A stretch of 64,000 nucleotides of DNA, from NCBI GenBank assembly GCA_951812785.1, contig OX638335.1:135630-199629 (forward strand), in the 5' to 3' direction. The position numbers and the translations under genes are program-made. This document shows, in pieces, positions 1 through 64,000 of this stretch (within the stretch, counting starts at the first letter, position 1; each line of letters begins with the position of its first letter). The stretch is from an uncultured Gammaproteobacteria bacterium (GTDB lineage Bacteria; Pseudomonadota; Gammaproteobacteria; UBA4575). A model generated the notes under the pieces. The model saw nothing but the letters and a program-made list of their open reading frames with translations. It made no database searches and was not told the DNA's origin.

Positions 1-484
1 GATATTCATGATAATGACTTATCTCTCTTTGAGCTTGATCCATACGAGCTTGAATCACCTCATCAGAATCTTGCCCCCTTGCGCGTAAGCGATTCTCCAA
101 TTCTTTCACTGAAGGCGGAAGAATAAATATCGTAGTCGCTTGTGGGTATATTTTTCGTGCTTGCTGGGCTCCTTGCCAGTCGATCTCTAGTACCACGCTG
201 TTACCTATATCCAACTGCCCGCTCACCGCCTGTTTTGAAGTTCCGTAAAAATTGTCAAAAACCCTAGCATGTTCTAGAAAGTCTCCGTTTTCTTCTATTT
301 TATCAAATTCTTGCTTAGGCACGAAATGATAGTGCTCCCCATTTACTTCTCCCGGTCGGGGATCCCGCGTGGTATGAGAAACAGCCACCTTTAAGTTTGC
401 CAACTCTGAGCGAATAACTTTGAGCAAGCTAGTTTTTCCTGCACCCGAAGGAGCTGAAACGATATACAAAGTCCCCTGGGGCAT
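1..484 (-). CDS. gmk: Guanylate kinase, 3' end cut by window edge; N-terminus '[20 protein letters not shown]' (P-loop)
   Basis: Reverse-strand translation of 1-484 gives a GMP kinase sequence: P-loop GAGKTSL, then ...[19 protein letters not shown]..., DWQGAQQ. Confidence 0.85.
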
Positions 485-567
485 AATTTTATGATCTATC
501 TGAGTAAAACATCATTCAAACAAAAGGCCCTAACAATTGCCAGAACACAATAGCCCGCATTGATTAT

Positions 568-1748
568 CTGTAGTAGCTCAGACCTGATCGTACCGTTACC
601 GGTTATTGATAGGAGTCTGTCAGTTTAGATGTGAGCTAAATTCTTTTCAGCCCAAATCAATTTACCATCCATTAACCTGTCCATGGGTATTCTACCACCG
701 CCCATTTTGCCTTGATGAGTGCGTTCATTGTGATCAGTTTCTATCCAGTTGTCTTGATCTTGTTGTCAATCCTCCCTGGTTGAGTACCGTTTTTTCCTGA
801 AGGTAATTTGATAAAACTCATTCAGAATGGTTTTATCAAAGCGCTCACAGATGCCATGGGTTTGCGGTGATCAATGTCGTTAATGGCCAGGTATCACCGA
901 TCGTCATGATGCTCCACGCGCCCACAATATTCTGTGCCTCTGTCGGTTAAACTACGTAGCATCGGCAAGGCATGCTTTTCAAAAAACGGTAGCACCTCAT
1001 CAAAGAGTAGGTCTGCGGCGGTAATCGGCGTCTTAGTCGTGTAGAGTGCCGCAAAGGCGATCTTGCTGTAGGTGTCTACGAACGTTTGCTGGTATAGCCG
1101 ACCAACACCTTTGAGGTGGCCTAGGTAAAACGTATCCTGGCTGCCTAAATAACCAGGATGTGCCGTGTTAATCTCACCACAGGCCTCGTCATCCTGTTTC
1201 TGTTTCTCAAGGGCGGCGATCTGTGCATCGCTTAAGATAATGCCCTCCTTGGCAATTTCTTCTTTGAGTGCTTTGAGTCGTTTCTTGAAGTGCTCTTGAT
1301 GATGGCACAGCCAAACGCAACGCACACCGCTACCAGCGATAAACACACCAGTTCTTGCTGCTTCGATGTTGCCCAACGGCGGGCTGTTCAATCGCTGACG
1401 TAACCCCTGCATGTGCTGTGGGTTCATCCACACGGTTTTTAACATCGGCTGTTCTACGACTCTTGTCAATCCGTGAGTCAATGCCACCTTCTTCAACCCG
1501 CTGTTGATAACGATAGAATGTGTCTCGCGACACCCCCATGACTTGACAGGCGCTAGATACGTTGCCCAGTTCTTCTGCTAAGTTGGGCAAGCCCGCCTTG
1601 TGTTTAATGATTGGATTGTTAGTATGAAGCATGAGAGTTACCTGCCTTTTTGATTTAAAGATTTCAACACCTTTATCAAAACGGGTAACTCTCGCTTTTG
1701 CAACCCTTGTGGATTGCTAATTGTCAGATCGGGTCTGAACTATTACAG
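568..1748 (-). mobile_element. IS481-family insertion sequence, copy 1 (degenerate)
   Basis: Imperfect terminal inverted repeats CTGTAGTAGCTCAGACC / GGGTCTGAACTATTACAG. The interior encodes a transposase with an N-terminal HTH and a DDE core (HPGYLGSQDTFYLG...GVGRLYQQTFVDTYSK...DRGTEYCG; C-terminus ...LNEFYQITFRKK...HNERTHQG). The same element recurs at 56784-57932. No matching target-site duplication was found for this copy. Confidence 0.8.
590..1632 (-). pseudogene. IS481-family transposase split into three or more reading frames
   Basis: ORFs 1330-1632 (HTH N-terminus) and 894-1496 (DDE core, ending ...RVEHHDDR*) are in different frames. The C-terminal 'LNEFYQITFRKK..HNERTHQGKMGG' block lies in a further frame at 590-890. 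Confidence 0.75.
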
Positions 1749-2016
1749 ATAACATGATTATGTACATGGCGGTTCTGACCTGGTGACGTCCTCCTCGAAT
1801 GCTTCGCTTGCCTTGATACTGCCCACTGTCTTTGCCAATGAGGGCGGCGGCTTGCTTGTTATTCATCTGCCCCAATTCTGGTAAATGACTGATCAAGGTG
1901 GTGGTCACGACTTTCCCCACCCCTGGCACACTCTGGAGTTGTTGATCCACTTTCTCGATTTGTTTCTTGAGTGCAGTGAGGATCGGTTTAATCAATCCTT
2001 GCGTATGCTTAGGCAT
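1717..2016 (-). pseudogene. IS110-family transposase, C-terminal ~99 aa fragment only
   Basis: '...LQSVPGVGKVVTTTLISHLPELGQMNNKQAAALIG...' matches the C-terminal domain typical of IS110/IS116/IS902 transposases. The N-terminal ~250 aa are absent, and the IS481 end abuts or overlaps the fragment. Confidence 0.6.
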
Positions 2017-2213
2017 GATCTGTATAAGAAAGCATGAAGATCACTCATGCCTAGGCCTCACTTTACCCGATTGCAAACAAACAAGGTCGTTTACATCAAT
2101 TATTATCCATACAAATTGCTTAGGAATAAGCATCTTAAATTCATCACACAGTTGATTTACTTTTTACTGACTATTGCCTAGATTTATCATAGCGGGCAGT
2201 ATTTATTTTCTAA

Positions 2214-2684
2214 ACCACTATCGGTGATACGCCATATAAGGCAACTGACAAACAAAAATTAGGTGAATTTGGAGAAAATGTAGTTGTAAAACGCTGTCCT
2301 TGCCCGAAGTGTAAGAGAGAAAAAACTCTTAAGAGGATTCCTCTTAACTTTAAGAGTGCAGATTTGGTTTGCGATTTTTGTGGCTTTCTCGCTCAGGTAA
2401 AAGCAAGTCTGTCAAAAGATATTGCCACTTTACCTAAGCAGGTTTTAGGTGCAGCTTGGGGACCTCAAAAGGAGAGAATGAATGCAGCTATTTATTTTCC
2501 CTTATACCTAGTCCTTAAAGCGGAAAAGGAATTAGCTATTTACTATTTGTCTGCCGACTTACAGTATCCAGAATTATTCGTAGCTCGTAAGCCGCTTTCG
2601 TCTAATGCCCGTCGTGCTGGCTGGCAAGGTTTCTACTATGACTTATCAGTTCTGCCCAGTGGCGCAATGGTAAGGTTGGTGTAA
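2214..2684 (+). CDS. Hypothetical Cys4 zinc-ribbon protein with a possible PD-(D/E)xK-like motif; no canonical start codon
   Basis: The frame is open from the stop at 2211. It encodes '..KQKLGEFGENVVVKRCPCPKCKRE...ADLVCDFCGFLAQVKA...'. There is no in-frame ATG/GTG upstream of the TTG at 2364, so the gene may be 5'-truncated together with the neighbouring IS110 relic. Confidence 0.3.
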   Translation, partial: TTIGDTPYKATDKQKLGEFGENVVVKRCPCPKCKREKTLKRIPLNFKSADLVCDFCGFLAQVKASLSKDIATLPKQVLGAAWGPQKERMNAAIYFPLYLVLKAEKELAIYYLSADLQYPELFVARKPLSSNARRAGWQGFYYDLSVLPSGAMVRLV

Positions 2685-2991
2685 ATGCAAGCTCGAATAA
2701 AAGGGTCAGAGTCCTTTAAGGGTTGAATGAATCGAAGCGGGCCTTGAACTATAGAGAATATAACTCGATTCAAGATTGGATAATAACAAAAAATGGCGAC
2801 TCACATTGAGGAAGGGCTGCAAGAGCAAAGGGCGATTAATAGTGAGCTTCTTTGTGTTTGCGACGCATGTCGAACACCTTTTATCGCTAGTTGCTTAAAT
2901 TATACCAAGCAATAAAAAGTGAGTTGTGTGCAATGCGGTGCAGTCAAAACACTTATAGTGCATGTGCGTTCTGGTACAGAGTAACTATAGA

Positions 2992-4506
2992 TCAACTTTT
3001 TAATAAACGATCAAACTGCCGATAAGAAAGCGCTTCGGTTAAATGTTGTTTGTTGACAGTCGTCGATTGTTCTAAATCAGCAATAGTACGTGCAACTTTT
3101 AATATGCGGTGAAATGCGCGTGCACTAATATTTAGTTTATCTAACATGTTTATAAATTTGGTTTGAGTCTCTTTAGATAAACTGCATATTTTTTGTAGCT
3201 CATTTCCAGCTAACAAACCATTTAATTTTTGTTGTCGCTTTATTTGAATGTTACGCGCAGTATTAATGCGTGTTTGTATTTGTTGCCAATTTTCTTTTTG
3301 GCTCTCTTCTTTGTTAAATAGTAAATGGCTGGGTAGTTTGGGAACATTTACCTGTAAGTCAATCCTGTCTAACAAAGGGGCTGAGATTTTATTGTGATAA
3401 CGTCGTAATTGTTCGCTAGAACATTCACATTGTCCATATTCATCAATATCACAGCCTTGCGAACAGGGATTCATCGCGGCGATTAACTGAAAGTGTGCAG
3501 GGAACTCTATTTGTGCGGCGGCGCGTGAAATAGTGATGACACCTGTTTCAATTGGTTCTCGTAGAATTTCTAACGCGCTACGATTGAATTCTGTAAATTC
3601 ATCTAAAAATAAAACGCCATTATGCGCTAAGGATATTTCACCTGGCTTAGGGTTAGAACCGCCACCCGCGAGCCCCATGACTGAAACGGTATGATGCGGA
3701 GCACGAAATGGTCGCGACTGAGGGTGGCGCTGTTGTCCGCTGACGTTGGCGATAGAATAGACACTGCATGTTTCTAGCATTTCAGAGTCATTCAGTGGAG
3801 ACAATAAAGAAGGGAAGCGACTCGCAAGCATGGATTTTCCTGAACCAGGGGAGCCAATCATAAGCACATGGTGCTGCCCGGCAGCTGCTATGCATAAAGC
3901 CCTTTTGGCGTGTTGCTGTCCATAGACATCGGACATTAATGGCGGCGTTAAATCTCTCTGTTCAACGTGTACAACAGGATCAGTCACCAATTTTTTAATA
4001 TTATTTAAATGCGCGCACACATCTAATAAGTGTGATGCGTAAAAGTAACTGTGGTGACTAATTGGAATCAGTTCTTTTTTATTTTCAGAAGAAGTGATTA
4101 ATTTGCTACCGATACATTGACAAGCATGTGCGGCAGGTAAAATACCTATCGTTTTACGTAGTTCACCGCTAAGACTTAATTCACCAAGAAATTCGTAACC
4201 ATGTGTTACATTTTCATTGAGCTGTTTAGAGGCAACAAGTAAGCCAAGTGCAATCGGTAAATCAAATCGACCTCCTTGCTTTGGCAATTCTGCAGGCGCT
4301 AAATTAACGATGATGCGGCGTGCGGGAAATTCGAAGTTAGAATTGATAATGGCAGCACGCACTCTGTCTTTGCTTTCACGCACGGCTGTTTCGGGAAGTC
4401 CAACAATTGAGAAGTTAGGTAAGCCGTTAGACAAATGGACTTCGACAGACACCAGTGGCGCATCCATACCAGTTTGCGCACGACTATATACCGTCGCAAT
4501 TGACAT
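2992..4506 (-). CDS. comM: Mg-chelatase-like AAA+ ATPase YifB/ComM
   Basis: 504-509 aa. N-terminal Lon-protease-like domain, Walker A 'GSPGSGKS', Walker B 'VLFLDEF', C-terminal ComM region. The start is probably the second Met (MSIATVYSR). Confidence 0.85.
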   Translation of the reverse strand: MSIATVYSRAQTGMDAPLVSVEVHLSNGLPNFSIVGLPETAVRESKDRVRAAIINSNFEFPARRIIVNLAPAELPKQGGRFDLPIALGLLVASKQLNENVTHGYEFLGELSLSGELRKTIGILPAAHACQCIGSKLITSSENKKELIPISHHSYFYASHLLDVCAHLNNIKKLVTDPVVHVEQRDLTPPLMSDVYGQQHAKRALCIAAAGQHHVLMIGSPGSGKSMLASRFPSLLSPLNDSEMLETCSVYSIANVSGQQRHPQSRPFRAPHHTVSVMGLAGGGSNPKPGEISLAHNGVLFLDEFTEFNRSALEILREPIETGVITISRAAAQIEFPAHFQLIAAMNPCSQGCDIDEYGQCECSSEQLRRYHNKISAPLLDRIDLQVNVPKLPSHLLFNKEESQKENWQQIQTRINTARNIQIKRQQKLNGLLAGNELQKICSLSKETQTKFINMLDKLNISARAFHRILKVARTIADLEQSTTVNKQHLTEALSYRQFDRLLKS

Positions 4507-4596
4507 ATTTCTCCTAATCATTCTGTGGCGAGTTAGATGTAATTAACGAGCGCTAATTACATGCACCGTGAGGTCTAAGGAAAAATAGTACGAGGT

Positions 4597-4839
4597 TTAG
4601 TCTTTTTCTAATAGGGCGATGCGTTGTTCTAGTCGCTCTAAGCGTTGGCGTGTGCGCTGAAGGACTTCTGTTTGTACGTCGTACTCTTCTCTGGAGACCA
4701 TATCTAGCTTTTGCAACATGCCCTCCAATACCAATTTGAGCTTTTCCTCACCGGTATTTTTAAAGTCACTCATATCACTTGGAAGAAGGTCTTTTAACTT
4801 GGCGATGGTTTCATCGATATATTTTGGATTTATTTTCAT
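4597..4839 (-). CDS. ubiK: Ubiquinone biosynthesis accessory factor UbiK (YqiC family), 80 aa coiled coil
   Basis: 80-aa coiled-coil protein 'MKINPKYIDETIAKLKDLLP...LERLEQRIALLE', typical of UbiK/YqiC. Confidence 0.65.
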   Translation of the reverse strand: MKINPKYIDETIAKLKDLLPSDMSDFKNTGEEKLKLVLEGMLQKLDMVSREEYDVQTEVLQRTRQRLERLEQRIALLEKD

Positions 4840-5072
4840 GGTTCCAAATTAGTAGAAAATAAAGCTTAAGTCTAGGAAGAAGTAAGTTAACTATGGATAG
4901 CACTAAATTAGTGCATGTATGCATTAAGGTGATGCTTCTTGCTTTCTAAAGCAATATATTAATTGACTAAAATTTATTAACTTATTGATAAGTATATATA
5001 TTTTAATGGCACGGGATATGCATTCCTCTCTGAAGTAAATTTATAGAAAAATTTTTAACGGAGAAATACCCA

Positions 5073-5771
5073 ATGAATAAAAAAATTACTGGTTTATTAG
5101 GAAGTATGACACTTGCATCATCAATGCTAGTCGCTCCAGTAACTTCTACTGCTGATGACGCCATTGTGACAGGAAATGCCGGCATTTTATCTGATTACAT
5201 CTTTCGCGGCATATTCCAAGACTCTGGTGTTGGTAATGGTGGTCTAGATATTGAATACGCAGGATTTTATGCAGGCACATGGATAGCTGATGTCGGTGCG
5301 GGAACAGAATATGACTTATATGCGGGCTACGTGTACGAATTTGAAAGTGGATTTTATTTAGGTGCTGGATATACAAGCTATCAATATTCTGATGACTTTG
5401 ATAATGAATATAACGAAGTGAATTTATATGCAGGTACAACATTTGGTGACGTAAGTCTTGATCTTGAATTCACCATTGGTGATTACAATGGTGAATTTAA
5501 TGATGATAACGGAAACATTGAAGGTGATGAGTATGACTTTATGGCCGCAACCATAGGTTATAACGACGCTTACTTAACGTATGGTGACTTTGGTGATGAT
5601 GCAGATGACGCATTAGGTAGCTACTGTGAATTGGGTTACACCATGGAGTTAGGTGGTCTTGAATTAACCGGAGCAGTTGTTCATACCATGGATTCACAAA
5701 TTATCAATAACGATAACAACAATGAAACAGAAGCTTATGTATCTATAAGCTGGGGATTTGATGTTATTTAA
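5073..5771 (+). CDS. Secreted beta-barrel protein (TorF/Gcw_chp-like putative porin)
   Basis: Has a signal peptide. The mature part is rich in G/Y/D with alternating aromatic beta-strands and ends '...SISWGFDVI'. It lies immediately upstream of glnK-amtB. Confidence 0.45.
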   Translation: MNKKITGLLGSMTLASSMLVAPVTSTADDAIVTGNAGILSDYIFRGIFQDSGVGNGGLDIEYAGFYAGTWIADVGAGTEYDLYAGYVYEFESGFYLGAGYTSYQYSDDFDNEYNEVNLYAGTTFGDVSLDLEFTIGDYNGEFNDDNGNIEGDEYDFMAATIGYNDAYLTYGDFGDDADDALGSYCELGYTMELGGLELTGAVVHTMDSQIINNDNNNETEAYVSISWGFDVI

Positions 5772-5945
5772 TTAGAGATACATCCTCAAAGTAATCGTGG
5801 TTGAGGTCTGTTTCTGAACCTCAACCATATGCGGGGAAGTTTTTAGTAAGAGCGCAGATTTTCATTGATTTAAAAATTTCAACCCTAAAAACTTTGAGAC
5901 AGAAATTGCATCTCTAAATAATGGAGAACGAGAAGGAGATAGATG

Positions 5946-6284
5946 ATGAAACTAATAACGGCAATAATTAAACCATTTAAATTGGATGATGTAAGAGAAG
6001 CATTATCTGAAATAGGGGTGACAGGAATTACAGCAACAGAAGTGAAAGGTTCTGGTAGGCAAAAAGGGCACACAGAGCTTTATCGTGGTGCGGAATATGT
6101 CGTCGATTTTTTGCCAAAGATCAAATTAGAAATCGCCATTGATGATGGTTTGCTTCAATCAGCATTAGACGAAATTACTAAAGCGGCAAACACTGGAAAA
6201 ATTGGTGATGGTAAAATATTTGTATCAGAGCTGTCAGAAATTATTCGAATTAGAACGGGTGAATCTGGTGCAGCAGCACTATAA
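5946..6284 (+). CDS. glnK: Nitrogen regulatory protein P-II
   Basis: '[20 protein letters not shown]...TGEVGDGKIFV'. It is adjacent to and co-directional with amtB. Confidence 0.9.
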
Positions 6285-6314
6285 AAATAACACCTATTGA
6301 ATTAGGAGGAAATT

Positions 6315-7562
6315 GTGGAAAATCAAGTAATAGAATTAGCCTACGCACTGGACACGTTTTATTTTCTAGTGATGGGTGCATTTGTAATGTGGATGGCAGC
6401 GGGTTTTGCCATGTTAGAAGCAGGGCTGGTACGCTCTAAAAGTACAGTCGAAATTTTAACGAAAAATATAGCGTTGTATTCAATTGCATGCGTGATGTAC
6501 ATGTTAATGGGTTACAACATTATGTACAGCGGTACAGATAGTACATGGTGGCCATTTGCCTTGGATATTTTAGGAAACACAGATAATTCAGCCGCAGATG
6601 TGATTGCGAGTGGTGGTGATACATATTATTCCGGTCTGTCTGACTTTTTCTTCCAAGTGGTATTCGTAGCAACGGCAATGTCGATTGTTTCAGGTGCAGT
6701 TGCTGAACGTATGAAGTTATGGTCATTCTTGTTGTTTGCTATCGTGATGTGTGGCTTTATTTATCCAGTTCAAGGTTTCTGGAAATGGGGCGGCGGTTTC
6801 TTAGATGCAGCAGGTTTCTTAGATTTTGCAGGATCAGGTGTTGTTCATTTGTGTGGCGCAACAGCAGCACTGGCTGGTGTCATTCTGCTTGGCGCGCGTA
6901 AAGGGCGTTACAGTAAAGATGGTAAAGCAATTGCGATGCCTGGTGCTAATATGCCTCTAGCAACATTAGGCACATTTATTCTTTGGCTGGGCTGGTTTGG
7001 ATTTAATGGTGGGTCTGAGTTGATCGTATCGAATGTTGCTGAGGCGAATGCCGTCGCGCTGATATTTGTTAATACCAATGCAGCCGCAGCGGGCGGGGTT
7101 ATTGCAGCGTTACTAACAGCGAAACTCATGTTTGGTAAAGCAGATCTTTCTATGACTTTAAACGGTGCACTTGCTGGATTAGTATCAATTACGGCAGAGC
7201 CACTAACACCAACGCCATTGCTCGCAACGATTATAGGCGCGATTGGTGGAGTCATTGTAGTATTCAGTATTGTTACCTTGGATAAATTCAAGTTAGATGA
7301 TCCTGTGGGAGCTATCTCGGTACACGGTGTTGCCGGTTTGTGGGGATTAATCGCAGTAGTGTTCTCAAACCCTGATGCCACGATAGGTGCTCAACTCTAT
7401 GGGGCAGTAGTCATCTTCGCCTGGACATTCATCGTTGCAATGATTGCATGGTTCCTTATCAAGCTAGTCATCGGAATTCGAGTCAGCGAAGAAGATGAGA
7501 TGGAAGGTGTTGATATCGCAGAGTGCGGTATGGAAGCGTATCCAGAGTTTGTTAATAAATAG
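6315..7562 (+). CDS. amtB: Ammonium transporter (Amt family)
   Basis: 415 aa polytopic membrane protein with Amt signatures ('DFAGSGVVH', 'GWFGFNGGS'). Confidence 0.9.
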   Translation: MENQVIELAYALDTFYFLVMGAFVMWMAAGFAMLEAGLVRSKSTVEILTKNIALYSIACVMYMLMGYNIMYSGTDSTWWPFALDILGNTDNSAADVIASGGDTYYSGLSDFFFQVVFVATAMSIVSGAVAERMKLWSFLLFAIVMCGFIYPVQGFWKWGGGFLDAAGFLDFAGSGVVHLCGATAALAGVILLGARKGRYSKDGKAIAMPGANMPLATLGTFILWLGWFGFNGGSELIVSNVAEANAVALIFVNTNAAAAGGVIAALLTAKLMFGKADLSMTLNGALAGLVSITAEPLTPTPLLATIIGAIGGVIVVFSIVTLDKFKLDDPVGAISVHGVAGLWGLIAVVFSNPDATIGAQLYGAVVIFAWTFIVAMIAWFLIKLVIGIRVSEEDEMEGVDIAECGMEAYPEFVNK

Positions 7563-7594
7563 TAATACTCCTGGTATTTAAGTGTGCCAACCTT

Positions 7595-7629
7595 GAGCGC
7601 TCTTTGCTAACGCAGAGGGCGCTTTTTTT
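7595..7629. terminator. Rho-independent, probably bidirectional terminator between amtB and speE
   Basis: GC hairpin 'gagcgctctttgctaacgcagagggcgc' followed by a T7 run. Confidence 0.5.
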
Positions 7630-8479
7630 ATGCCTTCAAAAAATTCGGCATGGCAAATGCGGATAAATGAATATCATAATTATAGTATTTGGTATCAAAC
7701 GTTAATTGCTTGGCATCGCTATCACGGATTAAGTGAATATCATTCTTTGCCGCCATCGTGGCTGACCACCAACCAGTGGGGTAAACTGGTTGAGGAAAGA
7801 ATAATGTTTTAGTTTGATTGAATCCTGCGGCTTGCATTTCGTTATGCATAGGTTTGGTAATGGATTCCCAGTGCGCTAATGGTGACTCACTTTGTTGAAT
7901 AACTAAGCCATTTTCAGATAGAGCAGACCAACAATGCTGGTAAAATTGTTTCTGAAATAAGCCTTCAGCAGGACCTATTGGGTCAGTGCTGTCGACAATT
8001 ATAATGTCGATGCTGTTTTTAGCGGCATGTCTCATCCAATCGATCCCATCGCTAAATACAAATTTGACGCGAGGGTCGTTATTAGATGTGCATAATTCAG
8101 GGAAATACTGTTCGGAGAGACGAGTGACATGCTCATCAATTTCAATCTGAGTGATTTTTTCGACCCAATTATGCTGGGCCACTTGTTGAAGTGTGCCACA
8201 ATCACCCCCGCCGACAATCGCGATATGCTTGGGATGCGCATGGCTAAAAAGTGCAGGATGGCTCATCATTTCGTGATACAAGAAGTTGTCACGAGTCGTG
8301 AGCATAATAAATCCATCAAGCACCATTAAATTGCCAAACGTTTTAGTCTTGTATATTTCTATGTTTTGATAAGCTGTCTTTTCTTGGTGAAGCAAGGTGG
8401 AAGTGGCAAGTGAGAATGCAGTACCAATATCAGTAGCATGTTCTGTGAACCAAGAGGAATGTGTATTTTGTGTTTCCAT
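7628..8479 (-). CDS. speE: Spermidine synthase (aminopropyltransferase)
   Basis: '...IAIVGGGDCGTLQQV...IDIIIVDSTDPIGPAEGLF...' matches the SpeE family. It is divergent from speA. Confidence 0.8.
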   Translation of the reverse strand: METQNTHSSWFTEHATDIGTAFSLATSTLLHQEKTAYQNIEIYKTKTFGNLMVLDGFIMLTTRDNFLYHEMMSHPALFSHAHPKHIAIVGGGDCGTLQQVAQHNWVEKITQIEIDEHVTRLSEQYFPELCTSNNDPRVKFVFSDGIDWMRHAAKNSIDIIIVDSTDPIGPAEGLFQKQFYQHCWSALSENGLVIQQSESPLAHWESITKPMHNEMQAAGFNQTKTLFFPQPVYPTGWWSATMAAKNDIHLIRDSDAKQLTFDTKYYNYDIHLSAFAMPNFLKA

Positions 8480-8525
8480 AAAAATTTTCAATAGTGGTAA
8501 ATAACTTAAGTGTATTAATAGAAAT

Positions 8526-10415
8526 ATGGCTAATTCGAATGACCCAGTTTGGACGTTAAAACGAGCACAGGAATTCTACAATATTTCAGTCTGGGGTGAA
8601 GGCTATTTTGAAGTGAATGATCAAGGGCATGTTGTCGCAAAATTAGATAAACATACTGATATTGATTTGATTCAAGTGAGCAAAGAAATATGTGCGCGCG
8701 AATTATCATTGCCAGTGCTCATTAGATTCCCACAAATCTTGCAAGCGCGTGTAAAAGAGTTGGATGCTGCATTTACATGTGCAGCGAAGAAATATAACTG
8801 TAGGTTAAATCATATCCCTTATTATCCGATTAAAGTTAATCAGCAGCGTACAGTCATTGAAAAAATTTTGGCCAGTGATGTTAAAGACATAGGTTTAGAA
8901 GTTGGGAGTAAAACAGAACTACTAGTTGCTTTGGGCCTGCTAGATATTCATCAAGGAAGACTGATATGCAATGGATACAAAGATCGAGCTTATATTAGTA
9001 TTGCTATATATGCGCAGTTGATGGGAATAGATGTATTTATTGTTGTCGAGAATTTGTCAGAGTTAGCAATTATCAAACAAGAAAGTCTGGCATTGAATGT
9101 GTCGCCTAAGTTAGGTATGCGTGTTCGCATGAATAGTGTTGCGAGTGGCAATTGGCAAAATTCAGGGGGAAGAGATGCAAAGTTTGGTTTGGATTCTAAG
9201 GATATTCTTTTATGTTTAAGTCAGTTGAAACAGTGGGGTTGTAATGACTGGTTGCATTTAGTGCACTTTCATATGGGTTCTCAAATTTCAAACCTTGAAG
9301 AGTTTAAATTGGGTTTAAGTGAAGCAATGCAGGTATATGCACAAGTTATTTCACGTGGATTTAAGCTGAGTTGTATTGATGTGGGTGGGGGGCTTGCCGT
9401 TGATTATGTGGGTATGAATGACACTGGATATTTCTCAAGAGCTTACTCAATACAGGATTATGCAGATATTGTAGTCAATACAATTAATCACTTTTGTGAA
9501 AATGCAAAATTGCCTCTACCGACTGTCATTACTGAAAACGGTCGAGCAGTAACAGCTCATCACGCCATGTTGATCACTAACGTACTTGAAGTGGAGAGTC
9601 ATAATCACTTGGACCAGCCAATGATTAGTAGTAGCGAGGGTGATCCGGCTTTACATGAGTTGGGGAATAAGTTCGTTCGTGCGATGAATGAAAATAAAAT
9701 TATTGAGCTTCAACAGATAGATGCTTTTGAATTGTTAATCAATGATAAATTTCTTAATGGTGAGATTGATTTAGAGCAACGTGCATGGGCAGAGGCTATT
9801 TTGCGGCGATGTAGCACTACGTCCCATGACGAGGGGGATATTTCATGCGGTATTGATAAGTACTATTGTAATTTTTCCATTTTTCAATCAATGCCTGATG
9901 TGTGGGGTTTGGGTCAAATTTTTCCTATCGTGCCATTGACGAAATTAAATCAAACACCTTCAACGAAAACACGTCTACACGACTTAACCTGTGATTCTGA
10001 TGGGCAAATAGCGCAATATGCTGTGGATGGAGAATTAAAAGATCATTTACTATTACATGATTTGCATGATGATTGTCAGGGATATCTACTTGGGATGTTT
10101 CTTTTAGGGGCGTATCAGGAAGTGTTAGGCGATATACATAATCTATTTGGCGATACTCATGCATTAAATGTTGAGCAGGATGAGCAAGGCGAATTAAAAT
10201 TCACCGAACTAGAGATAGGGGATTGTGTTAATGAGATGCTCAGTAATATACACCTCAAAGGACAGTTAATTATTGATCGTTGCCAGCAACGTATTGGTCA
10301 GATGGGAATCAGTAGCGTACTGACTAATGGGATGATAGATGAGATAAAAAATGCGTTGTTTGGGTATACTTACCTAGATTCCATTGATCGACCAGCACAT
10401 AGAATAAAAAGGTAA
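8526..10415 (+). CDS. speA: Biosynthetic arginine decarboxylase
   Basis: 629 aa Orn/Lys/Arg decarboxylase class IV with a typical SpeA N-terminus and PLP-binding region. Confidence 0.9.
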   Translation: MANSNDPVWTLKRAQEFYNISVWGEGYFEVNDQGHVVAKLDKHTDIDLIQVSKEICARELSLPVLIRFPQILQARVKELDAAFTCAAKKYNCRLNHIPYYPIKVNQQRTVIEKILASDVKDIGLEVGSKTELLVALGLLDIHQGRLICNGYKDRAYISIAIYAQLMGIDVFIVVENLSELAIIKQESLALNVSPKLGMRVRMNSVASGNWQNSGGRDAKFGLDSKDILLCLSQLKQWGCNDWLHLVHFHMGSQISNLEEFKLGLSEAMQVYAQVISRGFKLSCIDVGGGLAVDYVGMNDTGYFSRAYSIQDYADIVVNTINHFCENAKLPLPTVITENGRAVTAHHAMLITNVLEVESHNHLDQPMISSSEGDPALHELGNKFVRAMNENKIIELQQIDAFELLINDKFLNGEIDLEQRAWAEAILRRCSTTSHDEGDISCGIDKYYCNFSIFQSMPDVWGLGQIFPIVPLTKLNQTPSTKTRLHDLTCDSDGQIAQYAVDGELKDHLLLHDLHDDCQGYLLGMFLLGAYQEVLGDIHNLFGDTHALNVEQDEQGELKFTELEIGDCVNEMLSNIHLKGQLIIDRCQQRIGQMGISSVLTNGMIDEIKNALFGYTYLDSIDRPAHRIKR

Positions 10416-10419
10416 AAAC

Positions 10420-10668
10420 ATGCTTGAACTGGGTTTGTTTTGGATAGGCATCGTGCTTATTGCCACAGCAATTTTTATGCTGTTTTTAGACTCGTTTCAA
10501 TCAAAGAGAATATGGGCTGTTATTAGTTTAATTCTGATAGTACCGTTATTCGTTTATATAATATTTAACTGGTCATTGTTAAATATTCGAAAATTCTTAT
10601 ACTTTCTTAAGAGAGTCGTACAAATAGTGGATGACACTCAGCTATCAGGTAACATTAATAGGCAGTAG
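10420..10668 (+). CDS. Small two-TM membrane protein, hypothetical
   Basis: 82 aa with two hydrophobic helices. It is tightly spaced after speA. Confidence 0.35.
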   Translation: MLELGLFWIGIVLIATAIFMLFLDSFQSKRIWAVISLILIVPLFVYIIFNWSLLNIRKFLYFLKRVVQIVDDTQLSGNINRQ

Positions 10669-10670
10669 TC

Positions 10671-10916
10671 ATGCAGTGTTTTATTTATCGCAGTTGCAAA
10701 AAAACTGATACCTACCTTTATCTTTCAGAAAAAGACAAGCTAAACGAGTTGCCTGAAGGTCTAGATAAACTTCTGGGGCGCTTAGAGTTTGTGATGGAGC
10801 TTGATCTAGGAGAAATTAAGCGACTTCAGAATGCGAATTTAGAAGAAGTAAGACAATGTTTAGAGGAAGTTGGTTTCTATCTTCAGTTGCCGCGGGAATT
10901 ACATGTGTCTGTATAA
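10671..10916 (+). CDS. ycgL: YcgL-domain protein (DUF709)
   Basis: 'MQCFIYRSCKKTDTYLYLSEKD...GFYLQLP' parallels E. coli YcgL. Confidence 0.7.
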   Translation: MQCFIYRSCKKTDTYLYLSEKDKLNELPEGLDKLLGRLEFVMELDLGEIKRLQNANLEEVRQCLEEVGFYLQLPRELHVSV

Positions 10917-11211
10917 GCTACAGAATTTCTTTTGTCGCACGTTTTAATTCAGTTAAGATTTCTTTTTGTAGGTCATCAAGTTTAGCAATACGCTTTTTAA
11001 GATGAGCTGAGTGAATTAGATGTTAATAGATCTTTAACTACAACGAGTGGGTTAGCAGGAGTATACATTGGCAATGTCTGTAGGAATTAATTCTAACGGG
11101 AGCTAAGAATTTTAGCGGGCGATAACTTCTTACTTAATTCAACGACTGTTTCAATGTAAGCAGTTATCTCTCGCCTATGGGTGTAGGTACGCTCTCTACT
11201 GGCATGAAAAC

Positions 11212-12285
11212 TTACTTTTTGTGATTTTTAGCGAAGTTGAGCATACGCATCGTAGAGCGATAAGCCGCTTTGCGGATATCTTCGTCAACAAATATTTCAT
11301 TTTCACCTGTCTCTAATACATGTAATAAATTATGTAATCCATTCATTGCCATCCATGGACAATGTGCACAACTTTTACAGGTGGCACCTTCACCAGCAGT
11401 GGGCGCTTCGATAAATGTTTTGTTTGGAGCCAACTGCTTCATTTTGTAAAAGATGCGGTTATCAGTGGCTACGATAAACGATTTATTCTCTAGACTCTGG
11501 CTAGCTTTGATCAGGGCGCTGGTGGAGCCGACGACATCGGCCATTTCGATGACGTCCTGCGGTGATTCGGGGTGTACCAAAACCGCAGCATCTGGATATT
11601 GTTCAATTACATCGCCTAAAGCGCGTGCTTTGAACTCCTCATGGACTATGCATGAGCCATCCCAAAGTAGCATGTCGGCACCGGTGACTCTCTGTAAATA
11701 ATGACCAAGATGTTTATCAGGCGCCCAAAGGATCTTTTCGTCTTGATCCATTAGGTGAGAAATAATGGGTACAGCAATACTTGATGTGACTACCCAATCT
11801 GCGCGCGCTTTGACTGCGGCGCTAGTGTTTGCGTATACGACAGAAGTGCGGTCAGAGTGCTCATTGCAGAAGTCGTTGAATTGATCCGCTGGGCAGCTGA
11901 GGTCTAAAGAGCATGTTGCTTCCAAGGTTGGCATCAACACACGTTTTTCAGGGGTTAATATTTTCGCTGTTTCGCCCATGAACTTTACGCCCGCAACAAT
12001 CAAAGTCGATGCTGGGTGTTCATTGCCAAAGCGCGTCATCTCAAGAGAATCTGAGACGGTGCCGCCAGTGTCTTCAGCAATCTCTTGTAAGTCCTCATGA
12101 GTGTAATAGTGAGCAACTAGTACAGCATTCTGCTTAATCAATAATTCTTTAATACGATCGATTAGCTCAGTGCGCTTTAATCCCTGGAATTTAGGGATCT
12201 GTGCTTGAATTTCTGCAGTAACAGGATAATTTTCTAAAGGCATAATCTGAGATAAATAGGTTGATGTCTGGGGAATATAATACAC
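11212..12285 (-). CDS. nadA: Quinolinate synthase A
   Basis: Strong identity to E. coli NadA: 'VAHYY', 'SDSLEMARFG', 'GACIVHEEF', '[18 protein letters not shown]'. The true start may be the internal Met (MPLENYP) at 12243. Confidence 0.9.
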
Positions 12286-12491
12286 ATTAAACTGAATATT
12301 AAGGTGAAATATACCTTATTTGCACTATGCTGGTGCGAATAATCGAATAACAATCTCTTTAATTAATATTAAGTAAATATTTTCTAACATAGTGAGAATT
12401 TGCAGTGGCTAAGTTTCTTATAAATAAATTTAGTTTCACTTATAATTAGATGCAATAAAGTTTGTTAAATTGTTAAGGATATGGAATTTAT

Positions 12492-13134
12492 ATGAGTCGA
12501 ATTTACACAATTATATTTTTAGTGTTTAGTTGTTTTTTCACTTCTGCACAGGCAAGTGATGATGCAGAATTTTTTGAAAAAGTGCGTGCCAGCGGAGTTA
12601 GTGAATGATAGCGAATCTATTTTGCTTTCTAGTAATGTCTATTTTTATCCTAATAAAAAAGGTCATGGAATTCTGGCAGGCGGAGGTAGTGACCGAGAGA
12701 AAGGACATATTGTGTTTACCGAAAATGCTCTTTCTGTGATTTCTTGGAGTCGACGTAATAAAACTTATGAAGTGATACATAGAGAAAGTTATTCAGAGCT
12801 GGCTTCAACCGATGTTTCTGGAAATTCGCCCATGGTTCGTTTGGTGACGCAAACCCAACAGTCAGGCAAGTACAATAGTTACGAGCTGATGGATAGCAGA
12901 AATGCATTAACTCCGAATTCGCATAAAACTAAAGAAGCACGCAGTTTGGTTAAAGCGGGGATTGAAGGTTTAGATGTTAAACAAGTGGCGACAGTAAAAG
13001 ATGTGTCTTCGGTTGAAGTCGCTATGCAGAAACAGCGCATGCAAGAGTTGGAAGAAAGAGTTCAGCGTCTTGAGAGTGGTAATGTGTCTAGCAAGCCAGC
13101 TGAGTCTGAATGTGACTGCAAGTGCGGCAAATAA
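12492..13134 (+). pseudogene. Secreted protein gene; the signal-peptide ORF is out of frame with the body; C-terminal ...ESECDCKCGK
   Basis: 'MSRIYTIIFLVFSCFFTSAQA' is in frame 0 and ends at 12606. The 192-aa body is in frame +1 from 12556. The switch coincides with a T6/A5 run (gaattttttgaaaaag). Confidence 0.45.
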
Positions 13135-13159
13135 TTAACTAATAATGTGTGAATAACGA

Positions 13160-13684
13160 TCAGCTGCGAACTTTCAATAAAATCGAATCCATATTTTTAG
13201 CACGTAAACGATTTTGAGTGGTTTGTAGCTGGTCTATATCTTTGCTTGGGCCAACGCGTACACGATGCCAGTTGATGGTATTGACCTTTACTGTCTCAAT
13301 GTTTGTTTCTACGCCCATGAGTGCTAATTGCGCCTTTAGGCTATCCGCTTCGTCACTATTCTTAAATGAGCCAACCTGTAAAACATACTTTCCAGCAGGT
13401 AAAATTTTGTTTGCCGTTGTAGAGGGTTGTTGATCATTTTTGTCTACCACTACTTCTAGTTCAGGTAATATTGTGTAGAAATCAAAAGTCCTTTTGCTGA
13501 CAGGAGCAACAGAGGGTTTTTTTTCCTCTATGTTTGTAGTTTGGGTGATATTGCTTTTCTCATTAATTGAAGGAAGAAAAGTAGCGCTGAGGCCAATAAT
13601 CAAACCAGTGACTAACCAAATCCACCCAGGTAAGGGTTTGGTCCTGGTCGATTTTGTTTTTTTTCGTATTGGTTTTCGTGCCAT
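13160..13684 (-). CDS. ftsN: SPOR-domain cell-division protein (FtsN-like)
   Basis: N-terminal basic tail plus one TM segment, with a C-terminal SPOR domain ('YVLQVGSFKNSDEADSLKAQLALMG'). It sits downstream of argS. Confidence 0.6.
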   Translation of the reverse strand: MARKPIRKKTKSTRTKPLPGWIWLVTGLIIGLSATFLPSINEKSNITQTTNIEEKKPSVAPVSKRTFDFYTILPELEVVVDKNDQQPSTTANKILPAGKYVLQVGSFKNSDEADSLKAQLALMGVETNIETVKVNTINWHRVRVGPSKDIDQLQTTQNRLRAKNMDSILLKVRS

Positions 13685-13695
13685 TGTTTATTTAC

Positions 13696-15447
13696 CTACA
13701 TTTTATCTGGTGCATTCACGCCCAGGATAGCTAAACCGTTTGCCAGAACGTGTTTTGTTGATGCAATTAATAGTAATCGCGCATTTCTTAATGGTTGTGA
13801 ATCAACTAAAAACTGTGTTTCATTGTAATAGCCATGGAATTTTTGTGCGAGTTCACGCAAGTAGTTGACTATTAAGTGAGGTGCATTTTTATCGCATGCG
13901 CTAACAATTAATTCAGGATAGTCGGCGAGCTTTTGCATCAGCGTATGTTCGCTATCTTCGCTGAATAGACCCTCTAACCTGTCTAGATTATTTGTATCTA
14001 GCGTATCTTCGGCTTGCCTTAATACGCTGCAAATTCTTGCGTGTGCATATTGCACATAATACATGGGATTTTCATTGCTGGTCGATTTGGCTAAGTCCAA
14101 ATCAAAATCTAAATGTTGTTCGCTTTTGCGCATCACATAAAAGAAGCGAGCGGCATCAGAACCAACTTCTTTGCGTAACTCACGTAGCGTGATAAATTCT
14201 CCGGAGCGAGTAGACATTTGCTGCTTAACATTGCCACAATATAGTTTGGCAAACTGTACTAACAAGATCTCAAGTTTAGATTCGTCTAGATTGAGTGCTG
14301 TTAAAGCAGCTCTTACTCTAGCGATATAGCCGTGATGGTCCGCGCCCCATATGTTTATTATTTTTGAATGCCCTTTGGAAAATTTGTCAGCATGATAGGC
14401 AATGTCTGATGCAAAATAAGTGGGTTGGCCATTGTCTCTTACAACTACACGATCTTTTTCATCACCAAGTTTAGATGACGCAAACCATAAAGCACCACTT
14501 TTCTCATAAATGTGATTGCTAGCCTTTAATTTTTCAATCACGTCATCAATCTTGTTATTACTGAATAGACTTCGTTCTGAGTACCATTGTTCATAATCAA
14601 CACCAAATAAATACAAATCATCTTTGATGTCTGTAAGTATAATATTGATCGCCAAGTCGAAGAAGATCGCATAGCCTTCGGGTTGTAATTTTTCTTTAGC
14701 AACGGAAATCAATGCATCAATATACTTTTCTTTGTCGCCACCCTCTGGTTCATCTTTAGGTAAGTCGCCACGGAATGAAGCAGGTTCTACCAAGTACTTG
14801 TTGCCATGTGTACGGTGTGCAGTCGCGGCAATATCCCAAATATAATCACCTTTATAGCCGTTGATTGGGAAGGTGAATTCTGTTCCACACAGTTCAAGGT
14901 AACGTAGCCATACGGATGTTGCCAAGATATCCATTTGGCGACCCGCATCATTCACGTAATATTCGCGATGAACCTGGTAACCATTAGCAATGTATAAGTT
15001 GGCAAGTGTGGCGCCATAAGCGGCTCCTCGACCGTGACCAACGTGTAATGGGCCAGTGGGGTTAGCTGATACATATTCAAGGTAAATTGCTTGCTTGTTG
15101 CCATTCTGGTTGTTGCCGAAATTACTTTTCTCAGAAAGAATGCGACTAATTATTTGACTATGATTTTTTTGTGCAATAAAAAAATTAATGAAACCTGGAC
15201 CGGCAATTTCTATTTTTTCAAATAATGCGGATGAGCTTAGTTGATCGCTTAATAGTCCAGCTAACTGACGAGGCGCAAGGCCAAATATTTTTGCAGATAC
15301 CATGGCGATATTGCTTGCGTAGTCACCATGAGTGGGGTCTTTGCTGCGAGTGACTTGAGCTTCACCAGTAAATTCGCCGTGAATTTTATCTTCTGCTGAT
15401 AACTGCTGCATTGCTTCAGTAATTGCTTGAATGATTTGGTCTTTCAA
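13696..15447 (-). CDS. argS: Arginine--tRNA ligase
   Basis: 583 aa with HIGH motif 'PTGPLHVGHGRG' and a DALR anticodon-binding C-terminus. Confidence 0.95.
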   Translation of the reverse strand: MKDQIIQAITEAMQQLSAEDKIHGEFTGEAQVTRSKDPTHGDYASNIAMVSAKIFGLAPRQLAGLLSDQLSSSALFEKIEIAGPGFINFFIAQKNHSQIISRILSEKSNFGNNQNGNKQAIYLEYVSANPTGPLHVGHGRGAAYGATLANLYIANGYQVHREYYVNDAGRQMDILATSVWLRYLELCGTEFTFPINGYKGDYIWDIAATAHRTHGNKYLVEPASFRGDLPKDEPEGGDKEKYIDALISVAKEKLQPEGYAIFFDLAINIILTDIKDDLYLFGVDYEQWYSERSLFSNNKIDDVIEKLKASNHIYEKSGALWFASSKLGDEKDRVVVRDNGQPTYFASDIAYHADKFSKGHSKIINIWGADHHGYIARVRAALTALNLDESKLEILLVQFAKLYCGNVKQQMSTRSGEFITLRELRKEVGSDAARFFYVMRKSEQHLDFDLDLAKSTSNENPMYYVQYAHARICSVLRQAEDTLDTNNLDRLEGLFSEDSEHTLMQKLADYPELIVSACDKNAPHLIVNYLRELAQKFHGYYNETQFLVDSQPLRNARLLLIASTKHVLANGLAILGVNAPDKM

Positions 15448-15509
15448 CGCTAAGTCTCAAGTTAATATAAAGCGCAGCATTGTACCTGAATTTATCAGGA
15501 ATGAATTAG

Positions 15510-17714
15510 TCAGAAATTATCGATAGGGTCGACATCAATACTCCAGCGAACCTTGCGTGTTTCGGGAAGAATTTCAATGTGATTTAAACATGCATCTATA
15601 GATTGGCTGAATAATCCACGTTGATTTGCAACTAATAAAATAAAGGCTCGAAATTGGCCCGCTTTCTTTTCCATGGAAGGGACTATTGGCCCTTGAACAG
15701 ACACCTCAGCTGGGAGTAGTTGTCGTGCAATGTCAGCGACTCGCTCTAGAAACACAAACAAATCTGTGCTGTTTTGGCTGCGTGCACGGATGGCAATATG
15801 GTGTGAAAACGGTGGTAATTTCCAGTTTTCACGTGCTTGTAGTGCTTGAGTTGCGAAGGCGGGATAACCACTGTGTAGCAGTGTTTGCAACAAGGGGTGA
15901 TCAGGCGTGTGTGTTTGTACCAACACCTCGCCTTGAGTGCTGCGCCGACCTGAGCGGCCTGCTACCTGGATTAGTAATTGAGCGCAACGTTCCATGGCGC
16001 GAAAGTCACTGCTATGAATGCCATAGTCGATATCCAATACCCCCACTAATGAGACATCTGGAAAATCATGTCCTTTGGAGAGGATCTGGGTACCAATGAT
16101 AATTTTATGTTTTAGTTGATGAATTTCATCTAATATTTTTTCCAACGAACCTTTGCGGCGGGTTATATCTCGATCTAAACGGATAGTTGAATAATCTGGA
16201 AACTGTTGAGATAACACCTCTTCAATACGTTGGGTGCCATGCCCCACCATGATGAGATTGTTAGAAGCACATTTTGGGCACTGTTCGGGTTTGTACTTAC
16301 TGCTGTCACAATGATGGCAGATTAACTTATCTGTCTTGCTGTGATAGGTCATGTTGGCATCACAACGAACACACTTTGCTACCCAGCCACAATCGTGGCA
16401 AAGCAATGCGGGTGCGTAGCCGCGCCGATTCAGGAATAGAATGACTTGCTTGCCTGCTTCTAAATGAGTATGCATGGCTTTGCATAGTAGGCTGGATAAT
16501 ATAGACCCAGCATACTCAGTTCTCATGTCTGCAAATTGGATTTTTGGCAATAACTCCGAGTGCACACGCTTATTCAAGTGCAAGTGTTGAAACTTTTCTA
16601 ACTTAGCATTGTGGATTGACTCAAATGATGGTGTGGCACTGCCTAATACCACGGGAATCGATAGTTGCTTAGCTCGGTATATGGCAACATCTCTAGCATG
16701 ATAAACAAACCCTTCTTGCTGTTTTAGTGAGGTGTCATGTTCTTCGTCGACAACGATGAGTTTTAAATATGGGATCGGTGTGAATACGGCTAAGCGTGTG
16801 CCCAAGATGATGCGAATCTTACCTTTGCTAATATTCAGCCAGGTCTGTTTGCGTTGTTTCTCGGTGATGTTGGAATGAAGTAAGCCAATAGTCATGCCAA
16901 AATGGGCTTCTAAACGGCTGTATAATTGGGGTGTCAATCCTATTTCGGGAACTAGAATAAGTATTTGCGCTTTTGCGGATTTGAGAGCTTCAGTGATAAG
17001 GCTGAAATATACTTCAGTTTTGCCGCTGCCAGTGACGCCTTCCAATAAGTGAACTGCAAATGTATCTAATGTGGCAAGAATGCTATCACTGACACTGCTT
17101 TGGTCTTCGGTTAGTTGTAGAAAATTTTCTGCAAGCGTTTGTGGCTCATCAGGCGGTTGAATAATTTCAATTTGCTCAATCATCCCACGTTGCTCAAGCG
17201 CTTTGATCATGGTGCTACACCCTGGGAATTGATCCCTAAGTTGTTTCGGCGCTACGCCATGGGTGTGTTGTTGTAACCAAGCATAGATGATCGCCTGTTT
17301 AGGCGCCCGCGCTAGCGTCTTGTTTGGAGTATTAGTGGTGGCTTGCCATCTAAATTCAGTAGATGAGCTGTCTTCATCCTGCTTTGCTTTACGTAATGCG
17401 GGAGGCAATGCGCTAAATAAGGCTGATCCTAAGGGAAATTGGTAATAATGTGCTGCCCAGCGAATTAATGAGAATGATTCTGTATCAAAGATCGCGTAAT
17501 CATCTAGCGTTGCTTGAATGGTTTTTAGTCGGTTTGCATCAATACTAGGCGTGTCGATTAATTTAATGACAATGCCTACTAAAGTATGTTTACCGAAAGG
17601 AATGATTACGCGGCTTCCTGGCTGCAACTCAGTAATAGTGTCTGGAACACGATAATCAAACAATCTTCGTAACGGAGAATCAATTCCGACTTGGGCAAAC
17701 TTCTTTAATGTCAT
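15510..17714 (-). CDS. priA: Primosomal protein N' (replication restart helicase)
   Basis: 734 aa with Walker A 'GVTGSGKTEVY', DEEH box and Cys-rich zinc-binding insert 'CHDCGWVAKCVRCD...CHHCDS...CPKC'. Confidence 0.95.
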   Translation of the reverse strand: MTLKKFAQVGIDSPLRRLFDYRVPDTITELQPGSRVIIPFGKHTLVGIVIKLIDTPSIDANRLKTIQATLDDYAIFDTESFSLIRWAAHYYQFPLGSALFSALPPALRKAKQDEDSSSTEFRWQATTNTPNKTLARAPKQAIIYAWLQQHTHGVAPKQLRDQFPGCSTMIKALEQRGMIEQIEIIQPPDEPQTLAENFLQLTEDQSSVSDSILATLDTFAVHLLEGVTGSGKTEVYFSLITEALKSAKAQILILVPEIGLTPQLYSRLEAHFGMTIGLLHSNITEKQRKQTWLNISKGKIRIILGTRLAVFTPIPYLKLIVVDEEHDTSLKQQEGFVYHARDVAIYRAKQLSIPVVLGSATPSFESIHNAKLEKFQHLHLNKRVHSELLPKIQFADMRTEYAGSILSSLLCKAMHTHLEAGKQVILFLNRRGYAPALLCHDCGWVAKCVRCDANMTYHSKTDKLICHHCDSSKYKPEQCPKCASNNLIMVGHGTQRIEEVLSQQFPDYSTIRLDRDITRRKGSLEKILDEIHQLKHKIIIGTQILSKGHDFPDVSLVGVLDIDYGIHSSDFRAMERCAQLLIQVAGRSGRRSTQGEVLVQTHTPDHPLLQTLLHSGYPAFATQALQARENWKLPPFSHHIAIRARSQNSTDLFVFLERVADIARQLLPAEVSVQGPIVPSMEKKAGQFRAFILLVANQRGLFSQSIDACLNHIEILPETRKVRWSIDVDPIDNF

Positions 17715-17775
17715 AATTGTATGAGTGTTACTTCATGAAGGTTGCCAAAGTTTAGCTTGCATGCCGTTGGCCAAA

Positions 17776-17806
17776 CTATCCACAAAAGCTGTGGATAAAT
17801 GTGTGG
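17776..17806. promoter_or_regulatory. Palindromic DnaA-box-like operator (copy A) upstream of priA
   Basis: 'cTATCCACAaaagcTGTGGATAAatgtgtgg' is two inverted 9-mers matching the DnaA-box consensus TTATCCACA. A near-identical copy is at 24283-24314. Confidence 0.4.
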
Positions 17807-18069
17807 AAAAGTGCCGTAATAAAGCTCAAAAAATGCTGTTGTTTGCTACCTGTTTTTAGATTGCACAAATTACACTCAATTATTAGCGCATAAAAATTAT
17901 ACACTTATGGTAATTTATGCGCAATTAATGACCTCCTATCAAAATTCATATAACTTTAACACCACTTGTGAATAAAATTCTTTAAGAGATGCTCGTATAC
18001 TTGTAGTGAGTGCTCTTCGTCAACCAACCCAAGTTAACGTTCGTTATTAGGGATAAGCCGATCTATTAT

Positions 18070-18661
18070 ATGAGTAAAACACTTATGTGTTTAGAACAAT
18101 GTAATGAGGAAATCGTACTGAAGGTTACACAAGATCAGCATCAGGAACTAGCCGATTGCTACCGCGGCGTAGAGCAGCGGGCATTTCGCATGGTGATGAT
18201 AGAAACACGCCAATTGAGTGATGCGTTGGATATAGTCCAAGATGCAATGGAATCGCTGATGAAAAGCTATATTAATAAGCCTAGTGAAGAATGGCGGCCA
18301 CTGTTTTACCGGATATTGCAAAATAAGATTAAGGATTGGCATCGCTGGGGAGCTGTCAGAGCAAAATTACACTTTTCTAAGTCTGAAAAGGAGAGCGGTG
18401 AGGATTGGTTGGAGTCTCAAGTGGAAAGCCCTCAGCCATCACCTGAGAAAAGCCTTCAAGCTGATATTAAGTATGGATGATCTACAGAAAGCATTGAGTC
18501 AATTATCTCGGCGCCAAAGGCAAACATTTTTATTGCGCGTGTGGGAAGGCTTTAGCGTGAATGAAACTGCGGATATTATGAAGTGCTCAAGCGGAAGTGT
18601 TAAAACGCATTTATCACGTGCGCTAAAATCGCTGCAAAATTTATTAGAAGACATAACTTGA
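18070..18661 (+). pseudogene. ECF-type RNA polymerase sigma factor, interrupted by +1 frameshift near 18470
   Basis: Region 2 lies in ORF 18010-18480. Region 4 ('RQRQTFLLRVWEGFSVNETADIMKCSSGSVKTHLSRALKSL') lies in a different frame (18284-18661). Confidence 0.7.
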
Positions 18662-18993
18662 AACAAACTGAACAAAACAAATTAGCACAGCAGATAAAAT
18701 CTGTGCTTGACCAATCAGTAAAAGATATTGATGCGGATACCCAATATCAGTTGCAACTGGCACGTGTTAAAGCTTTGCAATCTAAGGATGTCGTGAAGCG
18801 TTGGTATCAAAGCAAATCGATATGGGCCAGCGTGGCAAGTCTTGCAAGTGTCTCTGTGCTTGTCGTTTTGATATCTACCAGTCCACTTGAGTATCCAGTG
18901 AGTGGTGTAGACATGATGAGTAATATGGATGGTCTCCTGTTTGAAACAGATGAAAGTATTGAACTGTATGAGCAATATGATTTTTATGTATAG
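18658..18993 (+). CDS. DUF3619-like membrane protein, possible anti-sigma partner
   Basis: 111 aa with one TM segment. It overlaps the sigma gene stop by 4 nt. Confidence 0.45.
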   Translation: MKQTEQNKLAQQIKSVLDQSVKDIDADTQYQLQLARVKALQSKDVVKRWYQSKSIWASVASLASVSVLVVLISTSPLEYPVSGVDMMSNMDGLLFETDESIELYEQYDFYV

Positions 18994-19016
18994 CTCTCAA
19001 CGCGTGAAGTAAATAG

Positions 19017-19451
19017 TTGATGTGTCCATGCAAACTCAATCAAGTTATTTTTTGTTTGGTAACGGGTTTTCTCTCGTTCACGGTGATTGCAGCTGATGTC
19101 ATTCAATGGAAAGATTTAACAGCTGAGCAGCAATCCATATTGTCTACGATAAAGGATGATTGGAATCAACTGCCAGACAAACGCCGAACTCGTTTGAATA
19201 AGTTAACTAAGCAATGGGGCTCGTTGCCTGAGCATAAAAAAAATAAAATACAAACAAGGTTGCAGCGTTGGGGGAATATGTCTCCTGAGGAGAAAAAAGC
19301 TGTCCAAGCGCGACGCAAAAAATTTGAATCTTTATCTCCCGAGGAACGCGCTAAAATAAAACAGAAGTACAAGTGGTACAAACAACTGCCACCAGAACAA
19401 CAAGCTGAATTACGTAAACGATGGCAACAAAAAACTAAAACTACAGAGTGA
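19017..19451 (+). CDS. DUF3106-like secreted repeat protein
   Basis: Has a signal peptide. Repeated 'W..L.P(E)E..' motifs ('RWGNMSPEEKKAVQARRKKFESLSPEERAKIKQKYKWYKQLPPEQQAELRKRWQQ'). Confidence 0.5.
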   Translation: MMCPCKLNQVIFCLVTGFLSFTVIAADVIQWKDLTAEQQSILSTIKDDWNQLPDKRRTRLNKLTKQWGSLPEHKKNKIQTRLQRWGNMSPEEKKAVQARRKKFESLSPEERAKIKQKYKWYKQLPPEQQAELRKRWQQKTKTTE

Positions 19452-19577
19452 CGTATTAAATTATTGTCTGCTTAGTGTTGAATAATAAATTCATAGCCAT
19501 TGTCATAGTATAAAGCTTGCCAGATGAACTGACTATCATTAGAGTAGCACTCGTATTACTAGTGTGGAGTAAGGCTT

Positions 19578-20168
19578 TTGCAGTCATTTTGGCAACAAGT
19601 ATTACGGACAGATGTTTCTGGCATGCCCCTGGAATGGATTGATTATCAGGACGCCACGAAATTGTATTACACCGAACAAGTTGCCTATTCCTGTGGAGAA
19701 CTACTTTATATTGTTCATGGCGGTGTAAATGCAAAGACTGGATCACATAGTAAAATTGAAGTGAATTCAATTATTGCAACCTATGGTAGCAATAATTCAT
19801 TACATGACAGTTATGTCCCCCCGTTAAATAACCAGACTCTTTTTAAGCGTGATGCGCATTTATGTATGTATTGTGGCGAGCGATTTGGTCGGCGCGACCT
19901 GTCTCGCGATCATGTCACACCAATCAGTCAAGGCGGTGAAGATACATGGCAGAATGTGGTAACGGCCTGTAAACGTTGTAATAACCAGAAAGCAAACTAC
20001 ACGCCAGAGCGCGCCGGGATGCAGTTGCTTGCAGTGCCATTTGTCCCTACGCATGCGGAATATATTTATTTGCAAGGGCGTAAAGTCATGGCAGACCAAA
20101 TGAAATTTCTTTTGGCTCATTTCCCTCGTACAAGTCCTTTACACGAAAGATTGCGAAAGTTTTCGTAA
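19578..20168 (+). CDS. HNH endonuclease family protein
   Basis: HNH motif 'CMYCGERF...DHVTPISQGGEDTWQNVVTACKRCNNQK'. The start is possibly the Met at 19623. Confidence 0.7.
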   Translation: MQSFWQQVLRTDVSGMPLEWIDYQDATKLYYTEQVAYSCGELLYIVHGGVNAKTGSHSKIEVNSIIATYGSNNSLHDSYVPPLNNQTLFKRDAHLCMYCGERFGRRDLSRDHVTPISQGGEDTWQNVVTACKRCNNQKANYTPERAGMQLLAVPFVPTHAEYIYLQGRKVMADQMKFLLAHFPRTSPLHERLRKFS

Positions 20169-20221
20169 TCGCGCGAGTCGTTGTATGCTTGTTGGAATCG
20201 GCATACGAATCTTAAGAAATC

Positions 20222-21331
20222 ATGAAGTATTTAGGTAAATCTGACTATAACCACGCCAGTTCGGGAAAAGTGGGTGTTTTAATTACAAATTTAGGAACAC
20301 CTGAGGCAGCAACCCCTTCTGCATTACGTAAATATCTTAGAGAATTTCTTTGGGACCCCCGGGTTGTAGAATTCCCACGGCTACTGTGGTGGCTAGTGCT
20401 GAATTTGGTAATTTTAAGAATAAGGCCGCGCCGCAGTGCAGAGACCTATGCAAAAATATGGACGCAGGAAGGCTCGCCTTTAATGATGCATATTAAGTCT
20501 CAATTGACTGCGTTAAAGCAAAAATTTGCAGCCAATAATCTTCAGCATATTGAAGTTGATTTCGCCATGCGTTACGGCTCCCCATCAATTGAATCTGCAT
20601 TACTTAAAATGCAAGATAAAAATGTTACTCAATTAGTCGTGTTGCCCTTGTATCCTCAATATTCAGGGTCTACTACAGGATCAACATTCGATGCTGTTGC
20701 TAATACATTTTCCAAGTTGCGTTGGATGCCGGAGTTAAGGTTTGTTAATCAATATCTTGATGATGAAAAATATATTGGAGCCTGCGCAAGTCAAATTAAA
20801 CAGTATTGGTCTGCGCATGAACAAAGTCAGATATTGTTGTTCTCATTTCATGGCTTGCCTAAACGATATTTGTTAGCGGGAGATCCGTATCACTGTCAGT
20901 GTTATAAAACAGCAAGATTGATTGCTGAGAAATTGCAGTTAAATAAAGACCAATGGAAGTTAACTTTTCAGTCGCGTTTTGGCCGTGAGGAATGGTTGCA
21001 GCCATATACAGATAAAACGTTAGAGGCCATGGCAAAAGAGAGCATCAAATCAGTTGATGTGTTTTGTCCTGGTTTTTCTGCAGACTGTGTTGAGACTCTG
21101 GAAGAAATCGACATGTTGAATCGAGAAATATTTTTAGACGCCGGTGGCGAGAAGTTTCAATACATTCCCGCATTAAATAATAATGACGAGCATATTGATG
21201 CTATTTATCAATTAGCTATAAATCACATGCAGGGTTGGAATGCGGTGAGTTCCGAATTTGATGCTAAGAATAATGATCAAGAAAAAGCAGTTTCGCAACA
21301 GAGAGCGAAGGAAGCAGGTGCGGTGCAGTAA
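20222..21331 (+). CDS. hemH: Ferrochelatase
   Basis: '...FSFHGLP...' plus the conserved HemH core. It has a ~40 aa C-terminal extension. Confidence 0.9.
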   Translation: MKYLGKSDYNHASSGKVGVLITNLGTPEAATPSALRKYLREFLWDPRVVEFPRLLWWLVLNLVILRIRPRRSAETYAKIWTQEGSPLMMHIKSQLTALKQKFAANNLQHIEVDFAMRYGSPSIESALLKMQDKNVTQLVVLPLYPQYSGSTTGSTFDAVANTFSKLRWMPELRFVNQYLDDEKYIGACASQIKQYWSAHEQSQILLFSFHGLPKRYLLAGDPYHCQCYKTARLIAEKLQLNKDQWKLTFQSRFGREEWLQPYTDKTLEAMAKESIKSVDVFCPGFSADCVETLEEIDMLNREIFLDAGGEKFQYIPALNNNDEHIDAIYQLAINHMQGWNAVSSEFDAKNNDQEKAVSQQRAKEAGAVQ

Positions 21332-21337
21332 AGAGAA

Positions 21338-22234
21338 TTAGTGAGCTGCGAGTTTTTTCCACTTCTCGCGGCGTATATTTCCAAAACCTATTTCATTGAA
21401 TAGTTCATCGAGCTCTGCAAAATCGCATTGGCCTCGTTCAAGCTCATAATCACCATGTAATGTTTCTGCATCACATTTAATTTCAGTCAATTTTTTACAC
21501 AGCAAAATCATTTCTTGATGCTCGTGGATTAAGCTTTGGATTCGTTTGGCGCCACGAATCTTCATATCGCTAATTGCCGGAATATTTTTTAATAAATTAT
21601 CAATTGACTCAAATTTTGTAAGCAGTCTAGCTGCTGTGGTCATACCGACACCAGGAACACCAGGGATGTTGTCTACTTTGTCTCCTGCTATGGCTAACTG
21701 GTCCGCAATTTGATCCGGGCGCACGCCAAAATGCTCTTTGATTTTTTTCGGAGTAAATCTTCTATCTCTGGCGTAATCCCATAGCATATCGTCTTCTTTG
21801 ATAAGTTGGGCTAAATCTTTATCGGCACTAAGAATGACGACTTCGTGTCCCTCTGCGCGAGCACGTGTAGCTGCTGTACCCAGTAGGTCATCAGCCTCAT
21901 AACGATCGCTACTTAACAGTGGGAATCCAATGGCTTCAACAAAGCGTCGACAGTATTCGAACTGTCGTTTTAATTCATCAGGTGCCGGATCTCTATTCGC
22001 TTTGTAGAGGGGATAAATAGTGTTTCTGAATGAGCTGCTGGTAAGGCTCTGGTCGAATGCAAAAGAAAGGTAGGTAGGCTTGGTTTCCTCTAACAGTCCA
22101 GCAACGAAATCAATGAAGCCATACACTGCATTTACGGGTTCGCCATTATCGTTTGTCAGCGAATCAGGCAGTGTGAACCATGCACGGAAGATATAAATAC
22201 TTGAGTCAATTAAGTAAGCAGTAGATTTGGACAT
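21338..22234 (-). CDS. xni: Flap endonuclease Xni / 5'-3' exonuclease (ExoIX)
   Basis: 298 aa. N-terminal 5'-3' exonuclease domain 'YLIDSSIYIFRAWF', H3TH 'GVPGVGMTTAARLL'. Confidence 0.85.
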   Translation of the reverse strand: MSKSTAYLIDSSIYIFRAWFTLPDSLTNDNGEPVNAVYGFIDFVAGLLEETKPTYLSFAFDQSLTSSSFRNTIYPLYKANRDPAPDELKRQFEYCRRFVEAIGFPLLSSDRYEADDLLGTAATRARAEGHEVVILSADKDLAQLIKEDDMLWDYARDRRFTPKKIKEHFGVRPDQIADQLAIAGDKVDNIPGVPGVGMTTAARLLTKFESIDNLLKNIPAISDMKIRGAKRIQSLIHEHQEMILLCKKLTEIKCDAETLHGDYELERGQCDFAELDELFNEIGFGNIRREKWKKLAAH

Positions 22235-22324
22235 ATTTTAAAAAATTAGCAAAGAGATGGATGTTGAAAGTTGTCACCAACATTCAACATCATACTAGAG
22301 TGTTAGAGATCAAGCGTAGTTCTA

Positions 22325-23773
22325 TTACTCGACTATTTTAATAAGCTGGCCAGGAATCGGTTCGCCATTAGGGTACATGCCATTTATTAAACGTAGCTGT
22401 TCTTCAGGGTACGAAGAAAGAGGAGAGTTTTTCGCTAATTTTGCAAATGTATCGCCTTTTTTAGCGGTAGTTAATTTAATTTTACGCGCTTTGGCAAGAG
22501 AGCGCTCATTGCTTCTTAGTTGGCGTAGACTATTCACCGTGGTTAGAAAATCTCTGTCATGCTTTTTAAGCAATGTTGGATCTTTAGCAGCGGCCAAGAA
22601 TTGGTATACCTGTTTGCCTTTAAATACAGCAGCGATACGAGTATCTTGATTACCAAAAGGCGTTTTTGTTCTAGTGATGGCTGTGTAACCTTTAAATGAT
22701 TCTGTCACCACTTCTTGCTCGCTACGTAGATTATTTCCGAACTCGCTTTCAATAAACTGTCTAGGAGATTGGCGTTTATTTAGATCACGTAATGTAATTT
22801 GCATGACCGCATCTTTAGTTTTGTTTGCTGCAATTAATCGGTCAGGTAAATTATCAACTTTCCATCCTAGTGGGAAAGTAAGTGTGATGTCTAGGTCCTT
22901 GTGATAAAACTTATTACCGCGTAAGACGCCATCTTTTTCACTGGCACCTAGTGCCATTCCATTGGTTAGCTTCAAGAATTCGCCATTGTTGTCACGATTA
23001 TTTTTGGAGCGAAATTTATTAGCAGCGCGGATAACTTCTTGTAAGCGTTTGTCATTGGAAGGATGAGTGGAGAACGTGCCATGGTAGGCACGAGGTTCAC
23101 GACCTTCCTCTTTAGCTATTTGTTTATCAAACGCTTCTTGAGACGCAAGAATGCCTACAACATTAATCATCTCTTCGGGGTCGTAGCCAACTCTTGCAAG
23201 ATATTCCGCGCCGAGTCGGTCTGCTTCTAATTCATGTTCTCTACCGTAACTTCTTATCAAAGCTGTTCCAGCGATATTAGTCGCATTAGCTATTTCCCTT
23301 GATCCGGTCGCAATGGCAACTGCAGTGGATAAAATTCCCGCGACCTGCGCAGAGCTTTGTTGGCGCACACCATGTCTTGCAGTGACGTGACCTATTTCAT
23401 GACCAAGCACGCCGGCTAATTCTGCTTCAGAATTTATATAAGCCATAATGCCGCGTGTAATGTAGACATAACCTCCGGGCAGTGCGAAAGCGTTCACTTG
23501 CGGGCTGTCAAGAACGGTGACATGGAATAACAATTGGTCGCGATGACTTTTGGCCGATAGTTCTTCGACTAAATTGCTGACGTATTCTTGTAGAGCGGGA
23601 TCATCGTAAACTGAATATTGCTGAAGAATCTGTTTATGTGCTTTACGACCTAGACTGATTTCTTGTTCTTCAGACATTAGGACAAAATCCTGCTTGCCTG
23701 TCACTGGGTTAGCTGCACAACCCCCTAAGTAAGCTGCAGTAATGAAAATTAACAGTGCGTAAACTTTATTCAT
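22325..23773 (-). CDS. M48-family zinc metallopeptidase lipoprotein with C-terminal LysM domain
   Basis: Lipobox 'LGGCAA', HExxH 'GHEIGHVTARH', C-terminal LysM ('GDTFAKLAKNSPLS...LRLINGM'). Confidence 0.8.
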   Translation of the reverse strand: MNKVYALLIFITAAYLGGCAANPVTGKQDFVLMSEEQEISLGRKAHKQILQQYSVYDDPALQEYVSNLVEELSAKSHRDQLLFHVTVLDSPQVNAFALPGGYVYITRGIMAYINSEAELAGVLGHEIGHVTARHGVRQQSSAQVAGILSTAVAIATGSREIANATNIAGTALIRSYGREHELEADRLGAEYLARVGYDPEEMINVVGILASQEAFDKQIAKEEGREPRAYHGTFSTHPSNDKRLQEVIRAANKFRSKNNRDNNGEFLKLTNGMALGASEKDGVLRGNKFYHKDLDITLTFPLGWKVDNLPDRLIAANKTKDAVMQITLRDLNKRQSPRQFIESEFGNNLRSEQEVVTESFKGYTAITRTKTPFGNQDTRIAAVFKGKQVYQFLAAAKDPTLLKKHDRDFLTTVNSLRQLRSNERSLAKARKIKLTTAKKGDTFAKLAKNSPLSSYPEEQLRLINGMYPNGEPIPGQLIKIVE

Positions 23774-23930
23774 GATGATTCCATCGTTTGACTACAAAAA
23801 TTTTGTACAATTGTATCAGCAAGCCATGATAAAACAGCTTGATAATTAATCATTGGACGAGAGAATGCGTTAGCAGTTCCAAATAGAACTGTAGATAGCG
23901 AAGGTGTGTGAGAGGAGTGCAGCTAAAAGC

Positions 23931-24137
23931 CTATTTTTTTCCGTAGCGACGACGGAATTTATCAACCTGTCCAGCAGTATCTAAGATTTTCTGTTTGCCA
24001 GTGTAGAATGGATGACACTTTGCACAGACATCAATGCTCATTGAGTCATTGCTGTACGTTGATTGCGTCTCAAATGAGTTTCCACAACTACAGTTAATCG
24101 CGACAGTTTTATATTCTGGGTGAATCTCGGGTTTCAT
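23931..24137 (-). CDS. rpmE: 50S ribosomal protein L31
   Basis: '[27 protein letters not shown]...[13 protein letters not shown]'. Confidence 0.95.
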
Positions 24138-24282
24138 CTGTACTGGCCTAGAAAATTGAGCGCGAACTATAATCTATTCTTACTATTTCTGGCAAGTACC
24201 CGATTGATTAAATATAGCCTCTACAGTTAATGTAATCATTGAGTATTTGCGCTAAGTGGTTGTCCAGTTTAGAGTTCGTGAC

Positions 24283-24314
24283 TTATCCACAAAATCTGTG
24301 GATAAAATTGTGTG
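24283..24314. promoter_or_regulatory. Palindromic DnaA-box-like operator (copy B) upstream of rpmE
   Basis: 'TTATCCACAaaatcTGTGGATAAaattgtgtg'. 22 of 24 central positions are identical to copy A at 17776. Confidence 0.4.
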
Positions 24315-24534
24315 TAAATATTCAAAGTAAGGCTATTTCTCGAGTTTCAATAATAGTTTGTTAGATCGTCTAAAATTTGCACACTATTTTAACCTATTGA
24401 TATATAAGGAATAAATTATATTATATCAGTTAAGTGATGGTTTATTTTATGTCTTGTATATACATTTTGCGTAGATCTTTTTTTGCTGTGTATAACATAG
24501 TCCATTCTTGCTAGTTATTTGCTCAAAATTAGCA

Positions 24535-24726
24535 CTATTCATCGGCACGAAAGCAACGAAATAGCGGCAATTCTCCTTCTGAGCGAGAAGTTAATTTTAT
24601 TAAAATTGGCTGGCAACATACCTGACAGTCTTCGTAGTAATGCTGATCAGTATCCAGAGGTTCAAATAAGAGCTCGATGAATTCTCCGCAATAAGGACAT
24701 GAAGCTGTTGTGCTTTCTAGAAACAT
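24535..24726 (-). CDS. CPXCG-motif cysteine-rich small protein
   Basis: 'MFLESTTASCPYCGEFIELL...CQVCCQPILIKL'. Its start overlaps the hemW stop (ATGA). Confidence 0.6.
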   Translation of the reverse strand: MFLESTTASCPYCGEFIELLFEPLDTDQHYYEDCQVCCQPILIKLTSRSEGELPLFRCFRADE

Positions 24727-25892
24727 TATTGATTGGGTAAAAATCGTTGAGTGAGTTCGTCTAGATATTGATAGCCATGAGCGCTGGCACGATAGCGATG
24801 ATGGGCTTGTTCGATCAATCCCTGTTCTATCTGAGTGTTGACCTGTTGTTCTACGTGTGACCAAGGTAACCCAGTGGTGGTGGAAAAGGTATCTGAAGTA
24901 AACCCATCCACGAGACGTAAGTTATTGAGCATAAATTCAAAAATCAACTGATCACTAGTGGCTAGGTGTTGCTGCAAAACGTGAGACTGATTGCTAACAG
25001 CTTGCATATAACTGTCTGGTTGCCTTGTGCGCTGATTGCGTAGGATGCCATCATGAGTGGTGATCTTGCTATGGGCACCTGCTCCGATACCCAGATAATC
25101 ACCATACTGCCAGTAATTAGTATTGTGAACACACTGGGCATGTTCTTGTGCATAAGCCGAGACTTCATAGCGTTGATATTCAGCCCTTTCTAATATTTTT
25201 AAGCCATTGCTTTGAATCTCCCAATTAGTGTCTTCGTTAGGCAGCTGAGGCGGGAAGCGATGAAATATTGTATTCGGTTCAAGTGTGAGTTGGTAATAGG
25301 AAATGTGGCTGACCTCTTGATTGCACGCAGTTTGAATGTCGGTGAATGCCTCTTCGATAGACTGACTGGGTAAGCCAAACATCAGATCTACATTAATATT
25401 CTGAAAGCCAATTTTGTGTGCTGTTTGCAAGGCGTGGATGGCTTCGTCGGCATTATGAATGCGTCCTAATGCAGTCAGATGTTTATCGTTAAAGCTTTGA
25501 GCTCCTATCGAAATACGGTTAATACCTGCTGATCGAAATTCTGCAAATTTCTGATATTCAAATGTGCCTGGGTTGGTTTCCAACGTAATTTCGCATCGGT
25601 CTTTTAGCTGAGTCACATTTGCACAAGTGGATAATATTTTTGCGATCGACTCAGGTGAAAACAAACTCGGTGTCCCACCACCAATAAAGATAGACCGCAC
25701 TTCGCGACCATCAATAAGGGTTGCTGCTTGAGTTAGATCTGCAATTAATTGCTTTGTATACAGGTGTTCGGGAAATTGATTGGGTGCGGTTGCATGCGAA
25801 TTAAAATCGCAATAGGCACATTTGTGGAGACACCAGGGCAAGTGGATATAAATGCTTACTGGTTGTTGCCGCATTAAGTAAGCAGATTTCAT
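24726..25892 (-). CDS. hemW: Radical SAM heme chaperone HemW (YggW)
   Basis: 'YIHLPWCLHKCAYCDFNS' (CxxxCxxC) plus a HemN-like C-terminus. Confidence 0.9.
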   Translation of the reverse strand: MKSAYLMRQQPVSIYIHLPWCLHKCAYCDFNSHATAPNQFPEHLYTKQLIADLTQAATLIDGREVRSIFIGGGTPSLFSPESIAKILSTCANVTQLKDRCEITLETNPGTFEYQKFAEFRSAGINRISIGAQSFNDKHLTALGRIHNADEAIHALQTAHKIGFQNINVDLMFGLPSQSIEEAFTDIQTACNQEVSHISYYQLTLEPNTIFHRFPPQLPNEDTNWEIQSNGLKILERAEYQRYEVSAYAQEHAQCVHNTNYWQYGDYLGIGAGAHSKITTHDGILRNQRTRQPDSYMQAVSNQSHVLQQHLATSDQLIFEFMLNNLRLVDGFTSDTFSTTTGLPWSHVEQQVNTQIEQGLIEQAHHRYRASAHGYQYLDELTQRFLPNQ

Positions 25893-25896
25893 GTGT

Positions 25897-26526
25897 TTAC
25901 ATACGGTTTAGGAATGCTGGAAATTTTTCTGCCAATTCGCGCAATGCTTGACCACGATGACTCAAACTGTTTTTGATTTCAGGTGACAATTCGGCAGAAG
26001 TACAACCAAGGGTGGGGACAAAAAACAGTGGGTCGTAACCAAATCCATTTGCCCCAGTTTCTTGCTCTACAATGATACCTTCCCATGTGCCGCTACATAT
26101 CAGAGGCGTGGGATCTTTTGCGTGGCGCATTAATACAATCACGCACTGGAAGCGTGCTGTTCTTTTTTCTTTAGGGACACCTTTTAGTACAGCCAATAAC
26201 TTATTGTTATTGGCCTGATTGTCACACGGTTGACCTGCATATCGTGCAGAATAAATGCCAGGGGCGCCTTCAAGGTAATCTACTTCTATCCCTGAATCAT
26301 CAGCCATGGCGATTAAACCGGTATGTTCAGCTGCGTGGCGCGCTTTGATTAAAGCATTCTCAACAAAAGTTAAGCCAGTTTCATAAGCGTCACTGATATT
26401 CCACTCTACTTGAGGGACAAGCTCATAAGGCTGGTCGTTAAAAATAGCTTGGATCTCACGCAACTTACCTTGATTACTACTGGCTAAAACGATTTTTTGT
26501 CGAGTTTCTTGAATCATGCAAGACAC
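25897..26526 (-). CDS. rdgB: dITP/XTP pyrophosphatase
   Basis: Ham1 family: '[15 protein letters not shown]', '[21 protein letters not shown]', 'GFGYDPLF'. Its start overlaps the rph stop. Confidence 0.9.
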
Positions 26527-27239
26527 TGTTTTTGTTTTTCGATAATGGAATTAATGCCTGATTTCCCTAGCGCTAGCATTTGTTGTAATTCTTGATCATC
26601 AAAGCAGTGACCTTCAGCCGTTCCCTGAACTTCTATGAATTTTTGCTGCTCAGTCATGACAATGTTCATGTCAGTATCTGCATTGGAGTCTTCTGCATAA
26701 TCAAGATCTAACACTGGATTTTGTTCAAAGATTCCCACAGAGACTGACGCGACAAACCATTGCACAGGATTTTGCTTGAGAGCGCCTGCGTCAACCAGAG
26801 ACTGAATAGCATCATGCAGTGCGACGAATCCGCCACTGATGGAGGCAGTACGAGAGCCACCATCTGCCTGAATAACATCGCAATCGACAGTAATGGTATT
26901 TTCACCTAATAGGCGTAAGTCAACAGCGGCGCGTAGGGAGCGACCAATTAAACGTTGGATTTCTTGAGTGCGACCGCCTTGCTTACCACTGCTGGCTTCA
27001 CGGCGCATGCGTGAGCCGGTTGAACGTGGCAACATGCCGTATTCTGCAGTGATCCAGCCTTTACCTTGATCACGCATCCAAGGGGGAACCCTGGGCTCAA
27101 TAGAAGCGTTGCATAGTACTTTGGTATCACCACACTCTACGAGTACTGATCCTTCTGCATGCTTGGTATAGTTGCGTGTAAATTGAATGTCACGCAGTTG
27201 TTCTGGGGTACGGCCACTAGGTCGTGTGCTGGGTCGCAT
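26514..27239 (-). CDS. rph: Ribonuclease PH
   Basis: High identity to E. coli Rph ('[15 protein letters not shown]', '[16 protein letters not shown]'). The start is taken at MRPSTRPS. Confidence 0.9.
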
Positions 27240-27324
27240 AGATTTCTCCATATTGTCGAAGGCGCGCATTATACGAAATTTAGCTAGGCCCGGTAGAATA
27301 ATTAAGAATTATTAAGGAGATAAC

Positions 27325-28192
27325 ATGCTTAAAAGCATGACCGCGTTTGCGCGTGTCGATGAGAACCATCCAAAGGGTAATTTTGTATGGGAAGTGCGTT
27401 CGATTAATCACCGTTATCTAGAGGTTGGCTTTCGCTTGCCGGAAGAATTGAGGTCATCTGAATTTGACTTGCGCAAGCAAGTACAGAATTTATTGAGCCG
27501 AGGAAAAGTGGATTGCACATTCCGTTTGAAAGCGACTGCAAATTCTGATGTTAACTTAAGCATTAATGAAAAATTGCTCGACAGTTTATTGGAACAAACA
27601 CAAATTTTACGCAAGAAATCACCAGACATCGCTGCGCCTAATCCAGTGGAGTTGCTTAATTGGCCCGGTGTAACAGAACAAGCACAAATTGACCAATCAG
27701 AATTGACTAAAACAGCTAAACAATTATTTGATCGAGCAATTAAGTCGTTAATCAAAAATCGAAAGATGGAAGGTGATCGAATGCGTGAACTGATTGCGCA
27801 ACGTGGTAGTCAATTATAAAGTATTGGTCGCGACTGTTCGGGAATGTCGCCCTGAAGTGTTGTCTGCAATAAGAGCTAAGCTAACGACACGTATAGAAGA
27901 GATGAAGGTAGATATAGACTCCAATCGTTTCGAGCAAGAGTTGGTTATGATTGCGCAGAAGTTGGATGTTGATGAAGAGTTAGATCGTTTGGATAGTCAC
28001 TTAACTGAATTAGAAGATGTATTAGCTAGTAACAAACCGGTAGGACGACGTTTAGATTTTCTTATGCAGGAATTAAACAGGGAAGCGAACACATTGAGTT
28101 CAAAATCGGCTGACATTGTGACAACACAAGCTGCTGTTGATATGAAAGTGAATATTGAGCAGATGCGCGAACAGGTGCAGAATATTGAATGA
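27325..28192 (+). CDS. yicC: YicC-family protein, apparently split by a single-base frameshift near 27800-27830
   Basis: The N-terminal 164 aa (27325-27819) and C-terminal 132 aa (27794-28192) align collinearly to E. coli YicC (ending '...IEQMREQVQNIE'). Confidence 0.8.
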
Positions 28193-28377
28193 TTTTTCTG
28201 ATTGTTTCTAAGTCTTTCATTCCACACTTAAGTCCCATAAATAGGGGCTTTTTTATTTCGCCCTGTTTATAAGTGTCACTCTATGTTTCAAAATAGTGGT
28301 GACATAAAAACGTGCCACCACTGAAAATCAGCTAATTATGGCTTTCTGTCACCACTCATTAGTAAAGAGGGGGCAGC

Positions 28378-29657
28378 ATGGCCGCAAAACTAAACGACAA
28401 ACAAGTTAAATCGCTTCTACGCAAAGGAGAGCCGGGACGTTTCGCCGCTGGTAGCGGGCTTTATTTCCGTGTCAGCAATGAAGGCTCCGGCTTTTAGGTG
28501 GTTCGCTACACTGCCAAAGGTAAGCGCCGCGAGATTACCCTAGAGAAATACCCTAGAGAAATACCCAGAGCTATCGCTGGCGAACGCCGCAGCAGAGACC
28601 GCAAGGTTAAAAGCCGATGTTAAGCAGGGCATTGACCCGCTAGCAGAAAAGAAGCGCCCGGACGGGGTAAAGATTCAAACCGTTAACGACCTGCCCACTG
28701 ATTGGCTCAAGAACGACATAGAGAAACGGCTAAAGCACCCCCGGATTCCCCGCCGAGTTTATGAGAACGACCTGGCCCCCCGCTTCGGTGAGTTATCCCT
28801 AAACCGTGTAAGCCCCCTTGATATACGCCACGCTATTGAGGCCATAGCCGCCGACGGGCGGCCTACCGTTGCCAATGACGCGCTAGGCTACTGTAAGCAA
28901 CTTTTCCGCCACGGCATCCGCTTAGACTTGATTAAATCCAATCCGGCGGACGCTTTCACAGTTCACCATGCGGGCGGAGTCGAACAGAGCCGGAGCCGAG
29001 CGCTATCTATCGACGAGCTAAAAACGGTATTCCAGATATTCCGAGATAACTCCGACCAGTTCACCCGAGAGAACTACCTGGCCGCTGCATTGCTGTTAGT
29101 CCTGGGCGTTTGTAAAGGCGAGCTAATCGCGGCTAAATGGAATGAGTTTAGCGACGACGGCAAGCTGTGGAATATTCCCGAGGAACGTAGCAAAACGGGC
29201 GTAGCTATCACTATCCCGCTTCCTTCCGTTGCTACCGACTGGCTCCAAGAATTGCATATGAGGGCATGTGGTTCGGAGTACGTATTCCCCGCTCGTCGTG
29301 CAAGTAAGCGCCGGGGCTATATCAGTGACGATACGTTAAACCATGTACTGGCTAAGCTCTTTGGTTTAAAGGTGCGCCCTGGGGAGCCACCCGCTAACAA
29401 GCTAAGTGAGGCGGGCATGGAGCACCTTGACTATTCACGACTTACGCCGAACGTGTCGAAGTTTATTAGCGGGTGCGGGTGTTGCCGGTCACGTTGCCGA
29501 GCGCTGCCTTAACCACAAGCTAAAAGGCGTTGAAGGTATTTACGACCGCTACGACTACCTCGACGAACGCCGCGAAGCATTACAAAAAATAGCCGACCAA
29601 CTCGCGCCAGCTATCAACCCTAGATCGAACGTAACTAGCTTTAGAAAGGGGGCTTAA
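28378..29657 (+). pseudogene. int: P4-type tyrosine integrase with three or more lesions
   Basis: N-terminal DUF4102-like 'LYFRVSNEGSGF' is followed by an in-frame TAG at 28495. A 13-bp tandem duplication 'ctagagaaatacc' x2 at 28541-28566 shifts the frame. A further shift near 29400 puts the catalytic C-terminus 'HDLRRT...GVEGIYDRYDY' in a separate frame. Confidence 0.85.
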
Positions 29658-29661
29658 GATC

Positions 29662-30246
29662 ATGGCTATGGATAACGAAACAGGCCGATTATATGAGCCA
29701 TTGTTACACCGTGGCGGAAAGATCATAGAGCGTAAAAATGTTTCTCTAAGCGATTCGGGCCGCTATATGCGCTGGATTGCCGAAACGCTGGCAGATTCAT
29801 TTGACCGCAAGCGCCGCCCTCCGTACCAGCTTCTAATGGAGCTAATCCCTGTGTTAATGGAAGCAGCCGAAAAAGCGGAACTTGCGGACGAATTGCACAG
29901 GCTTAGAGAGAATAACGTAGACTCTACGCGAGCCTTTGAAAAGGCAAAGGACGAAGCGCTTAACTCGTTGCTTTCTGGCTTCGGCTTGATAACACAAAAA
30001 GGTGGCGCAACAGGGAGCGCGGAAAAACAAGAGCGGCAGAGGTCGCCGGCTAGCTGCTTCTTTCTGGGAAGTCATAAAGTTTATGGACGAACTCAAGAAC
30101 GGCAGCGAATCCGGGCTTTCTACTCGGGGAGCAGCAAAGCAAGCCGCCGAAGCCTTCGGGATTGGCGAATCGACGGCCCGCCGCTACTGGACTCAATACG
30201 AAGAACTTCTTTTGCAAAACGAAGAGTAAGAACCACGCTCCTATAA
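29662..30246 (+). CDS. Hypothetical island protein; C-terminal HTH-like segment is in the overlapping +1 frame (30002-30229)
   Basis: ORF track only: a 194-aa ORF and a 75-aa ORF overlap in different frames. They may be one frameshifted gene or two genes. Confidence 0.3.
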   Translation: MAMDNETGRLYEPLLHRGGKIIERKNVSLSDSGRYMRWIAETLADSFDRKRRPPYQLLMELIPVLMEAAEKAELADELHRLRENNVDSTRAFEKAKDEALNSLLSGFGLITQKGGATGSAEKQERQRSPASCFFLGSHKVYGRTQERQRIRAFYSGSSKASRRSLRDWRIDGPPLLDSIRRTSFAKRRVRTTLL

Positions 30247-30329
30247 CTGGCTCAAAAGGTCGTATTTTTTCGAGCCAGCCGCCCCCGCAACAATGAGCAC
30301 CATGTAAGAACAAACAGCATGGTGCAGAA

Positions 30330-30527
30330 ATGAATACACAACAGCAAACCAACCCCGACCGCATTATCGCGCGCGCCCAATTCCGCGAGCTTACTGGTGT
30401 AAGTCGTACTACAGAATATTGCTTAAACCAGGAAGGAAAGCTCCCCGCCCTCGTTGAAGTTAACGGGCGCGTCCTGGGCTACCTAGAATCCGCTTATAAC
30501 GCTTGGCTTAAGCAATATTCAGCTTAA
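30330..30527 (+). CDS. alpA: AlpA-family phage regulatory protein (excisionase-like HTH)
   Basis: 65 aa '..FRELTGVSRTTEYCLNQEGKLPALVEVNGRVLGYLESAYNAWL', the AlpA/Xis HTH pattern. Confidence 0.7.
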   Translation: MNTQQQTNPDRIIARAQFRELTGVSRTTEYCLNQEGKLPALVEVNGRVLGYLESAYNAWLKQYSA

Positions 30528-30576
30528 GGGACGTTGAGCGATTAGCCAAGCTCCGTAACGCCGGGAGAGCGTTCTA

Positions 30577-32157
30577 ATGCAGCAGCTCCCCGAGGCACTA
30601 CAACCACTAGCCGTTTATCCTCAGTTCATACTGTGGAAGTTGGCAGAAAGAAACGGTAAGCGCGTAAAGCTACCCATTGATTATAGAACCGCAGCCGTTG
30701 GCGATGCGCCCGTGTTTACAGCGGCCATAGACAGCCACTTGAGCAGGTGCGACGAGAACCAATAACAAGCGTTACTTATCGCACTGGCCACCAGCTACTA
30801 GCTCCCACTCAGCAGGCCGAACACTTCGCGGGGTGCGTGTATATGCGTGATCGCCACCGGGTATTTACTCCCGACGGTGATCAACTCAACCCTGAACGAT
30901 TTAACGCCACCTATGGCGGCTATAGCTTCATTGTGAGCGAAGACAGCAAGACGACGCGTAAAGCTTGGGAAGCCTTTACCGAGTCACAAACCGTTAGCTA
31001 CCCGTGGGCGCATGGTCCCTGCTTCCGTCCGGAAACGCCAACGGGGGAGATAATCACCGAGGGCGGGCGGCTTGTGAATATCTACGTGCCTGCTCAAGGC
31101 GAGAAAATAGCCGGTGACGTTACGCCGTTCCTAGACCACGTAAAACGAATGCTACCGCAAGAAAGCGACCAAGAAATATTCCTTTCATATTTGGCCGCTT
31201 GCATACAGAAACCCGGCGTTAAATTTCAATGGTGCATTGTAATGCAAGGCGCGGAAGGTAACGGGAAAACCGTTTTTTACCATGTGTTGGCCTATGCCCT
31301 GGGCGAGCGTTACGCACACCTACCGAATGCGGCGGAGATAACCAACCCTTTCAATAGCTGGCTAGAACAAAAGCTAATTATCGGTATTGAGGAGCTACAC
31401 ACGGCGGGCCGCCAAGAAGTGGTCGACACACTTAAGCCAATGATCACCAATAAGCGGATAGAAATACACGGTAAAGGCCAGGACCAGAGAACCGGAGACA
31501 GCCGCGCTAACTTCATTATATTTTCAAACCATTAAGGACGCGGTACTTAAAAGCGAAAACGACCGCCGCTATTGCGTGTTCTATACGGCACAGCAGGAAC
31601 CGGGCGACCTCGAACTTAACGGAATGAACGGCGACTACTTCGCCAGCTTGTACGAGTGGTTAGCGTGTGGCGGCTTCGCCCACGTTGCCCACTACCTAGC
31701 TAGCCGCACCGTAACCGTGGACGTAATGGCCCGCGCTCCTGTTACCAGTAGTACCGCCGAGGCCGTCCGTTCTAGCTTAGGTGTAGCCGAGCAGATTACC
31801 CAAGAAGCTATAGACCTTGAGGAATGGGGATTCCGTGGCGGCCTAATCTGCACCAAAGCAGCCGGGGAGCTACTGAAAGCCAACGGCAAGAAACTAAGCC
31901 CCCAGAAAGTGGCGGGCGTACTGGTAAACCTTGGCTACATCAAACACCCAGCACTGGTGAGCAGTGACGGAAAGGTAAGTATTGACGGAGTTAAGCGCCC
32001 TTTATACGTAAAGCGCGGAAACCTAGCCGCCGGACTGTCTTCCCCTACAGCCGTGGCTGCTACTTGGAAGCGGGCACAGGAGGAAGGGCGCGCGGTTCCA
32101 ACTAGCGGAGCGTTCCGAGCTAGTTCCATCTTCTCGGAACCCCCGAAAGCCCCGTAA
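30577..32157 (+). pseudogene. Prim-Pol/D5-like primase-helicase (P4 alpha-like) split across three frames
   Basis: N-terminal Prim-Pol 'YPQFILWKLAERNGKRVKLPIDYRTAA' (30577-30765). Central helicase Walker A 'QGAEGNGKTVFY' (30747-31535). C-terminal part 31576-32157. Frameshifts lie at ~30750 and ~31535. Confidence 0.7.
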
Positions 32158-32568
32158 TTACTAGCTTTAACTCTCTTTAGTTCCAAGGTTCCAAGTAATT
32201 AATAAATAAGAGAGAGAAGTATAGAGAGAGGGCGTAGCGGCTACCCCTTTGGCGGCTACGGGAAGAACTGGCGGATAAGTGGAACCACTCGGAACCGCAG
32301 TGCAAAAACGGCGGAAGCCCAATAGTGACGGGGCTTGTAGCGGTTCCGTCCCGAGTTAATCAACTCGGAACTTTTAACAAAATATTTAACCCGGCCCAGT
32401 TAGCGGCCAACTAATAAACCGGAGCGGTAAAAAATGACCCCGAAAGAGCAACAAGCATTTTTGAAGATGATTTAAAGACATTGAAGCGATGCGGGCCGAC
32501 GTAGCAGAAATGCAAGTCACCATTAACTCAATGATCGGAGCAAACGACAACAAAGGAGATACGGAATA

Positions 32569-33202
32569 ATGAACAACTTACAGAAGATTCAAAACTTAGC
32601 CGCTAGCGTCCGTGATAGCTTGGCAACCCTGAAACCCTCTAGCGGCCTTGATGACCTCGACGCTATCGCCAAGGAGCGCTCCTTTATTGCGCGAAAAGCT
32701 CGACCTGCTCACCGACGCAGAAAGTACAGAGCGTGAAAAACTCGAAGCAGAAGAGGCCGCCGCCAAAGCAAAACAGCGCCAGGCTCTACTCCTAGATATC
32801 GCGAAGCAAACCGAAGCGGCAGCGATCAACTACCAGGAGCTAACCGACCGCGCCACCTCGATGGTTAGGGAGCTGGTAGCGGTACTGGCTAAACGTGAGC
32901 AGGTATTCAGTCGTCAATCCGTTGGTCTGAATGCGCCGGAAATCCGCGAGCTTTTGAGCCAGGAAGAGCAGAGCGAATTATTGTCGAAGCTAGATAGCTC
33001 GACGGTTGGCGTTTACCCCGGCAATTTTGGTAATAACTGGCGCGAAGCGGTAGCCCTAACCTGTGCAGATAACGCAAACCTACGCCGCGACCTTTACGAG
33101 CTGGTAAAAACCCCCGCTCAATATCAAGACAACCCGCTAGCCGGTGGGCGTCCATTGCTGGCAGACACAGCCCGCAGCCTAGCCGCTAGCGAACCGGCAT
33201 AG
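32569..33202 (+). CDS. Hypothetical coiled-coil island protein; the N-terminal 26 aa are in a different frame from 32648-33202
   Basis: 'MNNLQKIQNLAASVRDSLATLKPSSGLDDLDAIAKER' (frame 1) continues plausibly into '..LLREKLDLLTDAESTEREKLEAEEAAAKAK' (frame 2). Confidence 0.3.
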
Positions 33203-33445
33203 CATACCAAGACCCCCACTATGGCAGCCACACCAGCTCATTCAAGGGGCGACCGCTATCAAGCAGACCTAAGCGCCCCCGGCAAAGTAATTGACCTAAA
33301 CGCCGAGTAACAACCCCGCCCGCTTCGGCGGGTATTAATGGAGACAAGACAATGACAGACCTTAAAGCCAGTAACCCCGCTCTTTACGAATTGGCCCGAC
33401 GCAACGGCGTGACAATGCCCACCAGCAGCACAATACCTGCCAACC

Positions 33446-33975
33446 GTGGAACCTATGACGTTAGACGAGCTTAAGCAGTCATACCCAGGCTTATACGTTG
33501 AATGTATTGCCCTCGGCGTCAATCGTGAAAGAGAGCGCATTCTGACTACGTTACCTGCAAGCGGTAACAGCGCCCGCGAACGCTTTGCCCTTGAGTGCGT
33601 CCGCGATGGTAGCGCCATGACAGAGACCGCAAAAGCTCGCTATCTCGTTATGACTATGGAAGCGGCCCGCAAAGATAACGCCAGCGCCTAGGTAGTAGCC
33701 GCTATCGAAAAGCGCCTGGGGGGTGAGTTATGAATCTTGAACAGCTACTACAAGAATCACCAGAGCTTTACGCGGCCATTGTTGAAGAGGGTATCCGGTT
33801 GGAGCGAGAGCGGGCACTCGCACACCTCGACACGGCTCGGTGGTACGACTCATTGCAGGAAGCAACCGAGGCAATACGGACAGGTGAACCCGCTGAATCA
33901 GACGAAGCGCTAAACCACCATTACGCAGCCGTTGAGGATGAACACGACAAGCTAGGGCGTTTGAGGGTGCGCTAG
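33446..33975 (+). CDS. Two tandem paralogous small ORFs (81 aa each; 33446-33691 and 33730-33975)
   Basis: 'LDELKQSYPGLYVECIALGVNRERERI' versus 'LEQLLQESPELYAAIVEEGIRLERERAL' — similar sequence and length, so a tandem duplication. Confidence 0.3.
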
Positions 33976-34235
33976 TGGACGATCTACAGCCAGACTGTAA
34001 CGAGTACAAAATGGCCTACCTAAGCCGCTTTATGAGTGACCGGGCTATGACAGCTAAAATCCCTGGAGACTTCCAGAGGCGGCAGGTAGCGGAACGGCTA
34101 TGGGGGCAGCGAGCTTGGGCGAAAGGTGCGGGGCGTTTTGTCTACGTGTGTATGCCCGGTACGGCACAGATCGCTAGCTTGAAGCGGCCAGAAATTTCAA
34201 CATCAATATACGGGGAGTTTGCACCGTGCACATAA
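33975..34235 (+). CDS. Hypothetical island protein (86 aa)
   Basis: ORF only. The codon bias fits the high-GC island. Confidence 0.25.
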   Translation: MDDLQPDCNEYKMAYLSRFMSDRAMTAKIPGDFQRRQVAERLWGQRAWAKGAGRFVYVCMPGTAQIASLKRPEISTSIYGEFAPCT

Positions 34236-34636
34236 TCAGCAAAGCCGAATTTGCGAGACAAGCGGGTGTTACGTCGTCGGCTATCTCTAAGGCATTAAAC
34301 ACCGCGCTAAAAGAAGCGCTTAGCGGAGACGGGATAGACGCCGACCACCCCGCCGCAATTCGATATTTATCCAGGTGTGGTCATGTAGGGCGGCCACATG
34401 GTGGCGGGAAATCAGACCTAGCGGCCTATGTGGTTTCCCGCTCGGACGAGCTACGAAAGCTAGAAAGAAACTTAACTAATGAAGCAGCCCCACTGGTTAA
34501 GAGTATTTCAGATAATCTTTTTCATTTAGGCTTTGAAGCGGACAGAATGAAAGCTGGAGACCGTAGCGAACGGATCGCATTCATTAAAAGGAATCTCGAC
34601 TACCTACAAAGCTTAGCGGGGGCGAGCCAATGCTAG
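34226..34636 (+). CDS. Hypothetical HTH-containing island protein (136 aa)
   Basis: N-terminal 'MHIISKAEFARQAGVTSSAISKAL' is HTH-like. Confidence 0.3.
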   Translation: MHIISKAEFARQAGVTSSAISKALNTALKEALSGDGIDADHPAAIRYLSRCGHVGRPHGGGKSDLAAYVVSRSDELRKLERNLTNEAAPLVKSISDNLFHLGFEADRMKAGDRSERIAFIKRNLDYLQSLAGASQC

Positions 34637-35030
34637 TAACCGCCACGCTAACGCTATTAGAGCTTTCGATACACTCCGCTTGCTATATGGCTCTAGGTCT
34701 CATGTTCGGCTACGTCTTAGGGGTGGCCGACACATGGAACCGATAACCCTAGAATTGCAGAGCACCACAAAAGAAAGCCCAGAGAGGTCGTTACTCGTAG
34801 AAGTATTACTCTTGGCGGTTGTTGATTCGCTAGACGGGGAGGTGCGTAAAGTAAACGACTACGACCAGGAGTTAGCCAGAGTATGGCTTGAGCGCTCCCC
34901 AGTGTGCCGGTACTACTGCATACTTGTCGATATAGATTATCAGGCCATGATTGACCGGCTAAATAAACACTGGCGACATTGCTAGCACCATAAGCTAAAA
35001 TTACCGCATTTTACTAAGGATAAACTGCTT

Positions 35031-35463
35031 ATGGCATTAACTTTTCACCCGAAGCCAGGGACGATTCTAATGTGTGATTTTAGAGCGGGGTTTAAAGCCC
35101 CGGAAATGGTGAAAGTTAGGCCTGTTGTTGTAGTTTCCCCAAAGAGAAAACATTGCTCCGGCTTATGTACTGTAGTCGCTATTAGCACAGTAACGCCCAC
35201 TACTATCGAAAATTGGCACTACCAGGTCCCTAAAAGCGAGTATGCCGCAAATCCAACGATTCCAAGCTAAGGACTCTTGGGTAAAAGATGATATGATTTA
35301 TCGTGTCGGTTTTGACCGTCTAAACCTGATTGAAATTGGCAAAGAGCCGGGAACGGGTAAGCGTCTGTACTTCAGGCAGGGCTTAGGTAGAGAGCAAATG
35401 AAGAGTATATATTCTTGCGTTCTTCACGCCTTGAACCTTGGGCATTTACCCCAACATTTGTAA
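35031..35463 (+). pseudogene. MazF/PemK-like toxin-fold protein split by frameshift at ~35245
   Basis: 'MALTFHPKPGTILMCDFRAGFKAPEMVKVRPVVVVSP...SGLCTVVAISTV' resembles the PemK/MazF N-terminal half. The C-terminal continuation is in the +1 frame (35242-35463). Confidence 0.45.
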
Positions 35464-35821
35464 CCAGTCGGAACTACGCTATAATTGACGTGAGCGCTCA
35501 CGGGTATATACTAAATAGTGTTCCTGCGCTGCTTCGGCATCAGGCTTTTAAGCCTACCAGAACACGGTAGCTAGCTACGGTAAAGGCGATAACAAGCTCA
35601 CTGTAGCTATGAATTTAGGCTCCGAAAGGGGCCTTTGTCATTTCTGGCGTATAGAAAAGTTATAAGCGGCGCACACTCCGAACAAAAGGTGACAGATTTG
35701 GAGACAGACACACAAAGCAGACCAAGCAAAAACCTCTACAAACCCCTTGAATACTTGCAATTACGCCGCACACACAACAAGCAGGTGCAAAACATAGAAT
35801 GATGATTTGGGGAAAATAACT

Positions 35822-36304
35822 ATGGACTTAAAAATACTATGCACCGGAGGTACTTTTGATAAGGTTTACTACGATGCCTTAAGTGATTATCAAATTGGAG
35901 AGCCGCAAGTTGAATGGATTTTAAAACAGGCGGGTGTGAATTTTAGTTATGAGATAGAAAGTATCCTTAAGAAGGATAGTTTGGAAATTACTCATGAAGA
36001 TCAAGAACATATTGTTGCAAAAGTGAAAACTGAACGATGCAATAAAATTGTCATCACCCATGGCACAGACACGATGGTTGAGACTGCACAGACATTACAA
36101 AATGTAAAAGATAAGACAGTAGTGTTGGTCGGTGCGATGCAACCAGCAAGGTTTAAAGATAGCGATGCAACTTACAATATTGGATTTGCAACATCGGCAG
36201 CAAGTATTTTGTCTTCGGGCATCTATATTGCAATGAATGGGCAATTATTTAATGCGGATGAAGTGAAAAAGAATCGTGATGCAGGCCGCTTTGAGAATAA
36301 ATAA
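35822..36304 (+). CDS. Short asparaginase-family protein (N-terminal domain only)
   Basis: 'MDLKILCTGGTFDK...ITHGTDTM' are the asparaginase N-domain motifs. At ~160 aa the C-domain is absent. Composition returns to host-like. Confidence 0.55.
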   Translation: MDLKILCTGGTFDKVYYDALSDYQIGEPQVEWILKQAGVNFSYEIESILKKDSLEITHEDQEHIVAKVKTERCNKIVITHGTDTMVETAQTLQNVKDKTVVLVGAMQPARFKDSDATYNIGFATSAASILSSGIYIAMNGQLFNADEVKKNRDAGRFENK

Positions 36305-36319
36305 ATTTGTTTAATTGGA

Positions 36320-36396
36320 CTTGAAATAAAGATTATTACCTCCATATTTAAAGCATAACGGTGAGGCTTGAATTGTTAAATTGATGCCCCGATATA
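36320..36396 (+). promoter_or_regulatory. Two tandem sigma32 (heat-shock) type promoters upstream of ibpA
   Basis: P1: CTTGAAA-N14-TCCATATTT. P2: CTTGAAT-N13-CCCCGATAT. Consensus CTTGAAA...CCCCATnT. Confidence 0.5.
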
Positions 36397-36413
36397 ATAG
36401 TTAAGTAATAAAT

Positions 36414-36848
36414 TTGAAGATAATTATGTTAGCAAGAATGAATGTACAACCAATGAATCTTTGGCGCGAATTTAATGACATGGAGGATTGGTTGTCCGCC
36501 GCAAATGAGCAGCATGAAACAACTTCGCGTTGGGTGCCTACTGTTGATGTGGTCGAACAACAAGACCAGTATGTATTGAAAGCAGACCTCTCGGGCATTG
36601 ATCGCAAAGATATTGAAATAGTGTTTGAGGATGGTGCGTTAACCTTAAAAGGTGAACGTAGTGAAAGCATTGATGATAGTCATGACGGCTATAAGCGCGT
36701 TGAAAGATCTTATGGCTCTTTCCAAAGAACTTTCCGTATGCCAGATAATATCGATGCAGAATCAATCACCGCGAAAAGTGAGCATGGTGTACTCGAAGTG
36801 CATGTGCCGAAGCAGGAAAAAGCACATAAGAGAATTGAGGTGCAGTAA
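36414..36848 (+). CDS. ibpA: Small heat-shock protein (Hsp20/alpha-crystallin family)
   Basis: Alpha-crystallin domain 'PTVDVVEQQDQYVLKADLSGI...GVLEVHVPK'. Confidence 0.85.
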   Translation: MKIIMLARMNVQPMNLWREFNDMEDWLSAANEQHETTSRWVPTVDVVEQQDQYVLKADLSGIDRKDIEIVFEDGALTLKGERSESIDDSHDGYKRVERSYGSFQRTFRMPDNIDAESITAKSEHGVLEVHVPKQEKAHKRIEVQ

Positions 36849-36937
36849 TCGCTTATGTAATGATTAGTTAAGCGTGACTTAAGGAACGATGGCGCCGCGT
36901 TAATTCGCGGCGTCTTTGCTTGAAAAAATCAAAAAGT

Positions 36938-37846
36938 ATGGAATATAAAGACTACTATAAAATTCTTGGTGTAGAGCGAGATGCAAGTGAGGCTGATATT
37001 AAAAAGTCTTATCGTCGTCTTGCGCGCAAGTTTCATCCGGACGTGAGTAAAGAACCTGATGCAGAAAAGCGTTTTAAAGAATTAGGTGAAGCTTATGAAG
37101 TGCTTAAAGATGCGCAAAAACGACAATCGTATGATCAATTAGGTGCGAACTGGAAAGCAGGTCAAGATTTTAACCCGCCCCCTGGGTGGGACAGTGCTGG
37201 ATTTGGTGGTTTTGGGAATCAGGCAGGCGGTTTTAATAACGCTAGTGGTTTCAGTGATTTTTTTGAGAGCATGTTTGGTGCGAGTTTCTCTCAATCAGCA
37301 GGGGCGGGACAGCATGCATTTAGTCAAGCAGGGCAAGATCAAACGGCAAAAATTGATGTGTCGATTCGCGATGCATTTAATGGTGCGAGTAGAACGCTTC
37401 GTTTAAGTGGCAGCAAATCTTTACAGGTTAAAATTCCTAAAGGCATTACAACAGGTAAAAAAATCCGTCTGAGCGGGCAGGGCTCCCCGGGGGTTAATGG
37501 TGGCGCTAATGGTGATTTGTATTTAGAAGTGACGGTGGTTGACGATGCTGAGTTTGAGCTTAAAGGCAAAAATGTTTATGTCAATGTAAACATTGCTCCG
37601 TGGGAAGCGGCATTGGGTGAAAAAGTTCCTGTTACCACATTAGATGGTCAGGTTGAAATTAAAATACCAGCTAATTCGAAAAGTGGCCGCAAAATGCGTT
37701 TGGCAGGAAAGGGCCTGCCTGGTAACCCAGCGGGTGACTTGTATGTAAACTTGGTGATAGCTACACCGGCTGCTGATAGTGATGAACAAAAAGAATTTTA
37801 TCAGCGCATGAAATCTACATTTCCATTTGACCCGCGGGCAAAATAA
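36938..37846 (+). CDS. cbpA: Curved-DNA-binding protein CbpA (DnaJ-like co-chaperone)
   Basis: J-domain 'DYYKILGV...HPD', G/F-rich linker and CTD1/2. No zinc finger, so CbpA rather than DnaJ. Confidence 0.8.
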
Positions 37847-37920
37847 TTTGTGAATATGGAACTGAATATTAATTATTAACTCATAAGCCTTTGAAGATAG
37901 AATAAACAAAGCAATTAATT

Positions 37921-39282
37921 ATGGATAAAAAAATATTAGTGGCTTGTCTATCCATATATATTGGATTAACAAGCATTGCTACGGCTGGTTTGCCGGTAAG
38001 TGTTGATGGCGAAGCATTACCAACATTGGCACCCATGTTAGAAAAGGTGACGCCAAGTGTTGTCAATATCGCTACCTCGGGGACAATTGTTCAGCAGAGT
38101 CCATTATTTAATGATCCGTTCTTTAGAAGATTTTTTGATGTGCCCGAACAAAGGCGGCAGCGTAAACGTACTGGTTTGGGGTCAGGGGTTATTCTTGATG
38201 CAAAAGAAGGTTACATTGTCACTAATAATCATGTGATTGAAAAAGCAGATGATATTGTGGTGACGTTAAGTGATGGTAGAAAATTAGATGCGACTATTGT
38301 CGGTCGAGATCCTGGTGCTGATGTTGCTATTATTCAAGTCGAGGCAAAAAATCTCACGAAAATTAAAACAGCAAATTCAAACGACTTGCGGGTTGGTGAT
38401 TTTGTCGTCGCAATAGGAAATCCATTTGGTTTGGGACAGACAGTGACTTCGGGAATTGTTAGTGCATTAGGACGCAGCGGTTTAGGTATCGAATCTTATG
38501 AGGATTTTATTCAAACTGATGCATCCATTAACCCGGGAAACTCCGGTGGCGCTTTAGTTAATTTGCGCGGTGAGTTGATTGGTATTAATACTGCGATTGT
38601 TGGTCCGAACGGGGGTAGTGTGGGCATTGGATTTGCTATTCCGGTGAACATGGCGCAGCAAATTATTTCGCAATTAATTAAACACGGTGAAGTTAAACGA
38701 GGCCGCTTAGGTTTTACTGCACAAGATTTAACGCCAGAGCTAGCAGAAGCATTTGATATTGATCAACGTCATGGTGTTGTAGTGGCTAGAGTTGAAGAAG
38801 ATTCTGCAGCTGAAAAAGCAGGTATGCGTGCGGGTGATGTCATTGTTTCAGTCAATGGTGATTCAGTTGAAGACTCAGCAGATGTGCGAAACATGATTGG
38901 TTTGATTCGTGTTGGTACAAAAATCGAGATTGATATTATTCGCGGCAGCAAGAAAAAGAGGCTAGTTGCAAAAATAGCAGAGAAAAAATCAAAAACGATG
39001 GCAGGCAAAAAATTATCTAGCAAGTTCGCTGGTGCCGAGTTGACGTTAACCGAAGTAGAGCAGCGCAATGGTGAAGCCACGCAGGTGATATTGATTTCAA
39101 AGTTAGAGCCAGGAAGCTCTGCTGCTAACTCGGGGTTGCGTAGTGGGGATATTATTTTATCAGTAAATAAGCGTTCAGTAAGCAATTTTAAAGAGATGGA
39201 ACAGGCGATTAAAATTGAATCACGTGGCTTACTGTTAAACATCCAGCGTGGCAATCGTGGATTATTTATCTTAATTAGGTAG
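37921..39282 (+). CDS. degQ: Periplasmic serine endoprotease of the DegP/DegQ (HtrA) family
   Basis: Signal peptide, trypsin-like catalytic 'GNSGGALVN', two PDZ domains. Confidence 0.85.
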   Translation: MDKKILVACLSIYIGLTSIATAGLPVSVDGEALPTLAPMLEKVTPSVVNIATSGTIVQQSPLFNDPFFRRFFDVPEQRRQRKRTGLGSGVILDAKEGYIVTNNHVIEKADDIVVTLSDGRKLDATIVGRDPGADVAIIQVEAKNLTKIKTANSNDLRVGDFVVAIGNPFGLGQTVTSGIVSALGRSGLGIESYEDFIQTDASINPGNSGGALVNLRGELIGINTAIVGPNGGSVGIGFAIPVNMAQQIISQLIKHGEVKRGRLGFTAQDLTPELAEAFDIDQRHGVVVARVEEDSAAEKAGMRAGDVIVSVNGDSVEDSADVRNMIGLIRVGTKIEIDIIRGSKKKRLVAKIAEKKSKTMAGKKLSSKFAGAELTLTEVEQRNGEATQVILISKLEPGSSAANSGLRSGDIILSVNKRSVSNFKEMEQAIKIESRGLLLNIQRGNRGLFILIR

Positions 39283-39291
39283 TGCTATTAA

Positions 39292-39525
39292 TCACCCTCC
39301 CGTGACTGGGGGGAAAAACGCTACCTCATCTCCATCGTGAACGTTTTCATTAAAATCAACATATTCCTGGTTGAGAGCAGCCAGGATGTTTGCAGGTATA
39401 GCGTGCTGATAAGTGCTTAGATTCCATACATCCTCAACGGTTAAAGTCGGCTGAAACTCTAGCTGTGTTTCGCCGCTGCCAAGTTGCTCACGCAAACTGG
39501 CAAAAAATCGTACATTAATTGTCAT
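39292..39525 (-). CDS. moaD: Molybdopterin synthase sulfur-carrier subunit
   Basis: 77 aa ending in Gly-Gly ('...AFFPPVTGG'). Confidence 0.8.
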   Translation of the reverse strand: MTINVRFFASLREQLGSGETQLEFQPTLTVEDVWNLSTYQHAIPANILAALNQEYVDFNENVHDGDEVAFFPPVTGG

Positions 39526-39595
39526 TTTCGAAATAATTCTAAACAGTGAGTTGGTGTATCATTGGGCATAAATACTACCAAACATAAATATAATA

Positions 39596-40075
39596 ATGAC
39601 TCAGTTAACACACTTTAACACAGCAGGTGAGGCCCACATGGTAGATGTGGGTGAAAAGCCTTTAACACAACGCATTGCCATTGCAGAAGGTCGTATTGGA
39701 ATGCATGCCGATACGCTAGCACTGATTCAGAAGGGCGGCCACAAAAAGGGTGATGTGTTGGGCATCGCTAGAATAGCCAGCATTATGGCGGCAAAGAAAA
39801 CTTCTGACCTTATTCCGTTATGTCATCCATTACAGTTGTCGTCGGTCAAGGTGAGTTTTTCCTGTGAGTCTGAATCTAACCAAATACATTGTACTGTAAC
39901 GGTGAAGACCACCGGTCCTACAGGCGTTGAGATGGAAGCTTTAACAGCCGTACAAATAGCTTTATTAACTATCTACGATATGTGTAAAGCAGTTGACCGT
40001 GGTATGACAATGTCAGGTATCCAGTTGTTAGAAAAACAAGGCGGTAAGTCCGGAGTTTGGGTAAGAGAGCAGTAA
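39596..40075 (+). CDS. moaC: Cyclic pyranopterin monophosphate synthase
   Basis: '...[17 protein letters not shown]...', conserved MoaC fold motifs. Confidence 0.9.
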
Positions 40076-40113
40076 TCGTTAGGATAAAATATAAGGTTGA
40101 GGAGCAGTTAAAA

Positions 40114-41952
40114 ATGAAAATAATCAAGTATCTAGTTATCGCGTTAGTTATATTATTAGTAGTATTTGTAGCTGGCGCAGCCATATTGGTGGCGACAGTC
40201 GATCCAAATGATCACAAGGAAAGTATTGTTGCTGTAGTTAAGGATGCCACTGGGCGTGATCTAAAATTAGAAGGTGATATCGGATTTACATTTTTCCCCA
40301 AGTTGGGAGTAAAGCTTGGTCAGGCTGAATTTAGTAACGCTAAGGGTTTTGGAAATGAGCCATTTGCAAGTATTGATAAAGTCGGTGTCAGCGTTGACTT
40401 ATTAAGCTTGTTAAAAATGAAAGTGCAAGCAGATACGATTGAGCTAAAAGGGTTAAGAGTTAACTTGCGGAAAAACAAGAATGGCAAAACAAACTGGGAT
40501 GACCTTTCAAGTAACTCAAGTGGTGCTAGCAGTGATGCTGCATCAAGTGATAGTGCTAACATTGGTTTAGAAGTAGCGGGGATTCACGTAACAGACTCAC
40601 AAGTTGTTTATGATGATCAGCAAGCAGGCAATAAAATTACCTTAAATCCAATCAAGCTAAAAACCGGTTCTATTGGCAGCGGTAAACCATCAAAAATAAC
40701 GGCTCAGCTTGGTTTTAATCAAACTAATCCTGCGTTAACTGCAGAGGTAGAATTGAATACCAATGCGCGCTTGAATATAAGTACAGCGGTTTATGAGTTG
40801 ACTAATCTTGTGTTAGCAATAGATGCAAAAGGCGATACTTTGCCAAATGGTGCATTGAGTCTGAAAGTAAATAGCGATGTTGAAGCGAACTTAAAAAGTG
40901 AATCATTAAGCTTGGATCCTATTGATATTAGTCTTGCGGATGTCGCGCTTGATGGGAGTCTAAGTGTTAAATCATTCTCTAAACCAAATGTTAAATTTGC
41001 GTTGCACTCTAATGAAATTGATTTGGCAAAACTAGTGCCCGCCAGTGATAGTTCAAGTCCATCGTCAAATACAAGTTCTACTTCGGAAGCAAATTCTGAT
41101 GCGAAAATTGAATTGCCGATTGATATGCTGCGTTCATTGAAAATTGATGGTTCTCTTAATGTAGGAAAATTACTTGCTTCAGGGTTAACTATGACAGATA
41201 TCACTGCCAAAATTGATAGTAGGGGTGGAGTGATAAATCTAAACCCATTAACAATGAAGCTATATAAAGGTGTGTATAAAGGCAGTGCAGGTTTAAATGT
41301 AAGTGGTAAAACTCCAAAGTACTCAGCGAGTAGTGATTTAAAAAACTTGGCTATAGAAGGTTTGATGGAAGATCTATCTGAAGATGGGAAGTCGATTATT
41401 CGTGGTAAAATACAAATGGCCTTTAATGTCACAATCTCTGGTGATCAACCTTCGATGCTAACTAATCGTCTTAATGGCAATGCAAGTTTTAAAGCGGCTG
41501 AGGGTGCGTTACAAAGTGAAAAGCTTGCGCAAAACGTTGAGAAAGTAATCGCCTTCTTGAAGGGGAGAAGTCCTAAGCCTGCTGGTGAAGAACTCGTGTT
41601 TGATTCCTTGGCCGGCACATTTAACATTCAAAATGGTGTGGCTAAGAATGATGACCTGAAATTGATTACGCCTTTAATTTATGCCAACGGTAAAGGTGAT
41701 ATCGATATAGGTGAGTCTAGTTTGGACTATGTCATGGCAGTTGGTTTGTCTGAAGAGCTAGGTAAGGCAGCGATTCCAATCACTATTAAGGGACCATTTG
41801 AAAAACCTAAATATGGTGTTGATTTCAAAGCAGCGCTAAGTGAGAAACAAAAACAAGTTGTAGAAGAAAAGAAAGAAGAAGTAAAAGAAAAAATTAGCGA
41901 GAAAGTTAAAGATAAGTTAGGCGACAAACTAAAAGGCATTAAGCTGTTCTAG
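40114..41952 (+). CDS. AsmA-family outer-membrane biogenesis protein
   Basis: N-terminal TM anchor 'MKIIKYLVIALVILLVVFVAGAAILV', long beta-rich periplasmic body, C-terminal Lys/Glu-rich tail. Confidence 0.7.
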   Translation: MKIIKYLVIALVILLVVFVAGAAILVATVDPNDHKESIVAVVKDATGRDLKLEGDIGFTFFPKLGVKLGQAEFSNAKGFGNEPFASIDKVGVSVDLLSLLKMKVQADTIELKGLRVNLRKNKNGKTNWDDLSSNSSGASSDAASSDSANIGLEVAGIHVTDSQVVYDDQQAGNKITLNPIKLKTGSIGSGKPSKITAQLGFNQTNPALTAEVELNTNARLNISTAVYELTNLVLAIDAKGDTLPNGALSLKVNSDVEANLKSESLSLDPIDISLADVALDGSLSVKSFSKPNVKFALHSNEIDLAKLVPASDSSSPSSNTSSTSEANSDAKIELPIDMLRSLKIDGSLNVGKLLASGLTMTDITAKIDSRGGVINLNPLTMKLYKGVYKGSAGLNVSGKTPKYSASSDLKNLAIEGLMEDLSEDGKSIIRGKIQMAFNVTISGDQPSMLTNRLNGNASFKAAEGALQSEKLAQNVEKVIAFLKGRSPKPAGEELVFDSLAGTFNIQNGVAKNDDLKLITPLIYANGKGDIDIGESSLDYVMAVGLSEELGKAAIPITIKGPFEKPKYGVDFKAALSEKQKQVVEEKKEEVKEKISEKVKDKLGDKLKGIKLF

Positions 41953-41977
41953 CAAATCTTTAGCGAGACCCTTTTTA

Positions 41978-42565
41978 GTGAGAGGTTTCTTGTGTGTGCT
42001 GTGGTTGTTAGTATCCGTAGCACACCCCAGCGTGGAAACAGAACCCGTCACGGTTGAGGTAACGCGAGATACCAGCAAGGTTTATCATTTCAGCATGAGG
42101 TTTGTTGCAAATGCAGCACCCCATCAAGTATTTACTATTATCACTAACTATAATCATCTTTCTGAATTGAACCCGTTGATTAAATCTAGTCGACTATTGC
42201 CATCAAGTTCTCCTACGAATTTCTCTGAAAACTCCCCTAGGATTGATCGTGTTGAGTTGATCACAGAAGGCTGTATGTTATTTTTTTGTAAAAAAGTCAT
42301 TCGTGTAGAAGATGTTAGTGTTAATGAAAATTTAGATATTAAGACAGTGGTAGTGCCTTCGATGAGTGACTTTAAGTCAGGGAATACCAGGTGGACATTC
42401 ACGCCTGACGGAGATAAAACGATAGTTCGTTATACTGCGACTATGCAACCAAGTTTTTGGCTGCCGCCATTTGTAGGTCCATATGCGCTTAAAAAGCAGA
42501 TTCGATCTCAGCTTCAATACACAGCGCATAAAATTAATTTTTTACTCGCTTCTGATGCACACTAA
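41978..42565 (+). CDS. Secreted SRPBCC/START-like hypothetical protein
   Basis: Signal peptide. ~170 aa. Family assignment is tentative. Confidence 0.35.
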   Translation: MRGFLCVLWLLVSVAHPSVETEPVTVEVTRDTSKVYHFSMRFVANAAPHQVFTIITNYNHLSELNPLIKSSRLLPSSSPTNFSENSPRIDRVELITEGCMLFFCKKVIRVEDVSVNENLDIKTVVVPSMSDFKSGNTRWTFTPDGDKTIVRYTATMQPSFWLPPFVGPYALKKQIRSQLQYTAHKINFLLASDAH

Positions 42566-43604
42566 TCTATCATTCGCTGAACGCGTTTTAGCGTGGGCTG
42601 CCGATTATGGGCGTAAGCAATTACCTTGGCAGCAACAACGAACTGCTTATCGCATATGGGTATCGGAAATCATGTTGCAACAGACACAAGTCGATACAGT
42701 TATTCCATACTTTGAAAAGTTTATGCAAGCATTTCCCACAATGAGTGCACTTGCTAAATCAAAGCAAGATGAGGTTTTACATTATTGGTCAGGGTTGGGT
42801 TATTACGCGCGTGCACGTAATTTGCATAAAGCGGCACAATTAATTTGTGATAATTATCAAGGCAAATTTCCAACAAATATTGATGACGTGATAGCACTTC
42901 CAGGCATTGGCCGTTCTACGGCAGGCGCTATTTTGTCGCTTAGCTTTAATCAAAAACATACGATTCTTGATGGCAATGTAAAGAGAGTGTTAGCAAGGCA
43001 TCAGGCAATCGAAGGTTGGCCTGGGAGTACAAAAAATGAAAAATTATTGTGGGTTGTCGCCAGGCAGCAAACTCCTGAAACTAACAATGCACGATACACA
43101 CAAGCAATGATGGATTTAGGAGCAATTTTATGCACAAGATCTAAACCCAACTGTAAGCTATGCCCTGTAAGTAATGATTGCCTCGCGTTAGAGAAGGGCA
43201 GGCAAAATGAATTGCCACATTCAAAGCCTAAAAAGCAAATTCCTATACGTAAAACGGTCATGTTGGCAGTGACCAGTGAGCAGGCTGGATTGTTAATGCA
43301 GCGCCGACCTAATCAAGGAATATGGGGAGGGTTATGGAGTTTTCCTGAGTTTGATAGTGAGGAGAGTGCACTAGACTGGTGTTCAAGAACACTTCAGCAA
43401 GCGCCAAGAAATTATCAGACATTGGATCAAGTTAACCACACTTTCAGTCATTTTCGATTACAAATAACACCTATTTCGATCAAAATTAACACCCCTATAC
43501 ACTGGGTAATGGAAGCAGATGAATGGGTCTGGTATAAACACGGCTCTTCACAAGTGGGTTTGGCTGCACCTGTGAATCAATTGATTAAACAACTAGCAAT
43601 TTAA
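42555..43604 (+). CDS. mutY: Adenine DNA glycosylase
   Basis: HhH-GPD 'LPGIGRSTAGAI', FeS cluster 'C..x6..C..C..x5..C' ('CTRSKPNCKLCPVSNDC'), NUDIX-like C-terminus. Confidence 0.9.
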   Translation: MHTNLSFAERVLAWAADYGRKQLPWQQQRTAYRIWVSEIMLQQTQVDTVIPYFEKFMQAFPTMSALAKSKQDEVLHYWSGLGYYARARNLHKAAQLICDNYQGKFPTNIDDVIALPGIGRSTAGAILSLSFNQKHTILDGNVKRVLARHQAIEGWPGSTKNEKLLWVVARQQTPETNNARYTQAMMDLGAILCTRSKPNCKLCPVSNDCLALEKGRQNELPHSKPKKQIPIRKTVMLAVTSEQAGLLMQRRPNQGIWGGLWSFPEFDSEESALDWCSRTLQQAPRNYQTLDQVNHTFSHFRLQITPISIKINTPIHWVMEADEWVWYKHGSSQVGLAAPVNQLIKQLAI

Positions 43605-43613
43605 GGAGTCACC

Positions 43614-43886
43614 GTGGCTAGAATGGTGCAATGTGTTAAGACAGGTAAAGAAGGTGAAGGACTAGATTTTCCGCCTTATCCTGGAGATTTAGGCAAACGA
43701 ATCTACGAAAATATTTCTAAAGAAGCGTGGGAGTCCTGGGTGGGGCATCAAACGATGCTTATCAATGAATACCGATTAACGCCAGTCGATCCTAAAAATC
43801 GTAAATTTCTTGAAGAAGAAATGGAGAAATTTTTATTTGGTGAAGGGTCAGACATTCCCAAAGAATTTGTCGCTTCTAAAGAGTAA
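43614..43886 (+). CDS. yggX: Fe(2+)-trafficking protein YggX
   Basis: '[42 protein letters not shown]'. The mutY-yggX pairing is conserved. Confidence 0.9.
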
Positions 43887-44048
43887 AGGTTGACTCATTC
43901 GCCGGGACCCGGTTTAATGTCGCCCTTTCTATCAGCGAATATTTCTAACTTCCTGATTTAAAACGAATATGAGTTCTAATTTATTAGAATAAAGGATCAG
44001 CGATTTAACTATCGCGCCAAGGATGGATCTAAACTCATATCAGCATCT

Positions 44049-44124
<76 letters not shown>

Positions 44125-44312
44125 TTAGCTTTTTATCAGTAAAAAAATCTTCTAACACCTTGAAAGGCAAACTAGTTTTAGCGGTTCGATAACCCTCTCC
44201 ACGCACATAGGTAAGACGGTCAGCAAAAGCAAGTTTTAGTACTGCTCTTTTGTCTTCTCATCGCTCAGAAGCCCAGAGTTTATAGGGGTTTGAGAGAAAT
44301 CCCAAAGCGGTT

Positions 44313-44900
44313 ATGAATAATGATAAGAAACCTCCAGCGCGGCCAACAGTAGCGCACAAAATAGAAGAAACGCAGAATAATTATTACGTTCAGGCGCTAA
44401 TGAGCGAGAGTGACGATGCCGAGCAAGGTGGCCTCAATATTAACGCCAGCGGTCGTAATAATTCTAGCTACACCAATTCATCCAAAAACAAAAAAGCTAG
44501 CGATCAAGTTTTCGATATCTTGATGCAGAATGATTTGGCCTTACAGCTTGCAGCCTCGAATGAACGATTGGCTAATTTAGAAGAAAAATATGGTGAAGAC
44601 TTTGATTTGAATATTCTCGCCGAGTTTGCGAATGATGAAGACTACAAACGCATCGCATCCATTCAAGATATCAATGCACGGCGCGATGCTGTTGCTGGGT
44701 TTGTAAAAGAAGGTGTCGAGAATGGCACCATTGACCCAGATAAATTACAGACTATTGATCCTGATGGTTGGTCAAAAGAGCGCACCGAAAACATGGATAT
44801 TAGGAAAAATTATGAGCATCAATATGAGCTCAAACAAGATCTAGAAATTGATAGCCCTAGCGCTAGCGTTAATCTTTCGGCGCCAGCACCATCGTTTTAA
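44313..44900 (+). CDS. Hypothetical acidic protein (195 aa)
   Basis: ORF only; no recognisable domain. Confidence 0.3.
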   Translation: MNNDKKPPARPTVAHKIEETQNNYYVQALMSESDDAEQGGLNINASGRNNSSYTNSSKNKKASDQVFDILMQNDLALQLAASNERLANLEEKYGEDFDLNILAEFANDEDYKRIASIQDINARRDAVAGFVKEGVENGTIDPDKLQTIDPDGWSKERTENMDIRKNYEHQYELKQDLEIDSPSASVNLSAPAPSF

Positions 44901-45462
44901 ATCACTATTTTTTCCATGTCGCTTTCTCAGCCATTGCAAACTCTTTCCATTTATTGAAGCCTTAATTTGAACATTAATAAAAAAAATCAACTTGGCTTCG
45001 TAAACTAGGTATCTTGCTTTTTCCTGTGCTTCACCAGGCTGTAAAGAATGGTCGTGAAGTAAAGTGCCACTGGCATAAAAGCTCATTGCGCTACCCGGTT
45101 TTTGATGTTGCTCTATAAAAACTTTAGCTTTTAAGCCATTATTTTTGTAGAGTTCGATGAACCATTGCTCAAGTTGGTCTATCGGTACATCTTTAAGACC
45201 TGTGCCTACATAAAGAGCAATACCAACATCACTTCTTTGGTCGCAAGAATATTCATAGGCTAAAAATGATGTTTCAGTATCAAGCAGGGCTTTACGAATT
45301 TCTTCTTTATGTTCATCCGTGCAGTTATCGTTAAACATGCCTGCATCAAGACCGTAATAAAGGGTTGGCTCATCCTTATCCAAGGTTTGTGCTGTACCCA
45401 TAAAAATACTTGCGCTAAGTCCAAGAATCAGGCACTTAAAAAAAGAACCTTTTTGCTAATGT
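44841..45462 (-). CDS. Secreted hypothetical protein; the signal peptide is restored only if the T7 run at ~45440 is read as T8
   Basis: 'MDISKKVLF' is in one frame and 'FKCLILGLSASIFMGTAQTL...' in the next. The junction is exactly at 'ttttttt'. Confidence 0.35.
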
Positions 45463-45639
45463 CCATTTGAAATAATTTAGCAAAAATCCATTACTAATAA
45501 GTACTTGATATCTAAAGAAAAGGAATTTGGATGAATAGAAAAATGTGCGCACCCTTAAAAGGTTCGTTTTTGTCTATGATATGGAAACTTCCTTTGTGCT
45601 ATTCAGTACAAAACACTTTCAAACAGGAGATTAATCCTG

Positions 45640-46146
45640 ATGCGATATGGTTATGTGCGAACGTCGACTAATAAGCAGCTAACTGACAGGCAAGTGAATG
45701 AGCTTGAAGGTGAATGCGATGAGGTCGTGATTGAAGATGGTGTGTCAGCGTGAAAGAAAAACCGTCCCAAATTCCAAACTTTGCTTTTAAGTTTAAAATC
45801 CGGCGATGAATTTGTTGTCATTGCGTATGACCGCACATTTCGATCAGTAATTGAAGGTTTGCATACTGTAGATGAATTAACAGCACGAGGCGTGATATTA
45901 AAATCACTAACGCAAAAACTTGATGTTACGACACCTGACGGGCGTTTGTTTTTTACTCTGACGATTGCCATTGGTGAATGGGAAGTGAATAATCTGAGTG
46001 CGCGAACAGTCAGCGGCCTAAAGGCCGCTATTCAGCGCGGTGAAAAATTAGGTCGGCCTCGTAATGGTGAAGACCTGCGCCAGCGCAAGAAATACCGTGA
46101 CACTGAATTGACGGTACAAAAAGAGACTATCCGAACAAATGCTTAA
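45640..46146 (+). pseudogene. Small serine recombinase (resolvase/invertase family) with in-frame TGA at ~45748
   Basis: RBS 'aggaga'. 'MRYGYVRTSTNKQ' (catalytic Ser), '...EDGVSA*KKNRPKFQTLL...DEFVVIAYDR...' collinear with Hin/resolvase. The stop replaces a conserved basic residue. Confidence 0.65.
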
Positions 46147-46619
46147 ACACTTAAAGATAACCCTACACGCAGATGCGCAGACATCTGTATTAACCCAGTG
46201 TAGGAATGGATGGAATTAGAAATCACTATGGGGCTGGCATGAGTGATACAAATGACATCAAGAGTCTCAATGATATTCCGATAGAAATCTTGAGAAAAGA
46301 AGGTTGGGCGCTTGATCATGTTTTTGTAGGCGAGCTTGAAAATACGATGCCTTCTTAATGCCTTGAGGTAATAACCAAACCAGCGCATATCAAAATCATC
46401 CGTGAATACATCATCAATTTCAGGAAGAGGGTAAGGCTGCCCTAGCTCATCGACAATTTCACCGTCATAGTCTCGAATGGCATCAGCTATTGCATCTAAC
46501 CAATCTCTTCGGCGAATCTCCATATTGCGCACCGCAATCCAAAGTCGATGGTAGTAGCTAGTCGATCTCAATTCTTCCTCGGTTGCCACCCTTATTATAT
46601 TTCTTTCCTTAGCCAACAT
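46143..46619 (-). CDS. Hypothetical protein (158 aa), convergent with the recombinase
   Basis: ORF only. Confidence 0.25.
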   Translation of the reverse strand: MLAKERNIIRVATEEELRSTSYYHRLWIAVRNMEIRRRDWLDAIADAIRDYDGEIVDELGQPYPLPEIDDVFTDDFDMRWFGYYLKALRRHRIFKLAYKNMIKRPTFFSQDFYRNIIETLDVICITHASPIVISNSIHSYTGLIQMSAHLRVGLSLSV

Positions 46620-46841
46620 AATGCCTCCCTAGCAATTAAATTAAAGTCAAAGTAATAAATAATCTTAACAGCGGTTATGTTAAAACTTGGGAAAAATAGA
46701 ATGAGGAATTGGGGAAGCCTTGGCTGTATTACGTTTTCATAATGTAATACATATGCGCACGTCAATACGATAGTATGCTCTTGTGCTAAAAATAAGAAAT
46801 TTTGTATGCGCTATGTTTTTTGTCTTCTAATTAGATCTGTT

Positions 46842-48940
46842 TTATTTAATCGGAATCTCAACTGATAATTCATCACCAATTTTTGTCGCACCCTTTTTAG
46901 CAATTATTTTAAATTTAATTTTTGTGTTTGATTCAAGATTCCGTAAAGTAAACTTTACAGACGAATTATCCTTTACTGTCACAATTGATCCGGGCTTTAA
47001 TACGATTGAAGTATTAGAAATTTTATCTTTAGCTGAATCCATGTCGGCACCATCAAGAGTAACTTCTACATAATCTGCTAACTTAATCTTATTTACTTTC
47101 TCAAAATTAAAGTGAAGAGTGATTGAACCAGCACCCTTGTCCTGTGTTACTTTGCTTGCGCCAGAATTAACTTTTACTAAATGTTTTAAAGGTGTAACCA
47201 ATCTTTGGTAGAAAATATCTTCATATATTTGATCATTATTTAATGACAAACTACTGCCTATAACTTTATTGGAGTCATCTAAATAAATATCATTGACCCC
47301 TAGAGCTGCCAACGAAGGGAAATCAAGTGCTAATGAGGTATTACTATTACTAGGCACTAAAGTTAATGGTCTCGTAATATCTTTCAATTGAATTTTTAGC
47401 TCTGCTGTTATTTTCGAAGGGTTTAAATTTTTCCCATTTTGTAAAATGATACTAGATTTTGTCTTTGTGTTATCATCAAGCACAACTAATTGACTAGATG
47501 GTGGTAATTGCTGCTTATTAATATTCAATTCAAACTTGGTCGCTGAATATGGAAATTTTTGTGTCATTGATACCAGGTCTAGCCAAATGTTTTTATGATA
47601 AACCCCACAGGGCAAAGTCCTGCCGCTACAGGGACTAACCTTTGTATTTTCAGCAATTTTATTCAAGATACGCTCAAAACCATCATAGTTATTCCCATAT
47701 ATTTTACCTAACAGATAATGAACCTCTGCGCTTTTTGGTTTTGTTTCTATATTCAAATTGCTCATCAATATGCTTGTTGCTTCAGCAATAGCATTTGCCT
47801 CAGATTTTAATAATGGTAGTTCTATACCTGTTTCCGCGTTTCGAGCCGACCATCTTTTTGTAGCCATTCGTCATCAGCAAATAAAAGTAATGTGACATAA
47901 TGAGTTCTTGGAATTGCAGAATAAGCCGATGATGCCTGAGTTGCTGCTCCAAATCGGGCTGAAATTGTATTATCTGTAATTTGTCCGACAGTGAATATAC
48001 TATTTTTATCATTAGCTAGTATGCTATCAATTTCCTGCGCACGGCGTCCTAAGCCAAACCCGGTTCCTACTCCAGTTCTTACCGCTGACAAAGCTACAGA
48101 CAGTGCGCGTATCGATTCTGCAACACGATTGCTATTAGAGTTTTCTAGGTTATCGGTCACAAAAATTGGCAGGACAATAACTCTATCTGGGACTGACTTT
48201 TCAAATGATTCGTCATCAACTGCCGATAACAATGAAATAATACTTTTTGATTCGTTTGGTTCATTTTGCGCAAAAAAACCTAACACTGAATATATGTCGT
48301 AAGGAACATTTCTAGCGTAAGGTAAAACTTGGAGTTGGAGTCTTACTAGAAAAGCTGTTTTGTTTTTATAAGTTGCCACATCCTCGATATACCTATTAAG
48401 AATTTGAACTTCTTGGTAAAGAGATGTTGCAGCGGTATATTGTAATATTGGATCATTTGCAATTTCCTTTGGTCTTTCAACGTTAGAAACTGGGGCAGAA
48501 TTATTTTCCAAGATCTTAGTTTGTTCAGGTACTTCGACTGATCCTTTCTCTTTGCTATCTAGAACAGTTGTGGTGGTTGTCGTTGTTGGCTCTTTCCCCG
48601 TAGTTTCCTGTGTTATTGCTTCTATTGATTCTGATGATGTCTTTTTTGATCCTGCCAAACCTATAGATACAGAGCCAACTAATGCATCTAAAATTCGTTG
48701 TTCGGCAATACTAGTTGTAGGTAATGACTTAGCAAGTGCTTGTTCTGCTGTAATAGTAAAATTTGGTGTTAAAGGCTCAATATACTTTTCTCAAGGCGCT
48801 ACTTGAACAATAGACAAATTTACAGATGCCAATTGGCCTTGGCTCTCAACTGTTACAGACTTGGTTTTATTTGTATTCGTCGCGCACCCAATACACACGA
48901 ACAGCCCAAAGCCGACACACACTATTGTTTTTATGATCAT
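46842..48940 (-). pseudogene. Large lipoprotein (~700 aa if contiguous) with in-frame TGA after the signal peptide and an A5-run frameshift
   Basis: 'MIIKTIVCVGFGLFVCIGCATN...SIVQVAP' then TGA in the same frame (rc of 48791-48793), then '..EKYIEPLTPNF...TTTTTTT...' (47822-48658 frame). Adding one A at the A5 run ~47855 would fuse it to ORF 46842-47867. Confidence 0.45.
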
Positions 48941-49023
48941 AACTAGTGATTATCAATCTTATTATCTTTATTTATCATTAACTATATGAAGTCATTATGG
49001 TATAATTACATATTACAACCACT

Positions 49024-50198
49024 TTGGATATAATTTGTTATATGGCAGGTTTTACTAACCATCGTTGGTCTCAAATCTTTGATAAATTAAACAGCAATCC
49101 TAGTAAATTTGGATTACCAGTCCGTAGAAATAAGTCTATTGATCTAGGATCATTTAATGCGCTCAAGCTTGGAGATGTTTCAAATAGCTCAAAAAGATGG
49201 GATTTCCTTACGAGAATAGCTTCAGGATTTGACTTGTTGGCAATTCAAGAGGTTATGGATGATCTTTCTGGTATTCGCCGTCTCCATAAATCTTTAGGTT
49301 CGGGATATAAACTGATTATTTCGGATACCACCGGCGCAGCACCGGGTTCGAGAGGCTTAAAAGAACGTTTGGCTTTTCTTTATCGAACATCTCGGATTGA
49401 GCTAAAAGAACTTGTCTCTGATATCACTTACGATCGCTCAATTATTATTTCTAAGCTCAGAGAAGATATAGATATTTGGAATTCTTTTTTCCAACACATT
49501 GATGATACAAATACTGACAGGGTGAAAAACAAAAGTCACTTGCAGATTTCTCGCTCCCAGAATTTTTAACTTTTATTCGCACTCCTTACTGCGCTTCATT
49601 TTCTATAAAACCAAAAAATAATGCTAAACCGATAGAGTTTCTTGGTGTCACTGCACATACTTTACATGGCAAAAGCAAGAGCGAGCGCACACGTGAATTT
49701 TTTGCATTATTAGAATGGCTAGTACTTAGGGCTAAGTCAGCTAACACAATGTATTTCAAAAATATGATATTGATGGGTGACCCAAATATACGGCTATCTG
49801 ACATTACCCAAACCCTTAATAACTTAAATAGCTCTTTACTCTCGGGTAGAGATGATAGCCAAGTTAATTTCCCATTTTTACATGTTCACCCAGATCAAAG
49901 ATCGCTTTTTGGTACAAATGCCCGAAGCGATGAAACATTTGACCATATTGCTTTCTTTATTGACCGGAATGGACGTCATCTACCATCAACAGGTGACAAT
50001 CGACAAGCAGGTCAACAGGGTCTAAATGACTATGATTTTGGTGTTTTCAATTTTGTTGAACTCATTTCTCAGGCTATTCATAACCTAAGCTTTCACGAGC
50101 TTACAAAGGCTCAGCAAAAGAGTCTTGTCAAAAATACAAAGGCCGACATATCGGACCACTTACCTATATGGGTAAGACTTCCTATTTCTGGGGCCTAA
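49024..50198 (+). CDS. Endonuclease/exonuclease/phosphatase (EEP) family protein, frameshifted at an A-run ~49530
   Basis: N-terminal 'FDLLAIQEV' and C-terminal 'SDHLPIWVRL' EEP motifs. The middle ('NAKPIEFLGVTAHTLHGK') is open in the second frame from 49515. Confidence 0.55.
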
Positions 50199-50329
50199 CC
50201 ACTCCTGCCAATATCTTTGGTGCAATACTAAATGCAGTTGCAATACAATGAAATTCACTTCACGCTTCACGCAAGCTGTGCTTTGTAATACCACTCAAAA
50301 ATTTAAACAATTTTTGGTGATTACAAAGC

Positions 50330-50650
50330 GCTTGGCAAGCAAAACCCGCTGCGCGTTTTGCGTTGCATCATTTCCGGCTTATGGCTTAGTTCGGCATCAA
50401 GCCTTCTTGCGCCAGCTATATCAAATTCCACGTTTACCCAAGTAGTTTGGATAAACATGCAATTCGATATAGAAAAAACTCTCTCGGCGAGGCCAAGGGT
50501 TCCATGCGACAGTGCGCCCTACGGGCTTTGCTTTGCATGGATACCATGCTCTTAATTTTGGATCGCTTCCCGATGGGTCAAGGGGCCGAGTTCTCGCCAA
50601 AGGCTGCGAGCCGCACCAACCCCTTGACCCATCTTGTAGCAAGGAATTTG
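50330..50650. other. GC-rich (~52%), highly self-complementary element within an AT-rich island; candidate structured RNA or relic
   Basis: Perfect 14-bp inverted repeat 'gatgggtcaagggg...ccccttgacccatc' (50581-50632) enclosing two mini-hairpins. Further stems: 'ccatgc...gcatgg' and 'gcaaaac...gttttgc'. No convincing coding frame. Confidence 0.3.
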
Positions 50651-50780
50651 GTTAAATCCCAGATTATTAACCTGAGAATTCTCGAAAATCGTCGATAAAC
50701 CTATGAATTTTATCTATTTTGCGCTACCTTAGCACTCTGTAACATTTATTGTTATCAGCATACAAAGAGTCAAAACTGTT

Positions 50781-51461
50781 ATGGCAAATTTGCTTAAAAC
50801 ATCTACATTTCTTGGCACGCTCAACGAATTTGAAGAAAAACACGCACCCAAAGAGCTTTACTATGAGGGCGATGCAGATCTTTTACATGAAGGCATAAGA
50901 ATTTCTATAGTCGGTTCTAGAAAAGCATCTGACGAAGGCATTCGCCGAGCACGTAGTTTCGCGACTGCATGTGTAAATCATGATATTACAATTGTGAGTG
51001 GTCTCGCCGATGGTATCGACTCTATTGCTCATGAGACTGCGATTGCACAAAGTGGCAAAACGATAGCAGTTTTAGGTACTCCTTTAGACAAAGCTTACCC
51101 GGCTAAAAATAAAGATTTATTAGAGCGCATAAAGAAAGAGCATCTAGCAATTTCACAGTTTCCTATTGGCTACCCCTTCAAAAAAGAAAACTTCCCAAGA
51201 AGAAATAGGACAATGGCCTTAATTTCAGACGCAACGGTGATAATCGAGGCAGGTGAAAAAAGCGGTACTCGTCACCAAGGCTGGGAAGCACTTCGTTTAG
51301 GCCGTCTTGTATTTATCATGAAAAATATAGTAGATGATGAAAACTTAACATGGCCGAAAGAAATGATTGAATATGGCGCACAGGTATTAAGCCGGGATGA
51401 TATGCCTGATGTTTTTTACGACATTCCAAGTTTTACAGCTGGGGCTTCGGTTGCTTTCTGA
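50781..51461 (+). CDS. shosA: DprA/Smf-like SLOG-domain protein (ShosA-like)
   Basis: DprA Rossmann-domain motifs 'IVGSRKAS', 'IVSGLADGIDSIAHETA', 'TIAVLGTPLDKAYP', 'FPRRNRTMALISDATVIIEAGEKSGT'. It lacks the SAM and winged-helix domains of true DprA. Confidence 0.65.
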   Translation: MANLLKTSTFLGTLNEFEEKHAPKELYYEGDADLLHEGIRISIVGSRKASDEGIRRARSFATACVNHDITIVSGLADGIDSIAHETAIAQSGKTIAVLGTPLDKAYPAKNKDLLERIKKEHLAISQFPIGYPFKKENFPRRNRTMALISDATVIIEAGEKSGTRHQGWEALRLGRLVFIMKNIVDDENLTWPKEMIEYGAQVLSRDDMPDVFYDIPSFTAGASVAF

Positions 51462-52098
51462 AATTGAATACGCAACATTTTGTAATTACTCGCCTAGAGG
51501 TACATCAGATTTATCTATTCACTCTAAAAAAGTTTGTGGGGCATTCAAAAACGGCAACATTGACACTTTAAATTCCACACTACCATACTTTAGTCAGCCA
51601 TCTGCTACTATTCTGTCTGCCTTTCTTAATCCACAAATAACATTAGTGCCAGTTCCCAGAAGTGCTCCATTAACAGATGGTGCCTTATGGCCATCTTTAG
51701 TAATAGCAGAATTCTTACAACGAAACGGATATGGACACGAGGTTTTACTTTGTATTAAAAGAAAAACTGCTGTTAGAAAGTCTTCTAGTTCTGCAAGCGG
51801 CAACAGGCCAGAAGTAAGCGAACATTATGAAAGTCTTGAAATAGAGCAACAACTCTTAGTGCCTGATGAGATTACTCTGATTGATGATGTTTTAACTCAA
51901 GGCAGAACAACTATTGCTTGCGCCTTAAGACTTGAAGAAGTTTTTCCAATGACAAAAATTCGAATTTTTGCAATGATGAGAACTCAAGGCTTTAAAGATG
52001 ATATTGACGAAATGGTGGAACCTATTTGCAATATTATAAATTATTATGAACCAAGCGGAAAACATATAGAAAAGACGATTAGCCTCATTGCTTTTTAG
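51397..52098 (+). CDS. shosT: Phosphoribosyltransferase-domain protein (ComF-like PRTase; ShosT-like)
   Basis: PRPP-binding motif 'ITLIDDVLTQGRTTIACA'. N-terminal Cys/His-containing segment. Overlaps the upstream gene by ~50-65 nt. Confidence 0.6.
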   Translation: MICLMFFTTFQVLQLGLRLLSEIEYATFCNYSPRGTSDLSIHSKKVCGAFKNGNIDTLNSTLPYFSQPSATILSAFLNPQITLVPVPRSAPLTDGALWPSLVIAEFLQRNGYGHEVLLCIKRKTAVRKSSSSASGNRPEVSEHYESLEIEQQLLVPDEITLIDDVLTQGRTTIACALRLEEVFPMTKIRIFAMMRTQGFKDDIDEMVEPICNIINYYEPSGKHIEKTISLIAF

Positions 52099-53335
52099 AA
52101 AAATTAGAGAACATAAAAAACATGCTCTTTTGACTATTTAGCTTCAACGTATCGCTTGGTTTAATTGTGTTAGCCTGTCTACGCTTTCCACCTGCTTCTG
52201 TAATAACCTCCATATCTGGGTTCTCAATAATCATTTCATGAATATCATCGCTATGAGCAGGTGTTTTACTATATGCTGTCGCATAAAAATCTTGGACTAA
52301 CAAAGCATCCCCAGATTCCGCAATAAACCTTGGAATATCATCGTATAAGTTTTCTTTAGCAGATTGTCGTGAATCATCATCAAATAAATACAACATGCCT
52401 TCCTCTTTGGGATCGTAAGAAAGCATATGCAAACCTGCGCGACCAAAGTGAGCCTGCGGCAAAGCATTTCTATGAAGAATATCGTTATAAGCTTGTCTTG
52501 CACGATATCTATTTGCAAAATGCATAAACCAGTATCGCCAACCCTTAGGATTCTTAATTGAGAATGGGCTTACATAAGACGCGCAATCTTCTAAATGCAT
52601 ATAAACAATTTTTTCAGCTTCCCCCATCCATTGCTTCTTTTCTAAGAGATTGGCATCAGATAACAAAGCATCAATTTTGGTTTTTACTTCTGGTTCTAGA
52701 GGCACACCAGATGCTTCTTTCTTTTGTGATAGAAATGTAAGCATGCTGCTAATCATGAACGTAAGCAGTATTTCTGCTGAATCCCATGACTTCATAATAT
52801 CTTTTATAATGTCAGTAGAAACAAGTGAATACCCGCATTGATCTAAATTAAAAAGCACATTGCTACATCTAGCAGAAAGCAATTTCTGTTTTACTTGAGG
52901 GTAGAGCAGTTCAAATTTTGAGTTAAAAAACTCTAATTCAACATATAGATTTTCGTTCTCATCTTTGATCGCTGCTAGGAAGGGGGCAGTGTTAGCGCGA
53001 AGCAGTTCTATAGCTTGTTTATTCTCGTCATTTAATATTAGCAAACATTCAATTTGAATAGGACGAATGCCTTGAGATTGCCGATGTAGGTTTATCTCTT
53101 TTGTTGTATTTTTTAAAACATCTAAAAATATAAGTGGTGAACCAAAACTGTTGCACTTATACAATCCCGCGCCACAAAACCCATCTACAATTGCCAATCT
53201 AAATTTTTCTCTCTTTGGCAGTTGGCATCTAATAATTAAGTATTCTCTAAAATATTGCGCAAGAATTTTATGCTTTTTCTTTGTATGATCTTTGAGTTCG
53301 GGACCATGTTCCCAATCATAATTTTTTGTCTCCAT
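52085..53335 (-). CDS. tcmP: Three-Cys-motif partner protein (TcmP-like)
   Basis: 416 aa. Immediately downstream of and co-directional with the three-Cys-motif gene. Family recalled from memory, not confirmed by search. Confidence 0.5.
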   Translation of the reverse strand: METKNYDWEHGPELKDHTKKKHKILAQYFREYLIIRCQLPKREKFRLAIVDGFCGAGLYKCNSFGSPLIFLDVLKNTTKEINLHRQSQGIRPIQIECLLILNDENKQAIELLRANTAPFLAAIKDENENLYVELEFFNSKFELLYPQVKQKLLSARCSNVLFNLDQCGYSLVSTDIIKDIMKSWDSAEILLTFMISSMLTFLSQKKEASGVPLEPEVKTKIDALLSDANLLEKKQWMGEAEKIVYMHLEDCASYVSPFSIKNPKGWRYWFMHFANRYRARQAYNDILHRNALPQAHFGRAGLHMLSYDPKEEGMLYLFDDDSRQSAKENLYDDIPRFIAESGDALLVQDFYATAYSKTPAHSDDIHEMIIENPDMEVITEAGGKRRQANTIKPSDTLKLNSQKSMFFMFSNFSKKQ

Positions 53336-53352
53336 GCTTTGTAGTCCCCCAA

Positions 53353-54168
53353 CTATGCAACACGATTTTCAACTATAGGCATTTCATCCCAAGTTCTCCC
53401 TCTATATTCACGTCCATTCGCTTTTTTAGAACGCTTTTGATTATCTTTGCCCCACGCGCCCCATTGTTTGAAGAAAAAAGCTGTTTTATATTTTAAACAT
53501 TGTCTATGAATTTGATCGATCCATTCTTCTTTTATTGGCCTTGCCTTATATCCACTCTCACCCCCAACAATTGCCCAGTGAATTTTATTAAGATTTACGG
53601 CACTAACTTTATCTATTAGTGGCTCAAAGGAAATAAAACGAATTGCAGCTGGTGTTTTACGTAAACAGTTAATTCTATTCGCAGCATCAGCATTTTCGAC
53701 ACTAGTGCCTAACCATACATTGGGCAGCACCAATTTAATCTTATTTGAGACCAGTTCTTTCATGCGCTCAGGGCGTTTAGTTAGAATCTGGTAGTTATGC
53801 TGCGGTGTTTCTTGCATGACACGCCACACTGATATCACAAACTCATCACTAACTTTCTCATGAAACAGATCACTCATTGAATTCACAAATATTTTGCGAG
53901 GCTTTTTCCACTTATACGGAATCAGTAGTGACGCTTCATCTTCTCTGACAACACCATTCCAAGTGACGTTTCCCCCTTTTTTTTGTGTAAGCCCTTTATA
54001 TTTATTAACCCCCATTGCTTCTAATCTTCGCGCCATCTGCATGGCATAGCAGTGCTTACAACCAGCGCTGGCTAGAGAACAACCTGCTACAGGATTCCAA
54101 GTCGCATCTGTCCATTCAATTTGTGTTTCTGCCATTTTATTCTCAAACGAGCCTACAATTAGACGCAA
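53353..54168 (-). CDS. Three-Cys-motif protein, phage Gp37/Gp68 family (DUF5131)
   Basis: 'WNPVAGCSLASAGCKHCYA' Cys triad near the N-terminus; '...WAIVGGESG...' Gp37/Gp68-like core. Confidence 0.6.
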   Translation of the reverse strand: MRLIVGSFENKMAETQIEWTDATWNPVAGCSLASAGCKHCYAMQMARRLEAMGVNKYKGLTQKKGGNVTWNGVVREDEASLLIPYKWKKPRKIFVNSMSDLFHEKVSDEFVISVWRVMQETPQHNYQILTKRPERMKELVSNKIKLVLPNVWLGTSVENADAANRINCLRKTPAAIRFISFEPLIDKVSAVNLNKIHWAIVGGESGYKARPIKEEWIDQIHRQCLKYKTAFFFKQWGAWGKDNQKRSKKANGREYRGRTWDEMPIVENRVA

Positions 54169-54365
54169 TTATTCCACCATAAAGACAAATTAGATACCCT
54201 ATTTAAAGTGATTTATTAATATTAACAACAGCTTTAAAGTTAGCCCAAATCAATATCTCTTGACCGATTTTTAGGTTTAGCCTTAATTCTCTCCTTGAAT
54301 TCTGCAATTCGTCTATCGCCGATCTTTATCTCTTTATACTGGTCAATATCAGAAGACATTCTTAA

Positions 54366-54479
54366 TTCATTGCTCTTCTTGAATTTCTGCAATCGTTCAT
54401 TGCGAAGATCTCGTCTTTGAGTAGGTGCAGTGCTAGATTCTTAGCACCACCGCGCTGATTGCCCTGCAAAATCATTTAT
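54366..54479 (-). pseudogene. MobA-type (ColE1 MbeA-like) relaxase, N-terminal 37-aa stub
   Basis: 'MILQGNQRGGAKNLALHLLKDE' parallels the MbeA N-terminus 'MIVKFHARGKGGGSGPVDYLLGKD'. It terminates after 37 codons. Confidence 0.35.
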
Positions 54480-54892
54480 CATCACTCACTTTCAAGCCAA
54501 GAGCCATCAGTAAGGTATCTCGCATAATCAATATGGTTTCATGCGCTTCTTGTAGTTGCCGCTCTGCATCTTGGGAGACATCTAATGTTCCCATGTTCAC
54601 TGATTTTGCGAGTTGATTTAGATTTGAAGAAAGTCGGGATTGCCCCAGCGCAGCTAGCAACGTTGCATACTGCTTTTGTTCAATGTGGGGTTTTCTGTGT
54701 ATACGACGCTTTTGTTCCTTATCTTTGAGTAAGCATTCCCTTATACTATGTACCAAGTGGTTTGTTACCCGCCAATTGTTCTAAATAAGCGCGTTCCTCT
54801 TCGGTAAAGCGAAGACAGAAAGGAGCTGCCCGTTTCTTACTCTTATATGTAGAGTTAGATGCTGAGCGAAATGTGGCATAAACCGCGCTCAT
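54472..54892 (-). pseudogene. mobC: MobC-family mobilisation protein, frameshifted
   Basis: N-terminal 'LRFTEEERAYLEQLAGNKPLG' (one frame) and C-terminal 'HSIRECLL...LSSNLNQLAKSVN' (another frame); both are MobC hallmarks. Confidence 0.55.
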
Positions 54893-54959
54893 GGTTGCGG
54901 TTCCTGTGGGTCTTGGAAGAAAGGCACATGGTTCTCAAGATAATCATTAGCAAAATGCG

Positions 54960-55215
54960 CATAACGTAATACCATCTCCATACAGCCTCATCCACCAAGT
55001 TCCATTAATGCTTGTAAACTAGTCCCGTTTTGTATGTGCTAAGAAGCCCAAGTATGTCTAAGATCGTGCCAACAAATCTGTAATGCCAGCACGTTCACAT
55101 GCTTTCTTAAATGCTTTAGTTGGTGTTCTTAAAACAGGTTTTCCTTTATAACAAAAGACATACTCTTCATTTACATTTAAACATTCACTGAGAACATTCA
55201 TTGCCCTCCAATCTT
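54960..55215 (-). pseudogene. Tyrosine recombinase, C-terminal fragment with stops and frameshift
   Basis: 'FKKACERAGITD' / 'HDLRHTWAS' / 'LQALMELGG..VLRYAHF' (box II and C-terminus), spread over two frames with stop codons. Confidence 0.5.
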
Positions 55216-55373
55216 GCTCTCTAATTCAATAAGTACTTACCACATATAAAGCTCTATTTAGATCATTAGACTTATGTCTAATAGATGCGATTTTGGTCAT
55301 ATGTAGGCTATAAACCATATCGATTTGCCATTATTTCTATATACATTGTTGCAATTATGTATGGAGGTATGAA

Positions 55374-55937
55374 ATGAAGGAAAATAAATCGAATATCCCA
55401 GAGTGGGTCAAATGGATTCATCTTGGTTTAGCATTTTTTGGGATTACAGCGTATCTAACCGGTGAACTAGCGGAACATTCAAATAGCTATGGTTATTTGC
55501 TACACGCTTATCTAGGTCTGACTGTCTTATTCTTTATGCTAAGTAGATCCTTGTATGGAATCTGGGGCTCATATGCTTATAGATTTTCAAACTGGTTTCC
55601 CTACAAAAAGTCATATTTGAATACTATAAAAGAGGATCTAAATATCCTTACAAGGTTTAAACTACCTGAACGTCAAGATCATCGTGGGCTAGCGGGCCTG
55701 GTCCAAGCATTTGGGTTAGTGATTTTTAGTTGGATGTCGATTACCGGAACGATTATGTTTGCAATAAACGTATCTGATAATTCAATTATTGCAGAGCTGC
55801 ATGAAGTTGGAGAAGGGTTGATTCCGTTGTTTTTAGCACTTCATTTAGGAGCAGTTGCTTTGTATGTAATTTCTGGCCAAAATTTATTGACTAGAATAAT
55901 GCCTAGTCGTGATAAAGAAAAAGGAAATATTACTTGA
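55374..55937 (+). CDS. Cytochrome b561-like membrane protein
   Basis: Four predicted TM helices with conserved His residues (H-x13-H pattern). Tentative. Confidence 0.45.
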   Translation: MKENKSNIPEWVKWIHLGLAFFGITAYLTGELAEHSNSYGYLLHAYLGLTVLFFMLSRSLYGIWGSYAYRFSNWFPYKKSYLNTIKEDLNILTRFKLPERQDHRGLAGLVQAFGLVIFSWMSITGTIMFAINVSDNSIIAELHEVGEGLIPLFLALHLGAVALYVISGQNLLTRIMPSRDKEKGNIT

Positions 55938-56407
55938 ACTATTTTCAGCAATTAAAAAAATACATTCCAGTTGTTGTGCTGGGATTGGCGAGTATCTTCT
56001 TTTTGTACGATATTATTACGGATATATTAAAGAACGAAGAAAGTTTCCCACATCTAATCATTGAAGGATTCATATTTCTAGCAACTACTATCATTCTTAC
56101 ACAAGAAGTTTTGCGGGTAATACTACTGAGAAAAGATTTGAGACTAGAACAAGGTAAAGTAGTACGGCTCTCAGGAGAGCTTAATAGTGTAATCAAAAAA
56201 GATTTTGAAGAATGGAAACTTACCGAAAGTGAAAAGGAAGTGGCAATTTTATTGATAAAAGGATTATCGATGAATGAAATTGGTGAATTGCGGGGTGTAA
56301 AAGAAAAGTCAGTTCGTCAGCAAGCAACAAGCATCTATGCAAAATCTAAATGCCCAAACAGACACGAATTAGCAGCAAAGTTTATTGAAGATTTGTTGAA
56401 CATTTGA
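55934..56407 (+). CDS. Membrane-anchored LuxR-type HTH regulator
   Basis: Two N-terminal TM segments plus C-terminal 'LTESEKEVAILLIKGLSMNEIGELRGVKEKSVRQQATSIYAKS'. It overlaps the b561-like gene by 4 nt. Confidence 0.6.
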   Translation: MNYFQQLKKYIPVVVLGLASIFFLYDIITDILKNEESFPHLIIEGFIFLATTIILTQEVLRVILLRKDLRLEQGKVVRLSGELNSVIKKDFEEWKLTESEKEVAILLIKGLSMNEIGELRGVKEKSVRQQATSIYAKSKCPNRHELAAKFIEDLLNI

Positions 56408-56636
56408 TGTTGATGAGTTGTTTTAGCCGGGAGCAGAAAATTAATGATTAAGATTGGTGGATGTAACGATGGAAATGAAAAGGAAGCCATACAATATTTA
56501 AATAAGTCTTTATCTGGTAGTATATTTTGGTAGCCGAGAAGAGGACAGGGGATCTTCATCGCTAACCTTGATAGTTAATTATTAATAAGAAATTTGATGC
56601 GTCAATCATACTAAAGTATTGGCTTTATAAAATTCG

Positions 56637-56783
56637 CTAATTTATGTGATTCATAGACATCCTTTCAATGAGCTGGATGACTATGGACAAATGAATCAAA
56701 TAAGGTTGAATGCGGTGGCAAGACAATTAAACGAACGTCCGAGATAAACTTTGGACTTTGAAATGCAGGAAGAACGATTTAAT
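56637..56783 (+). pseudogene. IS30-family transposase, C-terminal fragment with nonsense codon
   Basis: 'ELDDYGQMNQIRLNAVARQLNERPR*TLDFEMQEERFN' is the IS30 C-terminal signature (..LNNRPRKTL.F.TP.E.F). Confidence 0.5.
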
Positions 56784-57932
56784 CTGTAGTAGCTCAGACC
56801 TGATCGTACCGTTACCGGTTATTGATAGGAGTCTGTCAGTTTAGATGTGAGCTAAATTCTTTTCAGCCCAAATCAATTTACCATCCATTAACCTGTCCAT
56901 GGGTATTCTACCACCGCCCATGTTGCCTTGATGAGTGCGTTCATTGTGATCAGTTTCTATCCAGTTGTCTTGATCTTTTGGTCAATCCTCCCTGGTTGAG
57001 TACCGTTTTTTCCTGAAGGTAATTTGATAAAACTCATTCAGAGATGCCATGGGTTTGCGGTGATCAATGTCGTTAATGGCCAGGTATCACGGATCGTCAT
57101 GATGCTCCACGCGCCCACAAGATTCTGTGCCTCTGTCGGTTAAACTACGTAGCATCGGCAAGGCATGCTTTTCAAAAAACGGTAGCACCTCATCAAAGAG
57201 TAGGTCTGCGGCGGTAATCGGCGTCTTAGTCGTGTAGAGTGCCGCAAAGGCGATCTTGCTGTAGGTGTCTACGAACGTTTGCGGGTATAGCCGACCAACA
57301 CCTTTGAGGTGGCCTAAGTCACCAGGATGTGCCGTGTCAATCTCACCACAGGCCTCGTCATCCTGTTTCTCAAGGGCGGCGATCTGTGCATCGCTTAAGA
57401 TAATGCCCTCCTTGGCAATTTCTTCTTCGAGTGCTTTGAGTCGTTTCTTGAAGTGCTCTCGATGATGGCGCAGCCAAACGGAACGCACACCGCTACCAGC
57501 GATCAACACACCTCTCTTACGGAGTTCATTGCTGCTTCGATGTTGCCCAACCGCGGGCTGTTCAATCGCTGACGTAACCCCTGCATGTGCTGTGGGTTCA
57601 TCCACACGGTTTTTAACATCGGCTGTTCTACGACTCTTGTCAATCCGTGAGTCAATGCCACCTTCTTCAACCCGCTGTTGATAACGATAGAATGTGTCTC
57701 GCGACACCCCCATGACTTGACAGGCGCTAGATACGTTGCCCAGTTCTTCTGCTAAGTTAAGCAAGCCCGCCTTGTGTTTAAGGATTGGATTGTTAGTATG
57801 AAGCATGAGAGTTACCTGCCTTTTTGATTTAAAGATTTCAACACCTTTATCAAAACGGGTAACTCTCGCTTTTGCAACCCTTGTGGACTGCTAATTGTCA
57901 GATCGGGTCTGAACTATTACAGTTAATCAATG
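56784..57932 (-). mobile_element. IS481-family insertion sequence, copy 2 (degenerate; internal deletions relative to copy 1)
   Basis: Same ends as copy 1, flanked by 5-bp direct repeat TTAAT. The transposase ORF 57087-57806 (239 aa) lacks segments present in copy 1, and its C-terminus is out of frame. Confidence 0.8.
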
Positions 57933-58310
57933 TGTTGCATCGACCAGTTGAAGTCGCAATTGTGTGTGTTTTGTACTTCTAGCTTTTGTTTGTGACTTTT
58001 CCAATCGCGCAGCTGATTACCGATGTTGCTTTGGTCTTGAGATTGTTTGATCCTTTTTTTCCTGTCTCTGGATAACCTAAGTTAGTGAGTTTTTCACTAA
58101 TAAGATTATGGATCTCACTGTCACTGCTAGATTACTTGTGACAGTGACTATTTTCTTTTTAATATTGACTTGTATGTCTTCAACTCCCTTTATTTCTTTT
58201 AGTTTTTTTGGATAGTATTTTCACATCCGCCGCATCGTATATTTCCAACTTGGAAAGTATGTTTCATTTTTTCGTCTCCTAATCTATTTGGTGTTTTAGG
58301 TGAAAGTTAA

Positions 58311-59624
58311 TCATGAGTTTTGGGTTGATCTAATGGGTGAGCCAAATTCAGGATTAGAACTCACACGTTTTGCGACAGTACCCTCAGGTGCGTGGTACCA
58401 ACCAGGATCACTAAAATCACCTTTTGTTAAATTATCTCGGACTTTCACTGTCGTAAACATTCCACCCATTTCAATATTTCCATAAGGGCCTTTGCCAGTC
58501 ATCATGGCGAGAGTATTTTCTGGTCCAGTATGATGTCCCATGTCAACATGGTCTTGATGTTCAGCCATCCCATAGCGACCCATTGGCATAAAACCGGGGA
58601 GTAGTTGTTGAATTTCTTTATCAAGCGTTGTTTGATCCACACCTAATGTATTGGGAATACCATGACCCATCGCATTCATTGTGTGATGAGACATATGGCA
58701 ATGAAAAGCCCAATCACCTGATTCAGCAATAAACTCAATATCTCGTGTTTGTCCAACACCTACAATTTCAGTTGTTTCAGTGCGCCACACTGATTTTGGC
58801 CAACGGCCACCGTCAGAACCTGTCACAGAAAACTGTACACCATGCATGTGAATGGGATGATTCCACATTGATAAATTACCTATGCGGACACGTACGCGTT
58901 CACCCGTCCGTGCAACAACAGGATCAATTGCTGGGAACACTTTACTGTTAAAAGTCCATAAATCAAAATTTTGTAATACAGAAGGGTCTGGTCGGTAAGT
59001 GCTAGGATGCATGGCCCAATTGTGGGTAATTAAGCAGTAATCACGATCTATTGAAGTTTTTTCGCCATTACGAGGATGAATGATAAACATACCCATCATA
59101 CCTACCGCCATTTGTACCATTTCATCAGCATGTGGATGATACATGTGTGTGCCATGTTGTTTTAACGTAAATTCATATACAAACGTTTCATTAGGTGCAA
59201 TTTGTGGTTGCGTTAAACCACCAACCCCATCCATGCCGCTTGGAAGCAATAATCCGTGCCAATGGATAGTCGTGTGTTCTTTCAATTGATTAGTCACAAA
59301 AATCCGAATGCGGTCACCTTCAACAGCCTCGATAGTTGGGCCAGGTGTTGTTCCATTGTACCCCCAGCATTTGGCAATACTGCCGGGTGCAAATTCATGT
59401 TCAATTTCTTCCGCAACCAAATGAAACTCTTTGACGCTATTATTCATAGTATAAGGCAGTGTCCATCCATTTAATGTTTTTACTGGTGTGTAGTTAGTGG
59501 GTGTCTTATCTGTTTTTTTAATCGTGGTTGATGTTGCTAAAGTTTCAGCAGTAACTTTAGGTGCGAAAGAGGCTGCAAGAGTGCTCGTGCCAGCGACTGT
59601 TAAAAATTCTCTACGTGAAGTCAT
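58311..59624 (-). CDS. Multicopper oxidase (CopA/CueO-like), Tat-secreted
   Basis: Tat signal 'SRREFLTVAGTS', cupredoxin His clusters 'HWHG', 'HPIHMHG', 'HCHMSHH'. Confidence 0.8.
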   Translation of the reverse strand: MTSRREFLTVAGTSTLAASFAPKVTAETLATSTTIKKTDKTPTNYTPVKTLNGWTLPYTMNNSVKEFHLVAEEIEHEFAPGSIAKCWGYNGTTPGPTIEAVEGDRIRIFVTNQLKEHTTIHWHGLLLPSGMDGVGGLTQPQIAPNETFVYEFTLKQHGTHMYHPHADEMVQMAVGMMGMFIIHPRNGEKTSIDRDYCLITHNWAMHPSTYRPDPSVLQNFDLWTFNSKVFPAIDPVVARTGERVRVRIGNLSMWNHPIHMHGVQFSVTGSDGGRWPKSVWRTETTEIVGVGQTRDIEFIAESGDWAFHCHMSHHTMNAMGHGIPNTLGVDQTTLDKEIQQLLPGFMPMGRYGMAEHQDHVDMGHHTGPENTLAMMTGKGPYGNIEMGGMFTTVKVRDNLTKGDFSDPGWYHAPEGTVAKRVSSNPEFGSPIRSTQNS

Positions 59625-59648
59625 GATAAATTCCTTATGTATAATTTG

Positions 59649-61076
59649 TTAATGATGGTTATGCACATTGTTCTGCTCCAACGACACATCATTAATTATG
59701 TTTTGAACGTTGAAAGAGTCTGAGTATTCTGATGAAGGTAGTGACAGTGAGTTGCCCGCTGCGTGCATCAGGTTTGAATAAGCAATCCAGTAATCACGTA
59801 AGGCTTTAATTAAGCCAACATAGCTTTCATATTCTTCCTGTTTAGTGTCGAGTAATTCGAATGTACCAATGAGCATAAAATTTTCTTCTTCTTGTGCTCT
59901 TGCGACGATATTTGATTGTGTGGGGATAAAGTTTTGTTGGTATTCGTTAACAAGTGCTCGTGCGTGATTAGTCATAAGGTAATTCGTATATACCTCATTA
60001 TTAATCTCGTAAGATAGTTGTCGAACGTCGAGGATGGCTGTTTTAAGCTCACTCGATTGACGCAGCTTCTTATCAGTGTGTTGTGTGAAAATAGGGAGTT
60101 CCCACTCAAATACTGGCCCAGTCAATTTAGCGCCATCGGTCTCACGTTCTCGTTCTATACCAATATCAAGATCACCTAAGTATCGAGACCATTTTGTCAT
60201 ACCTAATTGTTTGGCAAGGCGGTCTACCTTTGACATTGATGCAACAAGGTCCAATCTGGATTTCGTCGCCGTCGCATTTAATGACTTGATATCTATTTCT
60301 GTGTTTAGTGGCAATCGAAGATTGGAAGTGATTTGCCATGAAGCATCCATTGGTAAACCGAGAATATTAGCGAGATTTTTGCGCGCACTTAATACGTTCT
60401 CAGTTGCATCAAAAGACTCAAATAATGCATAAGACGCTTTAGCACTTTCTTCAGATAATTCTCGCTGACTCATATTGCCAGCATGATAATAACGCTGGGC
60501 TAGTCGAGAGGATAATGTTGCTGTTTGATACTGATGTGTTTTTAATGCTTGTATTTGAAGTGCTGCCGCATAATTGTAATAACTTCTTTGCACTTGATTG
60601 AGGATGTGTAATACATCAGCAGCAATTGATTGTTTCATCGCTGCAAATTGCGATTCAGCGAATTGTTTGCGGGCAGGCAGTGTAATCAGGTCTGATAATG
60701 AAGTGATAAAACTAAGTGTTATCAGATCCCGCTCACCTGGCTGGTTAGAGTCTAGTTGTGAAAATGAGAAAATTGGATTGCGAATGCGGCCTGCTTCGTA
60801 TACCTCTGCAGCGGCGATGCCCAATGAGGCATATGTTTTGTGAAGCTCAGCGTTATTGATCAGTGCTAACTGTATCGCAGTGCTTATTGATAAGGGTTGA
60901 GATAGCAATGATTGTGTGAGCGACTCTAAAGCATCAGATTTATGTGCAGAGGTGATGACATTTTTTTGCGCGAGCAAGTCTGCGACATCACTCATGCCAT
61001 TATCTTTAGGGATAGAAGTGCATCCCATGACTATAAAAATAAATCCTACTAAGGATAATTTCTTAATTCTATTCAT
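59649..61076 (-). CDS. TolC-like outer-membrane efflux factor (OMF) lipoprotein
   Basis: Lipobox 'VMGCTS', two OEP repeats. It is adjacent to the multicopper oxidase. Confidence 0.75.
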   Translation of the reverse strand: MNRIKKLSLVGFIFIVMGCTSIPKDNGMSDVADLLAQKNVITSAHKSDALESLTQSLLSQPLSISTAIQLALINNAELHKTYASLGIAAAEVYEAGRIRNPIFSFSQLDSNQPGERDLITLSFITSLSDLITLPARKQFAESQFAAMKQSIAADVLHILNQVQRSYYNYAAALQIQALKTHQYQTATLSSRLAQRYYHAGNMSQRELSEESAKASYALFESFDATENVLSARKNLANILGLPMDASWQITSNLRLPLNTEIDIKSLNATATKSRLDLVASMSKVDRLAKQLGMTKWSRYLGDLDIGIERERETDGAKLTGPVFEWELPIFTQHTDKKLRQSSELKTAILDVRQLSYEINNEVYTNYLMTNHARALVNEYQQNFIPTQSNIVARAQEEENFMLIGTFELLDTKQEEYESYVGLIKALRDYWIAYSNLMHAAGNSLSLPSSEYSDSFNVQNIINDVSLEQNNVHNHH

Positions 61077-61174
61077 AATAGTAACCCTATGAATTATTGC
61101 AGCATGAGCAATGAGATCTCATACTAGAGACGAATTCCTAAGCGAACTAGAAACTCAGGCTTTTAAGTAAAGAA

Positions 61175-61552
61175 TTAAGAAAAAGTGATAGGGGGGCGAA
61201 TCAGTGGGGGAGATTGAAATGAATCAAATTGATTGACTTGATCTATGCTTAATTGTGAAGTAGATAAATTAATGGCCGGCTTAGTGTAGATGCTTAGTGC
61301 AAACACGTTGGTGCTAGCACTTAAGCAGCCTACTGTATCCTTACAATCACATGGACAGTCCGCTGGAAGTGATGAATTGCTGGCAACATTAAGGTCATCA
61401 CTGTTATCACAATGGTCGGTAGATGCTAGCTCAATTTGTATTGTGGTTGGCTCGGAGTTGTCTGTACAGTATACATCAATAATATTGGCAATACTCGTTA
61501 CCGGGAGTGCGAGTACTAATAGGATGATAGTCCATGTGCGCCAAATTCTCAT
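61175..61552 (-). CDS. Secreted Cys-rich small protein (CxxxC, 'CPCDC')
   Basis: Signal peptide. 8 Cys in ~100 aa of mature protein. It follows the copper cluster. Confidence 0.35.
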   Translation of the reverse strand: MRIWRTWTIILLVLALPVTSIANIIDVYCTDNSEPTTIQIELASTDHCDNSDDLNVASNSSLPADCPCDCKDTVGCLSASTNVFALSIYTKPAINLSTSQLSIDQVNQFDSFQSPPLIRPPITFS

Positions 61553-62039
61553 AATGTTTAGATTAGCTTATTATTGAAAGTTCAACAACCGGTGTAAAAT
61601 GAGTGGAAGCAACTCCAAAATTTCACTCTGCTAATCATATGGATGATATGAGCGAGTAATCTTAGAGTAACAGCTTAATATGGTCTAGTTTAGAAGTCGC
61701 TGATTATAATCAAAAGAGTAATGGTTTTTTTGGGAGGCACGCTTAAAGCAAGTATGCATGCAATTTCATTATTAGATTGATTATAATAAAGCTATGAAAA
61801 TTATTTGTGTTTGGATTTGCTGAGTAATTCCAGAATACATATTGCGATCATATCAATTTTTTATTAGCGATAAGTATTCTTTGTGCGCCAAATGCCTCCC
61901 TTATAGTTGTATTTTCTACACTGTTTCTATATGCATTATTCCCTATAAACGTGTTCATCAAACAAATATTTGAATGTGAGTAAATACCCTTGACGAATAT
62001 ATTCGTCAGCATATTCAAGTTTAAGTTTATTTAAATCAG

Positions 62040-62397
62040 TGCCTGATGAGATAAAAAATGATAAGAATGTAATACTAATTGTGTCTGATGCGTACGGTGA
62101 AGGTAGCGCAGTTGCTGCTGCGGCTTCTGAGTCTGGTGAGACGGATGTAACTATTAAAAAATTTATTCCTGTAGAGAAGCTACTGAAGTGTTAAAAAAGG
62201 TCCCTGTTGATATCATCACTAGTATTGATGTGTTAGAACATGTATTTGATCCTGTAAACCTCTTAAGGGGAATCAATCACTTTTTGAGCGAAGATGGTTT
62301 GGCCATTATGGTAACGCCCGATAGAAAAACATTTTTTGCGAGTCTGCTAAGGTGGCGATGGTGGCGTTATAGAATCGCTTATATTGGTGGTGTGTAA
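62040..62397 (+). pseudogene. Class I SAM-dependent methyltransferase remnant
   Basis: C-terminal 'DIITSIDVLEHVFDPVNLL...G' (MT type-11 motif) is in ORF 62188-62397. The upstream part is degenerate, with a stop in the motif-I region. Confidence 0.4.
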
Positions 62398-62698
62398 GAA
62401 AACACCATGGTTGTCTCTTATGAAAAATTCTGAACCAGAAAAACTAATTAAAAAACACGAAAAGCTCGTTCATTCAGATATGATGAAAGTCACGTCACAT
62501 GTACAGCGCGAAGCTGGCAAATGGATTGTTAACACCTTGATGGTTGAAGGTTGCGATGTGCCATTCAGATATAAACGACAAGTTCAGTATAAAAGTTTAA
62601 AAGGGCAGTGTGTGAATCTTACTTATTATCCAACGAAAGAATTGATTGCCGGTATAGAAATGGAAATTATGAACGTGGTCAGGATAAAGGTATCTTAA
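62384..62698 (+). CDS. Hypothetical protein (104 aa)
   Basis: ORF only. Confidence 0.25.
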   Translation: MVVCKKTPWLSLMKNSEPEKLIKKHEKLVHSDMMKVTSHVQREAGKWIVNTLMVEGCDVPFRYKRQVQYKSLKGQCVNLTYYPTKELIAGIEMEIMNVVRIKVS

Positions 62699-62790
62699 TA
62701 ATAGATATATAAAGTGGTAAATTACCTGATGGATTCAAAGTAGTATTAACAATTTTAATTGTCCTCAAAGAGTTTATTTAATATAAATCT

Positions 62791-63348
62791 TTACTTACTT
62801 TCATCTCCCTCGCTATATTCTTCTAAAGTAACGTCTTGCATTGAGTAACCAGCAAAGCCTTGCTGACTATCTTTGCTTTCTGTGCTTAATACGCCTTTAG
62901 CCCAAACGGCATAGTCTAGCCATTCTTGATTGAGAGCTAGTTTGGAGACGATATAAACTATTTGGTTGGATGGTGGTGGGGGTGTATGAATGCATGCGCC
63001 AAAGTATGGAACTAATAAGAAATTCTGAAAAGTTTCAGTATCAAAGTCAAAATCAAGTGGGACGATAAAGCCAGCGATTTTGACTAGCTGATTATTCAAA
63101 TTAGGGACAATGGGTGCAGAAGCTAGAGCGGATCTTAGTTCATCATAAGCAATTTGTGCTTCTTCTGTATCATCATCAAAGTTAAAGCTATCAGAAGCAC
63201 TAAAGTTAGTGTTTCCTATGTTATCTAATAACGACTCCATGTAACCTTCAGGCATCATTTCATCCCATTCGAGAATGCGAGCATCACTCGCCAGTGAAAA
63301 ATAACTTGTAGTAACTAAAAAGCAAAAAATATATAAAGTTAGCCTCAT
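62791..63348 (-). CDS. DUF3299-family secreted protein
   Basis: Signal peptide and the conserved 'LVPYFGACIHTPPPP' block. It is typically found with FtsX-like ABC permeases. Confidence 0.6.
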   Translation of the reverse strand: MRLTLYIFCFLVTTSYFSLASDARILEWDEMMPEGYMESLLDNIGNTNFSASDSFNFDDDTEEAQIAYDELRSALASAPIVPNLNNQLVKIAGFIVPLDFDFDTETFQNFLLVPYFGACIHTPPPPSNQIVYIVSKLALNQEWLDYAVWAKGVLSTESKDSQQGFAGYSMQDVTLEEYSEGDESK

Positions 63349-64000
63349 GACCGAATCGTTAATCCATCTTGTAAAGTATTTCTATAGGCATTAAATGCGG
63401 GTATTAATGATATAAGTAGGCCAGCAATTAATATACATACGAGTAACATCCATTGAAATGTAGAGAGTGGTGTCAGTACCATAGCTATACCATATGAGCT
63501 ATATAAAATAGGACTTAGCAGTATTATAGATAAATATAGAAGCACAATGCCTAGTATCATGCTAAATACTATTAGTAATTCAGTTTCTATTATCATTAAC
63601 AAAGAGATATCTAATGGTGATGCTCCGACTGATCTTAACACCGCTAATTCACGTCTGCGTGAATTGAGATTGGTGAGTATGATGGCAAGCATACTAAATA
63701 AGGCGGTGATTATTACAAAACCAGATATTAGTAGTAAGATTTTTTCTATGATTCCTACAACTTTCCACAATTCAAGTAATGCGACGCTAGGTAAAATAGC
63801 TAGCAAAGGTTCTTTTCTATAATCGTTGATAGCTCTTTGTATATTAAATACATCATGCTTGCTTTTTAACTTAACTAAGAATGCTGTAATCGATTGGGTT
63901 TGAAGAGCAATGTCTTCAAGTTCTATATCTTTGGCAGAAAAATTGGTCTTGTTGGAAATGCCGTGTTCCCAACCAATATGTATTGCTTCTAGTGATTTCA
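63345..64000 (-). CDS. FtsX-like ABC transporter permease (MacB/LolE family), 5' part beyond the window
   Basis: C-terminal FtsX domain with 3 TM helices ('AVLRSVGASPLDISLLMIIETELLIV'). The frame stays open upstream to the window end. Confidence 0.7.
   Translation of the reverse strand, partial: KSLEAIHIGWEHGISNKTNFSAKDIELEDIALQTQSITAFLVKLKSKHDVFNIQRAINDYRKEPLLAILPSVALLELWKVVGIIEKILLLISGFVIITALFSMLAIILTNLNSRRRELAVLRSVGASPLDISLLMIIETELLIVFSMILGIVLLYLSIILLSPILYSSYGIAMVLTPLSTFQWMLLVCILIAGLLISLIPAFNAYRNTLQDGLTIRS

Follow-up and report, generated by a model that had tools for sequence, protein, structure and literature searches.

The window analyzed here, a stretch of 64,000 nt from contig OX638335.1 (assembly GCA_951812785.1) of an uncultured gammaproteobacterium, contains an intact, self-contained two-gene operon that is horizontally transferred as a unit. 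The first gene encodes a DUF5131 (Gp37/Gp68) three-Cys-motif protein (53353..54135, minus strand), and the second encodes TcmP, its three-Cys-motif partner protein (52085..53335, minus strand; 416 amino acids). It is an unexceptional representative of a candidate defense family that is known but uncharacterized and that PADLOC already catalogs as PDC-M30/M41. In architecture the pair does not differ from this candidate, the genes being adjacent and co-directional in the window. The reading that we put forward, as plausible but somewhat short of probable, is that the pair constitutes a two-enzyme SAM-dependent DNA modification module that acts in conflicts among mobile elements, phages, and hosts.

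Operon structure and transfer of the pair

DUF5131 and TcmP form an operon. A spacer of 17 nt (53336..53352, minus strand) separates the genes, and within it, upstream of the ATG of TcmP, is the SD-like sequence GGGGGA. Similarly tight spacing is found in related loci, and DUF5131 lies immediately upstream of TcmP in 85 of 86. A promoter scan returned fewer sites than shuffled sequence and no consensus promoter upstream of the operon. The first-pass annotation had described two ORFs, a 17-nt gap, a C-x6-C-x2-C motif, and a 14-nt convergent overlap with the neighboring gene, all of which are borne out by the sequence. It had also given the first protein as 271 amino acids. An ORF of that length exists (53353..54168, minus strand, TTG start), but the homologs have 260 amino acids with the N terminus MAETQIEW, and nucleotide homology sets in at 54135-54144. 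Most probably, therefore, translation starts from the ATG at 54135, which would yield a protein of 260 rather than 271 amino acids.

All family-invariant columns in alignments of 36 to 37 homologs are kept in both window proteins. Selection on the pair is seen in a pN of 0.10 to 0.22 versus a saturated pS of 0.79 to 0.92, and the pairwise identities of DUF5131 and TcmP are correlated (r = 0.67). Nucleotide homology to other loci is confined to 54144-52106, beginning and ending at the two ORFs, and the best nucleotide relative of the pair is 72% identical. Megablast of the window against plasmids gave no match, and the exact window protein was absent from the contig index. When a conserved third component was sought, no third gene was common to more than 8 of 82 loci. 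Two loci (L012 and L018) have two TcmP paralogs with a single DUF5131. A housekeeping role was considered and rejected: the pair is patchily distributed and occurs in unrelated contexts, and homology does not extend past the ends of the ORFs.

Families and folds of the two proteins

Profile searches confirmed both families, DUF5131 (PF07505) and TcmP (TIGR04474), and place the two sequences in them far above chance. The DUF5131 ORF matched PF07505 over profile positions 1 to 243 of 243 (E = 1.5e-102; 342.7 bits, cutoff 28.9) and the PADLOC models PDC-M41B (2e-102) and PDC-M30B (2e-98). More than 8,000 DUF5131 homologs were found, those with 260 amino acids being 74 to 89% identical, and the family is present in 181 of ~50,700 phage records. 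TcmP matched TIGR04474 over profile positions 1 to 262 of 263 (E = 8.8e-56; 189.7 bits, cutoff 53) and PDC-M30A (5.1e-25), with a marginal match to PDC-M41A (2.3e-4). Its homologs are 57 to 73% identical, and the family comprises ~1,800 clusters at 50% identity.

The Cys triad of DUF5131, C19-x6-C26-x2-C29 (CSLASAGCKHC; 54049..54081, minus strand), is invariant in an alignment of 36 homologs and presumably provides the ligands of a [4Fe-4S] cluster. Also invariant among the 36 are all five residues of GGESG, G191, G192, E193, S194, and G195 (53551..53565, minus strand), which we take to resemble the GGE motif with which radical SAM enzymes bind SAM. The cysteine spacing is C-x6-C-x2-C, not the canonical C-x3-C-x2-C of radical SAM proteins, and the Radical_SAM Pfam model matched no member of the DUF5131 alignment even at an E value of ≤5. 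Accepted radical SAM members with noncanonical spacing exist. Residues 88 to 234 gave a partial match to the radical SAM family TIGR04471 (E = 3.4e-21) at 75.8 bits, far under the family cutoff of 355, so that DUF5131 is not a TIGR04471 member. That family, radical SAM mobile pair protein A, is homologous to DUF5131 in its core and is likewise half of a mobile two-gene pair; its partner is probably a second radical SAM protein and not one of methyltransferase fold.

The AF2 model of DUF5131 (pLDDT 78.7) has six beta-alpha units and is predicted to be a partial TIM barrel. Its best match among solved structures, a weak one at 10% identity, is the DNA-acting enzyme spore photoproduct lyase (PDB 4FHC; E = 0.043, TMq 0.47), followed by NifB, MiaB, and viperin, with ordinary TIM barrels interspersed among the best matches. 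Single-protein and profile searches of the PDB gave no useful sequence relatives of DUF5131 or TcmP. RadicalSAM.org classifies DUF5131 as radical SAM subgroup Megacluster-5-2, gives it no function, and places it next to the Megacluster-5 subgroup of spore photoproduct lyase. The lyase differs from DUF5131 in having the canonical cysteine spacing, in lacking a TcmP partner, and in not being mobile. The suggestion in the first-pass annotation that the FeS-like cysteines point to a radical or redox enzyme fits the subgroup classification, the partial TIGR04471 match, the Cys triad with GGESG, and the match to spore photoproduct lyase.

The AF2 model of TcmP (pLDDT 80.5) shows the fold of a class I SAM methyltransferase, and motifs I and IV are both preserved. 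The predicted domain (approximately residues 44 to 274; 52514..53206, minus strand) is a seven-strand Rossmann-like sheet with the order b1-aA-b2-aB-b3-aC-b4-aD-b5 ... b6-b7. Foldseek matched it to methyltransferases (E values of 7.9e-05 to 4.6e-04, probability of 0.97 to 1.00), namely histamine N-methyltransferase (7.9e-05), xanthosine methyltransferase, LCMT1, and the vaccinia cap methyltransferase, with TM scores of only 0.3 to 0.4. The motif I-like segment D51-G-F-C-G-A-G57 follows strand b1 (53165..53185, minus strand); F53, G55, and G57 are invariant within the close clade, and D51 and G55 are invariant even across TcmPs of 16 to 19% identity. D103 is the acidic residue after b2, as in class I SAM methyltransferases. 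After strand b4 comes the motif IV-like F162-N-L-D165-Q-C-G168-Y (52829..52852, minus strand), in which FNLDQ is invariant in the clade and D165 and G168 are invariant over divergent TcmPs; other TcmPs have a canonical DPxG at this position. Actinophage annotators label TcmP homologs "methyltransferase." A permissive scan (E ≤ 5) of 37 TcmP members with methyltransferase Pfam families gave no match, and the Pfam scan matched TcmP to no known DNA methyltransferase family.

A C-terminal winged helix-turn-helix domain, GMT-wHTH (PF22560; approximately residues 306 to 400; 52136..52420, minus strand), was matched in TcmP with an E value of 1.3e-06 (29.2 bits, cutoff 27) and in 37 of 37 homologs. 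Its H-b-H-H-b-b pattern is present in the model, and the domain most likely binds DNA. The C-terminal extension of a TcmP of 696 amino acids (P0244) was considered as a possible Mrr_cat domain and proved not to be one.

That the function of this pair is uncharacterized, as the first-pass annotation stated, holds for the literature searched, in which no functional study of DUF5131, TcmP, PDC-M30/M41, Gp37/Gp68, or GMT-wHTH was found, DUF5131 is named in a single paper, as a radical SAM subgroup, and TcmP occurs in gene tables only. The PDC preprint does not mention PDC-M30/M41 in its main text, and in P. aeruginosa strains the candidate correlates only weakly with phage resistance. The same families occur in phages, including Gordonia phages Easley (gp38/gp39) and Jablanski (gp42/gp43) and Synechococcus phage Ssp-JY39, with TIGR04474 scores of 187 and 216 bits and DUF5131 proteins 47 to 59% identical to that of the window. 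The Gordonia and Synechococcus pairs are convergent, whereas the window pair is tandem; the phage TcmPs are shorter (305 to 371 amino acids) and 16 to 19% identical, and that of the cyanophage has no winged helix. The phage pairs sit in the lysogeny/immunity region, which in temperate Gordonia phages means between the integrase and the immunity repressor.

Genomic neighborhoods in the window and elsewhere

The gene convergent with TcmP, which the first-pass annotation called a PRTase gene, is more precisely a ShosT-like phosphoribosyltransferase gene with a ShosA-like partner. The ShosT-like ORF (51397..52098, plus strand; PADLOC ShosT, 7.3e-24) has no Pfam or NCBIfam match, and its last 14 nt overlap the TcmP stop (52085-52098). 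The ShosA-like DprA/SLOG protein is encoded before it (50781..51461, plus strand; PADLOC ShosA, 4.1e-74; Pfam DNA_processg_A, 1.5e-56). It spans only model positions 95 to 287 of 303, the N-terminal third of the model is missing, and no readable N-terminal part was found upstream. ShosTA is an experimentally demonstrated toxin-antitoxin phage defense system (PMC11961720, PMC12961424). It is a separate neighboring system and not part of the pair, and it adjoins the pair in 0 of 86 other DUF5131-TcmP loci. The window copy is just one further intact example of the family, with its tail-to-tail arrangement with ShosTA as its useful trait.

The convergent ShosT-like gene, preceded by the ShosA-like gene, makes the locus a small defense island downstream of a tRNA-Phe gene (44049..44124, plus strand; ARAGORN and Rfam). 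This tRNA gene is a possible integration site of the island carrying the pair; no attR repeat of it was found. Upstream of the pair, a small co-directional ORF (54472..54756, minus strand) with a weak Pfam MobC match (E = 5.9e-4; 20.7 bits, under the cutoff of 23.2) may be a remnant of a mobilizable element. The window genome is decaying. A split EEP-like gene lies at 49024-50198, a truncated transposase lies at 57087-57806, and a fragmented P4-like element lies at 28-34 kb. Both ORFs of the pair are uninterrupted, as the first-pass annotation noted; its description of them as standing "amid many pseudogenes" was only spot-checked and is plausible.

Elsewhere, related pairs have conjugative-element genes, antirestriction genes, and many named defense systems as neighbors. 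Within 3.5 kb of the pair, PADLOC detected Hachiman, Pycsar, Lamassu, Gabija, DRT5, SIR2-HerA, pAgo, Tiamat, and type IIG and III restriction-modification (R-M) systems; this count covers genes around pair loci only, without a distant-gene control, and is not a formal enrichment. Further defense neighbors are CBASS, a DISARM-like pair, Abi_2, and, in S. meliloti, Hna. The proposal in the first-pass annotation of a part in nucleic acid modification, defense, or counterdefense fits these neighborhoods, and we carry it forward as a conditional reading.

Proposed mechanism and competing readings

What the analysis shows is the identity of the two genes, their pairing and mobility, the fold classes and conserved motifs of their products, and their neighborhoods; Fe-S binding, SAM use, DNA as the substrate, joint action of the two proteins, and their biological role are inferred. 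DUF5131, as a putative radical SAM superfamily member, would presumably hold a [4Fe-4S] cluster at its unusual C-x6-C-x2-C site and cleave SAM to a 5'-deoxyadenosyl radical. TcmP would recognize the DNA target and supply or prepare methyl-type SAM chemistry, and DUF5131, jointly with TcmP, would carry out a radical step on DNA. In this way the DNA of the carrier cell or element would acquire a covalent mark, which would act either as a shield by itself or as a label of self for a nuclease, linked or unlinked. DNA is favored as the substrate because of the winged helix, the solo DUF5131 genes found in phage replication modules beside SSB, a replication initiator, and RNR, and the existence of a cassette with a nuclease. 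This three-gene variant, DUF5131-TcmP-Mrr_cat, occurs in five loci; in L051/L055, L078, and L081 it moves as a unit, and the TcmP stop overlaps the start of the translationally coupled Mrr-type nuclease gene by 4 nt.

Like R-M systems and orphan DNA methyltransferases, the pair joins a SAM-methyltransferase fold to a DNA-binding domain and resides on mobile elements and in defense islands; it differs in its obligatory radical SAM partner and in the absence of a nuclease from the window and most loci. The window has no Mrr_cat homolog, the gene downstream of the pair being the convergent ShosT-like gene, and neither there nor in 62 of 79 loci is the pair coupled to a nuclease or another effector, so that a restriction-like logic is hypothetical for the two-gene form. 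Dnd/Ssp phosphorothioation is an Fe-S-dependent DNA modification defense and would parallel the pair in its need for an Fe-S enzyme. A bolder version of the DNA modification reading, which we regard as rather doubtful, is that the pair writes a previously unknown radical-SAM-dependent DNA mark as the "M" half of a new R-M-like class of immunity, with the mark read either by unlinked nucleases or by the Mrr-type nuclease that the three-gene variant encodes and with interchangeable TcmP paralogs setting target specificity. No reaction is known for the large radical SAM subgroup that DUF5131 represents, and the pair is carried in many defense islands and by clinically relevant elements such as pKLC102 of P. 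aeruginosa. If it makes a new DNA mark, this would mean new chemistry for bacterial epigenetics, a new logic for phage defense or antirestriction, and possibly a new base-modifying tool.

The same chemistry might serve the opposite role, with the element's own or incoming DNA modified against restriction by the recipient during establishment. Orphan methyltransferases and Ard proteins have comparable counterrestriction functions. ArdA adjoins the pair on a mobilizable element (L001), and in eight loci ArdC and a ParB-like protein lie next to it on T4SS-bearing elements. In the conjugative ICE/plasmid pKLC102 the pair is part of the backbone, between topA/helicase and type IVb pilus genes; 30 of 64 TcmP-bearing plasmids are conjugative. 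The weak MobC remnant in the window and the lack of a coupled nuclease in most loci point the same way. However, adjacency to Ard genes is not specific, because the hotspots in question also contain defense systems carried by mobile elements. In L004 and L005 the pair stands alone, inserted among housekeeping genes, and it is also found inside clear defense islands and in the immunity regions of prophages, whose cargo usually protects the host; the Mrr_cat-coupled variant resembles restriction rather than antirestriction. We consider this counterdefense role possible but not the one to expect.

An abortive-infection or toxin-like pair, in which DUF5131 would damage nucleic acid as a radical-based effector, with TcmP as its sensor, regulator, or antidote and with no stable self-mark, is unlikely. 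A tightly coupled, selfishly mobile two-gene cassette is what toxin-antitoxin and Abi modules look like, RelBE, HipAB, PemK/Phd, and Abi_2 adjoin the pair in various loci, as ShosTA does in the window, and the nearest solved fold to DUF5131 acts on DNA by radical chemistry. However, in one locus (L075) an IS630-like insertion splits TcmP beside an intact DUF5131, and together with the solo phage genes this argues against an unguarded lethal DUF5131 and lowers our rating of a toxin-antidote pair. TcmP also keeps catalytic-type methyltransferase motifs across 16 to 19% identity, and a protein that was no more than an antidote would have no need of them.

A substrate other than DNA, whether tRNA, rRNA, a nucleotide, or a small molecule, is very unlikely; an example would be a tRNA modification encoded by the element and used to tune translation or to block anticodon nucleases. 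Radical SAM enzymes and methyltransferases in combination often act on tRNA, the motif IV variants of TcmP (DPxG and DQCG) recall, in our view, the tRNA guanine-N2 methyltransferase Trm1, and its top Foldseek matches are small-molecule and cap methyltransferases. Against RNA stand the winged helix, the coupling to an Mrr-type nuclease, the solo DUF5131 genes in phage replication modules, and spore photoproduct lyase, a DNA enzyme, as both the nearest fold and the neighboring radical SAM subgroup.

Least probable of all is that the window cassette is a silent passenger heading for decay, intact through recent acquisition and not current selection, for although surrounding genes are fragmented, the ShosA model is partly covered, and the pair has neither a consensus promoter nor a close nucleotide relative, both ORFs are full length and keep the family-invariant residues and the SD-like site. 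This last reading concerns activity in the window host only and is compatible with any of the proposed mechanisms.

The two proteins and their families

The pair lies on the reverse strand, where a DUF5131 (Gp37/Gp68) three-Cys-motif protein (ORF A, 53353..54168) is followed after 17 nt by its TcmP partner (ORF B, 52085..53335), whose ATG is preceded by an SD-like GGGGGA and whose stop overlaps the 3' end of a convergent ORF (51397..52098) by 14 nt. The first-pass annotation had placed both ORFs, the gap, and the overlap correctly. The 271-aa ORF that it gave for the first protein is present, reading from a TTG, but the real start is most likely the ATG at 54135, because DUF5131 homologs are 260 aa long with the N terminus MAETQIEW and nucleotide homology with related loci starts at 54135-54144. 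The Cys motif, CSLASAGCKHC, is encoded at 54049-54081.

Its family calls also held. ORF A matches Pfam DUF5131 from end to end (E = 1.5e-102; 342.7 bits, cutoff of 28.9), with a weak match to the related phage family GP88. The C terminus of TcmP matches a GMT-like winged helix, PF22560 (29.2 bits, cutoff of 27), a profile that all 37 aligned TcmP homologs match as well. Both proteins are matched by the PADLOC-DB phage defense candidate models PDC-M30 and PDC-M41 (DUF5131, 2e-102 and 2e-98; TcmP, 5.1e-25). The window copy is intact and unremarkable. It belongs to a recognized, functionally unexplored pair that a defense database already counts among its candidates, and it does not represent a new type of system.

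As the first-pass annotation had supposed, the literature searched contained no experimental characterization of the pair. In the full-text literature searched, DUF5131 is named in one paper only, which classes it as radical SAM Megacluster-5-2 with no function given, alongside spore photoproduct lyase (5-3) and MJ0683-like proteins (5-1). TcmP appears in gene tables only, one of which groups it with the defense gene hna in S. meliloti as a putative transcription unit. None of M30, M41, DUF5131, and radical SAM comes up in the main text of the preprint introducing the PDC approach.

Structural models suggest a fold class for each protein, with conserved cofactor-type motifs. The DUF5131 model (pLDDT of 78.7) has the Cys loop followed by six beta-alpha units; in the PDB, it most closely matches spore photoproduct lyase (E = 0.043, TMq = 0.47), and the next are NifB, MiaB, and viperin, interspersed with ordinary TIM barrels. 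C19, C26, C29, C213, and a GGESG motif are invariant in an alignment of 36 homologs, and the core shares homology with TIGR04471, a radical SAM family (3.4e-21, under the family cutoff). The TcmP model (pLDDT of 80.5) displays class I methyltransferase strand order and then the winged helix, and its PDB matches are SAM methyltransferases (E = 8e-5 to 5e-4, TM of 0.3 to 0.4). Across TcmPs that are only 16 to 19% identical, K21, L25, and Y28 do not vary, nor do D51 and G55 of motif I or D165 and G168 of motif IV; motif IV reads DPxG in most TcmPs and DQCG in the window copy. Pfam methyltransferase and Radical_SAM models gave no sequence match to TcmP and DUF5131, respectively, and no sequence-related PDB chain was found for either protein.

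Obligate pairing and joint mobility

Searches returned 1,720 TcmP homologs at E < 1e-5, the best 120 of which are 57 to 73% identical, and more than 8,000 DUF5131 homologs, the best 120 of which are 74 to 89% identical. When 1.84 billion cluster representatives were searched with a profile, 1,839 TcmP clusters emerged. Of 86 loci fetched through TcmP, 85 have a co-directional DUF5131 gene directly upstream of it, the one exception being a contig end. At the nucleotide level, these loci are homologous to the window from the DUF5131 start codon to near the TcmP stop (54144-52106), and no third gene is common to more than 8 of 82 nonredundant loci. The pairwise identities of the two proteins are correlated (r = 0.67), although in nine loci DUF5131 has been exchanged for another subtype (∼50% identical). 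Nonsynonymous differences amount to 0.10 to 0.22 per site while synonymous sites are saturated. Together, the homology limits, the lack of a shared third gene, the identity correlation, and the low nonsynonymous change indicate that exactly DUF5131 plus TcmP are transferred and selected as one unit. Pairing is obligate, and the two genes are mobile and under purifying selection.

Variant loci depart from this arrangement in several ways. Five loci (L051, 9171-12210; L055; L063; L078; L081) carry a three-gene cassette, DUF5131-TcmP-Mrr_cat, in which the TcmP stop overlaps the start of the Mrr_cat nuclease by 4 nt; homology among L051, L078, and L081 covers exactly these genes, indicating that all three transfer together. 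At L055 (9185-11257), DUF5131 and TcmP form a single 690-aa in-frame ORF on a MAG contig whose name gives ∼3x coverage, possibly a natural fusion or an assembly error. Separately, one TcmP cluster representative (P0244, 696 aa) has a C-terminal extension of ∼285 aa, which shows no similarity to the Mrr_cat protein.

Mobile and defensive neighborhoods

The pair is found in mobile-element and defense neighborhoods. Some copies (L004 and L005) are lone inserts amid housekeeping genes, and many reside on conjugative or mobilizable elements, with 30 of 64 TcmP-bearing plasmids typed as conjugative. The pair adjoins ArdA, toxin-antitoxin pairs, a relaxase, and a coupling protein at L001, and ArdC, a ParB-like protein, HipAB, and T4SS genes at eight loci. 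The conjugative P. aeruginosa ICE/plasmid pKLC102 (L092) carries it at 27105-29173 of that record, between topA/DEAD-box helicase genes and type IVb pilus genes. This carriage may explain the commonness of PDC-M30 in P. aeruginosa strains; a survey of that species found it in 32 strains, 68.8% of them phage resistant, a weak correlation.

Copies in defense islands lie beside a PLD-SNF2 and Eco57I-type methylase pair, beside Abi_2, and beside CBASS. An uncontrolled tally of the genes up to 3.5 kb from the pair, covering 145 distinct clusters, gave strong matches to Hachiman, Pycsar, Lamassu, Gabija, DRT5, SIR2-HerA, SIR2 pAgo, Tiamat, and Shango and to type IIG and type III restriction-modification, and further neighbors included integrases, Mrr_cat, SIR2_2, and PIN domains.

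Among phage records, 181 contain DUF5131. In the temperate Gordonia phages Easley (gp38/gp39) and Jablanski (gp42/gp43), DUF5131 is convergent with a gene annotated "methyltransferase" that is in fact TcmP (187 bits), and the pair sits between integrase and immunity repressor, the usual place for prophage-expressed cargo. A Synechococcus phage pairs DUF5131 with a convergent 305-aa TcmP without the winged helix (216 bits). Two Gordonia phages and one Agrobacterium plasmid (L087, 3185-3990; L089, 2700-3334; L093, 3795-5032) have genes for an HTH protein and an ImmA/IrrE-type peptidase a short way upstream of DUF5131, possibly as a damage-responsive regulator; on the plasmid, they also abut CBASS.

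In the window, the convergent gene that the first-pass annotation called a PRTase (51397..52098, forward strand) is ShosT-like (PADLOC, 7.3e-24) and is preceded by a ShosA-like and DprA-like gene at 50781-51461 (PADLOC, 4.1e-74; Pfam DNA_processg_A, 1.5e-56). ShosTA is an experimentally established toxin-antitoxin phage defense (PMC11961720, PMC12961424), and the pair is thus tail to tail with a known defense system, an association seen in none of the other 86 loci. The ShosA ORF (226 aa) spans only model positions 95 to 287 of 303, no N-terminal part is readable upstream of it, and the ShosA and ShosT ORFs as listed overlap by 65 nt. This ShosTA-like system (50781-52098) may be truncated or a short variant. 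A housekeeping context, which would have counted against the proposal of the first-pass annotation, was not seen; the window context is mobile and defensive, with the ShosTA-like genes, a small co-directional ORF upstream of the pair that has a sub-threshold Pfam match to MobC, a truncated transposase elsewhere, and P4-like pieces.

These last are fragments of a tyrosine integrase (28928-29512) and of a P-loop-containing, P4-type primase-helicase (30747-31535), and they lie in what looks like a degraded, P4-like foreign integrative element at 28000-34000. GC there rises to 0.50 to 0.53, with strong positive AT skew, fragmented ORFs, and no rRNA. A tRNA-Phe gene is at 44049-44124, and a search for a repeat of its 3' end found none; just upstream, a 373-aa ORF (42483-43604) matches the PADLOC "Type II nicking endonuclease" model (1.6e-29). 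Consecutive ORFs of 181 and 149 aa at 49024-50198, apparently halves of one gene, have no Pfam or PADLOC match; at the end of the second is a DHLPIWVRLP-type motif, which we take to be that of endonuclease/exonuclease/phosphatase (EEP) enzymes, and this EEP-like split gene is an apparent pseudogene. Between it and ShosA, the interval 50460-50680 is noncoding, GC-richer, and strongly structured (RNA fold z of -3.95 on the forward and -4.93 on the reverse strand; 0 of 200 shuffles equally stable). It has no Rfam match even at E ≤ 1 and contains a long hairpin, GGGTCAAGGGG...CCCCTTGACCC.

A candidate activity

We tentatively favor a two-enzyme DNA-modification module, in which both proteins would use SAM and DUF5131 and TcmP would act jointly on DNA; it is these three proposed properties that lead us to it. 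DNA as the substrate is suggested by the winged helix, the coupling to an Mrr nuclease, spore photoproduct lyase as the nearest fold, and the replication context of solo phage DUF5131 genes, which are longer and lie in early replication modules beside SSB, replication initiator, RNR, or dNMP phosphatase genes. At L012 (8112-11251) and L018 (7916-11233), a single DUF5131 is flanked or trailed by two differing TcmP paralogs, one of the canonical DPxG type (375 to 389 aa) and one of the window type, an arrangement consistent with a role for TcmP in targeting or specificity. The window copy offers a clean entry point to the question of what DUF5131 radical SAM enzymes do.

Judged from gene context, the mark left by such a module may serve host defense, as the prophage immunity regions, defense islands, and nuclease-coupled variant would suggest, or it may shield the mobile element from restriction, to which the Ard and ICE contexts point. 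RNA is a possible substrate in place of DNA. An Abi or toxin-like effector is also possible, but at L075 (7724-10954) an IS630-like transposase insertion splits TcmP at about residue 100 and leaves the upstream DUF5131 ORF intact, which argues against DUF5131 being lethal without TcmP.
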